Positions 1 through 64,000 of a DNA stretch of 64,000 nt are shown one piece after another. The notes beneath the pieces are model-generated. The model did no database searches. It was not told where the DNA came from and saw nothing but the letters and a program-made list of their open reading frames with translations. The DNA comes from an uncultured delta proteobacterium. GTDB taxonomy: Bacteria > Desulfobacterota > Binatia > UBA9968. The position numbers were made by a program, and so were the translations under genes. Position 1 is the stretch's first letter, and every line of letters begins with the position of its first letter. Where the stretch lies: positions 384,001 to 448,000 of the forward strand of contig CAVYTU010000015.1 in assembly GCA_963771465.1 (NCBI GenBank). Direction: 5' to 3'.

Positions 1-124
1 AGCCGTACGGATAATTGAAATACTCAATCCCGCCCAGCACGAACGCGACGGTTGCGAGCGGCAAATAACTGCGCCAGCGAAACAACCAATGGCCTGTGGA
101 TTCGAATTCCTCGATCAGCGGCAT
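1..124 (-). CDS. N-terminus of a lipid A phosphate methyltransferase (LmtA)/ICMT-family membrane methyltransferase, running off the window edge
   Basis: Manual translation from the ATG at 124: MPLIEEFESTGHWLFRWRSYLPLATVAFVLGGIEYFNYPYG. The 'EEFE..G.WLFRWRSY.P' start is typical of LmtA-like proteins. Not in the ORF track. Confidence 0.6.
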   Translation of the reverse strand, partial: MPLIEEFESTGHWLFRWRSYLPLATVAFVLGGIEYFNYPYG

Positions 125-587
125 GCGCGGCGCCTCGTTCGGAACAACAACCATTACGACTATCCGGTTCGCGAACTACCCGCAATGGAACCTTTAACCG
201 ACTGCCGCAAGCGACGACAAAATGAAGCCCTAGGACAAGCCGCCGCGATGAACAGCGGGCGGAAATCTGAGCAATAATCTTTTTGTCGTGAGTCCGCTGG
301 AACTAGACTGCCAAGAGCCATCGCGGCGCAGGGGGTTTCCTCGGACCTAGAGGCACTCGACGCAAAAATGGCCGCCAGAAACGCATCGCCAATCTATCGT
401 AGAGCGCGAAAGAACAAGATCAGAATCGAACGCGCGGGAAAGGTAAGAGGCATGGGAAAGAGAAAAATATAAAGGCGCTATTCGCGCCGAACCTCACTCG
501 CCTCTTTATCATTTCGCATCCCGACAAAACTCGAATGTCTCAAGTGACCGTCTTTTGGCGGACAAGCTCCTAAGTGCTTGAAAAAAA

Positions 588-663
<76 letters not shown>

Positions 664-682
664 ACGTTTCGTTTCAGTCGAA

Positions 683-735
683 ATTGCAAATCTCAGATGA
701 CAAATCCCAGATTGCTGGAAGCTGAAATTTGCAAT
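683..735. repeat. Inverted repeat in the tRNA-His/tRNA-Lys spacer
   Basis: ATTGCAAATCTCAG (683-696) pairs with CTGAAATTTGCAAT (722-735) at 13 of 14 positions. Confidence 0.6.
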
Positions 736-753
736 CTATCATCCCGAAGGGAA

Positions 754-830
754 TGGGGTGAGTGAAGGGATTTGAACCCTCAACCCCTGGAGCCACAGTC
801 CAGTGCTCTAACCGTTGAGCTACACTCACC
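754..830 (-). tRNA. tRNA-His (GTG) with encoded G-1
   Basis: Reverse complement GGTGAGTGTAGCTCAACGGTTAGAGCACTGGACTGTGGCTCCAGGGGTTGAGGGTTCAAATCCCTTCACTCACCCCA. Confidence 0.96.
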
Positions 831-848
831 GCAAAAACAAACTCAAGC

Positions 849-925
849 TGGCGCGCCAGAAGGGATTCGAACCCCTGACCTACGGCTTAGAAGGCCGTTG
901 CTCTATCCAGCTGAGCTACTGGCGC
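849..925 (-). tRNA. tRNA-Arg (TCT)
   Basis: Reverse complement GCGCCAGTAGCTCAGCTGGATAGAGCAACGGCCTTCTAAGCCGTAGGTCAGGGGTTCGAATCCCTTCTGGCGCGCCA. Confidence 0.97.
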
Positions 926-932
926 AACAAGA

Positions 933-1013
933 AAGTACTGAGTAACGAGTGCTGAGTTATGAGTCGGCTCCGCCTCTTTGTCCCCAACACTTAGCACTCA
1001 TCGCTCAGCACTT
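933..1013. repeat. Imperfect inverted repeat made of 7-bp AGTGCTG-like units in the tRNA-Pro/tRNA-Arg spacer
   Basis: AAGTACTGAGTAACGAGTGCTGAGTTATG versus the reverse complement of 985-1013, AAGTGCTGAGCGATGAGTGCTAAGTGTTG. Confidence 0.65.
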
Positions 1014-1018
1014 CGCGA

Positions 1019-1095
1019 TGGTCGGGGCGAGAAGATTCGAACTTCCGACCCCCTGCGCCCAAGGCAGGTGCGCTACCAGGCTGCGCTACGCCCCG
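1019..1095 (-). tRNA. tRNA-Pro (TGG)
   Basis: Reverse complement CGGGGCGTAGCGCAGCCTGGTAGCGCACCTGCCTTGGGCGCAGGGGGTCGGAAGTTCGAATCTTCTCGCCCCGACCA. Confidence 0.97.
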
Positions 1096-1139
1096 TCAAT
1101 TTTTAACCAGCGGTCATTCTACACAGCGACTTGGTGAAA

Positions 1140-1781
1140 TCAAGGTTGCGCCGCGAAATCCACCAGCTTTGGCAACATCTCAGCGAGTTTCTTGAGCGCC
1201 TTGCCGCGATGGCTCACGGTTGCTTTGGATGCACGATCGATCTCGCCGAAGGTTTTGCCAAACGGCGGGTAGAAAAATAACGGATCGTAGCCGAAGCCAT
1301 GGGAACCCGTCAGAGAAAACGCGATGCGTCCTTCGCAGGATTCCCGCACAGACCATTCTTTCATGGCGCTTGAACCCGGTGCGCATAACGCAAGTGCGCA
1401 GACAAAGCGGCCGGCGCGCTGATCGGCCGGAACGTTGGCCAATTCGCGCAGCAGCTTGCGGTTGTTAGCATCGTCGTTACCCTCTTCGCCACAATAGCGC
1501 GCCGAATAAATCCCTGGCGCGCCGCCGAGAGCATCCACCTCAAGGCCTGAATCGTCAGCTAATGTCAGCAAGCCGGAGAACTGCGCCAACGTCCGCGCTT
1601 TTTTAAGCGCGTTCGCTTCAAAACTGGCGCCGTCTTCGACGACCGCGGGAGGATTCTGCAAATCTCTCAAAGAGAGAATCTGCAGCGGCAGCTTGCCGAG
1701 AAAAGCTTGCACTTCGGCAAATTTGCCTTGATTGGTGGTAGCAACGAGCAGATCGATCACAAAAGTTAATTTTACGTTCAT
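1140..1781 (-). CDS. rdgB: Non-canonical purine NTP pyrophosphatase (Ham1 family)
   Basis: [29 protein letters not shown] and SHRGKA motifs; follows rph. Confidence 0.96.
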
Positions 1782-1803
1782 TGCGGTTAAAACTACCCCG
1801 ATC

Positions 1804-2538
1804 TCAAGCGAAGCCGGCGATCACTTTATTTTGCGCTTTGAGCAAATCTTTAATCCCGCCCTGGGCGATCTCGGCCATGCGCTCCATTTGTTTCTTGGTA
1901 AATGGCGCACTTTCCGCCGTACCTTGGACTTCGATGAATTTCCCCGAACCGGTCATCACGAAGTTCATGTCGACGTCGGCCTTGCTGTCTTCTTCATAAC
2001 AAAGATCCAAGAAAATTTTCCCGTCGACGATGCCGATGCTCACGGCCGCGACCGAATCTTTCAGCGGCGTGACATTGATCATGCCGCGCTGGAGCCAGCC
2101 GCCCACCGCTTCCGCGAGTGCGATATAGGCGCCGGTGATCGCCGCCGTGCGCGTGCCACCGTCGGCTTGAATCACGTCGCAATCGATCCAAACCGTACGC
2201 TCCCCGAGACTTTTCAAGTCCGCGATGGCTCGCAAACTGCGGCCGATCAGGCGTTGGATCTCGTGCGTCCGGCCGCCCACTTTTCCGCGCGACGACTCGC
2301 GGCCGATGCGCTGCTGCGACGACCCCGGCAACATGCCATACTCGGCGGTAATCCAGCCCTTGCCGCTATTGCGCAAAAACGGCGGCACCCGCTCTTCGAG
2401 CTTCGCCGTGCAAATAACTCTCGTATCGCCCATCTCGATCAACACCGACCCGTCCGCCGTCTTGATATAACTCGGCGTGATTTTCAAAGTTCTTAATTGG
2501 TTCGGTTTCCGTCCGTCAGTTCGCAATTTTTTGATCAT
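1804..2538 (-). CDS. rph: Ribonuclease PH
   Basis: [39 protein letters not shown] and EVQGTAE motifs; start placed at [10 protein letters not shown]. Confidence 0.97.
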
Positions 2539-2585
2539 CCTTACGTGATTTCTTTCTGAGTGTTGGCTGCTGCCTATTGCCTTGT

Positions 2586-4004
2586 TCAACTATTCAAATG
2601 AAATACCACCATCTTTAGCTCGCTCATCTCATTCACGGCGTACTTTGGCCCTTCTTTGCCGAAGCCGGAATCTTTGAGTCCGCCATAGGGCATCAGATCG
2701 ACGCGCCACTGCGAGCCCCAGTTGACGTGCAGATTGCCGGCTTCCGCTTCGCGCGCGAATTTCATTGCCCATTCGACGTTGTCGGTGAAAATCCCGGCGG
2801 CCAATCCATACACGCTGTCGTTGGCCAAGGCGATCGCTTCTTCGATCGTCTCGAATGGCGTCACCGCCAGGGCTGGTCCGAACAACTCGTCGCGCGAGAT
2901 GCGCATGTCGGGATGCACGTCGGCCACCACCGCCGGCAAATAGATCGCGCCGCGTCGCCCGCCGCCGGCGACCAATCTTGCGCCGCCGCTGACCGCTTGA
3001 TTGATCCATTCATCGACTCTCACGGCTTCGCTTTCTTTCACCATCGGGCCAACTTTATTTTTCTCGTCGAGCTGATTGCCCGTGGTCAAGGCCTCGACCT
3101 TGGGTTTGAGCGCACTCAAAAGATCGCCGTAAACTTTATTTCCCGCCAACACACGCTGGGTTGAGATGCAAGTTTGGCCCGCGTTGCCATAACCGGTCAT
3201 CGCCAAGACCGTCGCGACTTTTTCCATGTCGGCGTCTGGCATGACAATAACCGGGCTGTTTGAACCTAACTCCATGGTCACTTTTTTAATTCCGGCCGTG
3301 CGGCAAATGCGCTCGCCGATCTCGCGGCTGCCGGTGAAGGTAACTTTGCGCACGCGCCGGTCGGCGACTAACGCATCGCCGATCTCGCCGCCTGAACCGG
3401 TGAGACATTGTATCCCTTCCGGCGGTAAACCCGCTTCGAGCAATATCTCCGTCAATTTGATTGCCGAAAGCGGCGTGTCGGAAGCCGGCTTAATGATGAC
3501 CGTGTTGCCTGCCGCTAGCGCCGGCCCGACTTTGTGGCAGACGAGATTTAAGGGAAAATTAAACGGCGCGATCGCCGCCACCACGCCGCAGGGCACGCGC
3601 AATGTGAAACCGAGTTTCTTGCTGCCGGTCGGATCGGCGTCTAGCGGCACGGTCTCACCGTGCAGCCGTTTCGCCTCCTCCGCAGAGCCCATCATGGTTT
3701 CCACCGCCCGATTCGCTTCGCCGCGGCCTTCTGCGATGATTTTGCCTTCTTCTTTGGAAATGATTTGGCCCAGCTCCTCGTTACGCGCCGCCATCATATC
3801 GGCCGCTTTGCGAAGAATCTTCCAGCGCTCGTAGCTCGAAAGCTTGGCCATCACCTTGGCGCCGCGCTCGGCAAAAGCTAAGGCCTTCTCCAAATCGCCG
3901 GCATCCGCCTTCGGCACGGCGTCAATCACCGAGTTGTCGAACGGATTGGTGACTTCAATTTTTTTCGCCTTATCGATCCATTGACCCGCAACAAAATTCT
4001 TCAC
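2586..4004 (-). CDS. NAD(P)-dependent aldehyde dehydrogenase
   Basis: PFNFP, FTGS, MELGSN, catalytic GQTC, ELFGP and PYGGLKDSG motifs. Confidence 0.93.
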
Positions 4005-4060
4005 GGCGAATATCCTCCAACGTCATCCATGCTATTTTTTTATTTTGCCTTTTTAATTTT

Positions 4061-5014
4061 TCACTCGCCTTCTGTTTTGCTCTTGTAGAAACTCCGCCCG
4101 TACGCCCGATGAAACGCCGTCCATTTCGATCCCGGCTCTTTCTCGGGCATGTTCTGGATCGCTTGAATCTTGCCGTCGAGATCGTCCAGAGAATGCAAGA
4201 TAACGGCTTCCAAGGTCTGCGGCAACTTGGGCGAGCCGAATTCATACGCGCCATGATGGCTCACGAGCATATGCTTCACTAACAGCGCCAAATCCGCCGG
4301 AAACTCCGGCAGGGTTTCAATCTTCCGGGTCACCAGCTCGACTTCCATGACCAGATGGCCGAGCAGTTGGCCGGCATCGGTGTAATCCAGCGCGCGGTCG
4401 AAGGTGAATTCGTAAATCTTACCGATGTCGTGCAGAAAGCCGCCGATCAAAAGCATATCAACGTCGACGCCGCGATAATTCTCGACGACTTTGAGGATCA
4501 GCTTGAGCAGCGACAGGGTATGTTCCAACAAGCCGCTTAAATAGGGATGATGAATGGTCTTGGCGCCGGGCGCTTGCTTCAACAGGCGCATCATGTCGTC
4601 ATCGGCGAAGCACGCCTCGGCTAGCGCGAGCAGATGCGGATTCTTGATCGCGCGCAGAATCGCCTGCAGCTCGGCCAGCATCACTTCGGGATCGTTGGCG
4701 CTCCTCGGGAGAAAATCTTCGGCAGCGACTTTCGACTCTTCGACGCGGATGACATCTTGGACGCGAATTTGAATCTTGCCCTGATAAAGCGTCGCTTGGC
4801 CGCGCACCCGGACGAAATCGTTCTTGTCGAAGCCGCGGGCGAGATCATCAGCACGGTCCCACACCCGACCTTCGATCTCACCGCTCCGATCGAGCAGTTT
4901 AAGGGTCAAGTAACTTCTGCCGCCTTTGGTCACGCCGTGATTTTTCGACGCCACCAAAAACATCGCATCGACGAGTTGGTTCTCACGGATATCGGCAGCG
5001 TAGAGAGATTTCAT
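4061..5014 (-). CDS. OB-fold plus HD-domain 3'-5' exoribonuclease, YhaM/Cbf1 family
   Basis: L.DRSGEIEGR.W, PGAK..HH...GLLEH, LHDIGK and SHHG..EFGSP motifs; GGAGG upstream of ATG 5014. Confidence 0.9.
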   Translation of the reverse strand: MKSLYAADIRENQLVDAMFLVASKNHGVTKGGRSYLTLKLLDRSGEIEGRVWDRADDLARGFDKNDFVRVRGQATLYQGKIQIRVQDVIRVEESKVAAEDFLPRSANDPEVMLAELQAILRAIKNPHLLALAEACFADDDMMRLLKQAPGAKTIHHPYLSGLLEHTLSLLKLILKVVENYRGVDVDMLLIGGFLHDIGKIYEFTFDRALDYTDAGQLLGHLVMEVELVTRKIETLPEFPADLALLVKHMLVSHHGAYEFGSPKLPQTLEAVILHSLDDLDGKIQAIQNMPEKEPGSKWTAFHRAYGRSFYKSKTEGE

Positions 5015-5032
5015 GTGAACACCCTCCATGGG

Positions 5033-5332
5033 TTACCTGATCCAATTTGCCAAATCATAAAACGTGTAGACGACGAAGCGCTGCAAAAACACCGCCGCGA
5101 TCCAGACGATGATCGGTGTTAGATCGAAACCCCTGACGGCGAGCGACAGCCGCTGGCGCACCCAGTGAAACACCGGTTCGGTCGCATTGTAGAGAAAGCG
5201 CACGACGGGAATCGTCGTGTCGGCGTTTGCGATCGACACCACCACCCGGGCGATGATGATCCAAATATAGGCCCACAACACATAGTCGAGCACCTGAGCG
5301 ACGGCGAACAAAAGATTAGCGATGACAAACAT
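5033..5332 (-). CDS. yggT: YggT family membrane protein
   Basis: FLYNATEP and DLTPII motifs; directly follows yggS. Confidence 0.85.
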   Translation of the reverse strand: MFVIANLLFAVAQVLDYVLWAYIWIIIARVVVSIANADTTIPVVRFLYNATEPVFHWVRQRLSLAVRGFDLTPIIVWIAAVFLQRFVVYTFYDLANWIR

Positions 5333-5336
5333 CGGC

Positions 5337-6029
5337 TCAGCTGCTCCGTGGCCCGAACAAGGCCGTGCCGACGCGCACGATGGTCGCGCCTTCCTCGATG
5401 GCGACGGCAAAGTCGTGCGTCATGCCCATCGATAATTCGGTTAGTCGAATGTTGGCAATACGCATTTCATTGACCTGATCGCGTAACTCACGCAGCTCGC
5501 GAAAGTACGGCCGCACCGCTTCGAGATTTTCCCGAAACGGCGCTACGGTCATCAAGCCATCCACACGCAGGTGCGAAAGCTTAGTCAATTCTTGGAATAG
5601 CCCGCTCACTTGCTCCTTAGCAATCCCGGACTTACTTTCCTCGGCGCCAAGATTGACTTCAACGAAAACCCGGAGGGTCTTGCCGCACCGCACGGCTTGC
5701 CGATCCAACTCGCGTGCCAGCGCGAGATTATCCAACGACTCGACGACGTCGAACAGTTCCACCGCCAGCTTGGCTTTATTGCGCTGTAAGTGGCCGATCA
5801 TATGCCACTCGACCGAGTCGGAAATATCTTTTCTCTTATCCGCCGCTTCCTGGACGTAATTTTCACCGATCAAAGTCACCCCGGCGGCAACGGCTGTGCG
5901 CATCGCCGCGACGCTTTGCGACTTCGCGGCGGCGAGCAGCCTGATCTCGCGAGGATCGCGTCCGACCTTCAGCGCTGCTTCGGCAACGAGGTTAAGAACT
6001 CTCCGACAATTTCCGCCAACGTCGACCAT
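5337..6029 (-). CDS. yggS: PLP homeostasis protein, YggS family
   Basis: GENYVQE, WHMIGHLQRNK, LSMGMT.D and EEGAT.VRVGTALFG motifs. Confidence 0.95.
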   Translation of the reverse strand: MVDVGGNCRRVLNLVAEAALKVGRDPREIRLLAAAKSQSVAAMRTAVAAGVTLIGENYVQEAADKRKDISDSVEWHMIGHLQRNKAKLAVELFDVVESLDNLALARELDRQAVRCGKTLRVFVEVNLGAEESKSGIAKEQVSGLFQELTKLSHLRVDGLMTVAPFRENLEAVRPYFRELRELRDQVNEMRIANIRLTELSMGMTHDFAVAIEEGATIVRVGTALFGPRSS

Positions 6030-6235
6030 GAGGGCAAAATGCTTACCATAACGAGAGCGAGATTTCACTCGTAAGCGATTGACCCTTGGGATAAATCTGC
6101 CAAGAAGCGATTTTGGCCGCTGCCAATACGCGAATTATCGCGAGCGCGCCATTGTTGACTCAAAAACCAACCGCAGGATATAAGTCGCGCAATCTTGAAT
6201 GGCACTGAAGTCCCGACACAGCTTGAGGTAGCTCC

Positions 6236-8158
6236 ATGGACCCGGACCGCTGGCGATTGATCGAATCGATCTTTGAGCAAGCTCTGCAACGCGAAAGCAC
6301 ACAGCGTCATGCCTTCGTGCAGGCTGAATGCGGCGGCGATGCCGGGTTGATCAGCGAGATCGAAGAGTTGTTAGCGCATCATGATGAGGTCCAGAAACAA
6401 GATTTCCTCCGCAGCGGCCTAAGCCTCGGCGAGACACCGCTGCTTGCAGCTCAAATAGACGATCCCTACATCGGCATGGAGCTCGGACCGTACGTTATCA
6501 AACGGCGCCAGGCGAGCGGTGGCATGGGCAACGTTTATTTAGCCGTGCGCCAGACCGACTTTCGCCAGCAGGTCGCCATCAAAGTTCTCAGACGCGGCAT
6601 GGATTCCGAGGACATTCTGCGCCGCTTCCGCAACGAGATTCAGGTTCTGGCGGCGCTCAGCAAGCATCAGAATATCGCCGCTTTGCTCGATGCCGGAAGC
6701 ACCAAAGAAGGACTGCCGTTCTTCGTCATGGAATTCGTCGACGGTGAGCCGTTGGATTCCTACTGCGACAAACACAAACTCTCCATGAGAGAGAGGGTGG
6801 AGTTGTTTCTGCGCGCCTGCGCGGCGGTAGAATTCGCGCACCGCCATATGGTTATTCATCGCGATCTAAAAATGAGCAATATCTTGGTCCGCGCCGACGC
6901 CATGCCCAAGCTCATCGACTTCGGCATCGCGAAACTGACCACGCCAGAGTTTAGCGCGCAAACGCTTACGCCGACCACACCGGAACGACGCTTCATGACG
7001 GTGGATTATGCCAGCCCCGAACAAACCCGCGGCGAATCCCTTACCGCCGCCAGCGACGTATATTCGTTAGGAGTTATCCTTTACGAACTTGTGACCGGTC
7101 GCAAGCCGTACAAGCTCGGCGGGCTGCCATTGCCGGAGCAAATCAAAGTCATCGCCGAATGCGATCCCGAACTGCCCAGTCGAGCGGTTAAAGGAACCCA
7201 GTCCAATGTCGGCTCGGAGGTTGACAGCTCCGCCTCTGAGGCGAATTTAATCGCCGCTCGGCGCGGCACCACGCCGCTCAAACTCGCGCGGCAGCTCGCC
7301 GGCGACCTGGAAAACATCGTCCTTAGAGCGCTACGCAAGGACCCCCAGCAGCGTTACAACACGGTGAATGATCTATCGGATGATCTGCAATGCTATCTGG
7401 ATGGCAGTCCTGTTCAGGCGCGTCCCATCGGCAAGGCTGAGCGAATCTACCGGTGGTGTCAGCGCAACCCGGTTCCCACGGCACTTCTGGCAACGATGAT
7501 GCTTACCCTCGTCATCGGCCTCTGGCATCTGTCCCGCCTCTCCGAACAGCTCATACAAACAACCGCCATCGAAGGCGCCGCCTTCGAAGCCGAGACCCTC
7601 GCCATCGTGCAAGACTATTATTCCAAGGTCGTGGTCGAAAGGGTGAAAGACAGAGTGCCAGCGACCCATCGATACGCCGTGGTCGAGGGTGCGATCCCGG
7701 TACCCGCCTCCTTCACCATCGATCTCGGTGAACACATCAGGAAATCGCAGATCACCACCATGTCTATGCGCATGTATAGCGACTTCCCATTCAAACACCG
7801 CGAGGGAGGCGGCGCCAAAGATGAGTTTGAGACCAGCGCATTGCGCCGGCTACGCGCCCAACCCAACGAACCTTACTATCGATTTGAGAATTACGACGGC
7901 CGACAATCCCTGCGCTACGCCGCCTCACGGGTCATGAAAGAGGCCTGCGTTAATTGCCACAACTCGCATCCGGACAGCACCAAGAAAGACTGGAAGGTGG
8001 GCGAGGTTCGCGGCGTCTTGGAAATCATCCGCCCCTTGGATCTGGACATCGCCCGCACGCGAAAGCATCTGCTCGAGACTTTCTACTTCATGGGCGGATT
8101 TTCCGCGCTGCTGATAGCTCTGGCGATATTCTTTTTGCGGGTAGGGAAACGACGGTGA
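6236..8158 (+). CDS. Membrane Hanks-type Ser/Thr kinase with an extracytoplasmic DUF3365/Tll0287-like c-type heme domain
   Basis: GGMGNVY, VAIK, HRDLK.SN, DFG and YASPEQ kinase motifs; TM helix; then P.PA.F..., D.FE..AL..L, CVNCH and WKVGEVRG.LEI; C-terminal TM helix. Confidence 0.88.
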   Translation: MDPDRWRLIESIFEQALQRESTQRHAFVQAECGGDAGLISEIEELLAHHDEVQKQDFLRSGLSLGETPLLAAQIDDPYIGMELGPYVIKRRQASGGMGNVYLAVRQTDFRQQVAIKVLRRGMDSEDILRRFRNEIQVLAALSKHQNIAALLDAGSTKEGLPFFVMEFVDGEPLDSYCDKHKLSMRERVELFLRACAAVEFAHRHMVIHRDLKMSNILVRADAMPKLIDFGIAKLTTPEFSAQTLTPTTPERRFMTVDYASPEQTRGESLTAASDVYSLGVILYELVTGRKPYKLGGLPLPEQIKVIAECDPELPSRAVKGTQSNVGSEVDSSASEANLIAARRGTTPLKLARQLAGDLENIVLRALRKDPQQRYNTVNDLSDDLQCYLDGSPVQARPIGKAERIYRWCQRNPVPTALLATMMLTLVIGLWHLSRLSEQLIQTTAIEGAAFEAETLAIVQDYYSKVVVERVKDRVPATHRYAVVEGAIPVPASFTIDLGEHIRKSQITTMSMRMYSDFPFKHREGGGAKDEFETSALRRLRAQPNEPYYRFENYDGRQSLRYAASRVMKEACVNCHNSHPDSTKKDWKVGEVRGVLEIIRPLDLDIARTRKHLLETFYFMGGFSALLIALAIFFLRVGKRR

Positions 8159-8203
8159 GAGATGTTGTATTCAATTTATCTGGAGCGGGAAAAACACGGG
8201 ATG

Positions 8204-8240
8204 AAAAAAAGACCGCGGGCCTTCTTGGCCTCGCGGTCTT
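8204..8240 (-). terminator. Intrinsic terminator between the convergent kinase and secreted-protein genes
   Basis: AAAAAAA-GACCGCGGGCC-TTCTT-GGCCTCGCGGTC hairpin; U-tract on the minus strand. Confidence 0.75.
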
Positions 8241-8264
8241 CAAGCGTTACGCCGTGTGATGGAT

Positions 8265-9242
8265 TTAATTTGTCGAAGCCTTATACCCCTTCGCCGCGCA
8301 AATGCTGGCGGTGGCCGCGACTTTGATTTCGACGACTTGACGGATGGTCTTAATCACGAAGCCGATCGTCTGAGTGGTTCCTTTTGCTGGATTCTTCACG
8401 CTGGTAGTCGCTCCCGGGCTGACACCTACCGTCTTGCTGTCTTCCATGGTATCAGCAAGGTCCCACAAAAAGTCGCCAACATGTTCCAGGGTTTTCGCCA
8501 ACAGATCAATGTGCGGCTTGCCAGTATTGAGCAGCGCATTGCAGTAGGGAAATTCCGGGATCGGCTCTTGAGCAGCGGCGGCGGGCGGAGTGCTGGACGG
8601 GGGCGTTCCGCCGTTCGGTGAGCCACCCTTGTCATTGCTAGTCACGCGCACAGAAGAACTAGCCGAAGCGTCACTCAGTTGGGCCATGGTTGGGAAACGG
8701 GGAAGCTGGCCGGCGGCATAGCGCACGAGTTCCAATCGGTATTGAAGTTCTTCAAATGCGTTGCCGAGCACCTTTTCGGTGGCATAAAGGATTGGCGGCG
8801 GCATAACATCGAGCAACTTGACTACATTCCCCAGCTTGCGCGCCGCGGGCGGAACGTGCTCGATGAAGTGTAACTCTTGCGGCAGTGACATAACGCTCTC
8901 AATCAGGTTCCGAAAATCAGCGCGAAACGCGCCACAGGGCGAGCTGGCGCCGCATTTATCGCTGCCGACGAAGGTTTTGTAATCCGCCTGAGACTGCTTG
9001 ACGAATCGCACCATGGATTTCACCGTTTCCAAAAATTCTTCGAGATTTTCGCCGTCGAGATCACTGACCTTTTCTTTCACGTTCTCGACCTTCACTTGGA
9101 CCTTGTTCTTGAGTTCGGTGACTTTGTCCATCAGCCCCGCTGAACTGTTACCCGGCATCAGGACGAAGCCGGCAATCAGCGCGCTGGCGGTCATGGTGCG
9201 AACGGCCTTGGCGACTTTGGCGTCGGAATTGATTGTTTTCAT
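8265..9242 (-). CDS. Hypothetical secreted protein
   Basis: Long ORF; GAAAAGGAGA RBS before ATG 9242; signal-like N-terminus ending NSSA; CGASSPC pair and a Pro/Ser/Ala linker. No family recognised. Confidence 0.7.
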   Translation of the reverse strand: MKTINSDAKVAKAVRTMTASALIAGFVLMPGNSSAGLMDKVTELKNKVQVKVENVKEKVSDLDGENLEEFLETVKSMVRFVKQSQADYKTFVGSDKCGASSPCGAFRADFRNLIESVMSLPQELHFIEHVPPAARKLGNVVKLLDVMPPPILYATEKVLGNAFEELQYRLELVRYAAGQLPRFPTMAQLSDASASSSVRVTSNDKGGSPNGGTPPSSTPPAAAAQEPIPEFPYCNALLNTGKPHIDLLAKTLEHVGDFLWDLADTMEDSKTVGVSPGATTSVKNPAKGTTQTIGFVIKTIRQVVEIKVAATASICAAKGYKASTN

Positions 9243-9573
9243 GACTGTCTCCTTTTCTCGTTTGAGAGTGCTACGAGCACCCGGAGTTGATTTGCGGCTC
9301 CATCGAGCCTTCACCCCGTTAAGCGATGCTCCGGGGCAAATCCCCTCATGGTTTTCTGAAAAAATTAAAAATATTTTGGAATGAAGGTAACTCGCTGAAA
9401 AATCGCTTAAATTTAGTTCAGACTGGCGACCCGGGAGTTGGGCAGGAGGCCACCGGGGCTGGCTTGAAGCCTTTTCGGTTGCCTCCGGACGGTTAGTTGA
9501 GTATAGGCAACGCACACGGCTGATAGACCCAACGATTCGGCAAGGCGCGATTAAACTCAGTTCGGGGACTTAA

Positions 9574-10137
9574 ATGGCGGAAAACTTTCCAATAACCCAG
9601 CGGCTTTTGGACTGGCGCATGGGGCGTCCCGAAGCTCTTGACGAGGTGATGCCGCAGGTCTACGAGACCCTGCACCGGATCGCGCAGAAGTACATGCGCC
9701 AGGAAAACCGCGGCCATACACTGCAACCCACCGCCATCGTCAACGAAGCCTACATAAAATTGATCGACGCGGATGTCGATTGGCAAAACCGCGCTCATTT
9801 TTTCGCCATCGCTGCCCGGCTCATGCGCCGGATTCTTGTCGACCACGCCAAGGCGAAGCACCGCAGCAAACGTGGCGGATCGGCGACAAAAATTTCCATT
9901 GATGAGGTTGCCGTAAAACAAGCCGAACCGGAGGTGGACATCGTCGAGCTCGATGTCGCGCTGAAACGGCTCGCCGAACTCGACGAACGCAAGAGTAAGA
10001 TTGTCGAGCTGCACTATTTCGGCGGGCTGAAATACGATGAAACCGCCGAAGTGCTGCAAATCTCAGCGGCAACCGTGGACCGCGAACTCAGGATGGCGAA
10101 AGCCTGGCTGCACAAAGCCATGAAGGAATCGTTTTAG
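9574..10137 (+). CDS. ECF sigma factor of the kinase-associated type (TIGR02999-like)
   Basis: HTLQPTAIVNEAY, WQNRAHFFAIAARLMRRILVDHA, IVELHYFGGL...ETAEVL and ATVDRELRMAKAWL motifs. Confidence 0.9.
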   Translation: MAENFPITQRLLDWRMGRPEALDEVMPQVYETLHRIAQKYMRQENRGHTLQPTAIVNEAYIKLIDADVDWQNRAHFFAIAARLMRRILVDHAKAKHRSKRGGSATKISIDEVAVKQAEPEVDIVELDVALKRLAELDERKSKIVELHYFGGLKYDETAEVLQISAATVDRELRMAKAWLHKAMKESF

Positions 10138-10270
10138 CCGCCGGGTGATTTAGCGCTGCTTGTGCGGTTGGCGCCGGCCAGACAGTTTATTCTAATCAGT
10201 CCGCCATGATCCTTCGGTTGAACCGCGTCAATGACTGAAGTAGAACGACCGCAACGGAAATTAGCGATTC

Positions 10271-11062
10271 ATGCCATTTCAATATCTCCCCATCATGGCG
10301 CAAAACTCCGCTCCCAAGCCGCCGCGCGTATTGGCGGCGCCGTCCAAGCCAGCGTGGTGTCCGATCACGAAACCGGTCAGCGAATCGAGAGTCGCGCTGC
10401 TCAGCAGCGCGGCGCTTCGTTTAGCGCATCAAACACCGTTCATTCCGCGCGAAGACTCTAGTTATCGGCGCGTGCCGTCCGATCCAAGCGCGGGTGAAAT
10501 CATCATCGATCATCACTCGGGAATCGGTAAAGTCCCCAAGCAGGACCCGGAAATCGTTTTTCCGCGCACCGCAATCGCTCTATTGGCTGAGAAAGGAATC
10601 ATCGGCGCGCTGGCGCCTTTTCATTTCTCGTTTATGGGCGGCCTGCGCGAACATGGAAAAATCGAAAACGAACTCGCGCCCGCCATAGTCAGCGATTTGA
10701 AGCAAGCCCAGGTCGATCTCGCCCTGCTGGTTCCCTACTGACCGTTTTGCCACGAGACCGTCGGTCTCATCGCGCACATCATTGAAGCCAGTAGCATTCC
10801 GACACTAGTGATCGGCACCGCTCACGATATCATGAGTAAAGTCACGCCGCCGCGCGCTGCCTTTGTCGATCATCCAGTCGGCCGCACCTTCGGTCCGCCC
10901 CATGATCGGCCGCGCAACGAGACCGTACTTACGAACGCATTGGCGGAAGTTCCGCACTTCGCGCGCGCTCGCGAGATTCACGACCTCGGCTGCGACTGGT
11001 CGCCCGACGGTAGCCGTACTTGGGAAGACGATTTGCGCGCTGAAATGGCGCACGACCGTTGA
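10271..11062 (+). CDS. PrdB/GrdB-like selenoprotein (glycine/sarcosine/betaine/proline reductase B family) with Sec at TGA 10739-10741
   Basis: The two track ORFs are in one frame, separated by a single TGA. Read-through gives LLVPY-U-PFCHETVGLIA...IPT...PPRAAFVDHPVG (UxxC). Confidence 0.82.
10754..10768 (+). promoter_or_regulatory. Candidate bacterial SECIS hairpin
   Basis: GAGACC-GTC-GGTCTC, a perfect 6-bp stem with G in the loop, 12 nt after the in-frame TGA. Confidence 0.6.
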
Positions 11063-11124
11063 CTCGAAGCAAATTTTAATAGTTAATTGCGGGCGAGAAA
11101 TATTTCAGCTTGAAGGAGTGTTGA

Positions 11125-12147
11125 ATGTCGAAACATCTCACGAGTTTCTGCGCGTCGGTCGTATTATCTATAATGGTGATTTTGCCACTCTATGCAGCCG
11201 CGCCCTTTTACGAAGGCAAGACGATCAGAGTCGTCGTGGGTTTTTCCGCTGGCGGCGGCTTTGATACCTATTCGCGTCTGATCGCACGTCATTTGGGTAG
11301 ACATATTCCCGGCGGTCCAGCGGTTGTCGTCGAGAACATGCCTGGGGCCGCCAGTCTCGTTTCCGCCAACCACGTCTATAATGTCGCCAAACCCGACGGA
11401 CTCACCATCCTCAACTTTCACGGCAACCAGGTCATCAACCAAGTGATCGGCAGTCCCGGCATTGAATTCGATGCGCGCAAGTTCGAGTACATCGGCATCC
11501 CGACCCAAGACAACGTCGCCTGCGCCTTCACCAAAGCAAGCGGCATCACCACTTTTGACGCGTTGAGAAATTCGAAAACCCCCGTGAAAGTCGGCGGTGT
11601 GGCGCCGGGCGACACAACCTACAATACCGCCAAGCTTTTGATCGCCGCGCTCAAGCTGCCGATTCAGCTCGTCGCCGGCTACAAAGGTACGGCGGAGGTA
11701 CGTCTTGCCGCAGAGTCGGGTGAAGTGGCCGGTGGCTGCTGGCAGTGGGAGTCGATTAAATCCATCTGGCGCCAGGGACTCGATGCGGGGAATGTCGCGG
11801 TCATCCTGCAGGTCAACCCAAAACCCCATCCGGAATTGCCCAAAGTGCCCAATGCCATCGATTTCGCACCCAATGAAAACAGCAAACTGTTGCTCAAGTT
11901 CGGCGGTCACGATCCGGCAGCGATTACCCGACCTTACGCCGTCGCACCGGGTACGCCAAAAGATCGCGTACAGATGCTCCGCAAGGCCTTTGTGGAAACT
12001 TTGAAGGATCCCGATTTCAGCGCCGACGCCAAGAAGTCGCGTCTCGATACCGACCCTCTCACGGGTGAAGAGATTGAAAAGATCGTATCGCAACTTTTCA
12101 AGATCGAGCCGACGGTCGTCAGCCAGCTCAAAGAGATCCTGAAGTGA
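11125..12147 (+). CDS. Bug/TctC-family tripartite tricarboxylate transporter substrate-binding protein
   Basis: Signal peptide; FYEGKTIR.VVGFSAGGGFD, VENMPGA, KPDGLT, GYKGT and AF..TLKDPDF motifs. Confidence 0.9.
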   Translation: MSKHLTSFCASVVLSIMVILPLYAAAPFYEGKTIRVVVGFSAGGGFDTYSRLIARHLGRHIPGGPAVVVENMPGAASLVSANHVYNVAKPDGLTILNFHGNQVINQVIGSPGIEFDARKFEYIGIPTQDNVACAFTKASGITTFDALRNSKTPVKVGGVAPGDTTYNTAKLLIAALKLPIQLVAGYKGTAEVRLAAESGEVAGGCWQWESIKSIWRQGLDAGNVAVILQVNPKPHPELPKVPNAIDFAPNENSKLLLKFGGHDPAAITRPYAVAPGTPKDRVQMLRKAFVETLKDPDFSADAKKSRLDTDPLTGEEIEKIVSQLFKIEPTVVSQLKEILK

Positions 12148-12188
12148 TCGAGCCCGGCTTGCGTCTAAATGCCGTACTAGGAGTTTTC

Positions 12189-13214
12189 ATGAAGAGAACA
12201 TCTTCCTACCTATTGGCGTTTTTGTTTCTGGCACTGAGTATCTCAAGCCGAGCCGCCTTGGCTCAAGACAGTTTTTACCGCGGCAAAACCGTCCGGGTCA
12301 TCGTCGGTGCCTCAGCCGGCGGCGGTTACGATACCTACGCCCGCACCATCGCACGCCATATGGGCAAGCATGTCGCGGGCAATCCAACGTTCATCGTCGA
12401 CAACATGCCGGGTGCCGGTTTTTTGATCTCCGCCAACTACATATACAAAGTCGCCAAACCGGACGGCCTCACCATCGGCCACTTCATCGGCGGACTTTTT
12501 TTGCAGCAGCTGCTCGGCAAACCCGGCGTCGAGTTTGACTCGCGCAAGTTTGAGTTTATCGGTGTCCCGGCACAGGACAATTACATGCTCGGCGTCCACA
12601 AGAGCACAGGAATCACCAGCATCGAACAATGGTTGTCGTCGAAAACGATGGTCAAGTTTGGCGGCGTCGGCGCCGGTTCGGCCACCGACGATATTCCCAA
12701 AGTTCTTGGGCCGGCCATCGGCCTGCCATTTCAGTTGGTCTCCGGTTATAAAGGCACCGCCGACGTGCGGCTCGCCTTTAATAGCGGCGAGATCAACGGC
12801 ATCTGCAATTCTTGGGAGTCTTTCAAAGCAACGTGGAGCAAGGAGTTGGCGGCGGGCGAAGTAGTGGTTGTCTTGCAAAATGTCGCCAAGCCTCACCCCG
12901 ATCAGCCCAAGCTTCCGCTGGCGATTAATTTTGCCAAGACCGAAGAAGGTCAGAAGCTGATCAAAGCGCTTGTCCACAGCGTCGGCCCGACGGCGCGACC
13001 GTTCATGCTGCCGCCGGCAACACCGAAAGACCGCGTGCAAATTTTGCGCAAGGCGTTCATCGACACGATGAAAGATCCGGACTTTCTCGCCGACGCGACC
13101 AAAGCGCGCTTGGACGTCAATCCACTGGACGGCGCCGAGCTGGAAAAAAACGTTCGCGAAGTTTTTAACCTAGACAAGTCGCTGATCCCGCGCGCCAAAG
13201 AGATATTAAAATGA
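12189..13214 (+). CDS. Bug/TctC-family substrate-binding protein (tandem paralog)
   Basis: Same motif set as the upstream copy; AGGAG RBS. Confidence 0.9.
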   Translation: MKRTSSYLLAFLFLALSISSRAALAQDSFYRGKTVRVIVGASAGGGYDTYARTIARHMGKHVAGNPTFIVDNMPGAGFLISANYIYKVAKPDGLTIGHFIGGLFLQQLLGKPGVEFDSRKFEFIGVPAQDNYMLGVHKSTGITSIEQWLSSKTMVKFGGVGAGSATDDIPKVLGPAIGLPFQLVSGYKGTADVRLAFNSGEINGICNSWESFKATWSKELAAGEVVVVLQNVAKPHPDQPKLPLAINFAKTEEGQKLIKALVHSVGPTARPFMLPPATPKDRVQILRKAFIDTMKDPDFLADATKARLDVNPLDGAELEKNVREVFNLDKSLIPRAKEILK

Positions 13215-13399
13215 TTGCCGCCACGCGGCTATCATCAAAACGAAGCGAAGGATCGCGCACAAACGATGTCGCACTGGAGTGTTGGAGTGATGGGATGTAG
13301 CGGTGCGGCTAGAATGCTTCGCTCGAGCTCCCCACTGTACTGAGAAGCGCAGTCCAGGGTCATCGAACCTGGACTTGGACATCTGCTTATTATTCGCCC

Positions 13400-13630
13400 G
13401 GAATTTTTTCGTAATCGTCGAGCCTTGTCCTAAGGCGCTTTCGGCATAGACGAATCTGCTCGGATTCCTATTGCGATGTAAACTCCAATTTCGCAGCGCT
13501 TTGCGAGTGGACGAGCCGTCCCTTTACATGAATATTTCGAAGATAGCCGGCTGACTCCCCTCGGGTATGCCGATCGCTCCCTTAAGCGACCGGCGGAGGC
13601 TTTTAATAAAATGTCGAATAATTCGCCGAG
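13400..13630 (-). pseudogene. Decayed HATPase_c fragment, paralogous to 15304-15600
   Basis: Shared blocks GGAATTTTT.CGTAA.CGTCGAGCCTTGT, TTGCGATGTAAA, GTGGACGAGCCGTCC and TCGGGTATGCCGAT in the same order, with indels. Confidence 0.65.
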
Positions 13631-13656
13631 CCGATTTTCTCAGTGACCTCTGCTCG

Positions 13657-14997
13657 CTAGGCCGCGCGGCTGACTGCCGCTTTAGGTTGCATTGGAGCCG
13701 TCGGCAGCAAGATCGTGAAAGTTGTCCCTTCGCCAAGTTCGCTTTCCACGGCGACGCTGCCACCATGACTTTCCACGATGGTTTTAACGATGAAAAGCCC
13801 CAGTCCGGTGCCTTCGATGTTCGCAGCACCATCGAGCCGCCGGAATTCAGAAAATAGGCTGGAGATCTCGTCCTTGGCTACCCCAATGCCGGTATCCTTC
13901 ACTTTGATGGCGATATTTTTCTTGGTCATTGCCGAAGTCACCGTGATCTGGCCGCCGGTTGGTGTAAACTTGATGGCGTTGCTAACCAAGTTCCACAATA
14001 CGCGCTGCAATTGATCGAAGTCGCCCAAGATCGGTTCGAGATTCGCGTCAAGTTTGAGCGCCAGTATTTGCTCTTTCTCCTGGGCCGTGACCATCTGTTG
14101 TAGAACAACTTCTTCGGCGATGACATTCATCTGAACCAGATCTTTTGCGCCATCCAACTTCATTGTTTCTAGTTTCGAAACATCTAAAAAGTCGGTGATC
14201 ATTTTGGTGATGCGGTCGACATTTTTGCGAATGCATTCGAGACACGACAGCCTTTCCTTGGGAGTCGAGTAGCTAATGGACGGCTCGGCGAGTAACTCAG
14301 CATAGCCGAGGATAACGTTGAGCGGCGTCTTGATGTCGTGCGCCAGGGCAGACACCAATTGACGCTTCAACCTTACCGCTGCTTCGATCTTCTCGGTTCG
14401 TCTCTTTTCCCGTTTCACCTGACTCGCCAGATGACCATAAAAGATAGAAATACCGAACATGAACGGCACGCGAAATAGAAAATTTGGGCTGATCGTAGAT
14501 ATAGCTGCGCCGTTCGGGGAGACGAACAGGACAAATACCAAGCTCAGCAGCACGCAGAGCACGCCAATTTGAACGAGGTGCTCGCCAATCGCCGCGATGA
14601 AAACGCAAAAAAAGAAAAGAATAAGCAAATCCCACGGCACTTCCTGCGAAGTCGTAATGGCGCCAAGAATGAGAATTGAATCGACAACCAGGAGTCCCGG
14701 TTCAATCAAGCGTCGTTCGAAATATGTCTCGGGAATACGCTGGAGCAAAACCGCGGACGTGAGACACGTTAACACCAAAAGCGCCGGCAGCGGATCGGTT
14801 ACATTATGTTCATGCGAAACGATAACCAGATAAGAAGTGGCGATTGCAACCAGCCACTGGACGGCGATAATTGCATTTCTATCCTCGCGCAGTGCGCTAC
14901 TTTCGCCGTTCTCCGAGCCCACTATATTTGCCCACCACGAAGTTATCCTGAAGGTTCCGTTCAACGTCAGCCGTTCTAACAAAGCTCTACTTAGCAA
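13657..14997 (-). CDS. Membrane sensor histidine kinase (multi-TM, HisKA, HATPase_c)
   Basis: AHDIKTPL, NLVSNAIKFT, DTGIG and GTGLGL motifs; about six hydrophobic helices. Confidence 0.9.
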   Translation of the reverse strand: MLSRALLERLTLNGTFRITSWWANIVGSENGESSALREDRNAIIAVQWLVAIATSYLVIVSHEHNVTDPLPALLVLTCLTSAVLLQRIPETYFERRLIEPGLLVVDSILILGAITTSQEVPWDLLILFFFCVFIAAIGEHLVQIGVLCVLLSLVFVLFVSPNGAAISTISPNFLFRVPFMFGISIFYGHLASQVKREKRRTEKIEAAVRLKRQLVSALAHDIKTPLNVILGYAELLAEPSISYSTPKERLSCLECIRKNVDRITKMITDFLDVSKLETMKLDGAKDLVQMNVIAEEVVLQQMVTAQEKEQILALKLDANLEPILGDFDQLQRVLWNLVSNAIKFTPTGGQITVTSAMTKKNIAIKVKDTGIGVAKDEISSLFSEFRRLDGAANIEGTGLGLFIVKTIVESHGGSVAVESELGEGTTFTILLPTAPMQPKAAVSRAA

Positions 14998-15070
14998 TTT
15001 CCGCCTCTATCCCCTGGTAAGTTTTTACCCGTACTGGAGCAAGTTTGGTAATCAATCGGTATTGCATCAC

Positions 15071-15085
15071 GCAGCAAGCGTGCCA
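15071..15085 (-). promoter_or_regulatory. Candidate sigma54 promoter for the histidine kinase
   Basis: TGGCAC-GCTTG-CTGC on the minus strand with correct GG-N10-GC spacing. Confidence 0.5.
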
Positions 15086-15263
15086 AGTTTTTCCTATAAA
15101 ATAATTGCAGGAGTTCAAGAAGTTAGCTCCATTCCGAGGGCATCGCGTTGGAGCTGCCGGCGCGTTTTTGACAAGTTATGCCAAAAATGAACTTTCGGGA
15201 GATTGACCATAAGCTCCCACTGCTCGAACCGCGCACCGTGCTTTTTCTCGCGTCGCATCGGGA

Positions 15264-15659
15264 TCATCGAAACTGAATCTGTTGGGTGTCGTGCTGTTGG
15301 CAAGGAATTTTTATCGTAAACGTCGAGCCTTGTTCGACTACGCTTTCGGCTTCGATGGACCCGCCGAGAAGCTCGGTGAACTTTTTTGCGATGTAAAGCC
15401 CCAGTCCCGCACCGCTGAAATCTCGGGTGGACGAGCCGTCCACTTGCTTGAACATGTCGAAGATGATCGGCAGGCTCTCTTCGGGTATGCCGATGCCGGT
15501 GTTGGAAACCTGGAACTCGAAATTCTCGTTGACGCGCGCGGATACCGTCACGGTGCCCGTTTTGGTAAACTTGATGGTATTGTCGATGAGTTTGCGAAGG
15601 ATGTGGGTTAGAATCCCTCCGTCAGTGATCAAGGTAGGCAGGCTTGTGAATATTTCCAA
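15264..15659 (-). pseudogene. Isolated HATPase_c domain with no HisKA domain; likely truncated kinase
   Basis: LIDNTIKFT, VSNTGIGI (Asp replaced by Asn), GAGLGL and GSTF motifs; no upstream H-box. Confidence 0.6.
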
Positions 15660-15943
15660 ACCAAAGCAAGATTTTGGTAAAATTATTTCGAGGCTTCTAG
15701 GACGTTGGCCATGAGATAAATGGTCTTGTGTACTTGACTAATAATCGCGCCATCAAACAGTATCGGGATTTTCTTAAGTTTTACTCTTAGTGACCCGTGC
15801 TATTTTGGCAGGGAAGTGGTCGTGCGGGAACTGATTCCACCCACGAAATCTCTAAAATGGGGCAAAAAATTGGAGCGCTGGAGTGTTGGGGTAATGGAGT
15901 GATGAGTCGCCCAATACACCCGTGTTCCACTTTCCTCAGTCCG

Positions 15944-16369
15944 CTAAAAGCCGCAGTCCGCCGGAGTTACGTCCACCGTGGCGACATGCTGCTTGTCCTT
16001 ATCGAAATAGGAGTAGCGCAGCGTCACACCCTGCTTGAGAAAATCTTCCCGCGTCTCCGGCGCGTTACAGGCGCCTTGAGCGACCTTTTGTTTGGCGCCG
16101 GCGGCGAACTTTTGATGATCCAACTGGCGGACTGAGTAGGGCACGAGCCGATATTTATAGATCAACATACCTTCATGGCCCTCAACAGCGGTAAGTTCGG
16201 TTTCCTTATCGATCATCACCGGCACCGAACGATTGACCTCAGCGGCGATCTTGCTGAGCCGCGCCTGTGAACGTGGATCCAATTTCTCTTGGAACAGTTC
16301 AGGTAGGGCCCAGAACACCAGGCAGCCGGCGATTACGCCGACGGTAATCCATAGCAGCGATTTTTTCAT
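15944..16369 (-). CDS. Hypothetical membrane-anchored periplasmic protein
   Basis: N-terminal TM helix; NRSVPVMIDKETEL, C..PETR...L.QGV...YSY.D and a terminal Cys resemble PA3611-like small proteins. Confidence 0.65.
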   Translation of the reverse strand: MKKSLLWITVGVIAGCLVFWALPELFQEKLDPRSQARLSKIAAEVNRSVPVMIDKETELTAVEGHEGMLIYKYRLVPYSVRQLDHQKFAAGAKQKVAQGACNAPETREDFLKQGVTLRYSYFDKDKQHVATVDVTPADCGF

Positions 16370-16413
16370 GTCCGCTTCAGTCCGTTATGCATTCGCAAAG
16401 CCGAAAGAAACTG

Positions 16414-18103
16414 TTAACCCGCCGGCGGCGCCTTCAATTCGACCAGATTCCAAGTCGTGCTGCCGGTCGATCGGGTGAGCACGACCCACTGCGGTGCTAC
16501 CATGTTCAAGCGTTTTAAGTCGCGTTCCTTGATCAACATATAACTTGTTGGTGCCCCGCCGAGCAACTTTTCGATGGCGGCGGGCGACGACAGTAGCGGC
16601 ATCGCGTCGCGCTCCAAGTAATAATTGAACTCGTTCATGCTGTCAGCGTAAATATACAGCGGCGCCGTCGCCGGAACGATCCGCTTGATCGCCACTGCCA
16701 ATGGCCTGGGCGATTTGAATTGCTCCAGATAGGGAAAAACCCACAGCGCTGAACTGGGTAAAAGCATTGTCATCATCAGTACAATAGACGTTATAGCCTT
16801 AAGCGGGTCGCGCTGCCGAAAAAAGCGAACAGCGACTGCGCCGCCAAGCGCCAACGTCAAGCTGCCGGGGACGAAAATCCAGAAAGCCTCGGGACGGACA
16901 ATCCACGCCACGGCGGGCAGGGCGACGCCGATAATGACGACGATCGTGAAATTGACTGAAGCTAACCAACGAAAAATCGCGGTTTCGTCAATCGTACCAG
17001 CGGAGAGATCGTTGAAGTAATTGCCGATCAACAACGCCAGCACGGGCAGCAGCGGCAGCAAGTAAAGCTCGCGCTTGGTGGCGGAAACGGAAAAAAACAG
17101 CAAGACGCTGATAAACCACAGGACAAAAAACAATAAAACCGGGGTCTGCCAAATTCTTCGATAGGGCCGGTAGGCGATTAGCGCCGGGACAATGAAGATC
17201 GTCCAGGGCAATACATCGACGGGCAGCGTGGTTAAGTAATAGTAGAAAGGTTGACGGTGTCCAGCGCCTGCAGTGTAACGTTGAAAATGATGGATGAAAA
17301 GAAAATCGTTTAGCCACCTGCCATCGGTGGCTTGCTGTACCAACCAGAACCACGGCGCCGTGATCAGCAGAAATAGTGGAATTCCCAACGGCAACTTGGC
17401 CGCGGCGATCATTGGCCATTCGCGCCGTGCGACCATGAATGAAATCAATATTAGCGCCGGCAGGACAACACCAATCAGCCCCTTGGCAAAGTCGCCAGCG
17501 CCATGAAGACATAGACCAAAAGCATTTCGTTGCTGCGGCCGCGGCCTAACAAGGAACGCGCGGCGAAATATATCGACAGCACGAAGAGAAAGCAAAACAA
17601 CATGTCGATGTGGGCCGAGCGCGCTTCCCAGATTACCCGGTTGGATGTGGCTAAGATAGCTGCGCTCAAGAAACCGATCCGCGCGGTGAAAAATTCCTTA
17701 CCCAACAGGTAGGTCGCCCAAATCAAGCCGACGCCCCCGAGCCCGCCGGCAACCGCAGGGTCCACTCGTTCACCGCGCTAAAAATTTTACCGGCGAGCAA
17801 AACCAACCAGAAATAGAGAATCGGTTTGTCGGTGTAGAGATCGCCATTCACCGTCGGCACGATCCACTCGCCCTTGGCGAACATGACCCGAGCAATTTCC
17901 GCATAACGCGGCTCCACCGGCGCCCAAAAATCGCGCCAACCGAGCCCAAAGAAAAACAGCAAGACGCTGAGACTGATCAAAATCAGCGGATAGTTTTTTT
18001 CCGTAAGCAAAATCGCCGGCCCGACAAGGATTGGAGTACAGTCAGGATTAGCAGTCGCGGCAAATTTTTTCTCGCGGGTTAATTGTTGTAATGGTTCGCT
18101 CAC
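16414..18103 (-). CDS. ArnT/PMT-family glycosyltransferase (GT83-like), split by two frameshifts
   Basis: Three overlapping ORFs carry EPRYAEIAR.M, YTDKPILYFW, IDML, AKGLIG, H..PFYYY and K..LYLLP.LP in order. Confidence 0.8.
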
Positions 18104-18136
18104 ATTTGGGGCGGAAAACTAGAGGGTAAAATGACA

Positions 18137-18166
18137 GCTGGGAACCGCCTTACGGCGGTTCCCAGC
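18137..18166 (-). terminator. Hairpin downstream of the porin gene
   Basis: Perfect 13-bp stem GCTGGGAACCGCC/GGCGGTTCCCAGC with a GTAA loop on the minus strand; weak U-tract. Confidence 0.65.
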
Positions 18167-18190
18167 GGGTACAAAGCGGATTCTAGCGAA

Positions 18191-19462
18191 TTAGAAGGTG
18201 TAAAGTAGCTGCAACCCGAGGGTGGTTTGATTGCTGTCGGCGCTACTCGCACCCTTTTTGAAAACCCCACGATCGGCCCAGTCCTGGCGAAATTCGGCTC
18301 TACCGATCAGCATCTTGGTAAACTTATAACTGCTGGTCAGGGTCATCTCTCCCAGAGTAACGCTTCCCGGCGGGGTTACCGCCGCCAGACCCGCTGTTCG
18401 CGCCGCTTGGCTGTCGATGAATACCTCGCCACGCAGGGCGGTCGTGAAGCGTTCCGTCCAACCGTAGGAAGCGATTGCTGCGATAGCATGCCAATACGCT
18501 TTTTCCGTGTTCGTTGGCGTCGTCACTTTGGACTCCGCACCGAAAGTATACTCAAGCAGCAGCGTCAATGAGTCGGCCGGCTTGATGGTTGCGACATTAC
18601 TCCAAGTGAGCCGCTGGCGACTCGAATTACCGGTCTGTTCGGGCCCGATCAATAGGTTGCTGGCCAATGCGAAGGTGTCGGACGGCGTAAAATTGACGCC
18701 GAGGAGCCCCGACGGTGCGCCGTTATTATCGCGCGGATTATCCCATCCCGTGACGATACCCATGCTTGCCGTGACCGTCTTATGGAATGGGTAGCTGAAT
18801 AGCGTGCCCAAATGGCGCAGCGGCACGCCGAAGTTAAAGGCGAAGGAACGAGAGATGTTATCGTTATAAGCACCCGGTGCATTCAGAATCTCCGTGCCCA
18901 AGGGCGTCACGAACAAGCCACCCTTGATGCCGATGCCTTCGCCAAGCGGAATCGTGGTGGTGATAAAAGATTCGCGCAGTTCAGCGGAAGGCTCGTGATG
19001 GAATCTCTTACCCCACAGCGTCGCTTCTCTCAGTAGCTCGCCACCACGGCCAAAATCCCCGGAGAGTTTGAAACCGACGCCCCAGTCTTTTTCTGGCTTC
19101 TCCACCGCGATGTGGAAATAATTGAAAACGACCTTGTTGTAGTCCTTATCGAAATAGCGCCCAGAGATATTACTCGGGCTATCGGGATGATTGGAACTCC
19201 AAGTGTAACTGGCATCGAAGAAGCCGCTGATGGCGATGCCCAGAGCCTTTTCCAAAGCGCCTTTCCCATTAGCGATGGCACTATCCAACGGACCGACGCA
19301 GCAGTCTAAACTAAGCCAGCCCGGCCCTAACGGCTTATCCTCCGGTTCCGCTGGTTTCTGCTCCGTTGGTGCCGGCTTCTGTTCCTCGGCTGCCTTGACA
19401 GTCCCCAACGCCAAGAAAAACATCACCAGTCCCAATACTAACCCCGTCAATATTTGTTTCAT
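18191..19462 (-). CDS. Outer-membrane beta-barrel porin (BBP2/DUF1597-like)
   Basis: Signal peptide; G.F.TPLG.E, N.SRSF.F..G.P..H.G, GWD...DNN and RAEFR.D motifs; C-terminal YTF. Confidence 0.8.
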   Translation of the reverse strand: MKQILTGLVLGLVMFFLALGTVKAAEEQKPAPTEQKPAEPEDKPLGPGWLSLDCCVGPLDSAIANGKGALEKALGIAISGFFDASYTWSSNHPDSPSNISGRYFDKDYNKVVFNYFHIAVEKPEKDWGVGFKLSGDFGRGGELLREATLWGKRFHHEPSAELRESFITTTIPLGEGIGIKGGLFVTPLGTEILNAPGAYNDNISRSFAFNFGVPLRHLGTLFSYPFHKTVTASMGIVTGWDNPRDNNGAPSGLLGVNFTPSDTFALASNLLIGPEQTGNSSRQRLTWSNVATIKPADSLTLLLEYTFGAESKVTTPTNTEKAYWHAIAAIASYGWTERFTTALRGEVFIDSQAARTAGLAAVTPPGSVTLGEMTLTSSYKFTKMLIGRAEFRQDWADRGVFKKGASSADSNQTTLGLQLLYTF

Positions 19463-19539
19463 CTAGTGATCTCCTGCTAAACTAGGTTGCGAAATTAACA
19501 CGCGGCAGAATGAATGTGAATAGGCCCTTAATGTAATGA

Positions 19540-19554
19540 GCAATAAAAATGCCA
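19540..19554 (-). promoter_or_regulatory. sigma54 promoter of the porin gene
   Basis: TGGCAT-TTTTA-TTGC; NtrC-like TGC-N11-GCA-type sites lie about 80-125 bp upstream (about 19636-19673). Confidence 0.7.
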
Positions 19555-19694
19555 CGAAAACAGCGTCAGAAAGCATTTTACCCTATCGTAATCAAAGCGA
19601 TTTTTTTGACCAAACAGTCAAAGGAAAGTCTCCATTGCTTAAAATTTAGCCACCCATGTCAATTTTTTAAGCAGCAACGGACACAACCGTGCAG

Positions 19695-20507
19695 TTAAAC
19701 AGAAAAATGGCCGAGCGGTTCGGTGTGGCTATAACTTCGTGCTGTGATTCCCGCTACGCTCTTTTGGAACCAGGCCAAGTCTCTGGCCAGCTTCACCACT
19801 TCGCCAACCAATATCAACGTCGGTGAGCAAAAGTTCTGCTGCCGTCCCATGGCCGCGATGGTGGCGACGGTGCCGAAAGTGGATTTCTGCTGCGGAAGGG
19901 TCCCGGCTTCGATTAGCGCCACCGGACGATCATGCGGGCAGCCCTCTTCTAACAAGCGGCTCATGATCAGACCGAGGTTTTGCAGCCCCATCAAAATCAC
20001 CAAGGTATCCACCGAGCGCGCAAGATCGCCCCATTTCACTTCATCCCCCGAAGCCTTGTGGCCGGTCACGACCGCGAAGCTTGACGCAAGCGAACGGTGC
20101 GTCACGGGAATACCGGCGTAGGCCGGCGCGGCGATGGCCGAACTAATTCCCGGGACGACTTCGAACGCAATGCCCGCCGCGTGCAAGGCCAGCGCTTCCT
20201 CCCCGCCACGGCCAAAGACAAACGGATCGCCACCTTTCAAGCGCACAACTGTTCGGCCCAGGCGCGCATGGCGAATCAGCAACGCTTCGATCTCCCGTTG
20301 ATCGGCGCAATGCTTGCCGGGTTTTTTGCCGACGTAGATCAGTTCCGCCTTGGCGTCGGTGAACTCCAACAGCTCATGGTTCGCCAGCTCATCGAAAAGG
20401 ATCACGTCGGCAGCTTCGAGGCAGCGTTTGCCCTTGAGCGTGATCAGCTCCGGATCGCCCGGCCCGGCGCCGACGAGATAAACTTTGCCGACGGTAGTCG
20501 CGGTCAT
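19695..20507 (-). CDS. cobA: Uroporphyrinogen-III C-methyltransferase (siroheme supply)
   Basis: VYLVGAGPGD, RLKGGDPFVFGRGGEE and GIPVTHR motifs. Confidence 0.93.
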   Translation of the reverse strand: MTATTVGKVYLVGAGPGDPELITLKGKRCLEAADVILFDELANHELLEFTDAKAELIYVGKKPGKHCADQREIEALLIRHARLGRTVVRLKGGDPFVFGRGGEEALALHAAGIAFEVVPGISSAIAAPAYAGIPVTHRSLASSFAVVTGHKASGDEVKWGDLARSVDTLVILMGLQNLGLIMSRLLEEGCPHDRPVALIEAGTLPQQKSTFGTVATIAAMGRQQNFCSPTLILVGEVVKLARDLAWFQKSVAGITARSYSHTEPLGHFSV

Positions 20508-20512
20508 CGCTG

Positions 20513-22684
20513 CTAATTGTCCTCCAGGGGAAAATCCAAAACCTTGCGCACGCGCACGGCGCAGGCTTTGAGTTCCGGCTGGCGCGAAACCGGATCGCGC
20601 GCGCTGTTGGTTAAATTATTTGCGGCTTTGAAGAATCCCTGATCGCGGCCCCAGTGAAACGGCAGAAAGCAAGTGCCGCGGGCGATTTCTTCGGTAACGC
20701 GGCACTGGGCCATCACCTTGCCGCGGCGCGAAGTGATTTCAACAAAATCGGCGTCGTGAATCCCGTAATGTCGCGCGTCGGCGCGATGCAACTCGAGCAT
20801 CGGTTCTGGCGCGCATTTGCGCAGCGCTTGGTTTTTACCGGTCCGCGTCATCGTGTGCCAATGATATTTCGATCGTCCCGTCGTCAACACCAGAGGGTAA
20901 GCGCCATCGGGTTTTTCCGCCGGCTCGACGTGTTCGACAGGGATCAAGTTCGCTCGGCCATCCGCTGTCGGAAAAAATCCTTCACTGTAGAGCTGAACGG
21001 CTGGAGCGCGCATGGTCTTTGGATAAGGCCACTGCAACGGACTGGACTTGAGCTTAGGATAGCTCATGCCCGAGCAATCGCACGGCGTGTTCTTGGTTAG
21101 CGCGGCGAACTCGGCGAAAATATCTTTCGCCGAGGCGTAGGCGAAAGACTCGCCGAATCCCATCGCTTCGGCAAAGAGCGAAATAATTTTCCAATCCGGC
21201 AAAGCCTCACCGGGCGGTTCGACGAGTTTGGCCATGTAAGAGACGCGCCGTTCCGAGTTGGTCATGACGCCTTCTTTCTCGCTCCACTGCGCCGCCGGCA
21301 AGAGCACATGAGCGAACTTACTCGTCGCGGTTGGGTGATAGGCGTCTTGGACGACAACCAGTTCCGCTTGACGCAGCGCCTTCTCGATCAGATCGATGTC
21401 CGGCGCCGACGCCGCCGGATTGGTGCAAAGAATCCAGATCGCTTTGACCTTACCGTCGGCCAAGGCTTCGAATTGCTCCAACGCCGCCAGGCCGGGCTCG
21501 GGCGCGATGCGACCGAACGGCACGCCCCAATAGCGTTCGACTTCGTCGCGATGCAGCGGATTTTGCACCTCGCGATATCCGGGCAGCAGATTGGCCAGCC
21601 CGCCAACTTCTCGACCGCCCATTGCGTTGGGCTGGCCGGTCAACGAGAACGGCCCGCAGCCGGGCTTGCCGATTTTACCCGTGGCAAGATGCAAATTATG
21701 AATCGCATTGTTTTTGTGCACGCCCACCGTGCTTTGGTTCACTCCCATACTCCACAGTGACATGGCGCGCTCGGCCTTGCCGAAGATCAGCGCAGCCTCG
21801 ACGATCAAACATTCAGGAATGCCGCAGATGTCTTGCACGGTTTTCGGCGCATAATCCTTGATGACTTTGATGAGCGCGCCAAAGCCATTGGTGTGTTGCG
21901 CGATATACTGGCGGTCGATCAAATTCTCATCGAGGAGCACGTAAAGCATGCTATTGAGCAAGGCGATGTCGCTTCCCGGACGAATCGGCAAATGCAGATC
22001 GGCGAAGTCGGCCGTCTCGGTGCGCCGCGGATCGACCGCGATGATCACGACATTGTCAGGATCGCGCAACTTGCGCTGCTTGATTCGTTTGAAGATCACA
22101 GGGTGGCAGTCGGCGGTGTTGGTGCCAATCAAGAATAAACAATTGGCCTCGTCGATATCGGCATACGAATTGGGCGGTCCATCCGAGCCCAGCGACGTCT
22201 TGTAGCCAGCCACCGCCGACGCCATGCACAAGCGCGAGTTGGTATCGAAATTATTCGTGCCGATAAAACCCTTGGCCAGTTTGCTGGCGACATAATATTC
22301 TTCCGTGGTCAATTGCCCCGAGCCGTAAAACGCCACTGCGTCGGGCCCATGCTCGTCGATGATTGCGCCGAAACGTTTGGCCAAATAAGTCATCGCTTGT
22401 TGCCAGGAGGCGCGCTTGAACGGCCCTTCCTGGCACGAGCGTATTTGCGGATGGAGCAAACGGTCTTCGGTGTGTAAGGTCTCCGGCAAATAAACCGCTT
22501 TGAGGCAGAGGTCGCCGCGACTCGACGGATGATCGGGGTCGCCTTTGACCTTTGTGACCACGCCGTTTTTCGTGCCGGCAAGCAGTCCACAGCCGACGCC
22601 ACAATAAGGGCAATACGATTTTTGCCAGCGCTCGATACTGTTGCTGGGAATTGTTGGGTTGCTATTTTCCACGGCCATTGACAC
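20513..22684 (-). CDS. narB: Assimilatory nitrate reductase, molybdopterin catalytic subunit (NarB/NasA type)
   Basis: CPYCGVGC...C cluster, DTNSRLCMASAV, GQPNAMGGRE, TTGR...HWHTMTRT and DPVSRQPELK motifs. Confidence 0.9.
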   Translation of the reverse strand: MSMAVENSNPTIPSNSIERWQKSYCPYCGVGCGLLAGTKNGVVTKVKGDPDHPSSRGDLCLKAVYLPETLHTEDRLLHPQIRSCQEGPFKRASWQQAMTYLAKRFGAIIDEHGPDAVAFYGSGQLTTEEYYVASKLAKGFIGTNNFDTNSRLCMASAVAGYKTSLGSDGPPNSYADIDEANCLFLIGTNTADCHPVIFKRIKQRKLRDPDNVVIIAVDPRRTETADFADLHLPIRPGSDIALLNSMLYVLLDENLIDRQYIAQHTNGFGALIKVIKDYAPKTVQDICGIPECLIVEAALIFGKAERAMSLWSMGVNQSTVGVHKNNAIHNLHLATGKIGKPGCGPFSLTGQPNAMGGREVGGLANLLPGYREVQNPLHRDEVERYWGVPFGRIAPEPGLAALEQFEALADGKVKAIWILCTNPAASAPDIDLIEKALRQAELVVVQDAYHPTATSKFAHVLLPAAQWSEKEGVMTNSERRVSYMAKLVEPPGEALPDWKIISLFAEAMGFGESFAYASAKDIFAEFAALTKNTPCDCSGMSYPKLKSSPLQWPYPKTMRAPAVQLYSEGFFPTADGRANLIPVEHVEPAEKPDGAYPLVLTTGRSKYHWHTMTRTGKNQALRKCAPEPMLELHRADARHYGIHDADFVEITSRRGKVMAQCRVTEEIARGTCFLPFHWGRDQGFFKAANNLTNSARDPVSRQPELKACAVRVRKVLDFPLEDN

Positions 22685-22699
22685 GGCGACAGTCTCGTA

Positions 22700-23665
22700 T
22701 CAACTCAGCGCCTTTACGTCGGTGCGCGCCAAGTGAGCGGCGAAATCGTCCATGGCCGGCTTTTTTCGAAACTCGCCGCGGAAGCGGTTGAAGCCGGTAA
22801 ACTTTTCAATTACGAACAGCTCTTCCGGCGTCGGCGCCGGACCTGCCGGAGCCGACCGCTCGCTAACCGGCCGAGTCGGAACGGCGCCATGCATCGCGTG
22901 TTGATCGAGGAAGCCCAGTAGTTGGCTACGCAGCCGATGATAAGACGGATCGTCAATGAGACTCAGGCGGTCGCGCGGCCGCTCGAACGGCACGGCGAGG
23001 ATCTCACCCACGGTCGCGGCTGGACCGTTGGTCATCATCACCACGCGGTCGGCGAGCAACAGCGCTTCATCGACATCATGGGTCACCATCAACACCGTCT
23101 TATGTTGCTCTGCGCAAAGCTGCATCAACTGGTCTTGCAGCTCCATGCGGGTGATCACATCGAGCAGGCTGAAGGGCTCGTCGAGCAACAACACGCGCGG
23201 CTCGAGAGCAAACGCGCGCGCGATGCCGACGCGCTGACGCATGCCGGCGGACAGCTCGTCGGGATAACAATCGGCGACGCCAACCAACCCCACGGCGTTG
23301 AGAAACTTATCCGCCAACGCTTGACGAACTTTCGCCGACAAGCGCTGGTCGACTTGGTCGACAGCCAGCAGGACATTATCCCGTGCCGTCAGCCAAGGTA
23401 ACAACGCCGAAGATTGAAACACGACACCGCGGTCCAAACCGGGGCCGACGACTTCCCGTCCGCCGATAATGATGCCGCCTTCGCTGGCGTCGTTGAGACC
23501 CATGGCGATCGACAACACGGTCGATTTGCCGCAGCCGGAGTGGCCGATAATGCAAACAAACTCGCCCTCGGCGATTTTGAGATTGAAATCCTTGACGATG
23601 ACCGCCCGGCCCTGGTCGGTGTCGTAGCTCTTGCCAAGTTGGGTGATCTCGAGTGCTGGTATCAT
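22700..23665 (-). CDS. nrtD: Nitrate/nitrite ABC transporter ATP-binding subunit
   Basis: GHSGCGKST, DRGVVFQ, LDEPF and MTNGPAA motifs. Confidence 0.85.
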   Translation of the reverse strand: MIPALEITQLGKSYDTDQGRAVIVKDFNLKIAEGEFVCIIGHSGCGKSTVLSIAMGLNDASEGGIIIGGREVVGPGLDRGVVFQSSALLPWLTARDNVLLAVDQVDQRLSAKVRQALADKFLNAVGLVGVADCYPDELSAGMRQRVGIARAFALEPRVLLLDEPFSLLDVITRMELQDQLMQLCAEQHKTVLMVTHDVDEALLLADRVVMMTNGPAATVGEILAVPFERPRDRLSLIDDPSYHRLRSQLLGFLDQHAMHGAVPTRPVSERSAPAGPAPTPEELFVIEKFTGFNRFRGEFRKKPAMDDFAAHLARTDVKALS

Positions 23666-23683
23666 GGACTGTAAGATTCCTGT

Positions 23684-24517
23684 CTATTGGAGTACGAGCG
23701 TTGCGCCGTTCTTGGCGCGGGCCGATGATGGGTCGGCCACGCCACCGGTGAGCAGCCGGAGCGTCTCTCGTCGGGCTTTCTGATAGATCGGCTGGCCGGT
23801 TAATTGAGTTCGCGTGCGCGGATGCTGCGTATCGATGGCGATCGGCGGCCCGAGCGTCGCCCCAGGCGCGGAGGTCAAGGTGTAAATCGTATCGGCAAGT
23901 AGAATCGCCTCATCGATGTCGTTGGTGATCATCACCACCGTTTTGCGCGTTTCCATCCAAATGCGCGCCAACTCCTCCTGCAAGCTGCCGCGGGTCAACG
24001 CATCCAAGGCGCTGAACGGTTCGTCCAGCAGTAAAACTTGCGGATCCATCGCCAGGCCGCGCGCCACCGCTACCCTTTGACGCATGCCGCCGGAAAGCTC
24101 ACGCGGATATTTTTTCATCGCCGCGCCGAGATTGACCAGCTCGATGTAATGCTCCGCGCGCCGGCGCTTCTCCCCCGCCGCGAGTTGCGGCGCCACCGCA
24201 TCCACGGCCAAATAAACGTTCTCGAACACGTTCAACCACGGCAGCAAAGAGTAATTTTGAAATATCACGCCGCGGTCCGGACCGGGGCCGGAAATTGCCT
24301 GGCCGCCGAGGAGAATGCTGCCGGTGTCCGGTTCGATGAGTCCGGCGATCAACGAGATCAACGTCGTCTTACCCGCGCCGGAACGGCCGATGATGCAGAC
24401 AAACTCATTCTCGTCGATCGATAAGTTGATATCGCGCAGCACCGGCAGCACGGCGCTTTCGCCCCGGCTCCCACGCCGAAAGTTTTTACTGAGTCCGGTG
24501 ATTTCAAGCAACGCCAT
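23684..24517 (-). CDS. nrtC: Nitrate/nitrite ABC transporter ATP-binding subunit
   Basis: GRSGAGKT, FQNYSLLPW, LSGGMRQR and ITNDIDEA motifs. Confidence 0.82.
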   Translation of the reverse strand: MALLEITGLSKNFRRGSRGESAVLPVLRDINLSIDENEFVCIIGRSGAGKTTLISLIAGLIEPDTGSILLGGQAISGPGPDRGVIFQNYSLLPWLNVFENVYLAVDAVAPQLAAGEKRRRAEHYIELVNLGAAMKKYPRELSGGMRQRVAVARGLAMDPQVLLLDEPFSALDALTRGSLQEELARIWMETRKTVVMITNDIDEAILLADTIYTLTSAPGATLGPPIAIDTQHPRTRTQLTGQPIYQKARRETLRLLTGGVADPSSARAKNGATLVLQ

Positions 24518-24526
24518 AGCGCGCCC

Positions 24527-25300
24527 TCACGCGGTCTTGAAGCGCCGCTCAACCACGCCCATGAGCCGGTCGAGAGTGAAACCTATGAGTCCGATTGCCA
24601 GCACGGATAAAAGAATATGCGAGTAAACCAGGCTGTTGTATTCCTGCCAGAGAAAACCACCGAGCCCCGGAGAGCCGGTGAGCATCTCCGCGGCGACGAT
24701 CACCAGCCACGCCATGCCGAGACTCAGACGATAACCGGTAAACATAAACGGCAGCGTGGCAGGGATCATGATCTTCCTAAGCGTCTTCATCGGCGATAGT
24801 TTAAGCACGCGGCCGACGTTTAAATATTCCGTGCCGATGCTGCGCACGCCCATCGCGGTATTGATCACGGTTGGCCACATGGCGCACAGCGCGATGGTGA
24901 ACAGCGCCGCCGGCTCCGACTGTTTGAAGATCACCAACCCCAGAGGCAACCAGGCTAAGGGCGAAATCGGCCGCAGCACTTGAATCACCGGATCGAAGGC
25001 TTGATGAAATTTCGGCGATAGACCGAGCAGAAAACCCAACGGCGTGCCGATGACGATCGCCAAGAAAAATCCTTTGGCGACGCGCACGAGACTTAAGAAA
25101 GCGAAGCGCAAAATCCCTTGATTCATCTCGCCGTCTTTGAAAAAAGGGTTGAGAATATACTGTTGGCTTTCTTGCCAGGTCTTGAGCGGTGACGGCAAAT
25201 CGGGCGCGACTTTCAAGCTGATCGCAGTCCAAATCATCAGCATCAACGACACACCCAGCAGCGGCAAAATCAGCGCATTCGCATCGATACGTTTTTCCAT
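24527..25300 (-). CDS. nrtB: Nitrate/nitrite ABC transporter permease
   Basis: QVLRPISPLAWLP, WPTVINT and WLVIVAAEML motifs. Confidence 0.9.
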   Translation of the reverse strand: MEKRIDANALILPLLGVSLMLMIWTAISLKVAPDLPSPLKTWQESQQYILNPFFKDGEMNQGILRFAFLSLVRVAKGFFLAIVIGTPLGFLLGLSPKFHQAFDPVIQVLRPISPLAWLPLGLVIFKQSEPAALFTIALCAMWPTVINTAMGVRSIGTEYLNVGRVLKLSPMKTLRKIMIPATLPFMFTGYRLSLGMAWLVIVAAEMLTGSPGLGGFLWQEYNSLVYSHILLSVLAIGLIGFTLDRLMGVVERRFKTA

Positions 25301-25314
25301 TGTCTAAATAACCT

Positions 25315-26574
25315 CTAAGCAAGATTGCTGACTGAGAATTTTTTCACGTACTCTTCCGGCTTCGCCGGATCGAACTCGACTTTGTCGAAGAGCGTTTCTT
25401 TTTTCATGTCTTCTTTCGGCACGGCGACGCCCAGATCTTTGGCGACTTCGCGGTAAATATCGGGTCGGATGACCTTGTTCACAATGCCCGCGTAATCCGG
25501 CGCGCCTTTGACCATGCCCCAGCGGCGGAACTGCGAGATCCACCACACGCCATGCGACTTCCAGGGGAAATTGGTGTTGCGGTCGAAAAAGGTCATGTAG
25601 TTGGGATCTTTCTCCTTGCGCCCGTCGCCGTAGTCGTAGTCGCCCAACATCCGTCCAAGAATGACTTCCTTCGAGGTATTGATGTATTGCGGTTTTGACA
25701 CCACCTCGGCCATGTGCGCGCGGTTTTCCAACTTGTCGATATGCTGGCTCGACTCGGTGACGGCGCGCAGGATCGCTTTGACGGTCTTGGGATTTTTCTC
25801 GGCGAATTCTTCGGTGAATGCCAAAACCTTTTCGGGATGATCCTTCCAGATTTGCTGGGTCGTCACTGCCGTGTAACCGATGCCGTCGGCGATGGCGCGC
25901 GCGTTCCACGGTTCGCCGACACAGAATCCGTCCATCTTGTCGACTTTCATATTGGCGACCATTTGCGCTGGCGGGATCGTGATCAGCGTCACATCTTTGT
26001 CCGGGTTGATGCCGCCGGCGGCGAGCCAGTAGCGCGTCCACATGGCGTGGGTGCCGGGCGGGAAAGTCATCGCGAAGGTCATCGGCTTGCCGGCCTTCTT
26101 CGCTTCCTCGACGATCGGCTTCAGCGCCTGCGGCGTGCGCACGCCCTTGGCCTTTAAATCATTCTCAAGTGTGATCGCTTGGCCGTTGCGATTGAGCACG
26201 AGTGGAATGATCATCGGCTTCACCGGCGAACCGAGCAGTCCCATACTCGATGCGAAAGGCATGCCGAAAAGCATATGGGTTGCGTGATTTTCACCGAGCG
26301 TGAGTTTGTCGCGGATCGCCGCCCAGGAAGCTTCCTTGGAAATCGTCGACTCGATGCCGTATTTTTTGAACAGGCCGAGCTCATGCGCCATCACGATCGA
26401 CGAGCAATCGGTCAGCGCGATAATGCCGAGACGAATCTTGGTCGTCTCCGGCGCGTCGGCGGCATAGACGCCGCCGACCCAACCGCTCGGCAGATGGCTC
26501 AACAGCATGCCCAACGAACTGGCGCCGGCCACTTTGAGAAATTCGCGCCGGTTTGGCTGCTTAACTCTCTCCAT
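25315..26574 (-). CDS. nrtA: Nitrate/nitrite ABC substrate-binding protein (CmpA/NrtA family) with Tat signal
   Basis: NRREFLK twin-arginine signal; LGIIALTDC, FAMTFP.GTH, FCVGEPWN and W.DHPEK motifs. Confidence 0.9.
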   Translation of the reverse strand: MERVKQPNRREFLKVAGASSLGMLLSHLPSGWVGGVYAADAPETTKIRLGIIALTDCSSIVMAHELGLFKKYGIESTISKEASWAAIRDKLTLGENHATHMLFGMPFASSMGLLGSPVKPMIIPLVLNRNGQAITLENDLKAKGVRTPQALKPIVEEAKKAGKPMTFAMTFPPGTHAMWTRYWLAAGGINPDKDVTLITIPPAQMVANMKVDKMDGFCVGEPWNARAIADGIGYTAVTTQQIWKDHPEKVLAFTEEFAEKNPKTVKAILRAVTESSQHIDKLENRAHMAEVVSKPQYINTSKEVILGRMLGDYDYGDGRKEKDPNYMTFFDRNTNFPWKSHGVWWISQFRRWGMVKGAPDYAGIVNKVIRPDIYREVAKDLGVAVPKEDMKKETLFDKVEFDPAKPEEYVKKFSVSNLA

Positions 26575-26579
26575 CTCGA

Positions 26580-28433
26580 TCACCCCTCCACGGTATAGTT
26601 TTCGCCCTGCGCGGCGAGTTTGAAAATTTTCGCTTTGAGCTTGGCGTTGGTCGCACAAGCGCCGCTGGTTAAATCGAATTTGTAGCCGTGCAGCGGGCAG
26701 ACAACGGCGCCTTTTTCGATCCAGCCGGCCGACAGCTGGCCGCCTTCATGAGGACAAGCGTTTTGGATCGCGCAAAGTTGACCGTTATGTTTAAAGACTG
26801 CGATCTCGTCGTTATTCACGCGCACGAGTTTGGCTGATCCTTCTTTGATTTCGTCGGCGCGAATGACCGCTTTGACCGGTTCGATCTTGGCTTCCGGCTG
26901 CGTGCCGGTGGCGACCGGTATGGGAATTTTTCTAAGCTGCTGGCGCATCGCTTTGAACGCGCCATGCTTTACTAAACCGGCCAAAACATCCGGCAAATCA
27001 TCGCACGGGACATCTTCTAAAAGTTTGATTGGAAAATTCGCCTCACATCCAGCCGCGCCGCCGGCAAAAACGTCGACTGCTTCGACCACTTCGCCCCCGC
27101 GCTTGATGTTTTTGCCGAGCAGTCCGATATCCGCCAGGGTGTGATTACCGCAACTCGCCGGACAGCCCGACCAGTGCATGCGCAGCGGTTGGGTCTTGCC
27201 GAGTTTTGCTTCGAGCGCGCGCGCGGTCTTGAGCGCCCAACCTTTGGTATCGATCAAGGCGAAGTGGCAATAGTCCATGCCGGTGCAACTCACCAGACCG
27301 CGCATGACTTCGGAGGGATCGTAACGTAGCGCCTGAAGCACCGGCGCTTCAGTGAGCTCGCCGATCCTGCGGTCGGGCACGTTGGGAATAATAATATTTT
27401 GCCCAACGGTCAGACGCAGCTCGCCGCTGCCGTAGTTCTCGGCCGCAGCGGCAACCTCGAGCATCTGCTCCGAAGTCATGCGTCCCACGGGCACGGCAAG
27501 ACCGACATAATTCAGTCCGGCCTGTTGCTGGCGAAACACGCCGACATGGTCGGTATGCTTCGGCGCGCGTTGATCCTTGCCGGCCGAGGCGAGCGGGCGA
27601 TCGACGCGCCTTTCCAATTCTTTGCGAAACTTTTCCACGCCCCATGCTTCGATGAGAAACGCCAGACGCGCCTTGGTGCGCAGCTCGCGCGCGCCATGGT
27701 CGCGAAAGATCATCACCACATGGGAACAGACTGACACGGCTTCTTCGGGCGTGACGAATAGATTTAACGGCGACGCCATGCGCAAACCGCCCGAGCCGAG
27801 TTTGCCGCCGACGGCGACGTTGAAGCCAGCCACCAGCGCTCCGTCCGTTTCCTTCAGCGCCGGCGTCAGCGCTAAATCCTGCCCCTCGGCATGGGTGCAA
27901 GCTTCTTTGCACGCGGTAATGGTGACGTTGAACTTGCGCGGCAGATTGGTGAACGACTTGTTGCCGATGAACATCCGGGTGAACTCGCACGCCACCGGCG
28001 AGGCATCGAACAATTCATTAGGAGTGATACCGGCCACCGGGCAACCGATCACGCCACGGATATTATCCATGCCGGTCTGTAATGAAATCAGATCGACGGC
28101 GCGCAAGCGCTGCCAAATTTCCGGCACGTCGTTGATCTTAAACTCACGCAGCTGCATCTGCTGGCGCGTGGTAATATCTGCGAAGCCTTTGCCGAAGTCA
28201 CGGCTGATCTCACCGATGGTGCGCAGCTGCGCCGCGCTCATGAAACCATTGGCGAAGCGCAGCCGCATCATGAAGCGGCCGGGAGTCTGGCGGCGAAAAA
28301 ATACTCCCGCCCACTTCATCAGCTCCTTGTCGCCATCGGTGATTTTCTCCCAACCCTCTGCGGCATAGCGCGGTATGTCGTCGAGAATATCGAGACCGTC
28401 TTTCTCTCTCTTATATTCTTCGATCTTGTTCAT
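26580..28433 (-). CDS. nirA: Ferredoxin-type nitrite reductase with a C-terminal Rieske [2Fe-2S] domain
   Basis: ITTRQQ, NLPRKFN, CTGMDYC and SGCPASCG (siroheme/4Fe-4S); C-terminal CPHEG...CPLH. Confidence 0.9.
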   Translation of the reverse strand: MNKIEEYKREKDGLDILDDIPRYAAEGWEKITDGDKELMKWAGVFFRRQTPGRFMMRLRFANGFMSAAQLRTIGEISRDFGKGFADITTRQQMQLREFKINDVPEIWQRLRAVDLISLQTGMDNIRGVIGCPVAGITPNELFDASPVACEFTRMFIGNKSFTNLPRKFNVTITACKEACTHAEGQDLALTPALKETDGALVAGFNVAVGGKLGSGGLRMASPLNLFVTPEEAVSVCSHVVMIFRDHGARELRTKARLAFLIEAWGVEKFRKELERRVDRPLASAGKDQRAPKHTDHVGVFRQQQAGLNYVGLAVPVGRMTSEQMLEVAAAAENYGSGELRLTVGQNIIIPNVPDRRIGELTEAPVLQALRYDPSEVMRGLVSCTGMDYCHFALIDTKGWALKTARALEAKLGKTQPLRMHWSGCPASCGNHTLADIGLLGKNIKRGGEVVEAVDVFAGGAAGCEANFPIKLLEDVPCDDLPDVLAGLVKHGAFKAMRQQLRKIPIPVATGTQPEAKIEPVKAVIRADEIKEGSAKLVRVNNDEIAVFKHNGQLCAIQNACPHEGGQLSAGWIEKGAVVCPLHGYKFDLTSGACATNAKLKAKIFKLAAQGENYTVEG

Positions 28434-28452
28434 CGCTCGCGAAGTGGTATGA

Positions 28453-28467
28453 GCAACGGGTATGCCA
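28453..28467 (-). promoter_or_regulatory. sigma54 promoter of the nirA-nrtABCD-narB-cobA operon
   Basis: TGGCAT-ACCCG-TTGC with canonical spacing. Confidence 0.7.
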
Positions 28468-28736
28468 TCAAGGAAATCCGCAATACCTGAATAAATTCAG
28501 AGCTCTTAATATTAATCGAGATTGATATGCTCACGATTCATTCGCATGCCGCCCATAAATTCAGCAGACGCCGCAAGAACGGAATCGTCACATGCCAGGT
28601 GACTAATAAACCGGCAGCTGCAACCAAATTAAGCTGCGCCAGGAAAATCATACCCTCGGCGACTGCAGCGTTGGGCCATTTAGTATTGATCCGGCTCCGC
28701 ATCGCCGGAACCGAAGCGACCGGAACAATTTTTTTT

Positions 28737-29509
28737 CTAACTATCTAGAACTTCGTCCCGCACAACCGGTTCTGATTTGGCCTGCGAGTCTTGATAGAAG
28801 ACGCCCGCAGCCTGGTCTGTCTTGGCTCCGAGTAACGCTTGAGCATTGCCCATCGCCCGCTCGATATCTTGGATCGGCGTATCGGAGATTCGCCCATGTC
28901 CCGGATAAAGCGCGTTGAGAGCGAAACAGCGCAGCCGCGCTAGCGAATCCAAATAATCGCCGACGCTGCCCGACTCGGCGATGTAGGAAAGCGTGCCGCC
29001 GGCAAAAACACTGTCAGCGGAAAAGAGCAGGCCATGGTTGGTTTCGATGAGCGAAATACAGCCCGAGGTGTGTCCCGGCGTGTGAAAGACGCGCAAACTG
29101 TAATTGCCGAGATCGATGCGCGTCATATTCTCCAACCAAAAATGCACTCGCATCGGCAATTCGTTGAGATCGTTGCCCTTGTACATGGTCACGTAGTAGT
29201 CGCCGGTGGTCATTTTCGATGCGGCCAGCCGGTAAGCCGCGATCATCGCCGACTCTTGAAAGTAGCGATTGGCGCCGATGTGATCGCAGTGCTCATGGGA
29301 GTTGATGACCAAATTGATATCGCGCACTTTCATGCCGATTTGCCGCGAGTCCTCGTTCCAGCACTGGAAAATTTTGATCCGAGCCGGTATCGATCATGAC
29401 GTTCATGTAATCGCCCTTGATAACGTAACTATGGCTGCTGCCGTTCAGGCCGCGAATCTGAAATATGCCTGGATTGAGTTCGTTAACCGCGTTGATTTTT
29501 TTGTCCCAT
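28737..29509 (-). CDS. MBL-fold metallo-hydrolase with a frameshifted N-terminus
   Basis: SHEHCDH, TPGHT and YPGHG motifs; an upstream alternate frame gives SSHSYVIKG...VMIDTG. Confidence 0.8.
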
Positions 29510-29514
29510 GCAGT

Positions 29515-29868
29515 TCAACTCCTTGTTTCCTTCATCGCTCCTTCGAGGTCATCGTAGATTTCAAACTGCTCGGCGAAACGGTCGTCGTGAAAATATCCCT
29601 TCAGTTGCGGATTGAGATGACACAGCCGCAACACCCCGACGCGCTGATCGACTTCGCGTTTGAACGAGGTCAGCACGCCGACTTCCCAGACACCGAACTG
29701 CTCCAATTGTTTCAAGTTCACGATCACGCGAATCCCTTGGCGCGTGAGCCAGCGTCGAAACATATGGCGGACCCGCAGCGGTTCATTGTTTTCCGCCTTT
29801 CCCGACGGCGTCACGATCACCCAACCGGCAACTTCGCTGATGCGATACCTCACCGCGTTCATTTCCAT
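29515..29868 (-). CDS. STAS-like (anti-anti-sigma fold) protein lacking the DSSG phospho-Ser motif
   Basis: VIVTPSG, RVIVNLKQLEQF, G.LRLCHLNPQL...F and FEIYDDLEGA pattern. Confidence 0.7.
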   Translation of the reverse strand: MEMNAVRYRISEVAGWVIVTPSGKAENNEPLRVRHMFRRWLTRQGIRVIVNLKQLEQFGVWEVGVLTSFKREVDQRVGVLRLCHLNPQLKGYFHDDRFAEQFEIYDDLEGAMKETRS

Positions 29869-30056
29869 AGCGGCCAGTCCCGCGGCCGGCGGCGTATCGG
29901 CGGTGCCGGCGGTAGCGCAAGATTGAAACATTTAGCCATTTCCAGCACGGGGATCTGCGGAATATCTTTATCGGCGCGGTCGCCGAATACGTCCGCTAGA
30001 TAGATGACATTGTCCAAGATCTTTCCCGTCATGGTTTTCTGCCCAATAATATCCAT
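29859..30056 (-). CDS. Small hypothetical protein (65 aa), first gene after the ANTAR leader
   Basis: AAAGGAGA RBS; the stop overlaps an in-frame ATG of the STAS gene (ATGA). Confidence 0.6.
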   Translation of the reverse strand: MDIIGQKTMTGKILDNVIYLADVFGDRADKDIPQIPVLEMAKCFNLALPPAPPIRRRPRDWPLWK

Positions 30057-30075
30057 GGCAATCTCCTTTGTCGAT

Positions 30076-30144
30076 AAAAATAAAAAGGCGCTCCACCGCG
30101 TAACGGTGAGCGCCTTTGCTCTACCGAAGGCAACGTCGCCTTCG
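30076..30144 (-). promoter_or_regulatory. ANTAR dual-hexaloop RNA overlapping an intrinsic terminator
   Basis: P1 GAAGGC-GACGUU-GCCUUC and P2 GAGC-AAAGGC-GCUC; P2 is mutually exclusive with terminator AAAGGCGCUCACCG-UUACG-CGGUGGAGCGCCUUU-UUAUUUUU. Confidence 0.8.
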
Positions 30145-30294
30145 TGAAAGTTACACTACGCAATGCGTTATGCCATCAGCACCCTGCCTCAAAGTACTGC
30201 CGATTTCTCAATTGAGTAACTGTCCATAAGGTCGCTGCCAATGGATCGATCAATTTGCTGCTCAAAAGCGCAGCAGCGACTCTTGCGTCGATCT

Positions 30295-30879
30295 TTATTT
30301 ATTATGCTGGTTGATTTCTGCGGCGAGCAGGATCGCTTGAGCGACATCCGCCATCGGCTTGCGCATGTTCATACTCGTCTTTTTGATCAACGAATAGGCT
30401 TGTTCTTCTGACAGCCGGCGCTGCTCCATCAACAGACCTTTGGCCCGTTCGATGATTTTGCGCGACTCCAAGTTTTCTCGCAGAGACTCGTTTTCCTGCT
30501 GCAGGGCGTGGAAGTCCTGGAAGCGCGAAATTGCCAATTCGATCGCCGGGCTGACCGCTTCCACGCGCACCGGTTTTAATAGCAGAGCCATCACGCCCGC
30601 TTTGGTGGCGCGCTCGACCGTCGTGGCATCGTAATGGCTGGTGATCAGGACGACGGGGAGGCGAATGTTCGCCAAGATATCGCTCGCCACGTGAATCCCG
30701 TCGAGATCGGCTAAACCGACTGCCATGAGCATCACATCCGGCGTCGTCGCCCGTGCCAATGCCACCGCGAGTTTGCCGCTACTCCCTTCGCCGACGACCT
30801 CGTATCCGCTCGCGAGTAAAATGTTGATGAGTTGCCGGCGGGAAGGTTCATGGTCGTCGATGACCAAGGCTTTTCTCAT
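30295..30879 (-). CDS. Pseudo-receiver plus ANTAR RNA-binding regulator (NasT/AmiR-like)
   Basis: LESRKIIERAKGLLM...SEEQAY..IKK.SMN ANTAR motif; the phospho-Asp position reads VMLMAVGL (Ala). Confidence 0.9.
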   Translation of the reverse strand: MRKALVIDDHEPSRRQLINILLASGYEVVGEGSSGKLAVALARATTPDVMLMAVGLADLDGIHVASDILANIRLPVVLITSHYDATTVERATKAGVMALLLKPVRVEAVSPAIELAISRFQDFHALQQENESLRENLESRKIIERAKGLLMEQRRLSEEQAYSLIKKTSMNMRKPMADVAQAILLAAEINQHNK

Positions 30880-31623
30880 AGCCAGGGCCTGGCCTCGATC
30901 TCTCTGTCGGCTGCGCGCTCCGCCGACGCGGCGGACAAACTCGCTGAGAAATCGTTCGCCGTAATATTTCAGCGTGGGTCCGTACTTCTGCGTGTCCGCC
31001 AATATCTTGTCGGGCAAGATGTAGGGCGCAAGGGCGAGATCTTTCGATCGTTGCTCGATCCAACGTTCGATCATGGATGGCGTCACCTCGAGATGAAATT
31101 GCAGACCGTAGATCGACTTGCCGACGCGAAACGCCTGATTCTTGAAATGGACCGATGACGCCAATCGTATAGCGTCGCTCGGTAATTCAAAGCCATCGCC
31201 ATGCCACTGAAACACCGTAGCATTTTCCGGCAGGTAACCGAGCAAAGAATCGACTTGGCCGTGGGGCGTAATCGAGATTGGACACCAGCCAATCTCTTTG
31301 ACGGGTCCGTGAAATACCGCTGCGCCAATCGTCGAAGCGATCAGCTGTGCGCCGAGACAAATACCGAGAATCGGTACGGCTTCATCGATGGCGGCGCGGA
31401 TAATTCTTTTTTCCCAGCGCAGGAACGGAAAGTCGTCCTCGTCGTCGATGCTCATCGGGCCGCCGAGAACGATCAGCGCTTTAACCCGTTGCCAATCCTC
31501 GGTCGGCATCTCACCGTGAAACAGTCTCAAGACTTGGTATGCCGCGCCTTGCTTCTCCAGCACTTCGGCGAAGAAGCCAAGATCTTCGAAAGGATCATGC
31601 TGGAAAACCAACACTTCTTCCAT
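30880..31623 (-). CDS. Class I glutamine amidotransferase-like protein, in frame with the ANTAR ORF with no intervening stop
   Basis: LGGPMS, GICLGAQL, FQWHGD and QFHLE; Cys-His-Glu triad intact. Confidence 0.85.
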
Positions 31624-31682
31624 TGGCTGCTCAACCCATATCCTCGCGCCCTCTCGCGGGCGGTTGCGCGCGAGAATCAAAC

Positions 31683-31950
31683 TTAGATATCGAAATAGAG
31701 AGCGAACTCCCAAGGATGGGGACGGAGCCGGATGGCATCGATCTCGTTCTTTCTCTTGTACTCCAGCCAGGTCTCGATCACGTCCTTGGTGAAGACATCG
31801 CCTCTCAGCAAAAAGTCATGATCCTTCTCCAAGGCGTGCAATGCTTGATTCAACGACCCCGGCATCGATTTCACCTTGGCCGCCTCTTCGGGTCTCCAAC
31901 TCATACAAGTCCTTGTCGATCGATTTGGGCGGCTCGATCTTGTTTCTGAT
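31683..31950 (-). pseudogene. glnA: C-terminal remnant (about 88 codons) of glutamine synthetase I
   Basis: [36 protein letters not shown] and [13 protein letters not shown]; nothing glnA-like upstream; one frameshift. Confidence 0.85.
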
Positions 31951-32051
31951 CTTGTAAACATTAATTTGGTAAGCGGAGCCGGCTCGGATTTGATTCAATC
32001 CTCGCCGGTTCCGCTTAACGCAATCGTCACGGAACTCAATGCTCGACTAAA

Positions 32052-33834
32052 CTATGCGTTCTTTGGTATGGCGGTGCCGTAACCCAGACTCTTTTCAGCC
32101 TCAGGCATATCGGTATAGCCCGGGACCCCAACTTCAGCCATGTCGAGACCTTCGATTTCGATTTCTTTGCTTACACGGATCGGCGTGATCAAGTCGCTGA
32201 CTTTGAACCACACGTAGGCCATGACAAAACCGAAGGCGAGCACAACGCTAGCGTTGATCGCCTGCATGACCAACTGGGAAGGATCGCCATAGAGCAAACC
32301 ACGCACACCGTCTGAACCGTAGGTTTTCACAAACTCATCTCGAACAACACCATTCCAGCCGGCGCCGTAAGCACCGTTGGCAAAAATTCCGACGGACAAC
32401 ACACCCCAAGTCCCGTTCACGCCATGGACCGAAATGGCGCCGACTGGATCGTCGATGCCACGCGCTTCCCAGAAAAAGACGCTATAAACAACTACCAAAC
32501 CGCCGATCGTGCCGATAAGCGCAGCCGCCCAAGGGTCAACGAAAGCGCAAGGCGCGGTGATTGCGACTAAGCCAGCGAGCATGCCGTTACATAACATTGT
32601 CGGATCGGGCTTCAGTCCTTTGATCGCGAGCGCAACATATGCCCCGAGTGCTCCCATAACGCCGGCGAGCATGGTGTTGACCACGACAAAGCTAATCCGC
32701 AGATCGGTGCCGGAAAGCGTCGAGCCGGGATTGAAACCAAACCAACCAAAGGCAAGAATGAATGTACCGAGAACGACCATGGGAACATTATGACAAGGAA
32801 TAGCCCGCGGCCGGCCTTGCGAATCATATTTTCCGATGCGTGGACCGAGAATCATCGCACCGGCTAGCGCAATAATCCCACCCATCGCGTGAACCACACC
32901 GGAACCGGCGAAATCCACCGCTCCATGTCCGAGTCCCCAGTTGATGCCACCTTGGGCCAAGAATCCACCGCCCCAAACCCAGTTCGCGTAGATGCAATAA
33001 GGCAGCGCCACCCACAAGCCAAAAAGGACGAAATTTTTCCACGCCCAGCGTTCAGCCATGGCGCCGGTAGGGATCGTCGCCGTGGTGTCCATGAATACCA
33101 TCATGAAGAAAAACAGCGCCATCACGCCGACGTCGCCCACTGCGCTGCCGAGAAAAAATCCTTTGGTGCCGAGCAAGCCATAGGTGAATACACCCGTGGC
33201 TTTCCCCGCGGCATCGACCGCTGCGCCGAGACCCCAACCATCGTTTAACACCGCCAGACCAGGACCTAGCGACGCATACCATCCCGGTGGCACCGGACCG
33301 TTGAACCAATTGCCCCAACCGATGGCGAAGCCATATACCCAGAACGCAAAGCAGCCGAGGGGATAGACCAAAAAATTCATCGCCGAAGTATGGGCTGCAT
33401 TCTTGGCCCGGCACAGACCGGTTTCGACCAACATAAATCCCGCCTGCATGAACATGACCAGGAAGCCGGCGATCAGGACCCAAACGTAATTGATCGAATA
33501 AAGATTGTGCGCGATGCGGTCGTAGAGATCATTGGCTTTGAGCTGATCCGGAACGTCGCCCTTGCCATCGCCTGCCGGTGTCGCCCAGACACCGGTCGCG
33601 GCGCCAGTGGCGTCAGGCCATGCCGGCTTTATTCGGATCTTCGCTGCTGCCGGAAAAATAAGCCGGCAATTTTGGCGCCGGCGCAGCTGCGGGTGCGGCC
33701 GCCGCCGGAGCTTCCACTTTGGCCGGCGCTTCGGGCGCCTTGGTTTCTTGGCCGTAGGCGAATCCTCCGAGCAAGCACAAACTCAGCGCCGCGCCGGCGC
33801 CGAGCAAGCGTACTTTCGAATCGATGCTTTCCAT
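32052..33834 (-). CDS. amtB: Ammonium transporter with a long N-terminal extension; one frameshift near 33630
   Basis: MFMQAGF...E, GAMAER, DFAGSGVVH, GWFGFNPGS and DDPVGA.SVHG motifs; the frame continues upstream as ...DLYDRIAHNLYSINYVWVL to a signal/Ala-Pro region. Confidence 0.9.
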
Positions 33835-33862
33835 ATTCTCCTCCAATTATTTTTTTTGATGA

Positions 33863-34210
<348 letters not shown>

Positions 34211-34266
34211 TTATGGTTATCTGCCGATAAAAAGGTCCCGAACGTTTGGGTTCGTAAACGCTCGGA

Positions 34267-34281
34267 GCAACTGCGATGCCA
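34267..34281 (-). promoter_or_regulatory. sigma54 promoter of glnK-amtB
   Basis: TGGCAT-CGCAG-TTGC; NtrC-like tandem sites near 34379-34415. Confidence 0.72.
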
Positions 34282-34445
34282 GCGCCAATCGACGCTACTG
34301 TACGATCGGATAATCAGCGGAAAGGTTGGACAAAAAGGAATGTCAGCGAGTGAGATGGATTTGCAACCAAGCTGCGATTGCCTAGCAATTAATCGCGGCG
34401 CTCAATTTCTAAGCAGAGGAGAATTGAATGAGAGAACCGAATCAA

Positions 34446-35249
34446 CTACAGCCGACGATGCGTTAATGCCGGCAGCTCGGCGCGCACTTTGGCGAGGTAT
34501 TCGAGATCGACTTCGGCACTTATCACACCCGGGCCGTCGGCGAGTTCGGCGAGAATCTTGCCCCAGGGATCGACGATCATCGAATGGCCGTGGGTTTCGA
34601 AACTCTTAGCGCTCTTGCCGAATTGATCGGGAGCAATGATGTAAACTTGGTTCTCGATGGCGCGCGCGCGCAGCAGCGTTTCCCAGTGCGCAGCGCCGGT
34701 AAAAGCCGTAAACGCCGAAGGGACAAAGATCAACTGCGCGGCTTGATCGGCGAGGCCACGATAAAGTTCAGGAAAACGGAGATCGTAGCAAACCGATAGC
34801 GCCATCGTCGCTAATTCCGTCTGCGCCACGACAACATCGGCGCCATGGGCACGGGTATCGGACTCCCGCAAGGAAACGCCGTTGGCGAGGTCGACATCAA
34901 ACAAATGTATCTTGCGATAACTCGCGATGAGTTTGCCGTTGGGATCGATGAGCAAACTGGTGTTGTAGGCTTTCGCGCTGCCGGGAATCTCCTCGAGAAT
35001 CGAGCCCGCCAGTAGATAAATTCCAAGTTCGCGCGCCAGCCCGGCCATCGCCGTCGAAGTCGGACCGGGAATCGGCTCAGCAGATTCCCGTTCAAGTTTC
35101 TTCGTGCCGCGCCAGATAAAAACTTCCGGCAGAGCAATGACCCGCGCGCCGTTTGTCGCAGCTTGGCGAATCCAATGTTCTGCCTCTTTAAAATTGGCCG
35201 CCTTGTCATCCGAGGCGAGCATCTGCACGGCGGCGGCGAGAAACTTCAT
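34446..35249 (-). CDS. Carbon-nitrogen hydrolase (Nit1/deaminated glutathione amidase-like)
   Basis: LPE, YRKIHLFD, CYDLRFPE, HWE.LLRARAIE and GHSMIVDPWG motifs. Confidence 0.9.
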   Translation of the reverse strand: MKFLAAAVQMLASDDKAANFKEAEHWIRQAATNGARVIALPEVFIWRGTKKLERESAEPIPGPTSTAMAGLARELGIYLLAGSILEEIPGSAKAYNTSLLIDPNGKLIASYRKIHLFDVDLANGVSLRESDTRAHGADVVVAQTELATMALSVCYDLRFPELYRGLADQAAQLIFVPSAFTAFTGAAHWETLLRARAIENQVYIIAPDQFGKSAKSFETHGHSMIVDPWGKILAELADGPGVISAEVDLEYLAKVRAELPALTHRRL

Positions 35250-35289
35250 GACCGTGAACCTGTGAACGGCGGGAGCTTGATCAATGCCT

Positions 35290-36126
35290 TCAGCGATTCA
35301 TCAATAGCGGACAAGGTGCGTTGCGCAGCACATATTCGGTGGTGCTGCCGAGAACCATCTCGATGATGCGGCGGTGGCCGTAGGCGCCGATGAACAAGAG
35401 ATCGTGATTCAAGTTGACTAAATACTCGATGATTTTTTGCTCGGGAAAACCGCGCGCGGTTTCATAGGTCGCCTCAATGGCATAGGAGCCGAGATAGCCC
35501 TTCGCCCGTTGCAATACGGTTTGCGCCTGAGCTTCTTCCTTGGCAATGGTCAGCACCGTTAATGGCAGCTTGAGCACAGAGCAAAACTCCGCCGCCGATT
35601 CCATCGCCGAGCTCGCCCGCTGACTGCCGTCGTATGCCAACAGCGGCCGTGTAACCGGCTTGAACAGTTTGGTTGAAACCAAGATCGGTCTGGGACATTT
35701 GCGCGCGATGCTTTCCGCGGTGGTGCCGAGCAAACCGGTGGAAAACTCCTCGTTGACGCCGCGATGACCGATCACCACCAAGTCAGCGACTTTGGCGCGC
35801 TCGCAGATTTCGTTGGCGATCAGTCCCATATCCAAGAAGGTTTGATAGCGGATGCTTTTCTTGGCGCAAACTTCAGCGAAATCGGCGAGAATAATTTTGC
35901 CGCGCTCGTCGAGAATTTCCCGCATCTTCGAGGAAAAATCGAGATAGGGCTCGAAACCGAGCGAGCCGGAGATATCGTGAAAGAACGTTCCTTCGATGGA
36001 TATCGTGTCGATGACGTGCTGGCCGAACAGCGTGCCGTCGAGTCCTTGAGCGAGCCAGACGGCGTAGTCGAGCGCAGCCTTGCAATGATCCGAGCCATCG
36101 AGAGGAATGAGAATGTTTTTGATCAT
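35290..36126 (-). CDS. Tandem-domain universal stress protein
   Basis: ILIPLDGS, DLVVIG..G...LLG.T, LLAYDGS and GAYGH...LGSTT motifs. Confidence 0.9.
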   Translation of the reverse strand: MIKNILIPLDGSDHCKAALDYAVWLAQGLDGTLFGQHVIDTISIEGTFFHDISGSLGFEPYLDFSSKMREILDERGKIILADFAEVCAKKSIRYQTFLDMGLIANEICERAKVADLVVIGHRGVNEEFSTGLLGTTAESIARKCPRPILVSTKLFKPVTRPLLAYDGSQRASSAMESAAEFCSVLKLPLTVLTIAKEEAQAQTVLQRAKGYLGSYAIEATYETARGFPEQKIIEYLVNLNHDLLFIGAYGHRRIIEMVLGSTTEYVLRNAPCPLLMNR

Positions 36127-36313
36127 GCGTCCCTCCAGATGGGTGGGTTTACCGGCTCTATGCTGCGAGCCACTTCGACTCCATATCGGACTGATTTAAC
36201 ACGCGGTTCGGATTACACTTAAACAGGCCGCGGACTTTTTGCAAGGCGAAATTCGCCGGGACCGTTTACAATGCGACGACTTTGCGCGATACTCACGACT
36301 CTAAGTTGAAGCT

Positions 36314-36589
36314 ATGGCACAATCGAAGAACCGACAGGAAGCCCGCCTGCAAGATCTGATCGTCAACGCGAAACGGATGAATATCGAAGTGCGTACGGAA
36401 AAGCTGCTGCGCGAAGCGGGTTACCGTGCTCACAGCGGCCGCTGCCGCATCAAAGGACAGGATGTCATCTTGATCGACCGCGACGCACCGATCGCCGACC
36501 AGATCGAATTTTTAGGCAACGAGTTGGCTGAGCGACAAAAACAAATCGTCGAGACCAGTGAGTCGGCACGACAAGCCACAAGTACCTAA
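36314..36589 (+). CDS. Small hypothetical protein
   Basis: Clean ORF in an intergenic gap; EVR.EKL...SG.CRIKG...ILIDR pattern. Confidence 0.65.
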   Translation: MAQSKNRQEARLQDLIVNAKRMNIEVRTEKLLREAGYRAHSGRCRIKGQDVILIDRDAPIADQIEFLGNELAERQKQIVETSESARQATST

Positions 36590-36613
36590 CCTTGGGCTAA
36601 CTATTTCCCAACC

Positions 36614-37279
36614 TCAGTGAACGCGAATTTTCTTCGCCGCCTCGATTCCCAAAGAAAATTGATCGTTAGCGACCTTCAAGGTCATCATGCCGAGCGACGG
36701 CGCGACGTCGACGACATGAACCTTCGCGCCCGGCACCAGTCCATGATCCTGCAAGTAGGCTAACAAGCGCACATCGCGCTCGCCGCCTTCAGTGATCGAA
36801 TCGAGTTCAACGGTTTGATCGTCAGTTGCCTCATCCAATGGAATAGTCTTGGTCGGCGAAGCCTGACTTGCGCCAGGGATCCGATTGCCATGGGGGCAGG
36901 TTAAGGGATGTTTCAGCAGCGTCGCCAAGCGTTCTTCAACTTCTTGCGAGATCGCATGCTCCAAGCGATGCGCTTCTTGATGGGCTTTGACCCAATCGAG
37001 TCCCAACAAATCGGTCAAAAAACGTTCGGTGAGAAAGTGGCGCCGAATAATTCTTTCGGCGATGTTCTTACCTTCACTGGTTAGGTGAATCTCCTTGCGC
37101 CGGTTAATCGTTACGTAGCCATCTTTTTCCAAACGTCGCAAAGTTGCGAAGATGGTTGATGCTGAAACACCGGCCTCGGCGGCCATGCGGGCCGCAATCA
37201 CTGGCTGTGATTCTTCCCCAAGTACGTAAATCGCCTTGAGATAATCCTCTAACGCGTGGGTTACCTTGGGCTCTTCCAT
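36614..37279 (-). CDS. DtxR/IdeR/MntR-family metal-dependent repressor with a C-terminal FeoA/SH3-like domain
   Basis: EDYLKAIY, RRH.LTERFL, H.EAHRLEH and CPHGN motifs. Confidence 0.92.
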   Translation of the reverse strand: MEEPKVTHALEDYLKAIYVLGEESQPVIAARMAAEAGVSASTIFATLRRLEKDGYVTINRRKEIHLTSEGKNIAERIIRRHFLTERFLTDLLGLDWVKAHQEAHRLEHAISQEVEERLATLLKHPLTCPHGNRIPGASQASPTKTIPLDEATDDQTVELDSITEGGERDVRLLAYLQDHGLVPGAKVHVVDVAPSLGMMTLKVANDQFSLGIEAAKKIRVH

Positions 37280-37283
37280 GGAT

Positions 37284-37315
37284 TTGACAAACTTTTAAGT
37301 TTCGATTATACGAAC
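37284..37315 (+). promoter_or_regulatory. sigma70-type promoter with an overlapping palindromic operator
   Basis: TTGACA-17 nt-TATACG; TTCG-ATTATA-CGAA dyad across the -10 element. Confidence 0.65.
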
Positions 37316-37425
37316 AATTAGTCTTGTGGCACACTAATGATAAATATGTTTAAGGTCTAAACTATTCCCTGCTGGACACCTTATAGTAAATTTGTCGTAG
37401 CAGATCAACCAAGAAAAGAGGTGTT

Positions 37426-38367
37426 ATGAAATCAAAGTTTCAACGGTCACTAACGGGCGCAGTTATGGTTGCAGTCGCGCTGTGGATAACTTCTTACAAG
37501 CAGGCGCTGGCGCAAGAAAAAGTCGTTATCGCAATCCAACCCACGGTGGCCAGCGATGAAATGTTGAGTAAAGCGAAACCGCTGCAAAATTTTCTCGAAA
37601 AAAGCCTTGGCGCTCGCACCAAGGTCGAAATTTACGTCCCAACCAGTTACGCAGCCGTGGTCGAGTCGCTGCGCTTCGGTCACGCTCAGGTCGCTTTCAT
37701 GTCAGCCTGGCCGTCTCAATTGGCGGTACGGCTCGGTGGCGCCGAAGTCGCATTGGCTGAGATTCGCCAAGTGCTGCACGGCAAGGAAAAAGTCGAGGCG
37801 CCTTACTACTATTCCAATTGGGTCGTAGCGCCGGACTCGCCGTACAAGGATCTTCAATCGCTCAAAGGTAAGAGCGCCTGCTTTCCCAGCCCAATCTCTA
37901 CTTCCGGTTTCGTTGCGCCGATGGGACGCATGGTCGAGCTAAACCTGCTCCCGGCGGCGGACGGCAAGGAAGCGGATCCTAAAGCATTTTTCAAAGAGGT
38001 GTTGTTCGGCGGCGGCTACGGCCAATGCTGGCAAGCGCTCAAACAAGGCCAAGTCGATACCACCATAATCGCCGGAGACGTCCCGGAGAAACTCTATAAT
38101 GAAGTCCTCGGCGCCACCCGTACCATCGAAACCCAAGGCCCGATCCCGTCTCATGCAGTGGTGCTCAGCAAGGAACTGAAAGACCCGCTACGCTCTCGGG
38201 TGATTCAAAGCATCGGTAAACTGAGCGCGCCTGAGCAGCGCGACCTGATGAAGACTTTTATATCGAGTCTGTTTGTCGGCTTTAAGCCGACCAATGCCAA
38301 CGAGCATCTCGGTGCGTTACAGAAATACTTAAAGCTCGCCAACCTCAAATTCACGGAGCGCTTGTGA
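37426..38367 (+). CDS. PhnD-like phosphate/phosphonate ABC substrate-binding protein
   Basis: Signal peptide; SYAAVVESLR.G, Y.S..VV..DSP...L..LKGK, STSG and PIPSH motifs. Confidence 0.85.
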   Translation: MKSKFQRSLTGAVMVAVALWITSYKQALAQEKVVIAIQPTVASDEMLSKAKPLQNFLEKSLGARTKVEIYVPTSYAAVVESLRFGHAQVAFMSAWPSQLAVRLGGAEVALAEIRQVLHGKEKVEAPYYYSNWVVAPDSPYKDLQSLKGKSACFPSPISTSGFVAPMGRMVELNLLPAADGKEADPKAFFKEVLFGGGYGQCWQALKQGQVDTTIIAGDVPEKLYNEVLGATRTIETQGPIPSHAVVLSKELKDPLRSRVIQSIGKLSAPEQRDLMKTFISSLFVGFKPTNANEHLGALQKYLKLANLKFTERL

Positions 38368-39113
38368 CCGCTAACGGCGATGCGCCGATTGCGCTCAGCG
38401 CCGAGCAAGTCTGGTATTCCTATCCGCATCACGACGCGGTGTTACGAAACGTTTCGCTGTCCATTCCGGCGGGAAAACACACCGTCATCATGGGGCCCTC
38501 GGGCACCGGCAAAACCACCTTGCTGCGGGTTCTCGCGGGCATCTTAAAACCAAGCCGCGGCCGCATCACGGTATTCGACCAGCCGGTTGACGGTCGCGGC
38601 CAGCGCCAGCTGAGTCCGTTGATTGGCTACATTCCACAACAGCTGGGATTGGTGCGTAACCTTTCCGCCCTCGATAACGTTCTAATGGGCGCGTTGGGCC
38701 GGCTCGGCGATACCAAATCGCTTTTGGGTCTGTTCCCTCGGGCTGAAATCGACGCCGCCCACGCGGCGCTGGATATGATGGGCATCGACCACAAGAGCGA
38801 GGCGCAAGTCTTTCACCTAAGCGGCGGCGAACGGCAGCGGGTCGCGATCGCGCGCACGCTGTTGCAACGGCCGCGCATCGTCATCGCCGACGAGTTCGCC
38901 TCCGACCTCGATTTAGCGATGGCCTATGAGATCCTCGACCGCATCCGCAACGCCGCTGAAAGAGAAAACATCACCTTCATCATGAGCATGCACCGTTTCG
39001 GTCTGGCGCGAAGATTCGGCGACGATGTCCTCGCCCTGGAAGATGGCGCCATCGTCCGCGGCTTCATCGGCAACGAAATACTCGAGACCGCCCAAGAGGC
39101 CGCACCTTTGTGA
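38364..39113 (+). CDS. PhnC-like ABC ATP-binding protein
   Basis: GPSGTGKT, LV.NLSALDNVL.G.LG, LSGGERQR and ADEF motifs. Confidence 0.85.
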   Translation: MTANGDAPIALSAEQVWYSYPHHDAVLRNVSLSIPAGKHTVIMGPSGTGKTTLLRVLAGILKPSRGRITVFDQPVDGRGQRQLSPLIGYIPQQLGLVRNLSALDNVLMGALGRLGDTKSLLGLFPRAEIDAAHAALDMMGIDHKSEAQVFHLSGGERQRVAIARTLLQRPRIVIADEFASDLDLAMAYEILDRIRNAAERENITFIMSMHRFGLARRFGDDVLALEDGAIVRGFIGNEILETAQEAAPL

Positions 39114-39877
39114 TATCCAAGCTTTTCTTGCCGATAACCACAGCGTTATTTTTGCTCGCGGTGCTCGCCCACTTGGGGTTTTTCGAGTGGGACCGGTTGG
39201 CGCGCGGGTTTCGCAATTTAAGAATTCTCGGCGCCGAGATGGTGCCGCCGGATGTCTCGATCTTGCCAACGGCGGGGGCGGCGCTGTGGGAAACCGTCGA
39301 GATGTCTTTCGCCGGAACGCTGCTCGGCTTCATGGCGTCGCTGCCGCTCAGCATTCTCGCCACCCGTCGCTTATTTTCCGACTGGGTGTCGCGGCTAGCG
39401 CGCTTCGTCGCCGCCGGCATTCGCACCATCCCGGTGCTGCTGTGGGCAATCGTCTTTGTCATTCTCGTCGGCCTCGGCCCATTGGCCGGCACCTTCGGTA
39501 TTGCCGCCTACACGGTCGGTTACTTGGCGAAAATCTACGCCGATCTCTTCGAAGGCACCGACCCCGAAATCATGGAAGCCGTACAAAGCACCGGCGCTTC
39601 GAAGTTGCAGTTGGTGCGTTACGTGATCGTTCCTGAAACCGCCAATGCGATACTGGCGCAAGTGCTATTTATGCTCGAATACAACATCCGCGCCTCATCG
39701 ATTCTCGGCTTCGTCGGCGCCGGCGGCCTCGGCTTGGTCATTCAAATCTATTTGCAGAATCTGAATTATCGCCGTTTGGCCACGGTGCTGTTACTGGTTT
39801 TGGTGATCGTTCTGCTCATGGACGGCATGAGCGCGTGGCTGCGAAAAAGGTTTCTGTTGTCAAGCCAGGGAACCTAA
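39110..39877 (+). CDS. PhnE-like ABC permease
   Basis: ETVEMS..GT, RTIP.L.WA..FV..VGLG and EYNIRASSILGFVGAGG motifs. Confidence 0.87.
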   Translation: MISKLFLPITTALFLLAVLAHLGFFEWDRLARGFRNLRILGAEMVPPDVSILPTAGAALWETVEMSFAGTLLGFMASLPLSILATRRLFSDWVSRLARFVAAGIRTIPVLLWAIVFVILVGLGPLAGTFGIAAYTVGYLAKIYADLFEGTDPEIMEAVQSTGASKLQLVRYVIVPETANAILAQVLFMLEYNIRASSILGFVGAGGLGLVIQIYLQNLNYRRLATVLLLVLVIVLLMDGMSAWLRKRFLLSSQGT

Positions 39878-39885
39878 TCAGCGTC

Positions 39886-41868
39886 ATGAGTCGACAATTT
39901 TCCCTGCCGTTCATTGGCAAAAACCGCTTCGGCAATTTTCTCTGTTTGCCGATACTTCTATTCGTCTTCATCGCCAGCCCGGCCTTCGGCCAAGAGCAAG
40001 CCAAGAAACTCATCGCCCTGCTCGATTATCTCGGCAGCGACTACAAGAACGCCGTCATGGACGGCAAGGTCCTAAGCCAAGACGAATACACCGAGATGCA
40101 GGAATTTTCCAAACGCATCTCAGAGCTATCCGCGCAGTTAAAAGAACTGGACAAGGGTGACAAGGCCGGTATCGACGCCGAGATAAAATCGCTGACGGCC
40201 CAGGTCGATCAGAAAGCCGATCCGAAGGTCATCGCCGACCTGGCCAAAAGCATCAAAGATAAACTGCTCGCGGCATACCAAATCGTACCCTATCCGCGCC
40301 GGCTGCCGACGCTGGCAGACGGCAAGAAACTGTACGATGACAATTGTGCCCAGTGTCACGGCGCCACGGGTAAAGGCGACGGTCCCGGGCGCCAATCGAT
40401 GAATCCGAAAACCCCACTGCCGGCAAACTTTACCGACCCAGAACGGATCGGAGGCCTGTCGCCGTTCAAGGCTTTCAATACCACCAGCTTCGGCATCGAA
40501 GGCACAGCGATGGCTTCCTTCGCGGCTCTTAGTGAAGAACAGCGCTGGCAGGTATCTTTTTATGTTCTTACTCTGCGGTTTTCGCCCGACGCCGCAAAAG
40601 ATGGAGCAGCGCTATTTCGATCGAAGAAGGTGGCCGGAGAATTCACCACGGTTGCGCTGTTAGCGACCCATTCCGACGAGCAGTTGCTCGAAAAACTCAA
40701 ACCCTACGCGAGCCAAGAAGCCGAGGCGTTAAAGCTTTTGGCCTATCTACGCCGCGGTGTTCTGGAAACGAAGACCCAAGACCCGCTCTTGATTGCGCGC
40801 GGGCTGATCCGCGAGGCGGTGGAACTCTACGGCAAAGGCGACAAAGAGAAAGCTTATCAGAAAGCGGTGGAAGCTTATCTCGATGGATTCGAGCTCGCCG
40901 AGCCGGCGCTGTTCGCCAAGGATGCGTCGTTCGGCCGTGCGCTGGAGGGGCAATTCACCCAACTGCGCAACGCCATCAAACAGGGCGAAGCTGCCGACGC
41001 GATCGGGAAACGCCAGCGCGAGATCGAAGCGAAGCTCGACGAGGCGACGCAAATGCTTGCCCGTGAGGACAACTTCTCCACCTATTATGCGTTTATCAAT
41101 TCAGCGCTGATTATTCTTCGAGAAGGCCTCGAGGCAACGCTCATCTTAGCGGCAATACTAGCGATGCTGAAAGTGATGGACGCCCGCGCCGCCATTCGCT
41201 ACATCCATTTGGGCTGGATTTTGGCCCTAGTGATGGGTGGGCTGACGTGGCTAGCAACCCAGACTATTTTGACGCTGAGCGGTCAGCACCGCGAGAGCAT
41301 GGAAGGATTCATTTCGATTTTCGCGGCGGTGGCGCTGTTCTACGTCGGCTATTGGCTACATACCCGCTCTGAGGCCAAAAGATGGCAGGCATTCATACAA
41401 GACAAGGTCAAGAACAGTCTTTCGAGCAAAAGCATTTTCGGTTTGATGGGGATTTCGTTTTTCGCCGTCTATCGTGAGGCTTTTGAAGTCGTGCTCTTTT
41501 ACCAAGCGCTCTGGCTCCAGAACGAGAACAGCCATCAGGCGGTTTTGTGGGGTTTCGTAGCCGGGCTCGCGACCCTAGTCGCCGCGACCTTCGGCATCTT
41601 GAAACTAGGGCTCAAGGTTCCGCTGAAATATTTCTTCGGCGCCACCGGGACGTTGCTCTACATCGTCGCGTTCGTTTTTGCCGGCAACGGCATCAAGGAA
41701 CTCCAAGCGGCGGGTTGGGTACCGACGACGCCGCTCAATTTTCCGCTGCAAGCGCCGCTGTTGGGTATCCATCCGACGGTAGAAAGCCTGGCCGCCCAAG
41801 GAATCATGCTCGGCGCATTCATTATTACGTCCATCTGGATGGTGCGTGAACGGAGGAAGGCGGGATAA
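39886..41868 (+). CDS. Cytochrome c / FTR1-family iron (lead) permease, PbrT-like
   Basis: LDY...DY..AV, CAQCH heme motif, AYLDGFE, REGLE and REAFE motifs. Confidence 0.9.
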   Translation: MSRQFSLPFIGKNRFGNFLCLPILLFVFIASPAFGQEQAKKLIALLDYLGSDYKNAVMDGKVLSQDEYTEMQEFSKRISELSAQLKELDKGDKAGIDAEIKSLTAQVDQKADPKVIADLAKSIKDKLLAAYQIVPYPRRLPTLADGKKLYDDNCAQCHGATGKGDGPGRQSMNPKTPLPANFTDPERIGGLSPFKAFNTTSFGIEGTAMASFAALSEEQRWQVSFYVLTLRFSPDAAKDGAALFRSKKVAGEFTTVALLATHSDEQLLEKLKPYASQEAEALKLLAYLRRGVLETKTQDPLLIARGLIREAVELYGKGDKEKAYQKAVEAYLDGFELAEPALFAKDASFGRALEGQFTQLRNAIKQGEAADAIGKRQREIEAKLDEATQMLAREDNFSTYYAFINSALIILREGLEATLILAAILAMLKVMDARAAIRYIHLGWILALVMGGLTWLATQTILTLSGQHRESMEGFISIFAAVALFYVGYWLHTRSEAKRWQAFIQDKVKNSLSSKSIFGLMGISFFAVYREAFEVVLFYQALWLQNENSHQAVLWGFVAGLATLVAATFGILKLGLKVPLKYFFGATGTLLYIVAFVFAGNGIKELQAAGWVPTTPLNFPLQAPLLGIHPTVESLAAQGIMLGAFIITSIWMVRERRKAG

Positions 41869-42096
41869 ATGCCAAAGCGCGAGCAACGGACGGAAGGCGA
41901 GCCCGTTACAACGGTGATTCGCGACAAGAATTCGCTTCGCTGCGACTGCGGTAATCTTTTAGCCCGTCTCGTTCCTGGCGGTGTGGAGCTTAAATGTCGC
42001 CGCTGTAAACGCCAGGTCGTGATTCCGCTATCGGGCGGCAGCAACTTCGCAGAAAACCATCTCAACCGTTGGGAAAGGGCGACTGATAAATCTTAA
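41869..42096 (+). CDS. Small Cys4 zinc-ribbon protein, Mu Com-like
   Basis: LRCDCGNLLARL...GVELKCRRCKR matches the Com-family pattern RC..C.KLLA.....EIKC.RC; ATG directly abuts the FTR1 stop. Confidence 0.7.
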   Translation: MPKREQRTEGEPVTTVIRDKNSLRCDCGNLLARLVPGGVELKCRRCKRQVVIPLSGGSNFAENHLNRWERATDKS

Positions 42097-42158
42097 TTGG
42101 TCATCATTCTAGCATCTTAGACTCTTAAATTCGTATGTGATAATTTATTTTGTTAGTG

Positions 42159-42190
42159 TTGACAAATATTCAATATTTAAATATACGAAC
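42159..42190 (+). promoter_or_regulatory. sigma70-type promoter of the TonB operon with an operator-like palindrome
   Basis: TTGACA-17 nt-TATACG(AAC); perfect dyad AAATATT-C-AATATTT at 42164-42178. Confidence 0.65.
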
Positions 42191-42218
42191 TTAGTCAGCG
42201 GCCAGCGGTCTTGAATCC

Positions 42219-42268
42219 AGAGCCCGGCGCACCGTCCATAGTGGGCGGCGCTCAGGGCTCTTTATTTT
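42219..42268 (+). terminator. Leader terminator/attenuator upstream of exbB
   Basis: AGAGCCC-GGCG-CA-CCGTCCA-TAG-TGGGCGG-CGCT-CA-GGGCTCT followed by TTATTTT, located downstream of the promoter. Confidence 0.7.
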
Positions 42269-42319
42269 ATGGAGGTTCAGAATGTCCGCAGAGTTCAAGA
42301 AAGGTTTGGTTCTATAGTC

Positions 42320-42928
42320 ATGACCCAGGTTGTTTCCATCATTATCAAAGGCGGGATCGTCATGATCCCGCTGCTCGCTTGCTCCTTGATCTCCCTGGCG
42401 CTCACCATCGAGCGCATCATGTTTTGGACCAAACTGAAGTCCAAAGAGGTGCTCAGTCAAATTCTAACACTAGTAGAAAACGGTGAATTCGAGCAGGCGC
42501 TAAAGTTAGGAAAATCATCCGGACAGCCCATCGCGCGAGTTTTGTCTGCCGGCATCGCCCACCGCAATCCCGCGCCGGCCAAGGCGATGGAAGCCGCCGC
42601 CCAGGCAGAGATCCCCGTGCTCAAAAGCCGCCTCGGCATTCTCGATACCATCGTTACGCTTGCCCCTCTGCTCGGATTGCTCGGCACGGTAGTAGGCATG
42701 ATCGGTTCCTTCGACGTGATGTCCGAAGCGGGCCTGGGGCAACCGCATGCCGTTACCGGCGGTGTTGCCGAAGCGCTCATCGCAACCGCCACCGGATTGC
42801 TGATCGCGATTCTGACCTTAATCGCCTACAACTTTTTCACGGCTCGGGCCGAACGGGAGATGGATCAAATGGAACACTTCAGCTCATCGCTGGAGCTGCT
42901 GCTGCAGGAACATGTGGGGAAACATTGA
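42320..42928 (+). CDS. exbB: MotA/TolQ/ExbB proton channel
   Basis: GGIVMIPL, APLLGLLGTV.GMI and GVAEALIATA.GL motifs; start uncertain (42269, 42282 or 42320). Confidence 0.9.
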   Translation: MTQVVSIIIKGGIVMIPLLACSLISLALTIERIMFWTKLKSKEVLSQILTLVENGEFEQALKLGKSSGQPIARVLSAGIAHRNPAPAKAMEAAAQAEIPVLKSRLGILDTIVTLAPLLGLLGTVVGMIGSFDVMSEAGLGQPHAVTGGVAEALIATATGLLIAILTLIAYNFFTARAEREMDQMEHFSSSLELLLQEHVGKH

Positions 42929-43340
42929 TGCGCATCCAACGCCGCAGCTCGAAGAAGGCGCGCATCGAGATCATCCCGATGATCGACACGATTTTTTTCT
43001 TTGGTCTTTTTTATGATTTCGACTTTATCGATGTCTCAATTCAAAGGCGTGCCGGTTAATCTGCCCAAAGCGGCATCCGGCCAACAAGCCCCAGCCGAAA
43101 GCGCCGCGGTATCGATCACCAGAGAAGCGCAGATTTTTCTCGACAAACAGGCGGTCGATAAATCGGCATTGAACGATTTGCTGCGCCAAAAAATTGCCAA
43201 GAACCCCGATCTCCTAGTGGTCATCAACGCCGACGACGGCGTCGAGCACGGGCGCGTTGTTGAAATCATGGATGTCGCCCGCAGACGCCAACGTGGCCAA
43301 ACTTGCGATTGCCGTAAAGCCAAGGGAGCCAAAGCGATGA
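42928..43340 (+). CDS. exbD: ExbD/TolR, two frameshifts
   Basis: MRIQRR..KARIEIIPMIDTIFF, then LVFFMI...VNLPKA...VVINAD..V.HG.VV..MD, ending LAIAVKPREPKR* overlapping the tonB ATG. Confidence 0.85.
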
Positions 43341-44170
43341 ACCATCAGTGGCTCGTGTCGTCATTTACCGTCTCATCGTTGATTCACTTGAGCCTGATTC
43401 CACTGGCAGCGCTGATCATGCACACAAAGCCGCTCAAGCCGATCACAGTTCCCATCGAACTGGTTGACGTTCCTAACATCGAGCAACCCGAGAAAGTCGT
43501 GGTCGCGCCGCTGCCTTCGGCGCCAAATCCCCAGCGGAAAAATATTTCCGCGCCCAAATTACTATCCAAGCCGGTATTGGAAAAAAGTTTCGTAGCGCCG
43601 ACGGGCAACACTAAGGACGAAGTTAAACCAGAGAAACCGCGCGAAGAAACCCCGCAGCTTGCATCATTGCCGGACAAGGCCGGCGACAGCAACGCCGGCT
43701 GGAATGCCGGCAGTCGTGTCGCAGAGGCTGAAGGCAGCGCCGCCGGCGCAGGCAGTCTCTTCGGTAACGGCGATGTCGGGGTCGTTGGCGGCAGCGGCGT
43801 CGAAGGCGGTGGCGGCGGAAAAGGGTCAGCTGGATTGGGTAGAGGTATTAAAGGTGACGGCACCGGCGGAGGCGTTGGCGGCGGAGAAGCACTCTCGGGC
43901 ATGGCTCGGCCACTCGGTGGCTATCAAGTCAAGCCGCGCTATCCGGAGTCGGCCAAGCGAGCTGGTGCTCAAGGCGTAACAACGCTACGCGTGCGCGTGC
44001 TTGAGAACGGTCGGGTTGGCGATGTGCTTGTCGAACAGTCCGCCGGTTTTCGCGATCTTGATTTCGCCGCAGTGGATGCGGTCAAGAAGTGGCTCTTCGA
44101 ACCGGCGCGGCGCGGTAAGGACGCAGTGTCGGTCTGGGTGATGCTGCCGGTGAAGTTCGAGCTACACTAG
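43337..44170 (+). CDS. tonB: Energy transducer TonB
   Basis: S.LIH anchor helix, Pro/Gly-rich linker, and P.YPE.A...G.QG and SAG...LD.AA.DAV..W.FEPA motifs. Confidence 0.9.
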   Translation: MNHQWLVSSFTVSSLIHLSLIPLAALIMHTKPLKPITVPIELVDVPNIEQPEKVVVAPLPSAPNPQRKNISAPKLLSKPVLEKSFVAPTGNTKDEVKPEKPREETPQLASLPDKAGDSNAGWNAGSRVAEAEGSAAGAGSLFGNGDVGVVGGSGVEGGGGGKGSAGLGRGIKGDGTGGGVGGGEALSGMARPLGGYQVKPRYPESAKRAGAQGVTTLRVRVLENGRVGDVLVEQSAGFRDLDFAAVDAVKKWLFEPARRGKDAVSVWVMLPVKFELH

Positions 44171-44178
44171 GAAATCCA

Positions 44179-44370
44179 ATGGGACAAACGCTTGTGAATC
44201 ACACGGCTAAACGATCGACCACTGCGGCTGTAGCCGCATCCAACGGAAAAAAGCCGCGCATCGAAAGCAATCATCTTTTTCAAGGCGGTAGCGAGATCGT
44301 CATCGTGCACCAAAACGAGGAGTACAACTTGCGCATCACCAGAAACGGCAAACTAATCTTGACGAAATAA
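44179..44370 (+). CDS. hemP: Hemin uptake protein HemP/HmuP
   Basis: I.S..LF.G..EI.I.H....Y.LRITRNGKLILTK signature. Confidence 0.9.
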   Translation: MGQTLVNHTAKRSTTAAVAASNGKKPRIESNHLFQGGSEIVIVHQNEEYNLRITRNGKLILTK

Positions 44371-44381
44371 TTTTAATCAAA

Positions 44382-44420
44382 CCAGCCAGCCAGCATATGA
44401 GCCGACTCATGCCAGCCAGC
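44382..44420 (+). repeat. CCAG direct repeats flanking a short hairpin in the receptor leader
   Basis: CCAGCCAGCCAGC-AT-ATGAG-CCGA-CTCAT-GCCAGCCAGC. Confidence 0.6.
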
Positions 44421-44448
44421 GAAAACATTAGCTCCCTTGGAGGAACGC

Positions 44449-46596
44449 ATGAGTCGACAACAGAAACGCGCGGATGAAAGAAAACGGCACAAGACAGCTT
44501 TGCAAAAAATCTGTCTTGCGGCGGGCGAAGGCGTCGGCCGGGCGGTAGCTTTTTCTTTCGCACTAGCCAGCAACGCTTTCGCCGCGGAGCCGAAGAAAGA
44601 AGAGACGTTCGACCTGCCGCCGGTGGTGGTGGAAGACCAGGGCAACTCCTACGTTGTGCCCGAATCCTCTCTATCCAAGTTCCCGGTACCGCTGAAAGAC
44701 ACCCCGCAATCGATCACTATCGTGCCGGAGAAACTCATCCAAGAACAAGCCGGCACAACATTACGCGATGCGCTGCGCAACGTGCCTGGAATTACCGCCA
44801 CAGCCGGCGAAGGCGGCGGTGCTCAAGGTGATGTTTTCATCCTGCGCGGGTTCAACGCACGCAACGATATGTTCATCGATGGCGTGCGTGATTCCGGCTC
44901 CTATTTTCGTGATTCTTTTAACTTCGATGCAGTCGAAGTATTAAAGGGACCTTCGTCGACTTTCTTTGGCCGCGGCTCTACCGGCGGCATTATCAACCAG
45001 GTCAGCAAAGGTCTCCGCCTCGACCCCAGTTACAACGGTATTTTCAGCGGCGGAGCCGGCCCGCTCTTCCGCGGCACTGTCGATGTCAACCAACCGCTCT
45101 CGCAAGTGCTGCCCAACGCCGCCCTCCGTATCAATCTCATGGCGCACGGTGATGATGTCGTGGGACGTGACAAGATCGAACTCAGAAGGCAGGGTTTTGC
45201 GCCGTCGATCGCCTTCGGTCTCGGAACGCCGACACAGATTACTTTGAGCTACCTGCTCCAACACGAAGACAATATTCCGGATTACGGTTTTCCTTACATA
45301 AATGGCGCGCCACTGCGCACCGATCGCGACACCTTTTATGGGTTGACCAAAGAGGATCATGAAAAGACGTTGGTAAACGTCGGTACGCTCCGGTTGGATC
45401 ACCGCTTCAATGACATATTCAACCTGCGGAACACGCTGCGGTACAGCCACGTTGACCGGGATTCGGCGGTAACTAACGCTACCGTCGTTCTTCCCAACAC
45501 GATTACCCGAAGCCGGCCTCAACGCGACACTCAGGAAAGCATTCTCAGCAACCAAACGGATCTAACCGCCAAGTTTGACACGTTTGGCTTCAAACATACT
45601 GCTACCACGGGCCTCGAAGTATCTCGCGAAACTTTCGATCTCGTACGCTGGGCGAGTACCGGACCTAATACAACCATAAACCATCCCAACAACAACGCAT
45701 TACCGAACCCGAAGGTGCTAGCTGCAGATTCCGACACGCGCGCTATCGGCTTTGGCTACTTTGCCGCGGATCAGATCAAGTTGAATCAATATTTTGACAT
45801 CGTCGGCGGCGTCCGCTGGGACTACTTCGATACCGACGTCAAGGATGACTTCCTTGATGACAGGCGAAAACAGGTCGACAAGGCGTGGAGTTATCGAGGC
45901 GGATTGGTTTTCCATCCTACGCCATCCCAAAGTTATTATTTCTCCTACGGCACTTCGTTCAACCCTTCCGCCGAAGGCATTGCGCTGAGCCCCGCCACCA
46001 ACGGCACGCCCCCGGAAAAGAATCGGATTTTTGAAGTCGGCGCAAAGATCGAATTCTTCGAAGGCGCGCTCAATCTTCAGAGTGCGGTATTCCGAATCGA
46101 TAAGACCAACGCACGCACGCCAAACCCGCTTGACGATACCTTGCCGAACGTAGTGACGGGTAAACAGCGTTCGCAGGGCTTCGAAATTGGCGCAACGGGC
46201 CGTGTGCTTCCCGGATTGAATGTATTCGGCGGATATACGTTCCTCGATACAGAAATTCTCAAAGATACCGTCACCGCTAATATTGGAAACGAAATCCAAA
46301 ACGTTCCCAAACACAGCGCGACCCTTTGGACCACCTACGACTTCCTCGAGAAATGGCAGGTCGGCGGTGGCCCGACATACGTCGGCAGTCGCTACTCGAA
46401 CAATGCCAACGCCAACCGAGTGCCTGGTTTCGTCCGTTGGGATTCGACGGTCGCCTATCAGATCACAAAAAATATTCAGCTGCGGGTCAACGCGATCAAT
46501 CTCACGAACCAGCTCTATTTCGATAGCATCTCTGGATCGAAAGCCGTGCCGGCTGCCGGGCGCACGATTCTCGGCAGCGCGAGTTTCAACTTCTAG
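44449..46596 (+). CDS. TonB-dependent siderophore receptor (Fiu/PiuA-like)
   Basis: [43 protein letters not shown] and YGTSFNPS motifs; C-terminal Phe. Confidence 0.92.
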
Positions 46597-46610
46597 GGAT
46601 TTTTACAAGA

Positions 46611-47291
46611 ATGATCGTCCAGGTTCCCAATGTGCTTAACTCTGACCAGATCGCGCGCTGCCGCGAAGTGATGAATCGCGCGAGCTGGGTCGACGGCCGG
46701 GTCACCGCTGGGTATCAGTCGGCCGTGGTAAAGGACAATCGCCAGTTGTCGGAGAATAGTCCGGAGGCGCGGGAGCTCGGCGACATCGTTGTGGCGGCCC
46801 TCGAGCGCAGCCCACTGTTTATTACAGCGGCCTTGCCGCTGCGGGTCTTTCCGCCGCTGTTCAATCGCTATGAAGGCGGCGAAAAGTTCGGCGCGCATCT
46901 GGATAATTCGATTCGGCAGATCCCCGGCACGTCCTATCGCATTCGTACCGACATCTCGGCGACGCTGTTTCTCAGCGCGCCGGAAGACTACGACGGTGGC
47001 GAGTTGGTGATCGACGACGTTTACGGCGCCCACGCCGCAAAGCTTCCCGCCGGCGACATGGTCGTCTACCCGGCGAGCAGCCTGCACCATGTGAACCCGG
47101 TGACCCGCGGCGTACGCCTCGCATCGTTTTTCTGGGCACAGAGCATGGTGCGCGACGACGGTCAAAGAACATTGCTCTTCGATCTCGATATGGCGATCAA
47201 TAAGGTCAATCAGACGATACCTCATCACGGCGCCGTCGTGGAGCTGACGAACTGTTATCACAATTTGCTGCGGCGTTTTGCCGAGGTGTGA
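46611..47291 (+). CDS. piuC: PKHD-type Fe(II)/2-oxoglutarate hydroxylase (PiuC/YbiX)
   Basis: [33 protein letters not shown] and YHNLLRR motifs. Confidence 0.93.
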
Positions 47292-47823
47292 CCTGAATCT
47301 GCGATTGAAAATAATCTCGGTAGTTGGCCCCTTGCTGGTTGCCGGCTGCACCACCACCGCGCCGTTGGATCAATCGCCTTCGCGCGTTTCCGTCGCCTTC
47401 ATCGAACCGGAGAAGTTCACCGACGCGCGCCGCGCTGAATTGGAGCCGACTTCTTCGGGAGTTCTGCGCGAGCTGGAAAAATTTCTGATCGAGGCCGGCG
47501 CGCGCTACGTGCCCGAAAACATGCAACTGAACATCCGGATTACCAACGTCGATCTGGCCGGCGACTTCGAATTGTTTCGCGGTCCACAAGCGGAACAAGT
47601 GCGCATAAACAAAGGTCTCTACCCGCCACGCATCGCGCTTGAGTTCGAGGTCGTCGATAGCGCGATGAAGGTGATTAAAACCGGCAAACGCGACATCACC
47701 GACATCAATTACCAATTACGCAGCGTTTACCCGAGAGAAGACTACGTGAGATACGAAAAAGACATCTTGCGCGACTGGCTGCGCGCGGAATTTGGCGAGC
47801 TTAAGAGCCGCATCGCAGGTTAA
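47278..47823 (+). CDS. DUF3016-like lipoprotein
   Basis: LVAGC lipobox; V.F.EPEKFTD, IT.VDLAG, YPPRI and YEK..L.DW motifs; start uncertain. Confidence 0.75.
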
Positions 47824-47836
47824 ACCGAGACGGAGA

Positions 47837-49674
47837 ATGCCGACCATGAAACTGCTGCACAAAATAATCTTCTGGAGCCACCTGCTCGCCGGCGTGGTCG
47901 GCGGTTTGGTGATTTTCATCATGTCGTTCACCGGCGTAATCCTGATGTACGAAGCGCAGATCACGGAATTTATCGAGCGCGACACGCGGCGAGTGATTCC
48001 GTCCACCGACGGCAAGCGTTTGGGTTACGACGAGTTGATCGCTAAAGTGCGCGCCGCGAATCCTAAGGCGCGCCCGGCAATGATCATGGTGAAGGCCGAT
48101 CCAGCTGCCTCGGTGGCGGTCAATCTGGGCCGCGAGAATACTGTTTTCGTAAATCCCTACAACGGCGAGTTTTTGGGAGGTCAGTCAGCCACTTACAATT
48201 TCATGCGCGGCGTCGTCGATTGGCACCGCTGGCTTGGCACCGAAGGAGAAGGCCGCGCCACCGCTCGTGCGATTACCGGCGCATGCAATTTGGCGTTTTT
48301 CTGGCTCGCCGTTACCGGAGTCTACCTTTGGTGGCCGCGCAGCTGGCAATGGCGCGGATTGAAAATGAGCCTGCTGTTCAGCCCTCGCTTGCGCGGCAAA
48401 GCGCGCGACTGGAACTGGCACAACGTCATCGGATTTTGGTCTTCATCGGTGCTGGTCGTGCTCACGCTGACGGCCGCAGTCATGTCTTATCCGTGGGCAA
48501 ATGATTTGTTGTATACGCTTACGGGCAGCGAACCGCCGCGCCGGTCCGAAGGGCCCGGCGGGCTCTCGTTGCTCAGGAAGCGCGGGCACGCGATCAACGC
48601 GGCGAAGCGCGCGCGGCCGCCTCAGCCGCGAGCTTCGATGTTTTATTGACGCGCGCACAAGAGCAGGTCCCCGGTTGGGAGATGATCATGTTGCGCTTAC
48701 CACCGCGCGGCGATGGACCGGTCACCGTTTCGATCCAGGGGCCCGATGCCTTTCATCGTTTCGAGCGCTCACAACTCACGCTCAATCGCACCACCGGAGA
48801 CGTGGTGAAATGGGAACCCTATGCCAACAACAGCACAGGGCGAAAATTGCGCACTTGGGTGCGCGCGCTTCATACCGGCGAAGCGTTTGGATTTATCGGC
48901 CAGACCGTCGCCGGACTCGCTTCTCTCGGCGGTTGTTTTCTCGTCTGGACCGGGTTGGCCATGGCCTGGCGCCGCTTTCGTTCTTGGCGCCGCACACCGA
49001 AAGAATTTACTGTTGAGGAGTCAGTGATGAATGCAAATACCGATCAAATCAATTTTCCCAATCCACATCAGCCCGAGACCGAAAGCGTTGATGGCGGACT
49101 CGCATACTCATTGAGCGAAGCCCAAACCGTCGCGCCCAACGGTGCCAACGGTCACGCCCGCGCGGTGCAGGATCTCGCGCGCGAGCGAGCGACGGCGCCG
49201 TTCAACGGCGAGTCGGTGTTGATTCTTTACGGCACCGTCACCGGCAACTCCGAGGCGCTCGCCAAGAAATTGGCCAACGCACTGCGCCCGACCGGACTCA
49301 CTGCACGTGTTAGCGATATGGCTCACTGTCAACCGGACGTACTCAAGCAAGCGAACTGCGTCCTGGTCGTGGCGAGCACCTACGGCGACGGCGAACCGCC
49401 CGACGACGCAGCGCCGTTTTGGCAAGCCATCGTGCAAGGCAACGGCCTAGATTTGACCGGCGTAAAATATTCCGTACTGGCACTCGGCAACACCACCTAT
49501 GATCACTTCTGCAAGTGCGGCCGTGACTTCGATGCCGCCCTTGAGCGCCACGGCGCCATCCGAATCTATCCGCGCGTCGATTGCGACGTGGATTACGATG
49601 ACCAAGCCGGACGCTGGATCGAGGGCGTGCTCGCCACGTTGCGGCAGGAGCAGAACCATTCCGCATCGGCGTAA
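47837..49674 (+). CDS. PepSY-associated TM-helix protein (PiuB-like) fused to a flavodoxin domain; frameshift(s) near 48560-48650
   Basis: FWSHL..G, VNPY.GE, WHRWL, WH.VIG.W and LHTGE motifs; then YGTVTGNSE, STYGDGEPP and LGNTTY.HFC. Confidence 0.8.
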
Positions 49675-49687
49675 AAGGAGAACTACA

Positions 49688-50363
49688 ATGGTGCAATTGA
49701 TTGTCATCGCGGTTTTACTCATGGCGTTGAGCGAAACCGCTCACGCGCATTTTCTCTGGCTCGAACGCGACGGCAACGGCCCGGCGCGCGCCTATTTCGG
49801 CGAATGGATCGACGACATCCGCGAAAAAACCGGCGGCCTGCTCGACCGCTTCAAAGCGCCGCGCGTGTTTCTCGGCACAAGCAACGAACCGCTGCAGGTA
49901 AAGCGAAACGAAAATAATCTCGAAGATCAACAGCAAAAGGCCGCGGCGACGTGCGCTTCGTGGAAAGTGGCATTCCGCCGCGCGAAGACAAAGAAAAAGG
50001 CGGCGCAACGAAAACGATTATTATGCCAAAGCCGGGCGATCGGAAACCGCCGCGAGGCTCGATTTAGAGCTGGTGCCGACGGCAGCGAACAGCAATACTA
50101 TTGTTCTAGTTTTTCTCGGCGCGCCTCTGCCAAAGGCCGAGATCACGATCATCGGCCCTTCCAAATGGGAAAAACCTTTAGTCACCGACGAGCAAGGGCG
50201 GGTGACTATGCCGACGCCCTGGGCCGGACGGTATGTATTGGAAGTCACTCACTTCCACGAGAAGCCCGGCGGCAGCGGCGAGGAAAAGTTCAATCGCACG
50301 CGTCACATCTCGTCGCTGTCGTTCGTGCAACAAAGCGGCATTCGTTGGACCGACAAACGCTGA
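49688..50363 (+). CDS. DUF4198-like secreted protein, frameshifted
   Basis: AGGAG RBS; signal peptide ending AHA-HFLWLE, YFGE, then F.G.PL.KAEI...TDEQGRV...PW.GRYVL. Confidence 0.65.
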
Positions 50364-50386
50364 CTATTTTGATCGATAGGTGAGCG

Positions 50387-50512
50387 ATGAATACCCTTGT
50401 CAACATCCAAGCGAATCTCAATCTCGATGCCGACGGCAAGATCGTCGCGCGCGAGGTGGGCGTAATTGCCACCGTGAAAGTCAAAGCGCCGGCAAGCGAA
50501 GCAAAGCCGTGA
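50387..50512 (+). CDS. Possible 41-aa ORF or gene remnant
   Basis: AGGTGA RBS; MNTLVNIQANLNLDADGKIVAREVGVIATVKVKAPASEAKP*. Confidence 0.3.
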   Translation: MNTLVNIQANLNLDADGKIVAREVGVIATVKVKAPASEAKP

Positions 50513-50743
50513 TCGCGCCAACAATGCTCCGATGAAATCGGATCACGCCATTCTACGCGTCTCTTATCCTCGAAATTAAATGGGCCTTGTGGCCACGCTG
50601 AGCATCGCCGGCGTCGTCTTCTGGTGGAAAAACACGGACGATGAGAACGAGAGGAAGCGCGCTGCGTGAGGATTGTGGCGTGAGCCACGAGGATTGAGGA
50701 TTAAGACGCGAGGAAGGAATTCTGACGCTTCGTCTTCCTCATT

Positions 50744-50890
50744 CGTCATGGCCGGACTTGATCCGGCCATCCATCCTCGGAATAAATCCGAGGACAGACT
50801 CTTGTGCTATCAGTTATGCGCGGAATCGTTCCGCTTATCCACGCTATTCATAACCCGTGGATGCCCAGATCCCGGGATCAAATCCTGGGA
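50744..50890. repeat. REP-like palindromic element between convergent operons
   Basis: CGTCATGGCCGGACTTGATCCGGCCATCCA hairpin, with a degenerate partner GTGGATGCCC...GGGATCAAATCC about 85 bp away. Confidence 0.6.
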
Positions 50891-50930
50891 AGCGCGGGAA
50901 TGGTGGAAGAGAAAGTAAGAATTAGCGTAG

Positions 50931-51408
50931 CTAACTTTTCTTAAAAATCTGCTGCGCCAGGTAGTTCTCGTAGCCGACTTCTTTAATCTGGTGTTCTGGG
51001 TTTCAATCCAGTCGATGTGGCGCTCTTCGTCGACCACAATGTGTTCGAGCAGCTCCCGGGTCGCGTCGTCGTGAGCGTCGAGGCAGGCTTTTATTCCCGG
51101 CTTGAGAACCGTCAAAGCCGCTTGTTCAAGTCCCAGATCGTTATCCAATTGCTGCTTGACGGTCGACCCGACGGAGATTTTGTCGTAAGCTGAGAGATTG
51201 GGCACGCCCTCTAGAAAAAGAATCCGTTCAATGAGTTGATCAGCATGTTTCATTTCGTCAATCGATTCATTCCAGGCGTGCTCCGCGAGCACAGTGTAGC
51301 CCCAGTTTTTGCACATCTTGGAGTGAATGAAGTATTGATTGATGCCGGTGAGCTCTTTGCGCAGCACTTCGTTCAAGACTTTGATAATTTCAGGTGCTTA
51401 CCCTTCAT
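50931..51408 (-). CDS. bfr: Bacterioferritin, two frameshifts
   Basis: ELTGINQYFIH, ESIDEMKHAD.LIERILFLEG and DEERHIDW; start MKGK at 51408; end ENYLAQQIFKKS*. Confidence 0.9.
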
Positions 51409-51482
51409 GATAATACTCCTTAACGAGCTTTTTGCGCGTGGTCAACTTTACTCGGTGAGCATACGACCGTTAGATCGACTGG

Positions 51483-52255
51483 TCAAATACGAAAAAGATC
51501 TTTGACGTTCTCTGAGGTCACTCGCGCCACCTCCTCCAATTCAAGGCCTTTCACTTTAGCGATGGTCTCGGCAACGAAGCGCACGTAGGCGGGCTCGTTG
51601 CGTTTGCCGCGATGGGGAACTGGCGTAAGATAAGGCGAGTCAGTTTCAACGAAGATTCTTTCCAGCGGCACTTTGCGCACAACCTCGCGCAAGGGTTCGG
51701 CATTTTTGAAAGTAATGATGCCGGTGAAAGAAAGATAAAATCCCAGGTCAAGATAAGCCGACGCCGCTTCGTAGTTGCCGGTGAAGCAATGAATGACACC
51801 GCGCAGTTTCCCCGCTCCTTCGCTGCGTAGCAAGTCCTCGGCTTGCTTGGCCGCGTCGCGCTCGTGGACGACGATCGGCAACTCCGTTTCGCGCGCCATG
51901 TGGATGAATTGAGCGAAAACCCGCCGCTGCACTTCATGCGGCGAGTGATTGTAATAATAGTCCAGGCCGGTCTCGCCGACCGCAACAACTTTCGGGCTCG
52001 AAGCCAATTCCCTGAGCGACTTCAGTTCGTCCACGCCGACATCTTTGGCGTCATGGGGATGCATGCCGACGGTGGCATATACATTTTCGAACTGAGCCGC
52101 CAAAGCCACCGCTTCGGTTGTTGCTCGACATATCGCCGGCGCCGCCGACGGCGATGATCGTCTCGACGCCGGCTTCGCGCTGCGCGCGCAATCACGGCCT
52201 CGGTTTCACCGGCGTATTCTTTGCCCTGGATATGAGCGTGGCTGTCGATCAGCAT
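51483..52255 (-). CDS. tatD: TatD-family hydrolase, frameshifted
   Basis: MLIDSHAH, GMHPH, VGETGLDY, HCF and ETDSPYL.P.P.RGKRNEP motifs. Confidence 0.9.
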
Positions 52256-52299
52256 GCTAACTGGAGTAGCTGGTTCTTGGGTCGGTCTCAGTGCGTCAC

Positions 52300-54852
<2,553 letters not shown>

Positions 54853-54853
<1 letters not shown>

Positions 54854-55488
54854 TAAAAGACTTCCTCGTCGACGATTTTTTGAATATCACGGGTTACTGG
54901 TTCAACCGCTTGCGCGCCGTCAATGACTCGGAAGCGCGCCGGCTCGGCGCGCGCCATGGTGAGAAAGCCGGCGCGTATTTTTTCGTGAAACTCGATTTTC
55001 TCACGCTCAAAGCGGTCTTGGCGCGGCTGTCCGGCCACGCTTCCCCGCTGATTCGTACGCGCCAGCCCGAGCGCCACCGGACAATCCAGTAAGAACGTCA
55101 AATCAGGTCTTACACCATCATCCGCGATCTCGTTAAACTGGCGCAAGATTTTGACATCGAAGCCGCGGCCATATCCCTGATAAGCCACCGTCGAATCGGT
55201 AAAGCGATCGCAGAGAACGATCTTGCCAGCGTCAACCGCGGGTTTAATGACTTCGCGCACGTGCTGCGCCCGGTCAGCCAGATAAAGAAACAGTTCGGTA
55301 GACGGCGCGATCTCATGGTCGCCGACTTCCAAGAGCACTTGGCGAATCAGTTTGCCCAGCGACGTTCCGCCCGGCTCGCAGGTGACCACGCACGAGCGCC
55401 CGCGGCGGATCAGGTAATTTTCCAGGGCGCGAATCTGCGTGCTCTTGCCGGTGCCGTCGCCGCCTTCAAAGCTAACGAACCGAATCAT
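54853..55488 (-). CDS. tmk: Thymidylate kinase
   Basis: FEGGDGTGKSTQ, EPGGT and CDRFTDSTVAYQG motifs. Confidence 0.95.
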
Positions 55489-55588
55489 TATAAATGAGAA
55501 TGAAGAAAACCGAGGGAAGATGCAAATCGCGAAAACCAACCGGCGGCGAACTCAGGCAAGCTACGGAGAAGAACCTGTGGCGACCCGA

Positions 55589-55972
55589 TTAGGCTTTGGC
55601 CTCGCCGAGTAGCAAATTGATACCGTTAACCAGCTGGGTGCTGGTAAAAGGTTTGGTGATGTAATAGTCGGCGCCTAGCTTATAGCCGCCTAACACATCT
55701 TCGTACTGTACCTTCGCGGTGAGCAGGATCACGGGAATGGTCGCGGTTTCGGTTTTACCTTTGAGCCGGGTGAGCACTTCGAGACCGTCCATCTCAGGCA
55801 TCATAATGTCCAAGATGATCAAGTCGGATTTATGGTCGGGCAGCATGTTGAGGAGCTCGGGACCACTTGAAGCGCTGAAGACCGTGTAACCGCGCCCTTC
55901 CAAAATGGTTTTGACGATGGTGATGATGTCCGGGTTATCGTCAACGACCATTATGGTTTTCTTTGTATCCAT
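55589..55972 (-). CDS. Single-domain response regulator
   Basis: VVDD, ILDIMMP, LTA and KPF motifs. Confidence 0.92.
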   Translation of the reverse strand: MDTKKTIMVVDDNPDIITIVKTILEGRGYTVFSASSGPELLNMLPDHKSDLIILDIMMPEMDGLEVLTRLKGKTETATIPVILLTAKVQYEDVLGGYKLGADYYITKPFTSTQLVNGINLLLGEAKA

Positions 55973-56129
55973 GCTCACTCCCTCTCGCGCCACGATCACC
56001 TGGTCACAACCTGTCTAATCTCTCAAGTCCTAATAGCCAAAACTTAATCGATTTCGCTCATCTCAACGGCAGTTGCCAAATTTACCATCTTAGTCGCGCA
56101 ATGTAAATTACGGATTTCGCTGAAAATAC

Positions 56130-57305
56130 TCAAGGAGTGACGCTTCGCCAGTAATTCTGGGTAATTAGCGCGGGCAACGCGTCGTAAGTTTGATTGAGAA
56201 TGGACGTTGGGATTAGCGTCGCGGCTTGAGATAGAGATTGTCGGCTAAAAAGTAACTGGAAGGTGCCTTGAATATCCAAAATCGCCTTATTAATGCCTGG
56301 AGTGCCGCTTTCGTTCAGAATCACACCGCCAAGGATCTCTTTGGAACTCGAACCCGTCACCTTGAGACTGATCTCGTTGCCGGTAACAATTACCATCCCC
56401 TCCCAGCGTAAACTGCCAGTCAGAATTAAGTCAGCATTTTTAACGATGAGAATGCCCGCTCCGCTCATGGTTCCCGCCAGCGTTACGCTATCGCCAGTCG
56501 ATGCCAATCCATCGATACAGCGAAGCTGCGGCAGGCTTGCGCTCCCCCAGGTTTGATTTTCATAAATTAACGATCCGGTCAGCGGCACTGCGCTTTGAAT
56601 TGCCGAAGCCTGGCTACAAAGATCGTTGGCGAGCTGGGCCACAACACTCGCTGGCAGATGTTCGCTCTGAGTGATCGCCGGTTCACTGCTTGCGCTATCA
56701 ATAGACTGAGGCGATATCGTGACCGCTGCTTGATTGACTAAATCAATCATCGATTGACCCACAGCCGAAATCCCCGCCCGTGGGCTTGCACCAGCCACGC
56801 CCAGCCCGGTTGACGGATCACGGTCGACGCCTGAGATGAAAATCCCACTACCACTGAGATTCACTCCAGCGGGATTGCCACGCAGAGCGATAGCGCTATC
56901 GGCAAGATCGTAGCTTTTAGTTAGCTGCGCCTGGAGAGTGTGCGAAGATGATCCGAGTGTGCCGACGGAACGAACCACAATTTGCGCTTTCAGCGGGCTT
57001 GTGACCACCGAAGGCAAAAACGAAACCGCGAAGTCTCCTGCGGCAAAACTTTCCGTCCGGTTGGCCGGCGCCGGAGGAAATGCCACAGTGCGGGCAATTT
57101 CATGCTTGCTCCATTCCAAGCCGGCCGCCGCGATATAAAAAGTTTCAGTGCCGCTGCGCAGGTTGGTCAAAATGCGATAGTCGTTGCGCACCATGACCCG
57201 GCTGGCGATACCCACCGTTAGCAGAATCGAAAGGATCGCCAGGGAGGTGAAAAGGATTATGCCCTGCTCACCAAGCCGACGGTTAAAGCCAGGATGCATC
57301 GCCAC
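56130..57305 (-). CDS. PilX-like minor pilin/assembly protein
   Basis: EQG-IILFTSL prepilin start, TFYIAAAGLE and G.GILIV..DL motifs. Confidence 0.75.
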   Translation of the reverse strand: MAMHPGFNRRLGEQGIILFTSLAILSILLTVGIASRVMVRNDYRILTNLRSGTETFYIAAAGLEWSKHEIARTVAFPPAPANRTESFAAGDFAVSFLPSVVTSPLKAQIVVRSVGTLGSSSHTLQAQLTKSYDLADSAIALRGNPAGVNLSGSGIFISGVDRDPSTGLGVAGASPRAGISAVGQSMIDLVNQAAVTISPQSIDSASSEPAITQSEHLPASVVAQLANDLCSQASAIQSAVPLTGSLIYENQTWGSASLPQLRCIDGLASTGDSVTLAGTMSGAGILIVKNADLILTGSLRWEGMVIVTGNEISLKVTGSSSKEILGGVILNESGTPGINKAILDIQGTFQLLFSRQSLSQAATLIPTSILNQTYDALPALITQNYWRSVTP

Positions 57306-57310
57306 GCTCG

Positions 57311-57964
57311 CTAGTTACGAAACTCTACGCTACTCGACAACATCGAGGTCAAGTTGCCGCCGAATCGTGGGTCAGGATTTTTGACTTGAACGGCGAAGGC
57401 GATCCGAACAAGCTTAATCGCCGCAGCTGGCGGCGCGTTGCCGAGGTCGTTACCGTCAGCATCGTAGTAACTGAACAGCTTCCCCGCGCTCGATGGTACC
57501 ACGTTCGCCACCAAGCAATCGCCATTGCGCCGAATGATCTGTGCGCCGGGGCAAGTCGACGTCGGACCGGTAAGCTCGTAGCGAATACTCTCGCGCGGTT
57601 CGAGGTCGGCGCAATTGCCATTGCCGTTGAGATCCATTTGCACGTGAATCAAGCCGGCCCCAGCCGCGTAAACCCGATTGCAGACGCTATCGGCGTCTTG
57701 ATCCGGATCGTCGACGCCGCCGGCTTCGACTGGCGCGCTGCCGCCTTCCCACGAACCGGCGTTTTTGAGTTCGCGCAGCATGATGTCCAACGCGCCGCGA
57801 GCATCCTCCAAAGTCCCGGTCTTGGTTTCAACAGCCATGAGTTGATAGAGATTGCTACGAAAATAGCCGTACAAAGATGTAATCATCACCGAGCCGAGCA
57901 ACAACGCGACCAGCTGTTCGATGAGCGTCACGCCGGCGTTCGCGCGAAATCGTCGGCTCATCAT
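57311..57964 (-). CDS. PilW-like minor pilin
   Basis: NAG-VTLIEQLV prepilin start; AR.ALD.M.RELKNAG; ends VEFRN. Confidence 0.78.
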   Translation of the reverse strand: MMSRRFRANAGVTLIEQLVALLLGSVMITSLYGYFRSNLYQLMAVETKTGTLEDARGALDIMLRELKNAGSWEGGSAPVEAGGVDDPDQDADSVCNRVYAAGAGLIHVQMDLNGNGNCADLEPRESIRYELTGPTSTCPGAQIIRRNGDCLVANVVPSSAGKLFSYYDADGNDLGNAPPAAAIKLVRIAFAVQVKNPDPRFGGNLTSMLSSSVEFRN

Positions 57965-58374
57965 TACTCGCCGCTATACCTTAACGATGATAGCGTCACT
58001 TGATGAGCGCTGTGATCGCGCCACGATACCGTAACATCGAGCTGTTTGAGGTCACCTCCGAGTGCCGATGGCATCACTCGCCAGCAGCGATCGAAAATTC
58101 CCGGAGCTTTGCCCGTCGGCGAGATACCGTGGTCGCCGCCGCTCGGGCAAAGATCGCCATCCGGTAAATTTTTACGCGCCAGTAATTCTTCAATCTTGTC
58201 CTGAGCTAAGTGGATGGCGACCGTCGAGTGGTCGCCGACGGTTTGGCGTCGTAGCACGTCGAAGCTGCTGAGCGAGTATCCAAACACCGCGACGACGACG
58301 ATATTCATCGCCACTAAAAGTTCGTTGAACGTAAAGCCGGCTTGTCCTCCGCAGAATCTTCTTTGCAATGTCAT
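57964..58374 (-). CDS. PilV-like minor pilin
   Basis: QAG-FTFNELLV prepilin start; A..LAQDKIEEL and V.VSW motifs. Confidence 0.78.
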   Translation of the reverse strand: MTLQRRFCGGQAGFTFNELLVAMNIVVVAVFGYSLSSFDVLRRQTVGDHSTVAIHLAQDKIEELLARKNLPDGDLCPSGGDHGISPTGKAPGIFDRCWRVMPSALGGDLKQLDVTVSWRDHSAHQVTLSSLRYSGE

Positions 58375-58376
58375 GG

Positions 58377-58865
58377 CTAACAATCCAGTGCGCAGTTGTT
58401 AGGCGTGCAAACCCGCACCCGGCCAGTGGCGCTGACAACGATCTGCCGGCACTTGCCATCGGCGCTACCTAGCCGCACCCGATTGGCGCTCGCCGTACCG
58501 CGCGGTGAGAACGAAATCGTTCCCGCTTTTGCAATCGTGGTTCCGTCGGCTAATGGCTTGCTCACCAGCGTCTTGCCATCGCGTTGAATCGTATAGGCAT
58601 TGGCGCTCTGCAAATAGGCGAATTGATAACCGATGTTTTCGGCGGCCGCACGCATCTTGATCTCGTGCAGTTCAGACTGCACCTGGCGGGTCGAATTGTT
58701 TAGCGAGTAATACGAAAACCAGCCGCGCCAGTTGGGTAGAGCCATGGCGACCACCATCCCCATGATGGCCACGCCGGTAAGCAGTTCGATGGCCGAAAAC
58801 CCATCTTTTGTGTGCGCACTCCACAAGGGCCCCTCCGAGAGAAGGGGCGAACATACTGCCGCCAA
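58377..58865 (-). CDS. FimT/GspH-like minor pilin
   Basis: KDG-FSAIELL prepilin start; ISFSPRG and I.VS.TGRVR motifs; start uncertain. Confidence 0.78.
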   Translation of the reverse strand: MAAVCSPLLSEGPLWSAHTKDGFSAIELLTGVAIMGMVVAMALPNWRGWFSYYSLNNSTRQVQSELHEIKMRAAAENIGYQFAYLQSANAYTIQRDGKTLVSKPLADGTTIAKAGTISFSPRGTASANRVRLGSADGKCRQIVVSATGRVRVCTPNNCALDC

Positions 58866-58937
58866 GAACCACGTGTCAAGGGCAATGAGAAAAAGTCAGT
58901 GCAGCAGAAATGGCAACAGATTTTTACGGCAATCCTC

Positions 58938-58977
58938 AAAAAAAATGCCCCGCACGGTGCGAGACCGTGCAGGGCGT
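58938..58977 (-). terminator. Intrinsic terminator of the cupin gene
   Basis: A-tract then TGCCCCGCACGGT-GCGAG-ACCGTGCAGGGCG hairpin. Confidence 0.75.
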
Positions 58978-59001
58978 TGAAGAAATAAACTTTGATTAGG
59001 C

Positions 59002-60096
59002 TTAGGCTGGCCGCTTGTAAAAATCCGGATTCATCTTAGTCGTCGTGCCGGACTTGGCCAGCTCTTCTTCGAACATCTTGCGGATATTTGGATTCTCGTC
59101 GAAATACTCGATCTGATTGCCGCCCGCCTTTACGTCCTTGTCGACCTTGGTGATATCGCCAAAGCCCTCGCCCAAACTGTACTTGATGCCGCCCAGTCTT
59201 GGCGGCAGATAGCGCGCCCCAGTAGCGCCAGTATTAAAGTGCTGGTGCCACATCATTGCCGGCGGAGTAAAAACGCTACCGTCCTGCCAATCATAACGTT
59301 TGGGCTCTTCGCCCTGGCGCCAAAACATCGAAAAGCCTTTGCCTTTGATGATGATGACGTTGAAACCGGGTCCGTGGCGGTGCGCTTTCTTGTAAGTGCC
59401 GACGGGAAATTCCGAGATATGCGCCGCCATCGAGCCGTTGGCCATCTCCAACATGACGTTTTTTCCCCCGCCACCACGCTCAACCCAATCTTCGAGCGCA
59501 AAACTGCGCGCGTCGGCGATGAAATTGGTATCCCAAACCCGGCCCGGATAGGCTTTGCCCTTGCCGCTAAAATATTCCGGATCGCCGTCGAAGCGGTCGG
59601 AGAAATCGCGCGGCGTGTGGAAAACAAAATCCTCGTTGTGAAACAAGTTGAAGACAATCGGCGCGCTGTTGACGGAGAAAAATCGTGCCGGCTCGTCGCC
59701 GGAACCGTTAAAGTGCTGATAGGTACAATTAAGCGGCAAAGCGAAGAGACTGCCGTCATGCCATTCAAACGTTTGCTTGGCACCCTTATCGTTCCAAATC
59801 GTCGTTGCGCCGCGTCCTTTGAGCACGAAGTGCAAATCCTCATAGAGATGCTTCATCGGATTGAGCTGCTTACCAGCAGGAATCTCGCTGACGTAAGCGC
59901 CCGTGGCGCCTTCCGCGCCTTCCATATTGATAAACGCGCCGCTACCACCGATGCGCGCCCAAGGTTTGAGTTCGACCTTTTTTAAGTCCTGGACGAAAAA
60001 GGTTTTCAGGATGGGAATCCCTTCACCCAGCTGCCACTTGTCATAGTAGGGGATATTATCCATCACCTCATCTAACTGCGTTGCCGGTTTAGACAT
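59002..60096 (-). CDS. Bicupin protein of unknown function
   Basis: HLYED..FV..G.G, HFN, YKKAHRHGPG and WHQHFN motifs. Confidence 0.8.
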   Translation of the reverse strand: MSKPATQLDEVMDNIPYYDKWQLGEGIPILKTFFVQDLKKVELKPWARIGGSGAFINMEGAEGATGAYVSEIPAGKQLNPMKHLYEDLHFVLKGRGATTIWNDKGAKQTFEWHDGSLFALPLNCTYQHFNGSGDEPARFFSVNSAPIVFNLFHNEDFVFHTPRDFSDRFDGDPEYFSGKGKAYPGRVWDTNFIADARSFALEDWVERGGGGKNVMLEMANGSMAAHISEFPVGTYKKAHRHGPGFNVIIIKGKGFSMFWRQGEEPKRYDWQDGSVFTPPAMMWHQHFNTGATGARYLPPRLGGIKYSLGEGFGDITKVDKDVKAGGNQIEYFDENPNIRKMFEEELAKSGTTTKMNPDFYKRPA

Positions 60097-60295
60097 AATT
60101 TTCCTCCGAAATATCTATCACGTACTTATCGTATACCTTGGGTAAACGCAAGATTACGACCGCCGGCTCGATCGCATTCGAAGCCCCGAGAGGGTCGTCA
60201 AAAATTCTGACAGGGATCGCATAGTGCATTGACTTTGAAGGGGAAACTCTTCTAAATGGCGGCTAAGTAACATTCTGGCCGAAGGAGTAACCGTC

Positions 60296-60511
60296 TTGGC
60301 GACAACCGTTGAAGCCCCCATGGTAGGCAAGATTTTGAAAATTGAAAAAAACGTTGGCGATCACGTGGACGAGGACGACGTCGTGATCGTCATGGAAGCG
60401 ATGAAGATGGAGATCCCGATCGTTGCACCGGCAAGTGGCACTGTCAAAGAAATCAAAGTGTCTGCCGGTCAAGCCGTGGAAGCCGAACAAGCGCTCGCGA
60501 TTATCGAATAG
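60296..60511 (+). CDS. Stand-alone biotin carboxyl carrier protein
   Basis: APMVG and EAMKM biotinylation motif; AAGGAG RBS with TTG start. Confidence 0.9.
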   Translation: MATTVEAPMVGKILKIEKNVGDHVDEDDVVIVMEAMKMEIPIVAPASGTVKEIKVSAGQAVEAEQALAIIE

Positions 60512-60560
60512 GCCCGCAAGCCGTCTCACCCGTTCGCTGCTACATACTCGAGGAAAACCG

Positions 60561-60707
60561 ATGGACACATGGACGTTCGGCTGGACGCTGGCGTTGATCG
60601 GCATGGGCGGAACCATGCTGGTCCTTTGGCTGCTGAGCCTGCTCATTTTATTAATTAAGAAAATCTTCCCGCACCAGCCCGAACCCGCGGCAGCTAAGAA
60701 AGGCTAG
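60561..60707 (+). CDS. OadG/MmdD-like anchor subunit of a Na+-translocating decarboxylase
   Basis: Single TM helix with IGMG.T..VL.LL; GAGG RBS; position in the operon. Confidence 0.75.
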   Translation: MDTWTFGWTLALIGMGGTMLVLWLLSLLILLIKKIFPHQPEPAAAKKG

Positions 60708-60716
60708 CGTCACCGC

Positions 60717-61865
60717 ATGGAGTCTGCTCTCGTTAATGGCATCCAGGGTCTGTTTCTCGGCGTCATGAACATCGGCATCGGCCAAGTGATCATGATCGCA
60801 GCCGCTTGTGTGCTGCTTTATCTCGGCATTAAGAAAGGCTACGAACCGCTCCTTTTGGTGCCCATCGGATTCGGCGCGATCTTGGTCAATATCCCAGAGG
60901 CGAACATGATGGCCGAAGGAGGCTTTCTGCGCTTCTTTTACGACGCCGGCGTGCGCACTGAAATATTTCCACTGTTGATCTTCATCGGCATAGGCGCCAT
61001 GACCGACTTTCAACCGCTCTTGCAGAACCCGAAAATAATTCTGCTCGGCGCGGCCGGGCAGTTCGGCATCTTTATTACTCTGCTGCTCGCCTTGGCTCTG
61101 GGCTTCGACAAACTCGACGCCGTCGCAGTCGCGGTGATCGGCGCATGCGATGGGCCGACGGCGATCTATGTCAGTTCGAAATTTGCTCCCCACATGCTCG
61201 GCGCCGTCTCGGTTGCCGCCTACTCTTACATGTCCTTGGTGCCGCTGATTCAACCGCCGATCATGCGCGTCCTGACCACCGAGAAGGAACGACAAATCGT
61301 CATGGGCGCGGCGAAACTGGATCCGATCTCGAAAACCACCAGAATTGTCTTCCCCATCGCGGTGACGATCTTCGCGTCGATCCTCGCGCCCAAAGGCGCG
61401 CCCTTGATCGGCACGGTCATGCTCGGCAACTTGCTGCGCGAATGCGGCGTGGTGGAACGCTTAAAGAGCGCTTCGGAAAATGAGATCGCCAATATCGTCA
61501 CCTTGCTGCTCGGTTTGTGCATCGGCGCGACCATGGAAGCGGATAAATTTCTCAAAGCGCAGACCCTGCTGGTTCTACTGCTCGGCTTCATCGCCATCAG
61601 CCTCGACACCGCGGTCGGAATTCTGTTCGGCAAAGCCATGTGTGCCCTCACCGGCGGTAAAATCAATCCGTTGATCGGCGCCGCCGGCATTTCAGCGTTT
61701 CCCATGTCGGCCCGCGTGGTCCAAGCCGAGGGGCAAAAATACAACAAAAAAAGTTATCTGCTCATGCACGCCATGAGCGCCAACGCCGGTGGTCAGATCG
61801 GCTCGGTCATCGCCGCCGCCGTGATGCTCTCAGTGTTGCAAGGCATGGGTATCGTCGGCGGATAA
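60717..61865 (+). CDS. Na+-translocating decarboxylase beta subunit (OadB/MmdB/GcdB family)
   Basis: EPLLLVPIGFG, IGACDGPTAI, AAYSYMSLVP, NPLIGAAG.SA.PM.AR and GQIGS motifs. Confidence 0.93.
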   Translation: MESALVNGIQGLFLGVMNIGIGQVIMIAAACVLLYLGIKKGYEPLLLVPIGFGAILVNIPEANMMAEGGFLRFFYDAGVRTEIFPLLIFIGIGAMTDFQPLLQNPKIILLGAAGQFGIFITLLLALALGFDKLDAVAVAVIGACDGPTAIYVSSKFAPHMLGAVSVAAYSYMSLVPLIQPPIMRVLTTEKERQIVMGAAKLDPISKTTRIVFPIAVTIFASILAPKGAPLIGTVMLGNLLRECGVVERLKSASENEIANIVTLLLGLCIGATMEADKFLKAQTLLVLLLGFIAISLDTAVGILFGKAMCALTGGKINPLIGAAGISAFPMSARVVQAEGQKYNKKSYLLMHAMSANAGGQIGSVIAAAVMLSVLQGMGIVGG

Positions 61866-61878
61866 GGCAGGTGCGACC

Positions 61879-63432
61879 ATGGCGCAATCACGCGAAGAAT
61901 TAGCAAAAAAACTCTCCGGCCAAGAACAAAAGGTCATCGCCGGCGATCCCAAAACCGTCGCCAAGCTGCACGACCAAGGTAACTTAACAGCGCGCGAACG
62001 GGTCGACAAACTTTTAGACGACGGGAGTTTCGTCGAAGAGTTCATGTTGGCGGAAACCCAGTCGACCGACTTCGGCATGGCGGAAAGACGACAGCCGTCG
62101 GACGGCGTGGTCACCGGCTTCGGCAAAATCGACGGCCGGCCGGTCTATGTCTACTCGCAGGACCGCTCGGTGCTCGCCGGTAGCGTCGGCAGCGCCCACG
62201 CGGAAAAAATCGCCTACGTGATTCAGACCGCGCGCAAGCTCGGCGTGCCGGTGATCGGCCTCAACGACTCCGCCGGCGCGCGCATTCAAGAGGGCCTGAC
62301 CGTCACCTCAGCCATCGGCAAAATATTTTTTGAGAATAGCATCGCCTCGGGTTGCGTCCCGCAGATCTCGGCGATCATGGGCCCCTGCATCGGCGTCGGC
62401 TCCTACTCGCCGGCGCTGACCGATTTCATTCTGCAAGTACAAAATACCAGTCAGATGTTCATCACCGGTCCGGCGGTGATCAAAGAAGTGCTGGGCGAAA
62501 CGGTGACCATGGAAGAATTGGGCGGCGCCAAGATTCACTCCGAAGTTTCCGGCGTCACCGATCTGGTCGCCAAGAACGACGACGAGTGTCTGGCTGCGAT
62601 TCGCAAGCTCATGGGCTTTCTGCCAGCGAACTTCGAGCAACTTCCGCCGCGCAAAGAAACTAAAGACGATCCGGCACGCGCGCTCGAAACACTGGAAAAA
62701 ATCGTTCCCGAAGACACCAAGCGCGCCTATAACATTGTCCAAGTGATCAAAGCCATCGTCGACGACGGCGATTTTTTTGAGCTGAAAGCGAAGTTCGCGC
62801 GCAATCTGGTGATCGGCTTTGGCCGCCTCGACGGCTATCCGGTGGGCTTCGTCGCCAACCAGCCAATGTTTCTCGCCGGCAGCTTGGATGTCGACGCGTC
62901 GGACAAAGCGGCACGCTTTATTCGTTTCTGCGATGCCTTCAACATTCCGATCATCACGCTGATGGATGTGCCGGGCTTTTTCCCCGGCAAACAGCAAGAA
63001 GAAAAAGGCATCATCCGCCACGGCGCCAAAATGCTTTATGCCTACGCCGAGGCGACCGTGCCCAAGATCACCGTGGTACTGCGCAAAGGTTACGGCGGCG
63101 CCAAGCAGGCGCTTTGTACTCGTGAAATGGGCGCTGACCAGCTATTGGTTTGGCCGGGCGTGGAACTGGCGGTGATGGGCGGCGGTGGCGCGGTCAACGT
63201 TCTCTACAAGCGCGAAATCGAGCAGTCGGCGGACCCAGCCAAGACTAGAGCCGAAAAGATCGCGGAGTATCAGGAGCGCTTCAACGGTCCGTTTGAAGCA
63301 TTAGCAAAACAATTTGCCCAGGCCGCAATCCGTCCGGCGGAAACCCGCAAGCGGCTAATTCAGTGCTTGGAAGTTTTGCGCTTTAAGAAAGAAGAGCGGC
63401 CGCGCAAAAAACATGGCCTCATGCCGGTATGA
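61879..63432 (+). CDS. Acyl-CoA carboxyltransferase (PccB/MmdA-like)
   Basis: TARER...LD.GSF.E, DSAGARIQEG, MFITGP, DVPGF.PG..QE and KKHG..P motifs. Confidence 0.9.
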   Translation: MAQSREELAKKLSGQEQKVIAGDPKTVAKLHDQGNLTARERVDKLLDDGSFVEEFMLAETQSTDFGMAERRQPSDGVVTGFGKIDGRPVYVYSQDRSVLAGSVGSAHAEKIAYVIQTARKLGVPVIGLNDSAGARIQEGLTVTSAIGKIFFENSIASGCVPQISAIMGPCIGVGSYSPALTDFILQVQNTSQMFITGPAVIKEVLGETVTMEELGGAKIHSEVSGVTDLVAKNDDECLAAIRKLMGFLPANFEQLPPRKETKDDPARALETLEKIVPEDTKRAYNIVQVIKAIVDDGDFFELKAKFARNLVIGFGRLDGYPVGFVANQPMFLAGSLDVDASDKAARFIRFCDAFNIPIITLMDVPGFFPGKQQEEKGIIRHGAKMLYAYAEATVPKITVVLRKGYGGAKQALCTREMGADQLLVWPGVELAVMGGGGAVNVLYKREIEQSADPAKTRAEKIAEYQERFNGPFEALAKQFAQAAIRPAETRKRLIQCLEVLRFKKEERPRKKHGLMPV

Positions 63433-63471
63433 TCGAGTCTTGGCCGATGATACTGCTTCGATCCAGTACGA

Positions 63472-64000
63472 TCATGGCTGTATTTGCCTCGAGGTCGTCG
63501 CCGATTGCTCGTCGCGCTCGTCGGCTCTTCCAGGTAATGAAAAGTAAAAGGTGCTTCCTTTCCCCAATTCACTCTCGACCCAGATGCGTCCACCGTGCGC
63601 TTCGACGATTTTCTTGCAGATCGCCAGGCCCAAGCCGGTCCCCTTGCGACTGAATTTTGCACCGCCTTCAACTTGGCCGTAGAGTTCGAACATGTGCGCC
63701 AAGCCGTTTTGCGGAATACCCATGCCGGTATCCTTAACGGCAATCATCACCCCTGACGATTCGTCGCCGCGCGCGTTAACCTCGATGGCATCCCCAGCTT
63801 CGGTAAATTTAAAAGCGTTGCTCAGGAGATTTTCCAACACCTGGTCAATGCGCTGGTAGTCGAGGACCGTGGTCGGTAAGTTTTCCTCGATCGTAATGTT
63901 AAACCTAATGCCGCGTTTATCGGCTTCGAGCGCATAGGCCTGCAAGCTCTTGTGCAGCAGTGCTGCAAAATCCACCGGCGCTTTGAGCAGGTGGAGCTTA
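63472..64000 (-). CDS. C-terminal HATPase_c part of a histidine kinase, continuing beyond the window
   Basis: [21 protein letters not shown] and GSTF motifs. Confidence 0.88.

Follow-up and report, generated by a model that had tools for sequence, protein, structure and literature searches.

What is known of iron control in bacteria is chiefly repression by Fur or DtxR, together with small RNAs. RyhB and PrrF are examples of iron-responsive small RNAs (sRNAs), made as short, terminator-ended transcripts from an iron-regulated promoter and sometimes present in several copies. The eukaryotic IRE/IRP system, and the IRE-like binding by bacterial aconitase, show how one element in the leaders of iron-uptake and ferritin genes can be served by a single RNA-binding regulator. 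In phage Mu the com gene lies directly upstream of, and overlaps, the mom gene, and to our knowledge the Com fold is known only as a phage curiosity. In PMC6483171, Mu Com is reported to bind its motif beside a structure that inhibits translation; SELEX gave the consensus NGAGNNCC(N)2-3GAGNNCCNN, with 5'-CC(N)2-3GAG-3' as the bound unit. This matches what the initial annotation of the present locus had stated about Com, namely short GA-NN-CC-type repeats and a hairpin. A further described system is HutP, which binds NAG triplet repeats with few spacer bases between them and destabilises a terminator (PMC12591593); in this review the word 'zinc' has 0 occurrences and the word 'iron' 1.

The locus described here lies in a stretch of 64,000 nucleotides from an uncultured delta proteobacterium, which we call the window. 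It combines the gene of a small Com-like protein with a repeat-bearing leader RNA. Comparison with relatives shows that this protein gene and RNA signal recur, in several phyla, next to genes of iron uptake and iron storage, a pointer to an undescribed iron switch at the RNA level. The initial annotation knew of no description of such a system, and our literature search, at the level of titles and abstract openings, likewise found none in print.

Anatomy of the locus and its leader

The locus begins with a DtxR-family gene that is divergent from an operon of an ABC transporter and a cytochrome c-FTR1 permease (Table 1). The permease matches NCBIfam EfeU/Ftr1 at 7e-35, under the curated cutoff. 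As annotated initially, a 75-aa CxC...CxxC protein closes this operon, and its ATG follows immediately on the TAA of the permease ORF. The 223 nt spacer behind it starts with an A+T-rich stretch containing TTGACA and holds all of the parts first annotated there: a promoter-like site, a leader of short repeats, a strong hairpin whose 5' arm is the last repeat (GAGCCC), and a U-tract. The operon that follows encodes ExbB, ExbD, TonB, a hemP-like protein, a TonB-dependent receptor, a PKHD-type hydroxylase, a DUF3016 protein and a PepSY_TM-flavodoxin protein. In relatives exbD and tonB are separate genes, and an RNA-library contig differs from the window by indels at this place.

Table 1. Features of the iron-gene locus, with positions counted from the first letter of the window
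Feature	Position	Strand	Basis
DtxR-family iron-dependent repressor gene, 221 aa	36614..37279	-	Pfam Fe_dep_repr_C 6e-29, FeoA 1.5e-13, Fe_dep_repress 2.8e-12
Promoter-like site of the ABC/FTR1/Com-like operon: TTGACA, 17 nt palindromic spacer, TATACG-AA	37284..37314	+	sequence
ABC transporter	37426-39877	+	
Cytochrome c-FTR1 fusion permease gene, 677 aa	39835..41868	+	Pfam FTR1 2.8e-28, Cytochrom_C 3.1e-13
Com-like zinc-ribbon ORF, 75 aa, CxC...CxxC	41869..42096	+	homologues and hhalign against Mu Com
Promoter-like site of the leader: TTGACA (42159-42164), 17 nt, TATACG (42182-42187)	42159..42187	+	sequence, palindrome, same architecture in relatives, genome-wide pattern count
Conserved RNA motif (model R1): four G[A/C]R-NYC hexamers, hairpin, U-tract	42195..42267	+	cmsearch 72.7 bits, E 4.8e-17; alignments
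Hexamers GCGGCC, GCGGTC, GAATCC, GAGCCC	42198-42203, 42205-42210, 42213-42218, 42220-42225	+	sequence
Terminator-like hairpin, 5' arm is the fourth repeat (AGAGCCC)	42219..42261	+	fold
U-tract 3' of the hairpin	42261..42268	+	sequence; T-rich tail in 28/36 relatives' copies
GGAGG ribosome-binding site	42271..42275	+	sequence; Shine-Dalgarno-like site <=30 nt past the motif in 26/36 relatives' copies
11-codon ORF, remnant of a ~70-aa ORF preceding exbB in relatives	42282..42317	+	comparison with relatives
exbB, 202 aa from ATG 42320	42320..42928	+	Pfam MotA_ExbB 1.5e-32
exbD and tonB, read as a 44-aa piece and one 389-aa ORF	42925..44170	+	Pfam ExbD 3.6e-18, TonB_C 1e-19 on a single ORF
hemP-like gene	44179-44370	+	Pfam hemP 3.6e-18
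TonB-dependent receptor gene	44437-46596	+	Pfam Plug, TonB_dep_Rec_b-barrel

The GGAGG that had been noted before exbB is present, but it serves the 11-codon ORF and not exbB directly. About 180 nt from the interior of the conserved ~70-aa ORF are gone from the window, and no further copy of this ORF was found in the genome. The exbB start is most likely the ATG of Table 1, 2 nt past the stop of the 11-codon ORF.

We infer the promoter of the leader from conservation. Its spacer carries a 7-1-7 palindrome (42164-42178). A scan for consensus promoters did not list TTGACA-17-TATACG; the rule it applies accepts a second hexamer only if its sixth base is T. When the pattern TTGAC[AT]A-N13-17-[TA]A[TA]ACGAA was searched in the 6.9-Mb genome, it had three matches, two of which are the site ahead of the ABC/FTR1/Com-like operon and the site ahead of the leader; only these two are good. 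A rare promoter type shared in this way fits one repressor for both operons, for which the product of the adjacent DtxR-family gene would be the obvious candidate. Of the tier under DtxR that was first proposed, comparison supports the promoter type shared by the leader and the FTR1 operon next to a DtxR-family gene.

A soil metatranscriptome library (X1) contains contigs identical to the window. One of them, 505 nt long and with 0 differences, covers 42046-42550 and so runs from the 3' end of the small ORF over promoter, motif and hairpin into the start of exbB, with more than 31 nt to either side of the hairpin. At most, this hints weakly at RNA that crosses the hairpin and at upstream transcription that reaches the leader; the libraries consist of contigs in which DNA is possibly present, so that a contig is no proof of a transcript and uncovered parts are uninformative. 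Three other runs (X2, X3 and X5) gave short or divergent pieces only.

The 78-nt leader folds with -34.8 kcal/mol (z = -2.9), and 3 of 200 shuffled sequences fold equally well. Its hairpin is rich in G+C and directly followed by the T-tract, as in an intrinsic (Rho-independent) terminator. A simple terminator scan by consensus did not list it, presumably because the stem is long and interrupted. For the conservation of the leader we used 20 loci, of the same genus and family, that surround homologues of the 75-aa ORF. In 18 of them a 13-mer taken from the leader was found with up to 2 mismatches, in 19 copies, and the covariance model R1 was built from these 19 copies, one row coming from the unpublished genome G005. 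In the source genome the element is single-copy; a second copy in the window, like the one ~10 kb downstream in relatives, was searched for with R1 and none was found at E <= 10.

In the 19-copy alignment the single-stranded part is nearly invariant, A-GCGGCCAG[C/A]G[G/A]TC-NN-GAA[T/C]CCAGAGCCC, while the sequence flanking it does not align, nor does other intergenic DNA. The top of the hairpin behaves differently: all 19 genus-level copies have different inner sequences, and all of them fold, with -19 to -32 kcal/mol. Compensatory changes are seen in 2 of the 9 base-stem pairs. Nearly invariant repeats beside a variable hairpin top would give the leader the shape of a protein-binding site. 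A small hairpin within the first two repeats of the window was considered and rejected, since GGTC changes to GATC in relatives without compensation. Searches with Rfam 15 gave two chance-level matches in the window region, the best with 19.2 bits against a gathering score of 50, and nothing at the motif in six related loci.

Outside the Binatia lineage the repeats are found with other structures. In Myxococcaceae they read GAGGCC-C-GAGGCC-CTT-GAGCCC-A-GCGCCC, invariant in 15 species, and are followed by a covarying hairpin, a second hairpin that runs into GGAGGAC, and the ATG of a TonB-dependent receptor gene, with no U-tract. The repeats are coupled to terminators in Binatia and to hairpins touching the ribosome-binding site in Myxococcaceae. 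The same sequence platform joined to different expression platforms in different phyla is the signature that the site of a trans-acting factor would leave.

The small protein and its linkage to the motif

The 75-aa protein carries four cysteines (Cys25, Cys27, Cys43 and Cys46). A word-indexed search gave 179 homologues, many of which carry the JGI name 'phage FluMu protein Com'. With an exhaustive profile search the number of cluster representatives is 564 at E <= 1e-10 and 1139 at E <= 1e-3. There is hardly any variation in the core LRCxCGSLLARLVPGGVELKCRRCKR, and 16 columns are invariant in 33 sequences from several phyla. All four cysteines are invariant, and each of the 33 aligned members has CxC instead of CxxC as its first knuckle.

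The description of the protein as Com-like stands as a remote zinc-ribbon likeness, but not as membership in the curated family. An hhalign comparison of the family alignment with Mu Com gave a probability of 88 %, E 2.8e-6, over 33 ribbon columns with 36 % identity, the first knuckle being one residue shorter than that of Mu Com. In the Atlas, the nearest clusters bear the name 'Com family', and the cluster at rank 16 carries PF10122. Against Pfam, including PF10122 (Zn_ribbon_Com), the protein had no match even at E <= 10, whereas Mu Com as positive control scored 36.8 bits (E 2.7e-9); a scan of NCBIfam gave no match either. The AlphaFold model is weak (mean pLDDT 63.5), with a three-stranded ribbon of pLDDT 81-85 over residues 31-50. 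Foldseek found nothing for it in the PDB at E <= 0.001, and a profile search of PDB sequences returned chance-level zinc-ribbon matches only, the best being uS14 at E 0.35. By remote homology the protein is Com-like, and it lies outside the curated Com family. It is also outside any prophage, as had been claimed: no mom or prophage context is seen, and the neighbours are the genes of the DtxR-family repressor, ABC transporter, FTR1, ExbB, TonB and receptor in the window, and iron genes in other phyla.

The motif itself was followed into related genomes. Within the family it often occurs in 2-4 copies per contig, within iron gene clusters. We took 36 copies from relatives, two of them from the unpublished genome G079. 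Besides the T-rich tails and ribosome-binding sites counted in Table 1, 13 of the 36 have TTGACA-17-TATACG ending a few bases before the motif. Copies directly ahead of same-strand genes are seen. The targets include one of three unrelated small ORFs together with exbB-exbD-tonB-hemP-receptor, a porin-like protein with a signal peptide, a cupredoxin, a hemP-like protein, DUF6662, a ferritin-like gene, and a second copy of the small zinc-ribbon gene. The copies at ferritin genes lack a U-tract and have a sigma-54-type TGGCAC-N5-GTGCT site upstream and a second hairpin downstream. The motif-carrying ferritin paralogue of relatives is absent from the source genome, where the best tblastn matches are 29-32 % identical. 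Extra copies are found far away from all Com-like and FTR1 genes and have sigma-70- or sigma-54-like promoters of their own. In the genus the motif follows 10-150 nt past the Com-like ORF, whether the next gene encodes ExbB, DUF6662, a CCP_MauG-like protein or DUF4198. Because copies precede ribosome-binding sites and same-strand genes, we take the element to be a leader, at the extreme 5' end of transcripts or between cistrons, and not just the terminator of one operon. The initial annotation was right to place it in an iron-gene leader, but described it for the TonB operon and missed that the element is multi-copy, occurs in several phyla and also stands before ferritin genes.

The presence of protein and motif was compared in two sets of genomes. 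Among 90 genomes of the family, with the protein called at E below 1e-15, the motif is found in 53 and the protein in 53; 51 have both, two the motif only (G008 and G109), two the protein only (G028 and G108), and 35 neither. The motif match in G008 is weak and G028 has a degenerate motif copy; G109, which is 96 % complete, has a good motif and no protein match. The class-wide sample of 151 genomes has the protein in 53 and the motif in 18, with both in 17, the motif only in 1, the protein only in 36 and neither in 97. Hence 17 of the 18 motif-bearing genomes have the protein, and 1 of the 98 genomes without the protein has the motif. Since R1 was trained on a single genus, divergent forms of the motif will have been missed. 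Any test on these counts is inflated by the relatedness of the genomes and by physical linkage, and because most motif copies adjoin the protein gene, much of the co-occurrence may reflect one locus that is present or absent. The unpublished genomes G005, G076 and G079 are counted in the surveys of the 20 loci and of the family sample, and the conclusions are independent of them.

In our view stronger evidence for linkage than these co-occurrence counts comes from 80 loci of several phyla that were retrieved by the protein alone. Their titles name Candidatus Binatia, 'delta proteobacterium' MAGs, Corallococcus, Myxococcus, Sorangium, Haliangium, Nannocystaceae, Kofleriaceae, Anaeromyxobacteraceae, Acidobacteriota, Rokubacteria, Eisenbacteria and others. 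An R1 match on the same strand, starting -40 to +300 nt from the ORF stop, is present in 40 of the 80. Matches below 35 bits number 18 within that zone, which is ~2.5 % of the space searched, and 3 elsewhere. A degenerate pattern of two half-sites occurs in the zone of 48 of the 80 loci and at 8 places elsewhere, 3 of which are real extra copies. When both searches are united (tallied by hand), a motif lies within ~320 nt downstream of 63 of the 80 homologous genes; none was seen beside the other 17, which include three Sorangium loci. Outside Binatia the neighbours are genes for TonB-dependent receptors with HemS/ChuX or HmuY, NRPS, Fur or DtxR-family regulators, FeoB, multicopper oxidase, imelysin, DUF6662 and ApbE. 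This comparison supports a cross-phylum tie between the gene and the RNA element.

Possible readings of the leader

We consider it very probable that this element is genuine and acts as a cis-regulatory RNA of iron genes that has so far escaped description. The simplest objection is that the hairpin is the plain intrinsic terminator of the FTR1 operon, with the repeats and the promoter-like site being chance or lineage-specific filler. The hairpin with its U-tract is indeed a good terminator, it lies downstream of the last gene of that operon, and the promoter went unflagged by the consensus scanner. Yet the 28-nt 5' flank is nearly invariant while the remaining intergenic DNA cannot be aligned, extra copies with their own promoters lie far from Com-like and FTR1 genes, and the repeats are kept across phyla without a terminator. 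Contradicted by the conserved flank, the cross-phylum linkage and the promoter-bearing copies of relatives, this reading has to be called very improbable. An sRNA is harder to dismiss. The element might also, or only, be a trans-acting sRNA of ~75 nt for the iron regulon, RyhB-like or derived from a 3' UTR, with the Com-like gene incidental or acting as a chaperone. A promoter, ~75 nt and a terminator have the classic shape of an sRNA gene, copies right after a last cistron resemble 3'-UTR sRNAs, several copies exist per genome, and the context is one of iron genes. Against it stand the ribosome-binding sites that closely follow 26 of the 36 copies, the copies just ahead of same-strand genes and the lack of a U-tract in copies of the ferritin type and in those of Myxococcaceae; an invariant stretch of ~28 nt would also be long for a seed. 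We regard this as quite unlikely.

A different question is whether the small protein reads the leader. The leader could be real but read by another protein, an ion or a metabolite, with the small protein being an accessory or metal-handling partner of FTR1. The ORF layout speaks for such a partner, as the start of the small ORF abuts the FTR1 stop in the window and in 16 of the 20 genus-level loci and FTR1 is directly upstream in 21 of the 80 wider loci; its Cys4 site could also bind iron. In other loci, 56 of the 80, tblastn found no FTR1 within 4 kb, however, and the motif still follows the small ORF in most; iron-gene neighbours without FTR1 at most loci argue against a role specific to that permease. 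A run of short repeats with one hairpin is moreover unlike known ligand-binding riboswitches, no Rfam family matches, and the repeats are similar to the Com SELEX motif. We therefore think another reader unlikely.

The Com-like protein as reader of the repeats is the best-supported explanation, and from the comparisons above we consider it somewhat more probable than not. The anatomy fits a leader for protein-dependent attenuation of the HutP or TRAP type, in that the repeats overlap the 5' arm of the terminator and a candidate regulator gene lies directly upstream. Protein and leader would then form a two-part module for the post-transcriptional control of iron genes. Its protein part, a Com-like Cys4 protein, would in the Binatia lineage be the product of the final cistron in the operon of the cytochrome c-FTR1 iron permease. 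Its RNA part would be the 5' end of the exbB-exbD-tonB-hemP-receptor operon, starting at about 42194 from its own putative promoter and probably reached also by read-through from the FTR1 operon. An intrinsic terminator directly ahead of the ribosome-binding site would use the fourth hexamer as its 5' arm. When the protein is absent, the hairpin would form and most transcripts would end at 42268. Once accumulated, the protein would bind the repeats and keep the fourth one single-stranded, so that RNA polymerase continues into the TonB-system genes. Since the two promoters share one rare type, in which the spacer is palindromic, and have a DtxR-family gene beside them, this may act as a feed-forward second tier: release of the repressor would allow protein and leader to be made, and read-through would set in when the protein is present.

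The direction of this effect is suggested by the fact that repeat 4 overlaps the 5' arm, and by the precedent of Mu. By this analogy binding would open the hairpin rather than stabilise it, and we give binding of the repeats with opening of the hairpin slightly more than an even chance. It is equally conceivable that binding stabilises the hairpin or blocks the ribosome. The ferritin leaders suggest that the effect may differ by target. More speculative, and in our opinion doubtful, is an IRE/IRP-like logic in which a Cys4 protein of 60-75 aa senses iron or redox state, binds the leader hexamers and turns uptake on by antitermination or unmasking, with the opposite effect on the ferritin paralogue, as a principle common to Binatia, Myxococcota, Acidobacteriota and further phyla.

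If the Com-like protein is indeed the reader, a dedicated RNA-binding mini-protein, acting through its own cis element at the leaders of genes for the TonB system, receptors, porins and ferritin, would amount to a third kind of iron control, and the Com fold would gain a role in the cell, in soil phyla that are difficult to investigate. As Rfam lacks this short and clearly delimited element, it can be added there as a new family and used to map the regulon. Culturable, harmless carriers exist, for example Corallococcus.

Comparison with known systems

With RyhB and PrrF the element shares the shape of a short transcript, the terminator and the sometimes several copies. It differs by the ribosome-binding site and gene that come right after it, and by the copies without a terminator. 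The likeness to IRE/IRP is one of arrangement: the same RNA element leads uptake and ferritin genes, which suggests a single RNA-binding regulator. Here, however, the element consists of repeats and a hairpin with a variable loop instead of a CAGUGN loop, and the candidate protein is another one, for which iron-dependent binding is hypothetical.

The resemblance to Mu Com is found in both parts. The proteins are small Cys4 zinc ribbons with a basic second knuckle (KCRRCKR here, RCPRCKR in Mu), and in both systems the gene is directly upstream of the RNA on which its product is presumed to act. In both, short repeats of the GAG/CC type lie beside a hairpin that blocks expression in Mu (PMC6483171) and would do so here. 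The differences are considerable. The present genes are on a host chromosome among iron genes and not in a prophage, the first knuckle is CxC and the Pfam HMM does not match. The repeats are four hexamers in a row with the spacing CC-N1-GAG, one base shorter than CC(N)2-3GAG, and GAG becomes GCG or GAA in many copies. The hairpin of the Binatia lineage is an intrinsic terminator and not a mask over a start codon, and many genomes have several targets.

The closest cellular counterpart in terms of mechanism would be HutP. HutP is an unrelated protein, a hexameric alpha/beta protein activated by histidine and Mg2+, and it binds another repeat sequence. The two share an arrangement in which the regulator gene comes first and a terminator lies in the intercistronic region (PMC12591593).

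Promoters and small ORFs around the leader

Two promoters in the window belong to one rare type (TTGACA, a palindromic 17-nt spacer, TATACG-AA), and genome-wide they are the only good matches to it. One lies upstream of the FTR1 operon and the other upstream of the leader, the conserved hexamer and hairpin motif preceding exbB, and a single iron repressor probably uses both as operator sites.

Between leader and exbB, the window retains a remnant of an ORF of about 70 aa conserved in relatives, from which about 180 nt of the interior are gone. The window's genome holds no other copy of this ORF, and an RNA-library contig matches the shortened form exactly. In different relatives the interval to exbB, or to another target gene, is occupied by small ORFs of about 65-100 aa from three unrelated families, none of which has a Pfam match at E <= 0.01.

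Coordinates of the features discussed
Feature	Location	Position	Strand
Rare-type promoter, FTR1 operon	window	37284-37314
Rare-type promoter, leader	window	42159-42189
Small-ORF remnant, 11 codons	window	42282-42317
exbD and tonB	window	42925-44170
PepSY_TM-flavodoxin gene	window	47792-49674
Ferritin-like gene, 8 kb downstream	window	50810-51376	-
Small-ORF examples (plus relatives)	L005	1932-2144
	L139	2154-2465	-
	L149	14037-14300	-
Ferritin-type motif variant	L051	4998-5067	-
	L052	15403-15472	+
	L055	4713-4782	-
	L143
	L144
Two Com-like genes	L051 (G014:C4)	13965-16465

Broken reading frames

The exbD-tonB region of the window reads as a 44-aa piece and a single 389-aa ORF, and the PepSY_TM-flavodoxin gene is broken into two. 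Compared with the window, a contig from the soil metatranscriptome library X1, in which DNA may be present, has an extra T after 42991, an extra C after 43000 and one nucleotide less at 43283. By frame arithmetic these indels would yield separate exbD and tonB genes, as relatives have. The breaks in both regions could be due either to assembly indels or to real decay.

Motif copies at other genes and Com-like duplications

A motif variant without the U-tract is found upstream of a ferritin-like gene in relatives. It has a sigma-54-like site (TGGCAC-N5-GTGCT) upstream; downstream of it come a second hairpin and another GCCAGCG-type stretch near the ribosome-binding site. The window's ferritin-like gene belongs to a different paralogue group, and its upstream region yielded no motif.

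One relative (locus L051) carries two genes for the Com-like zinc-ribbon protein, 2 kb apart, both with motif copies around them. Of these copies, one precedes the second gene by 62 nt, a position from which it may mediate autoregulation. A few family members (P0121, P0122, P0213 and P0223) are 116-127 aa long and the profile matches two stretches in each, and they are therefore tandem double zinc ribbons.
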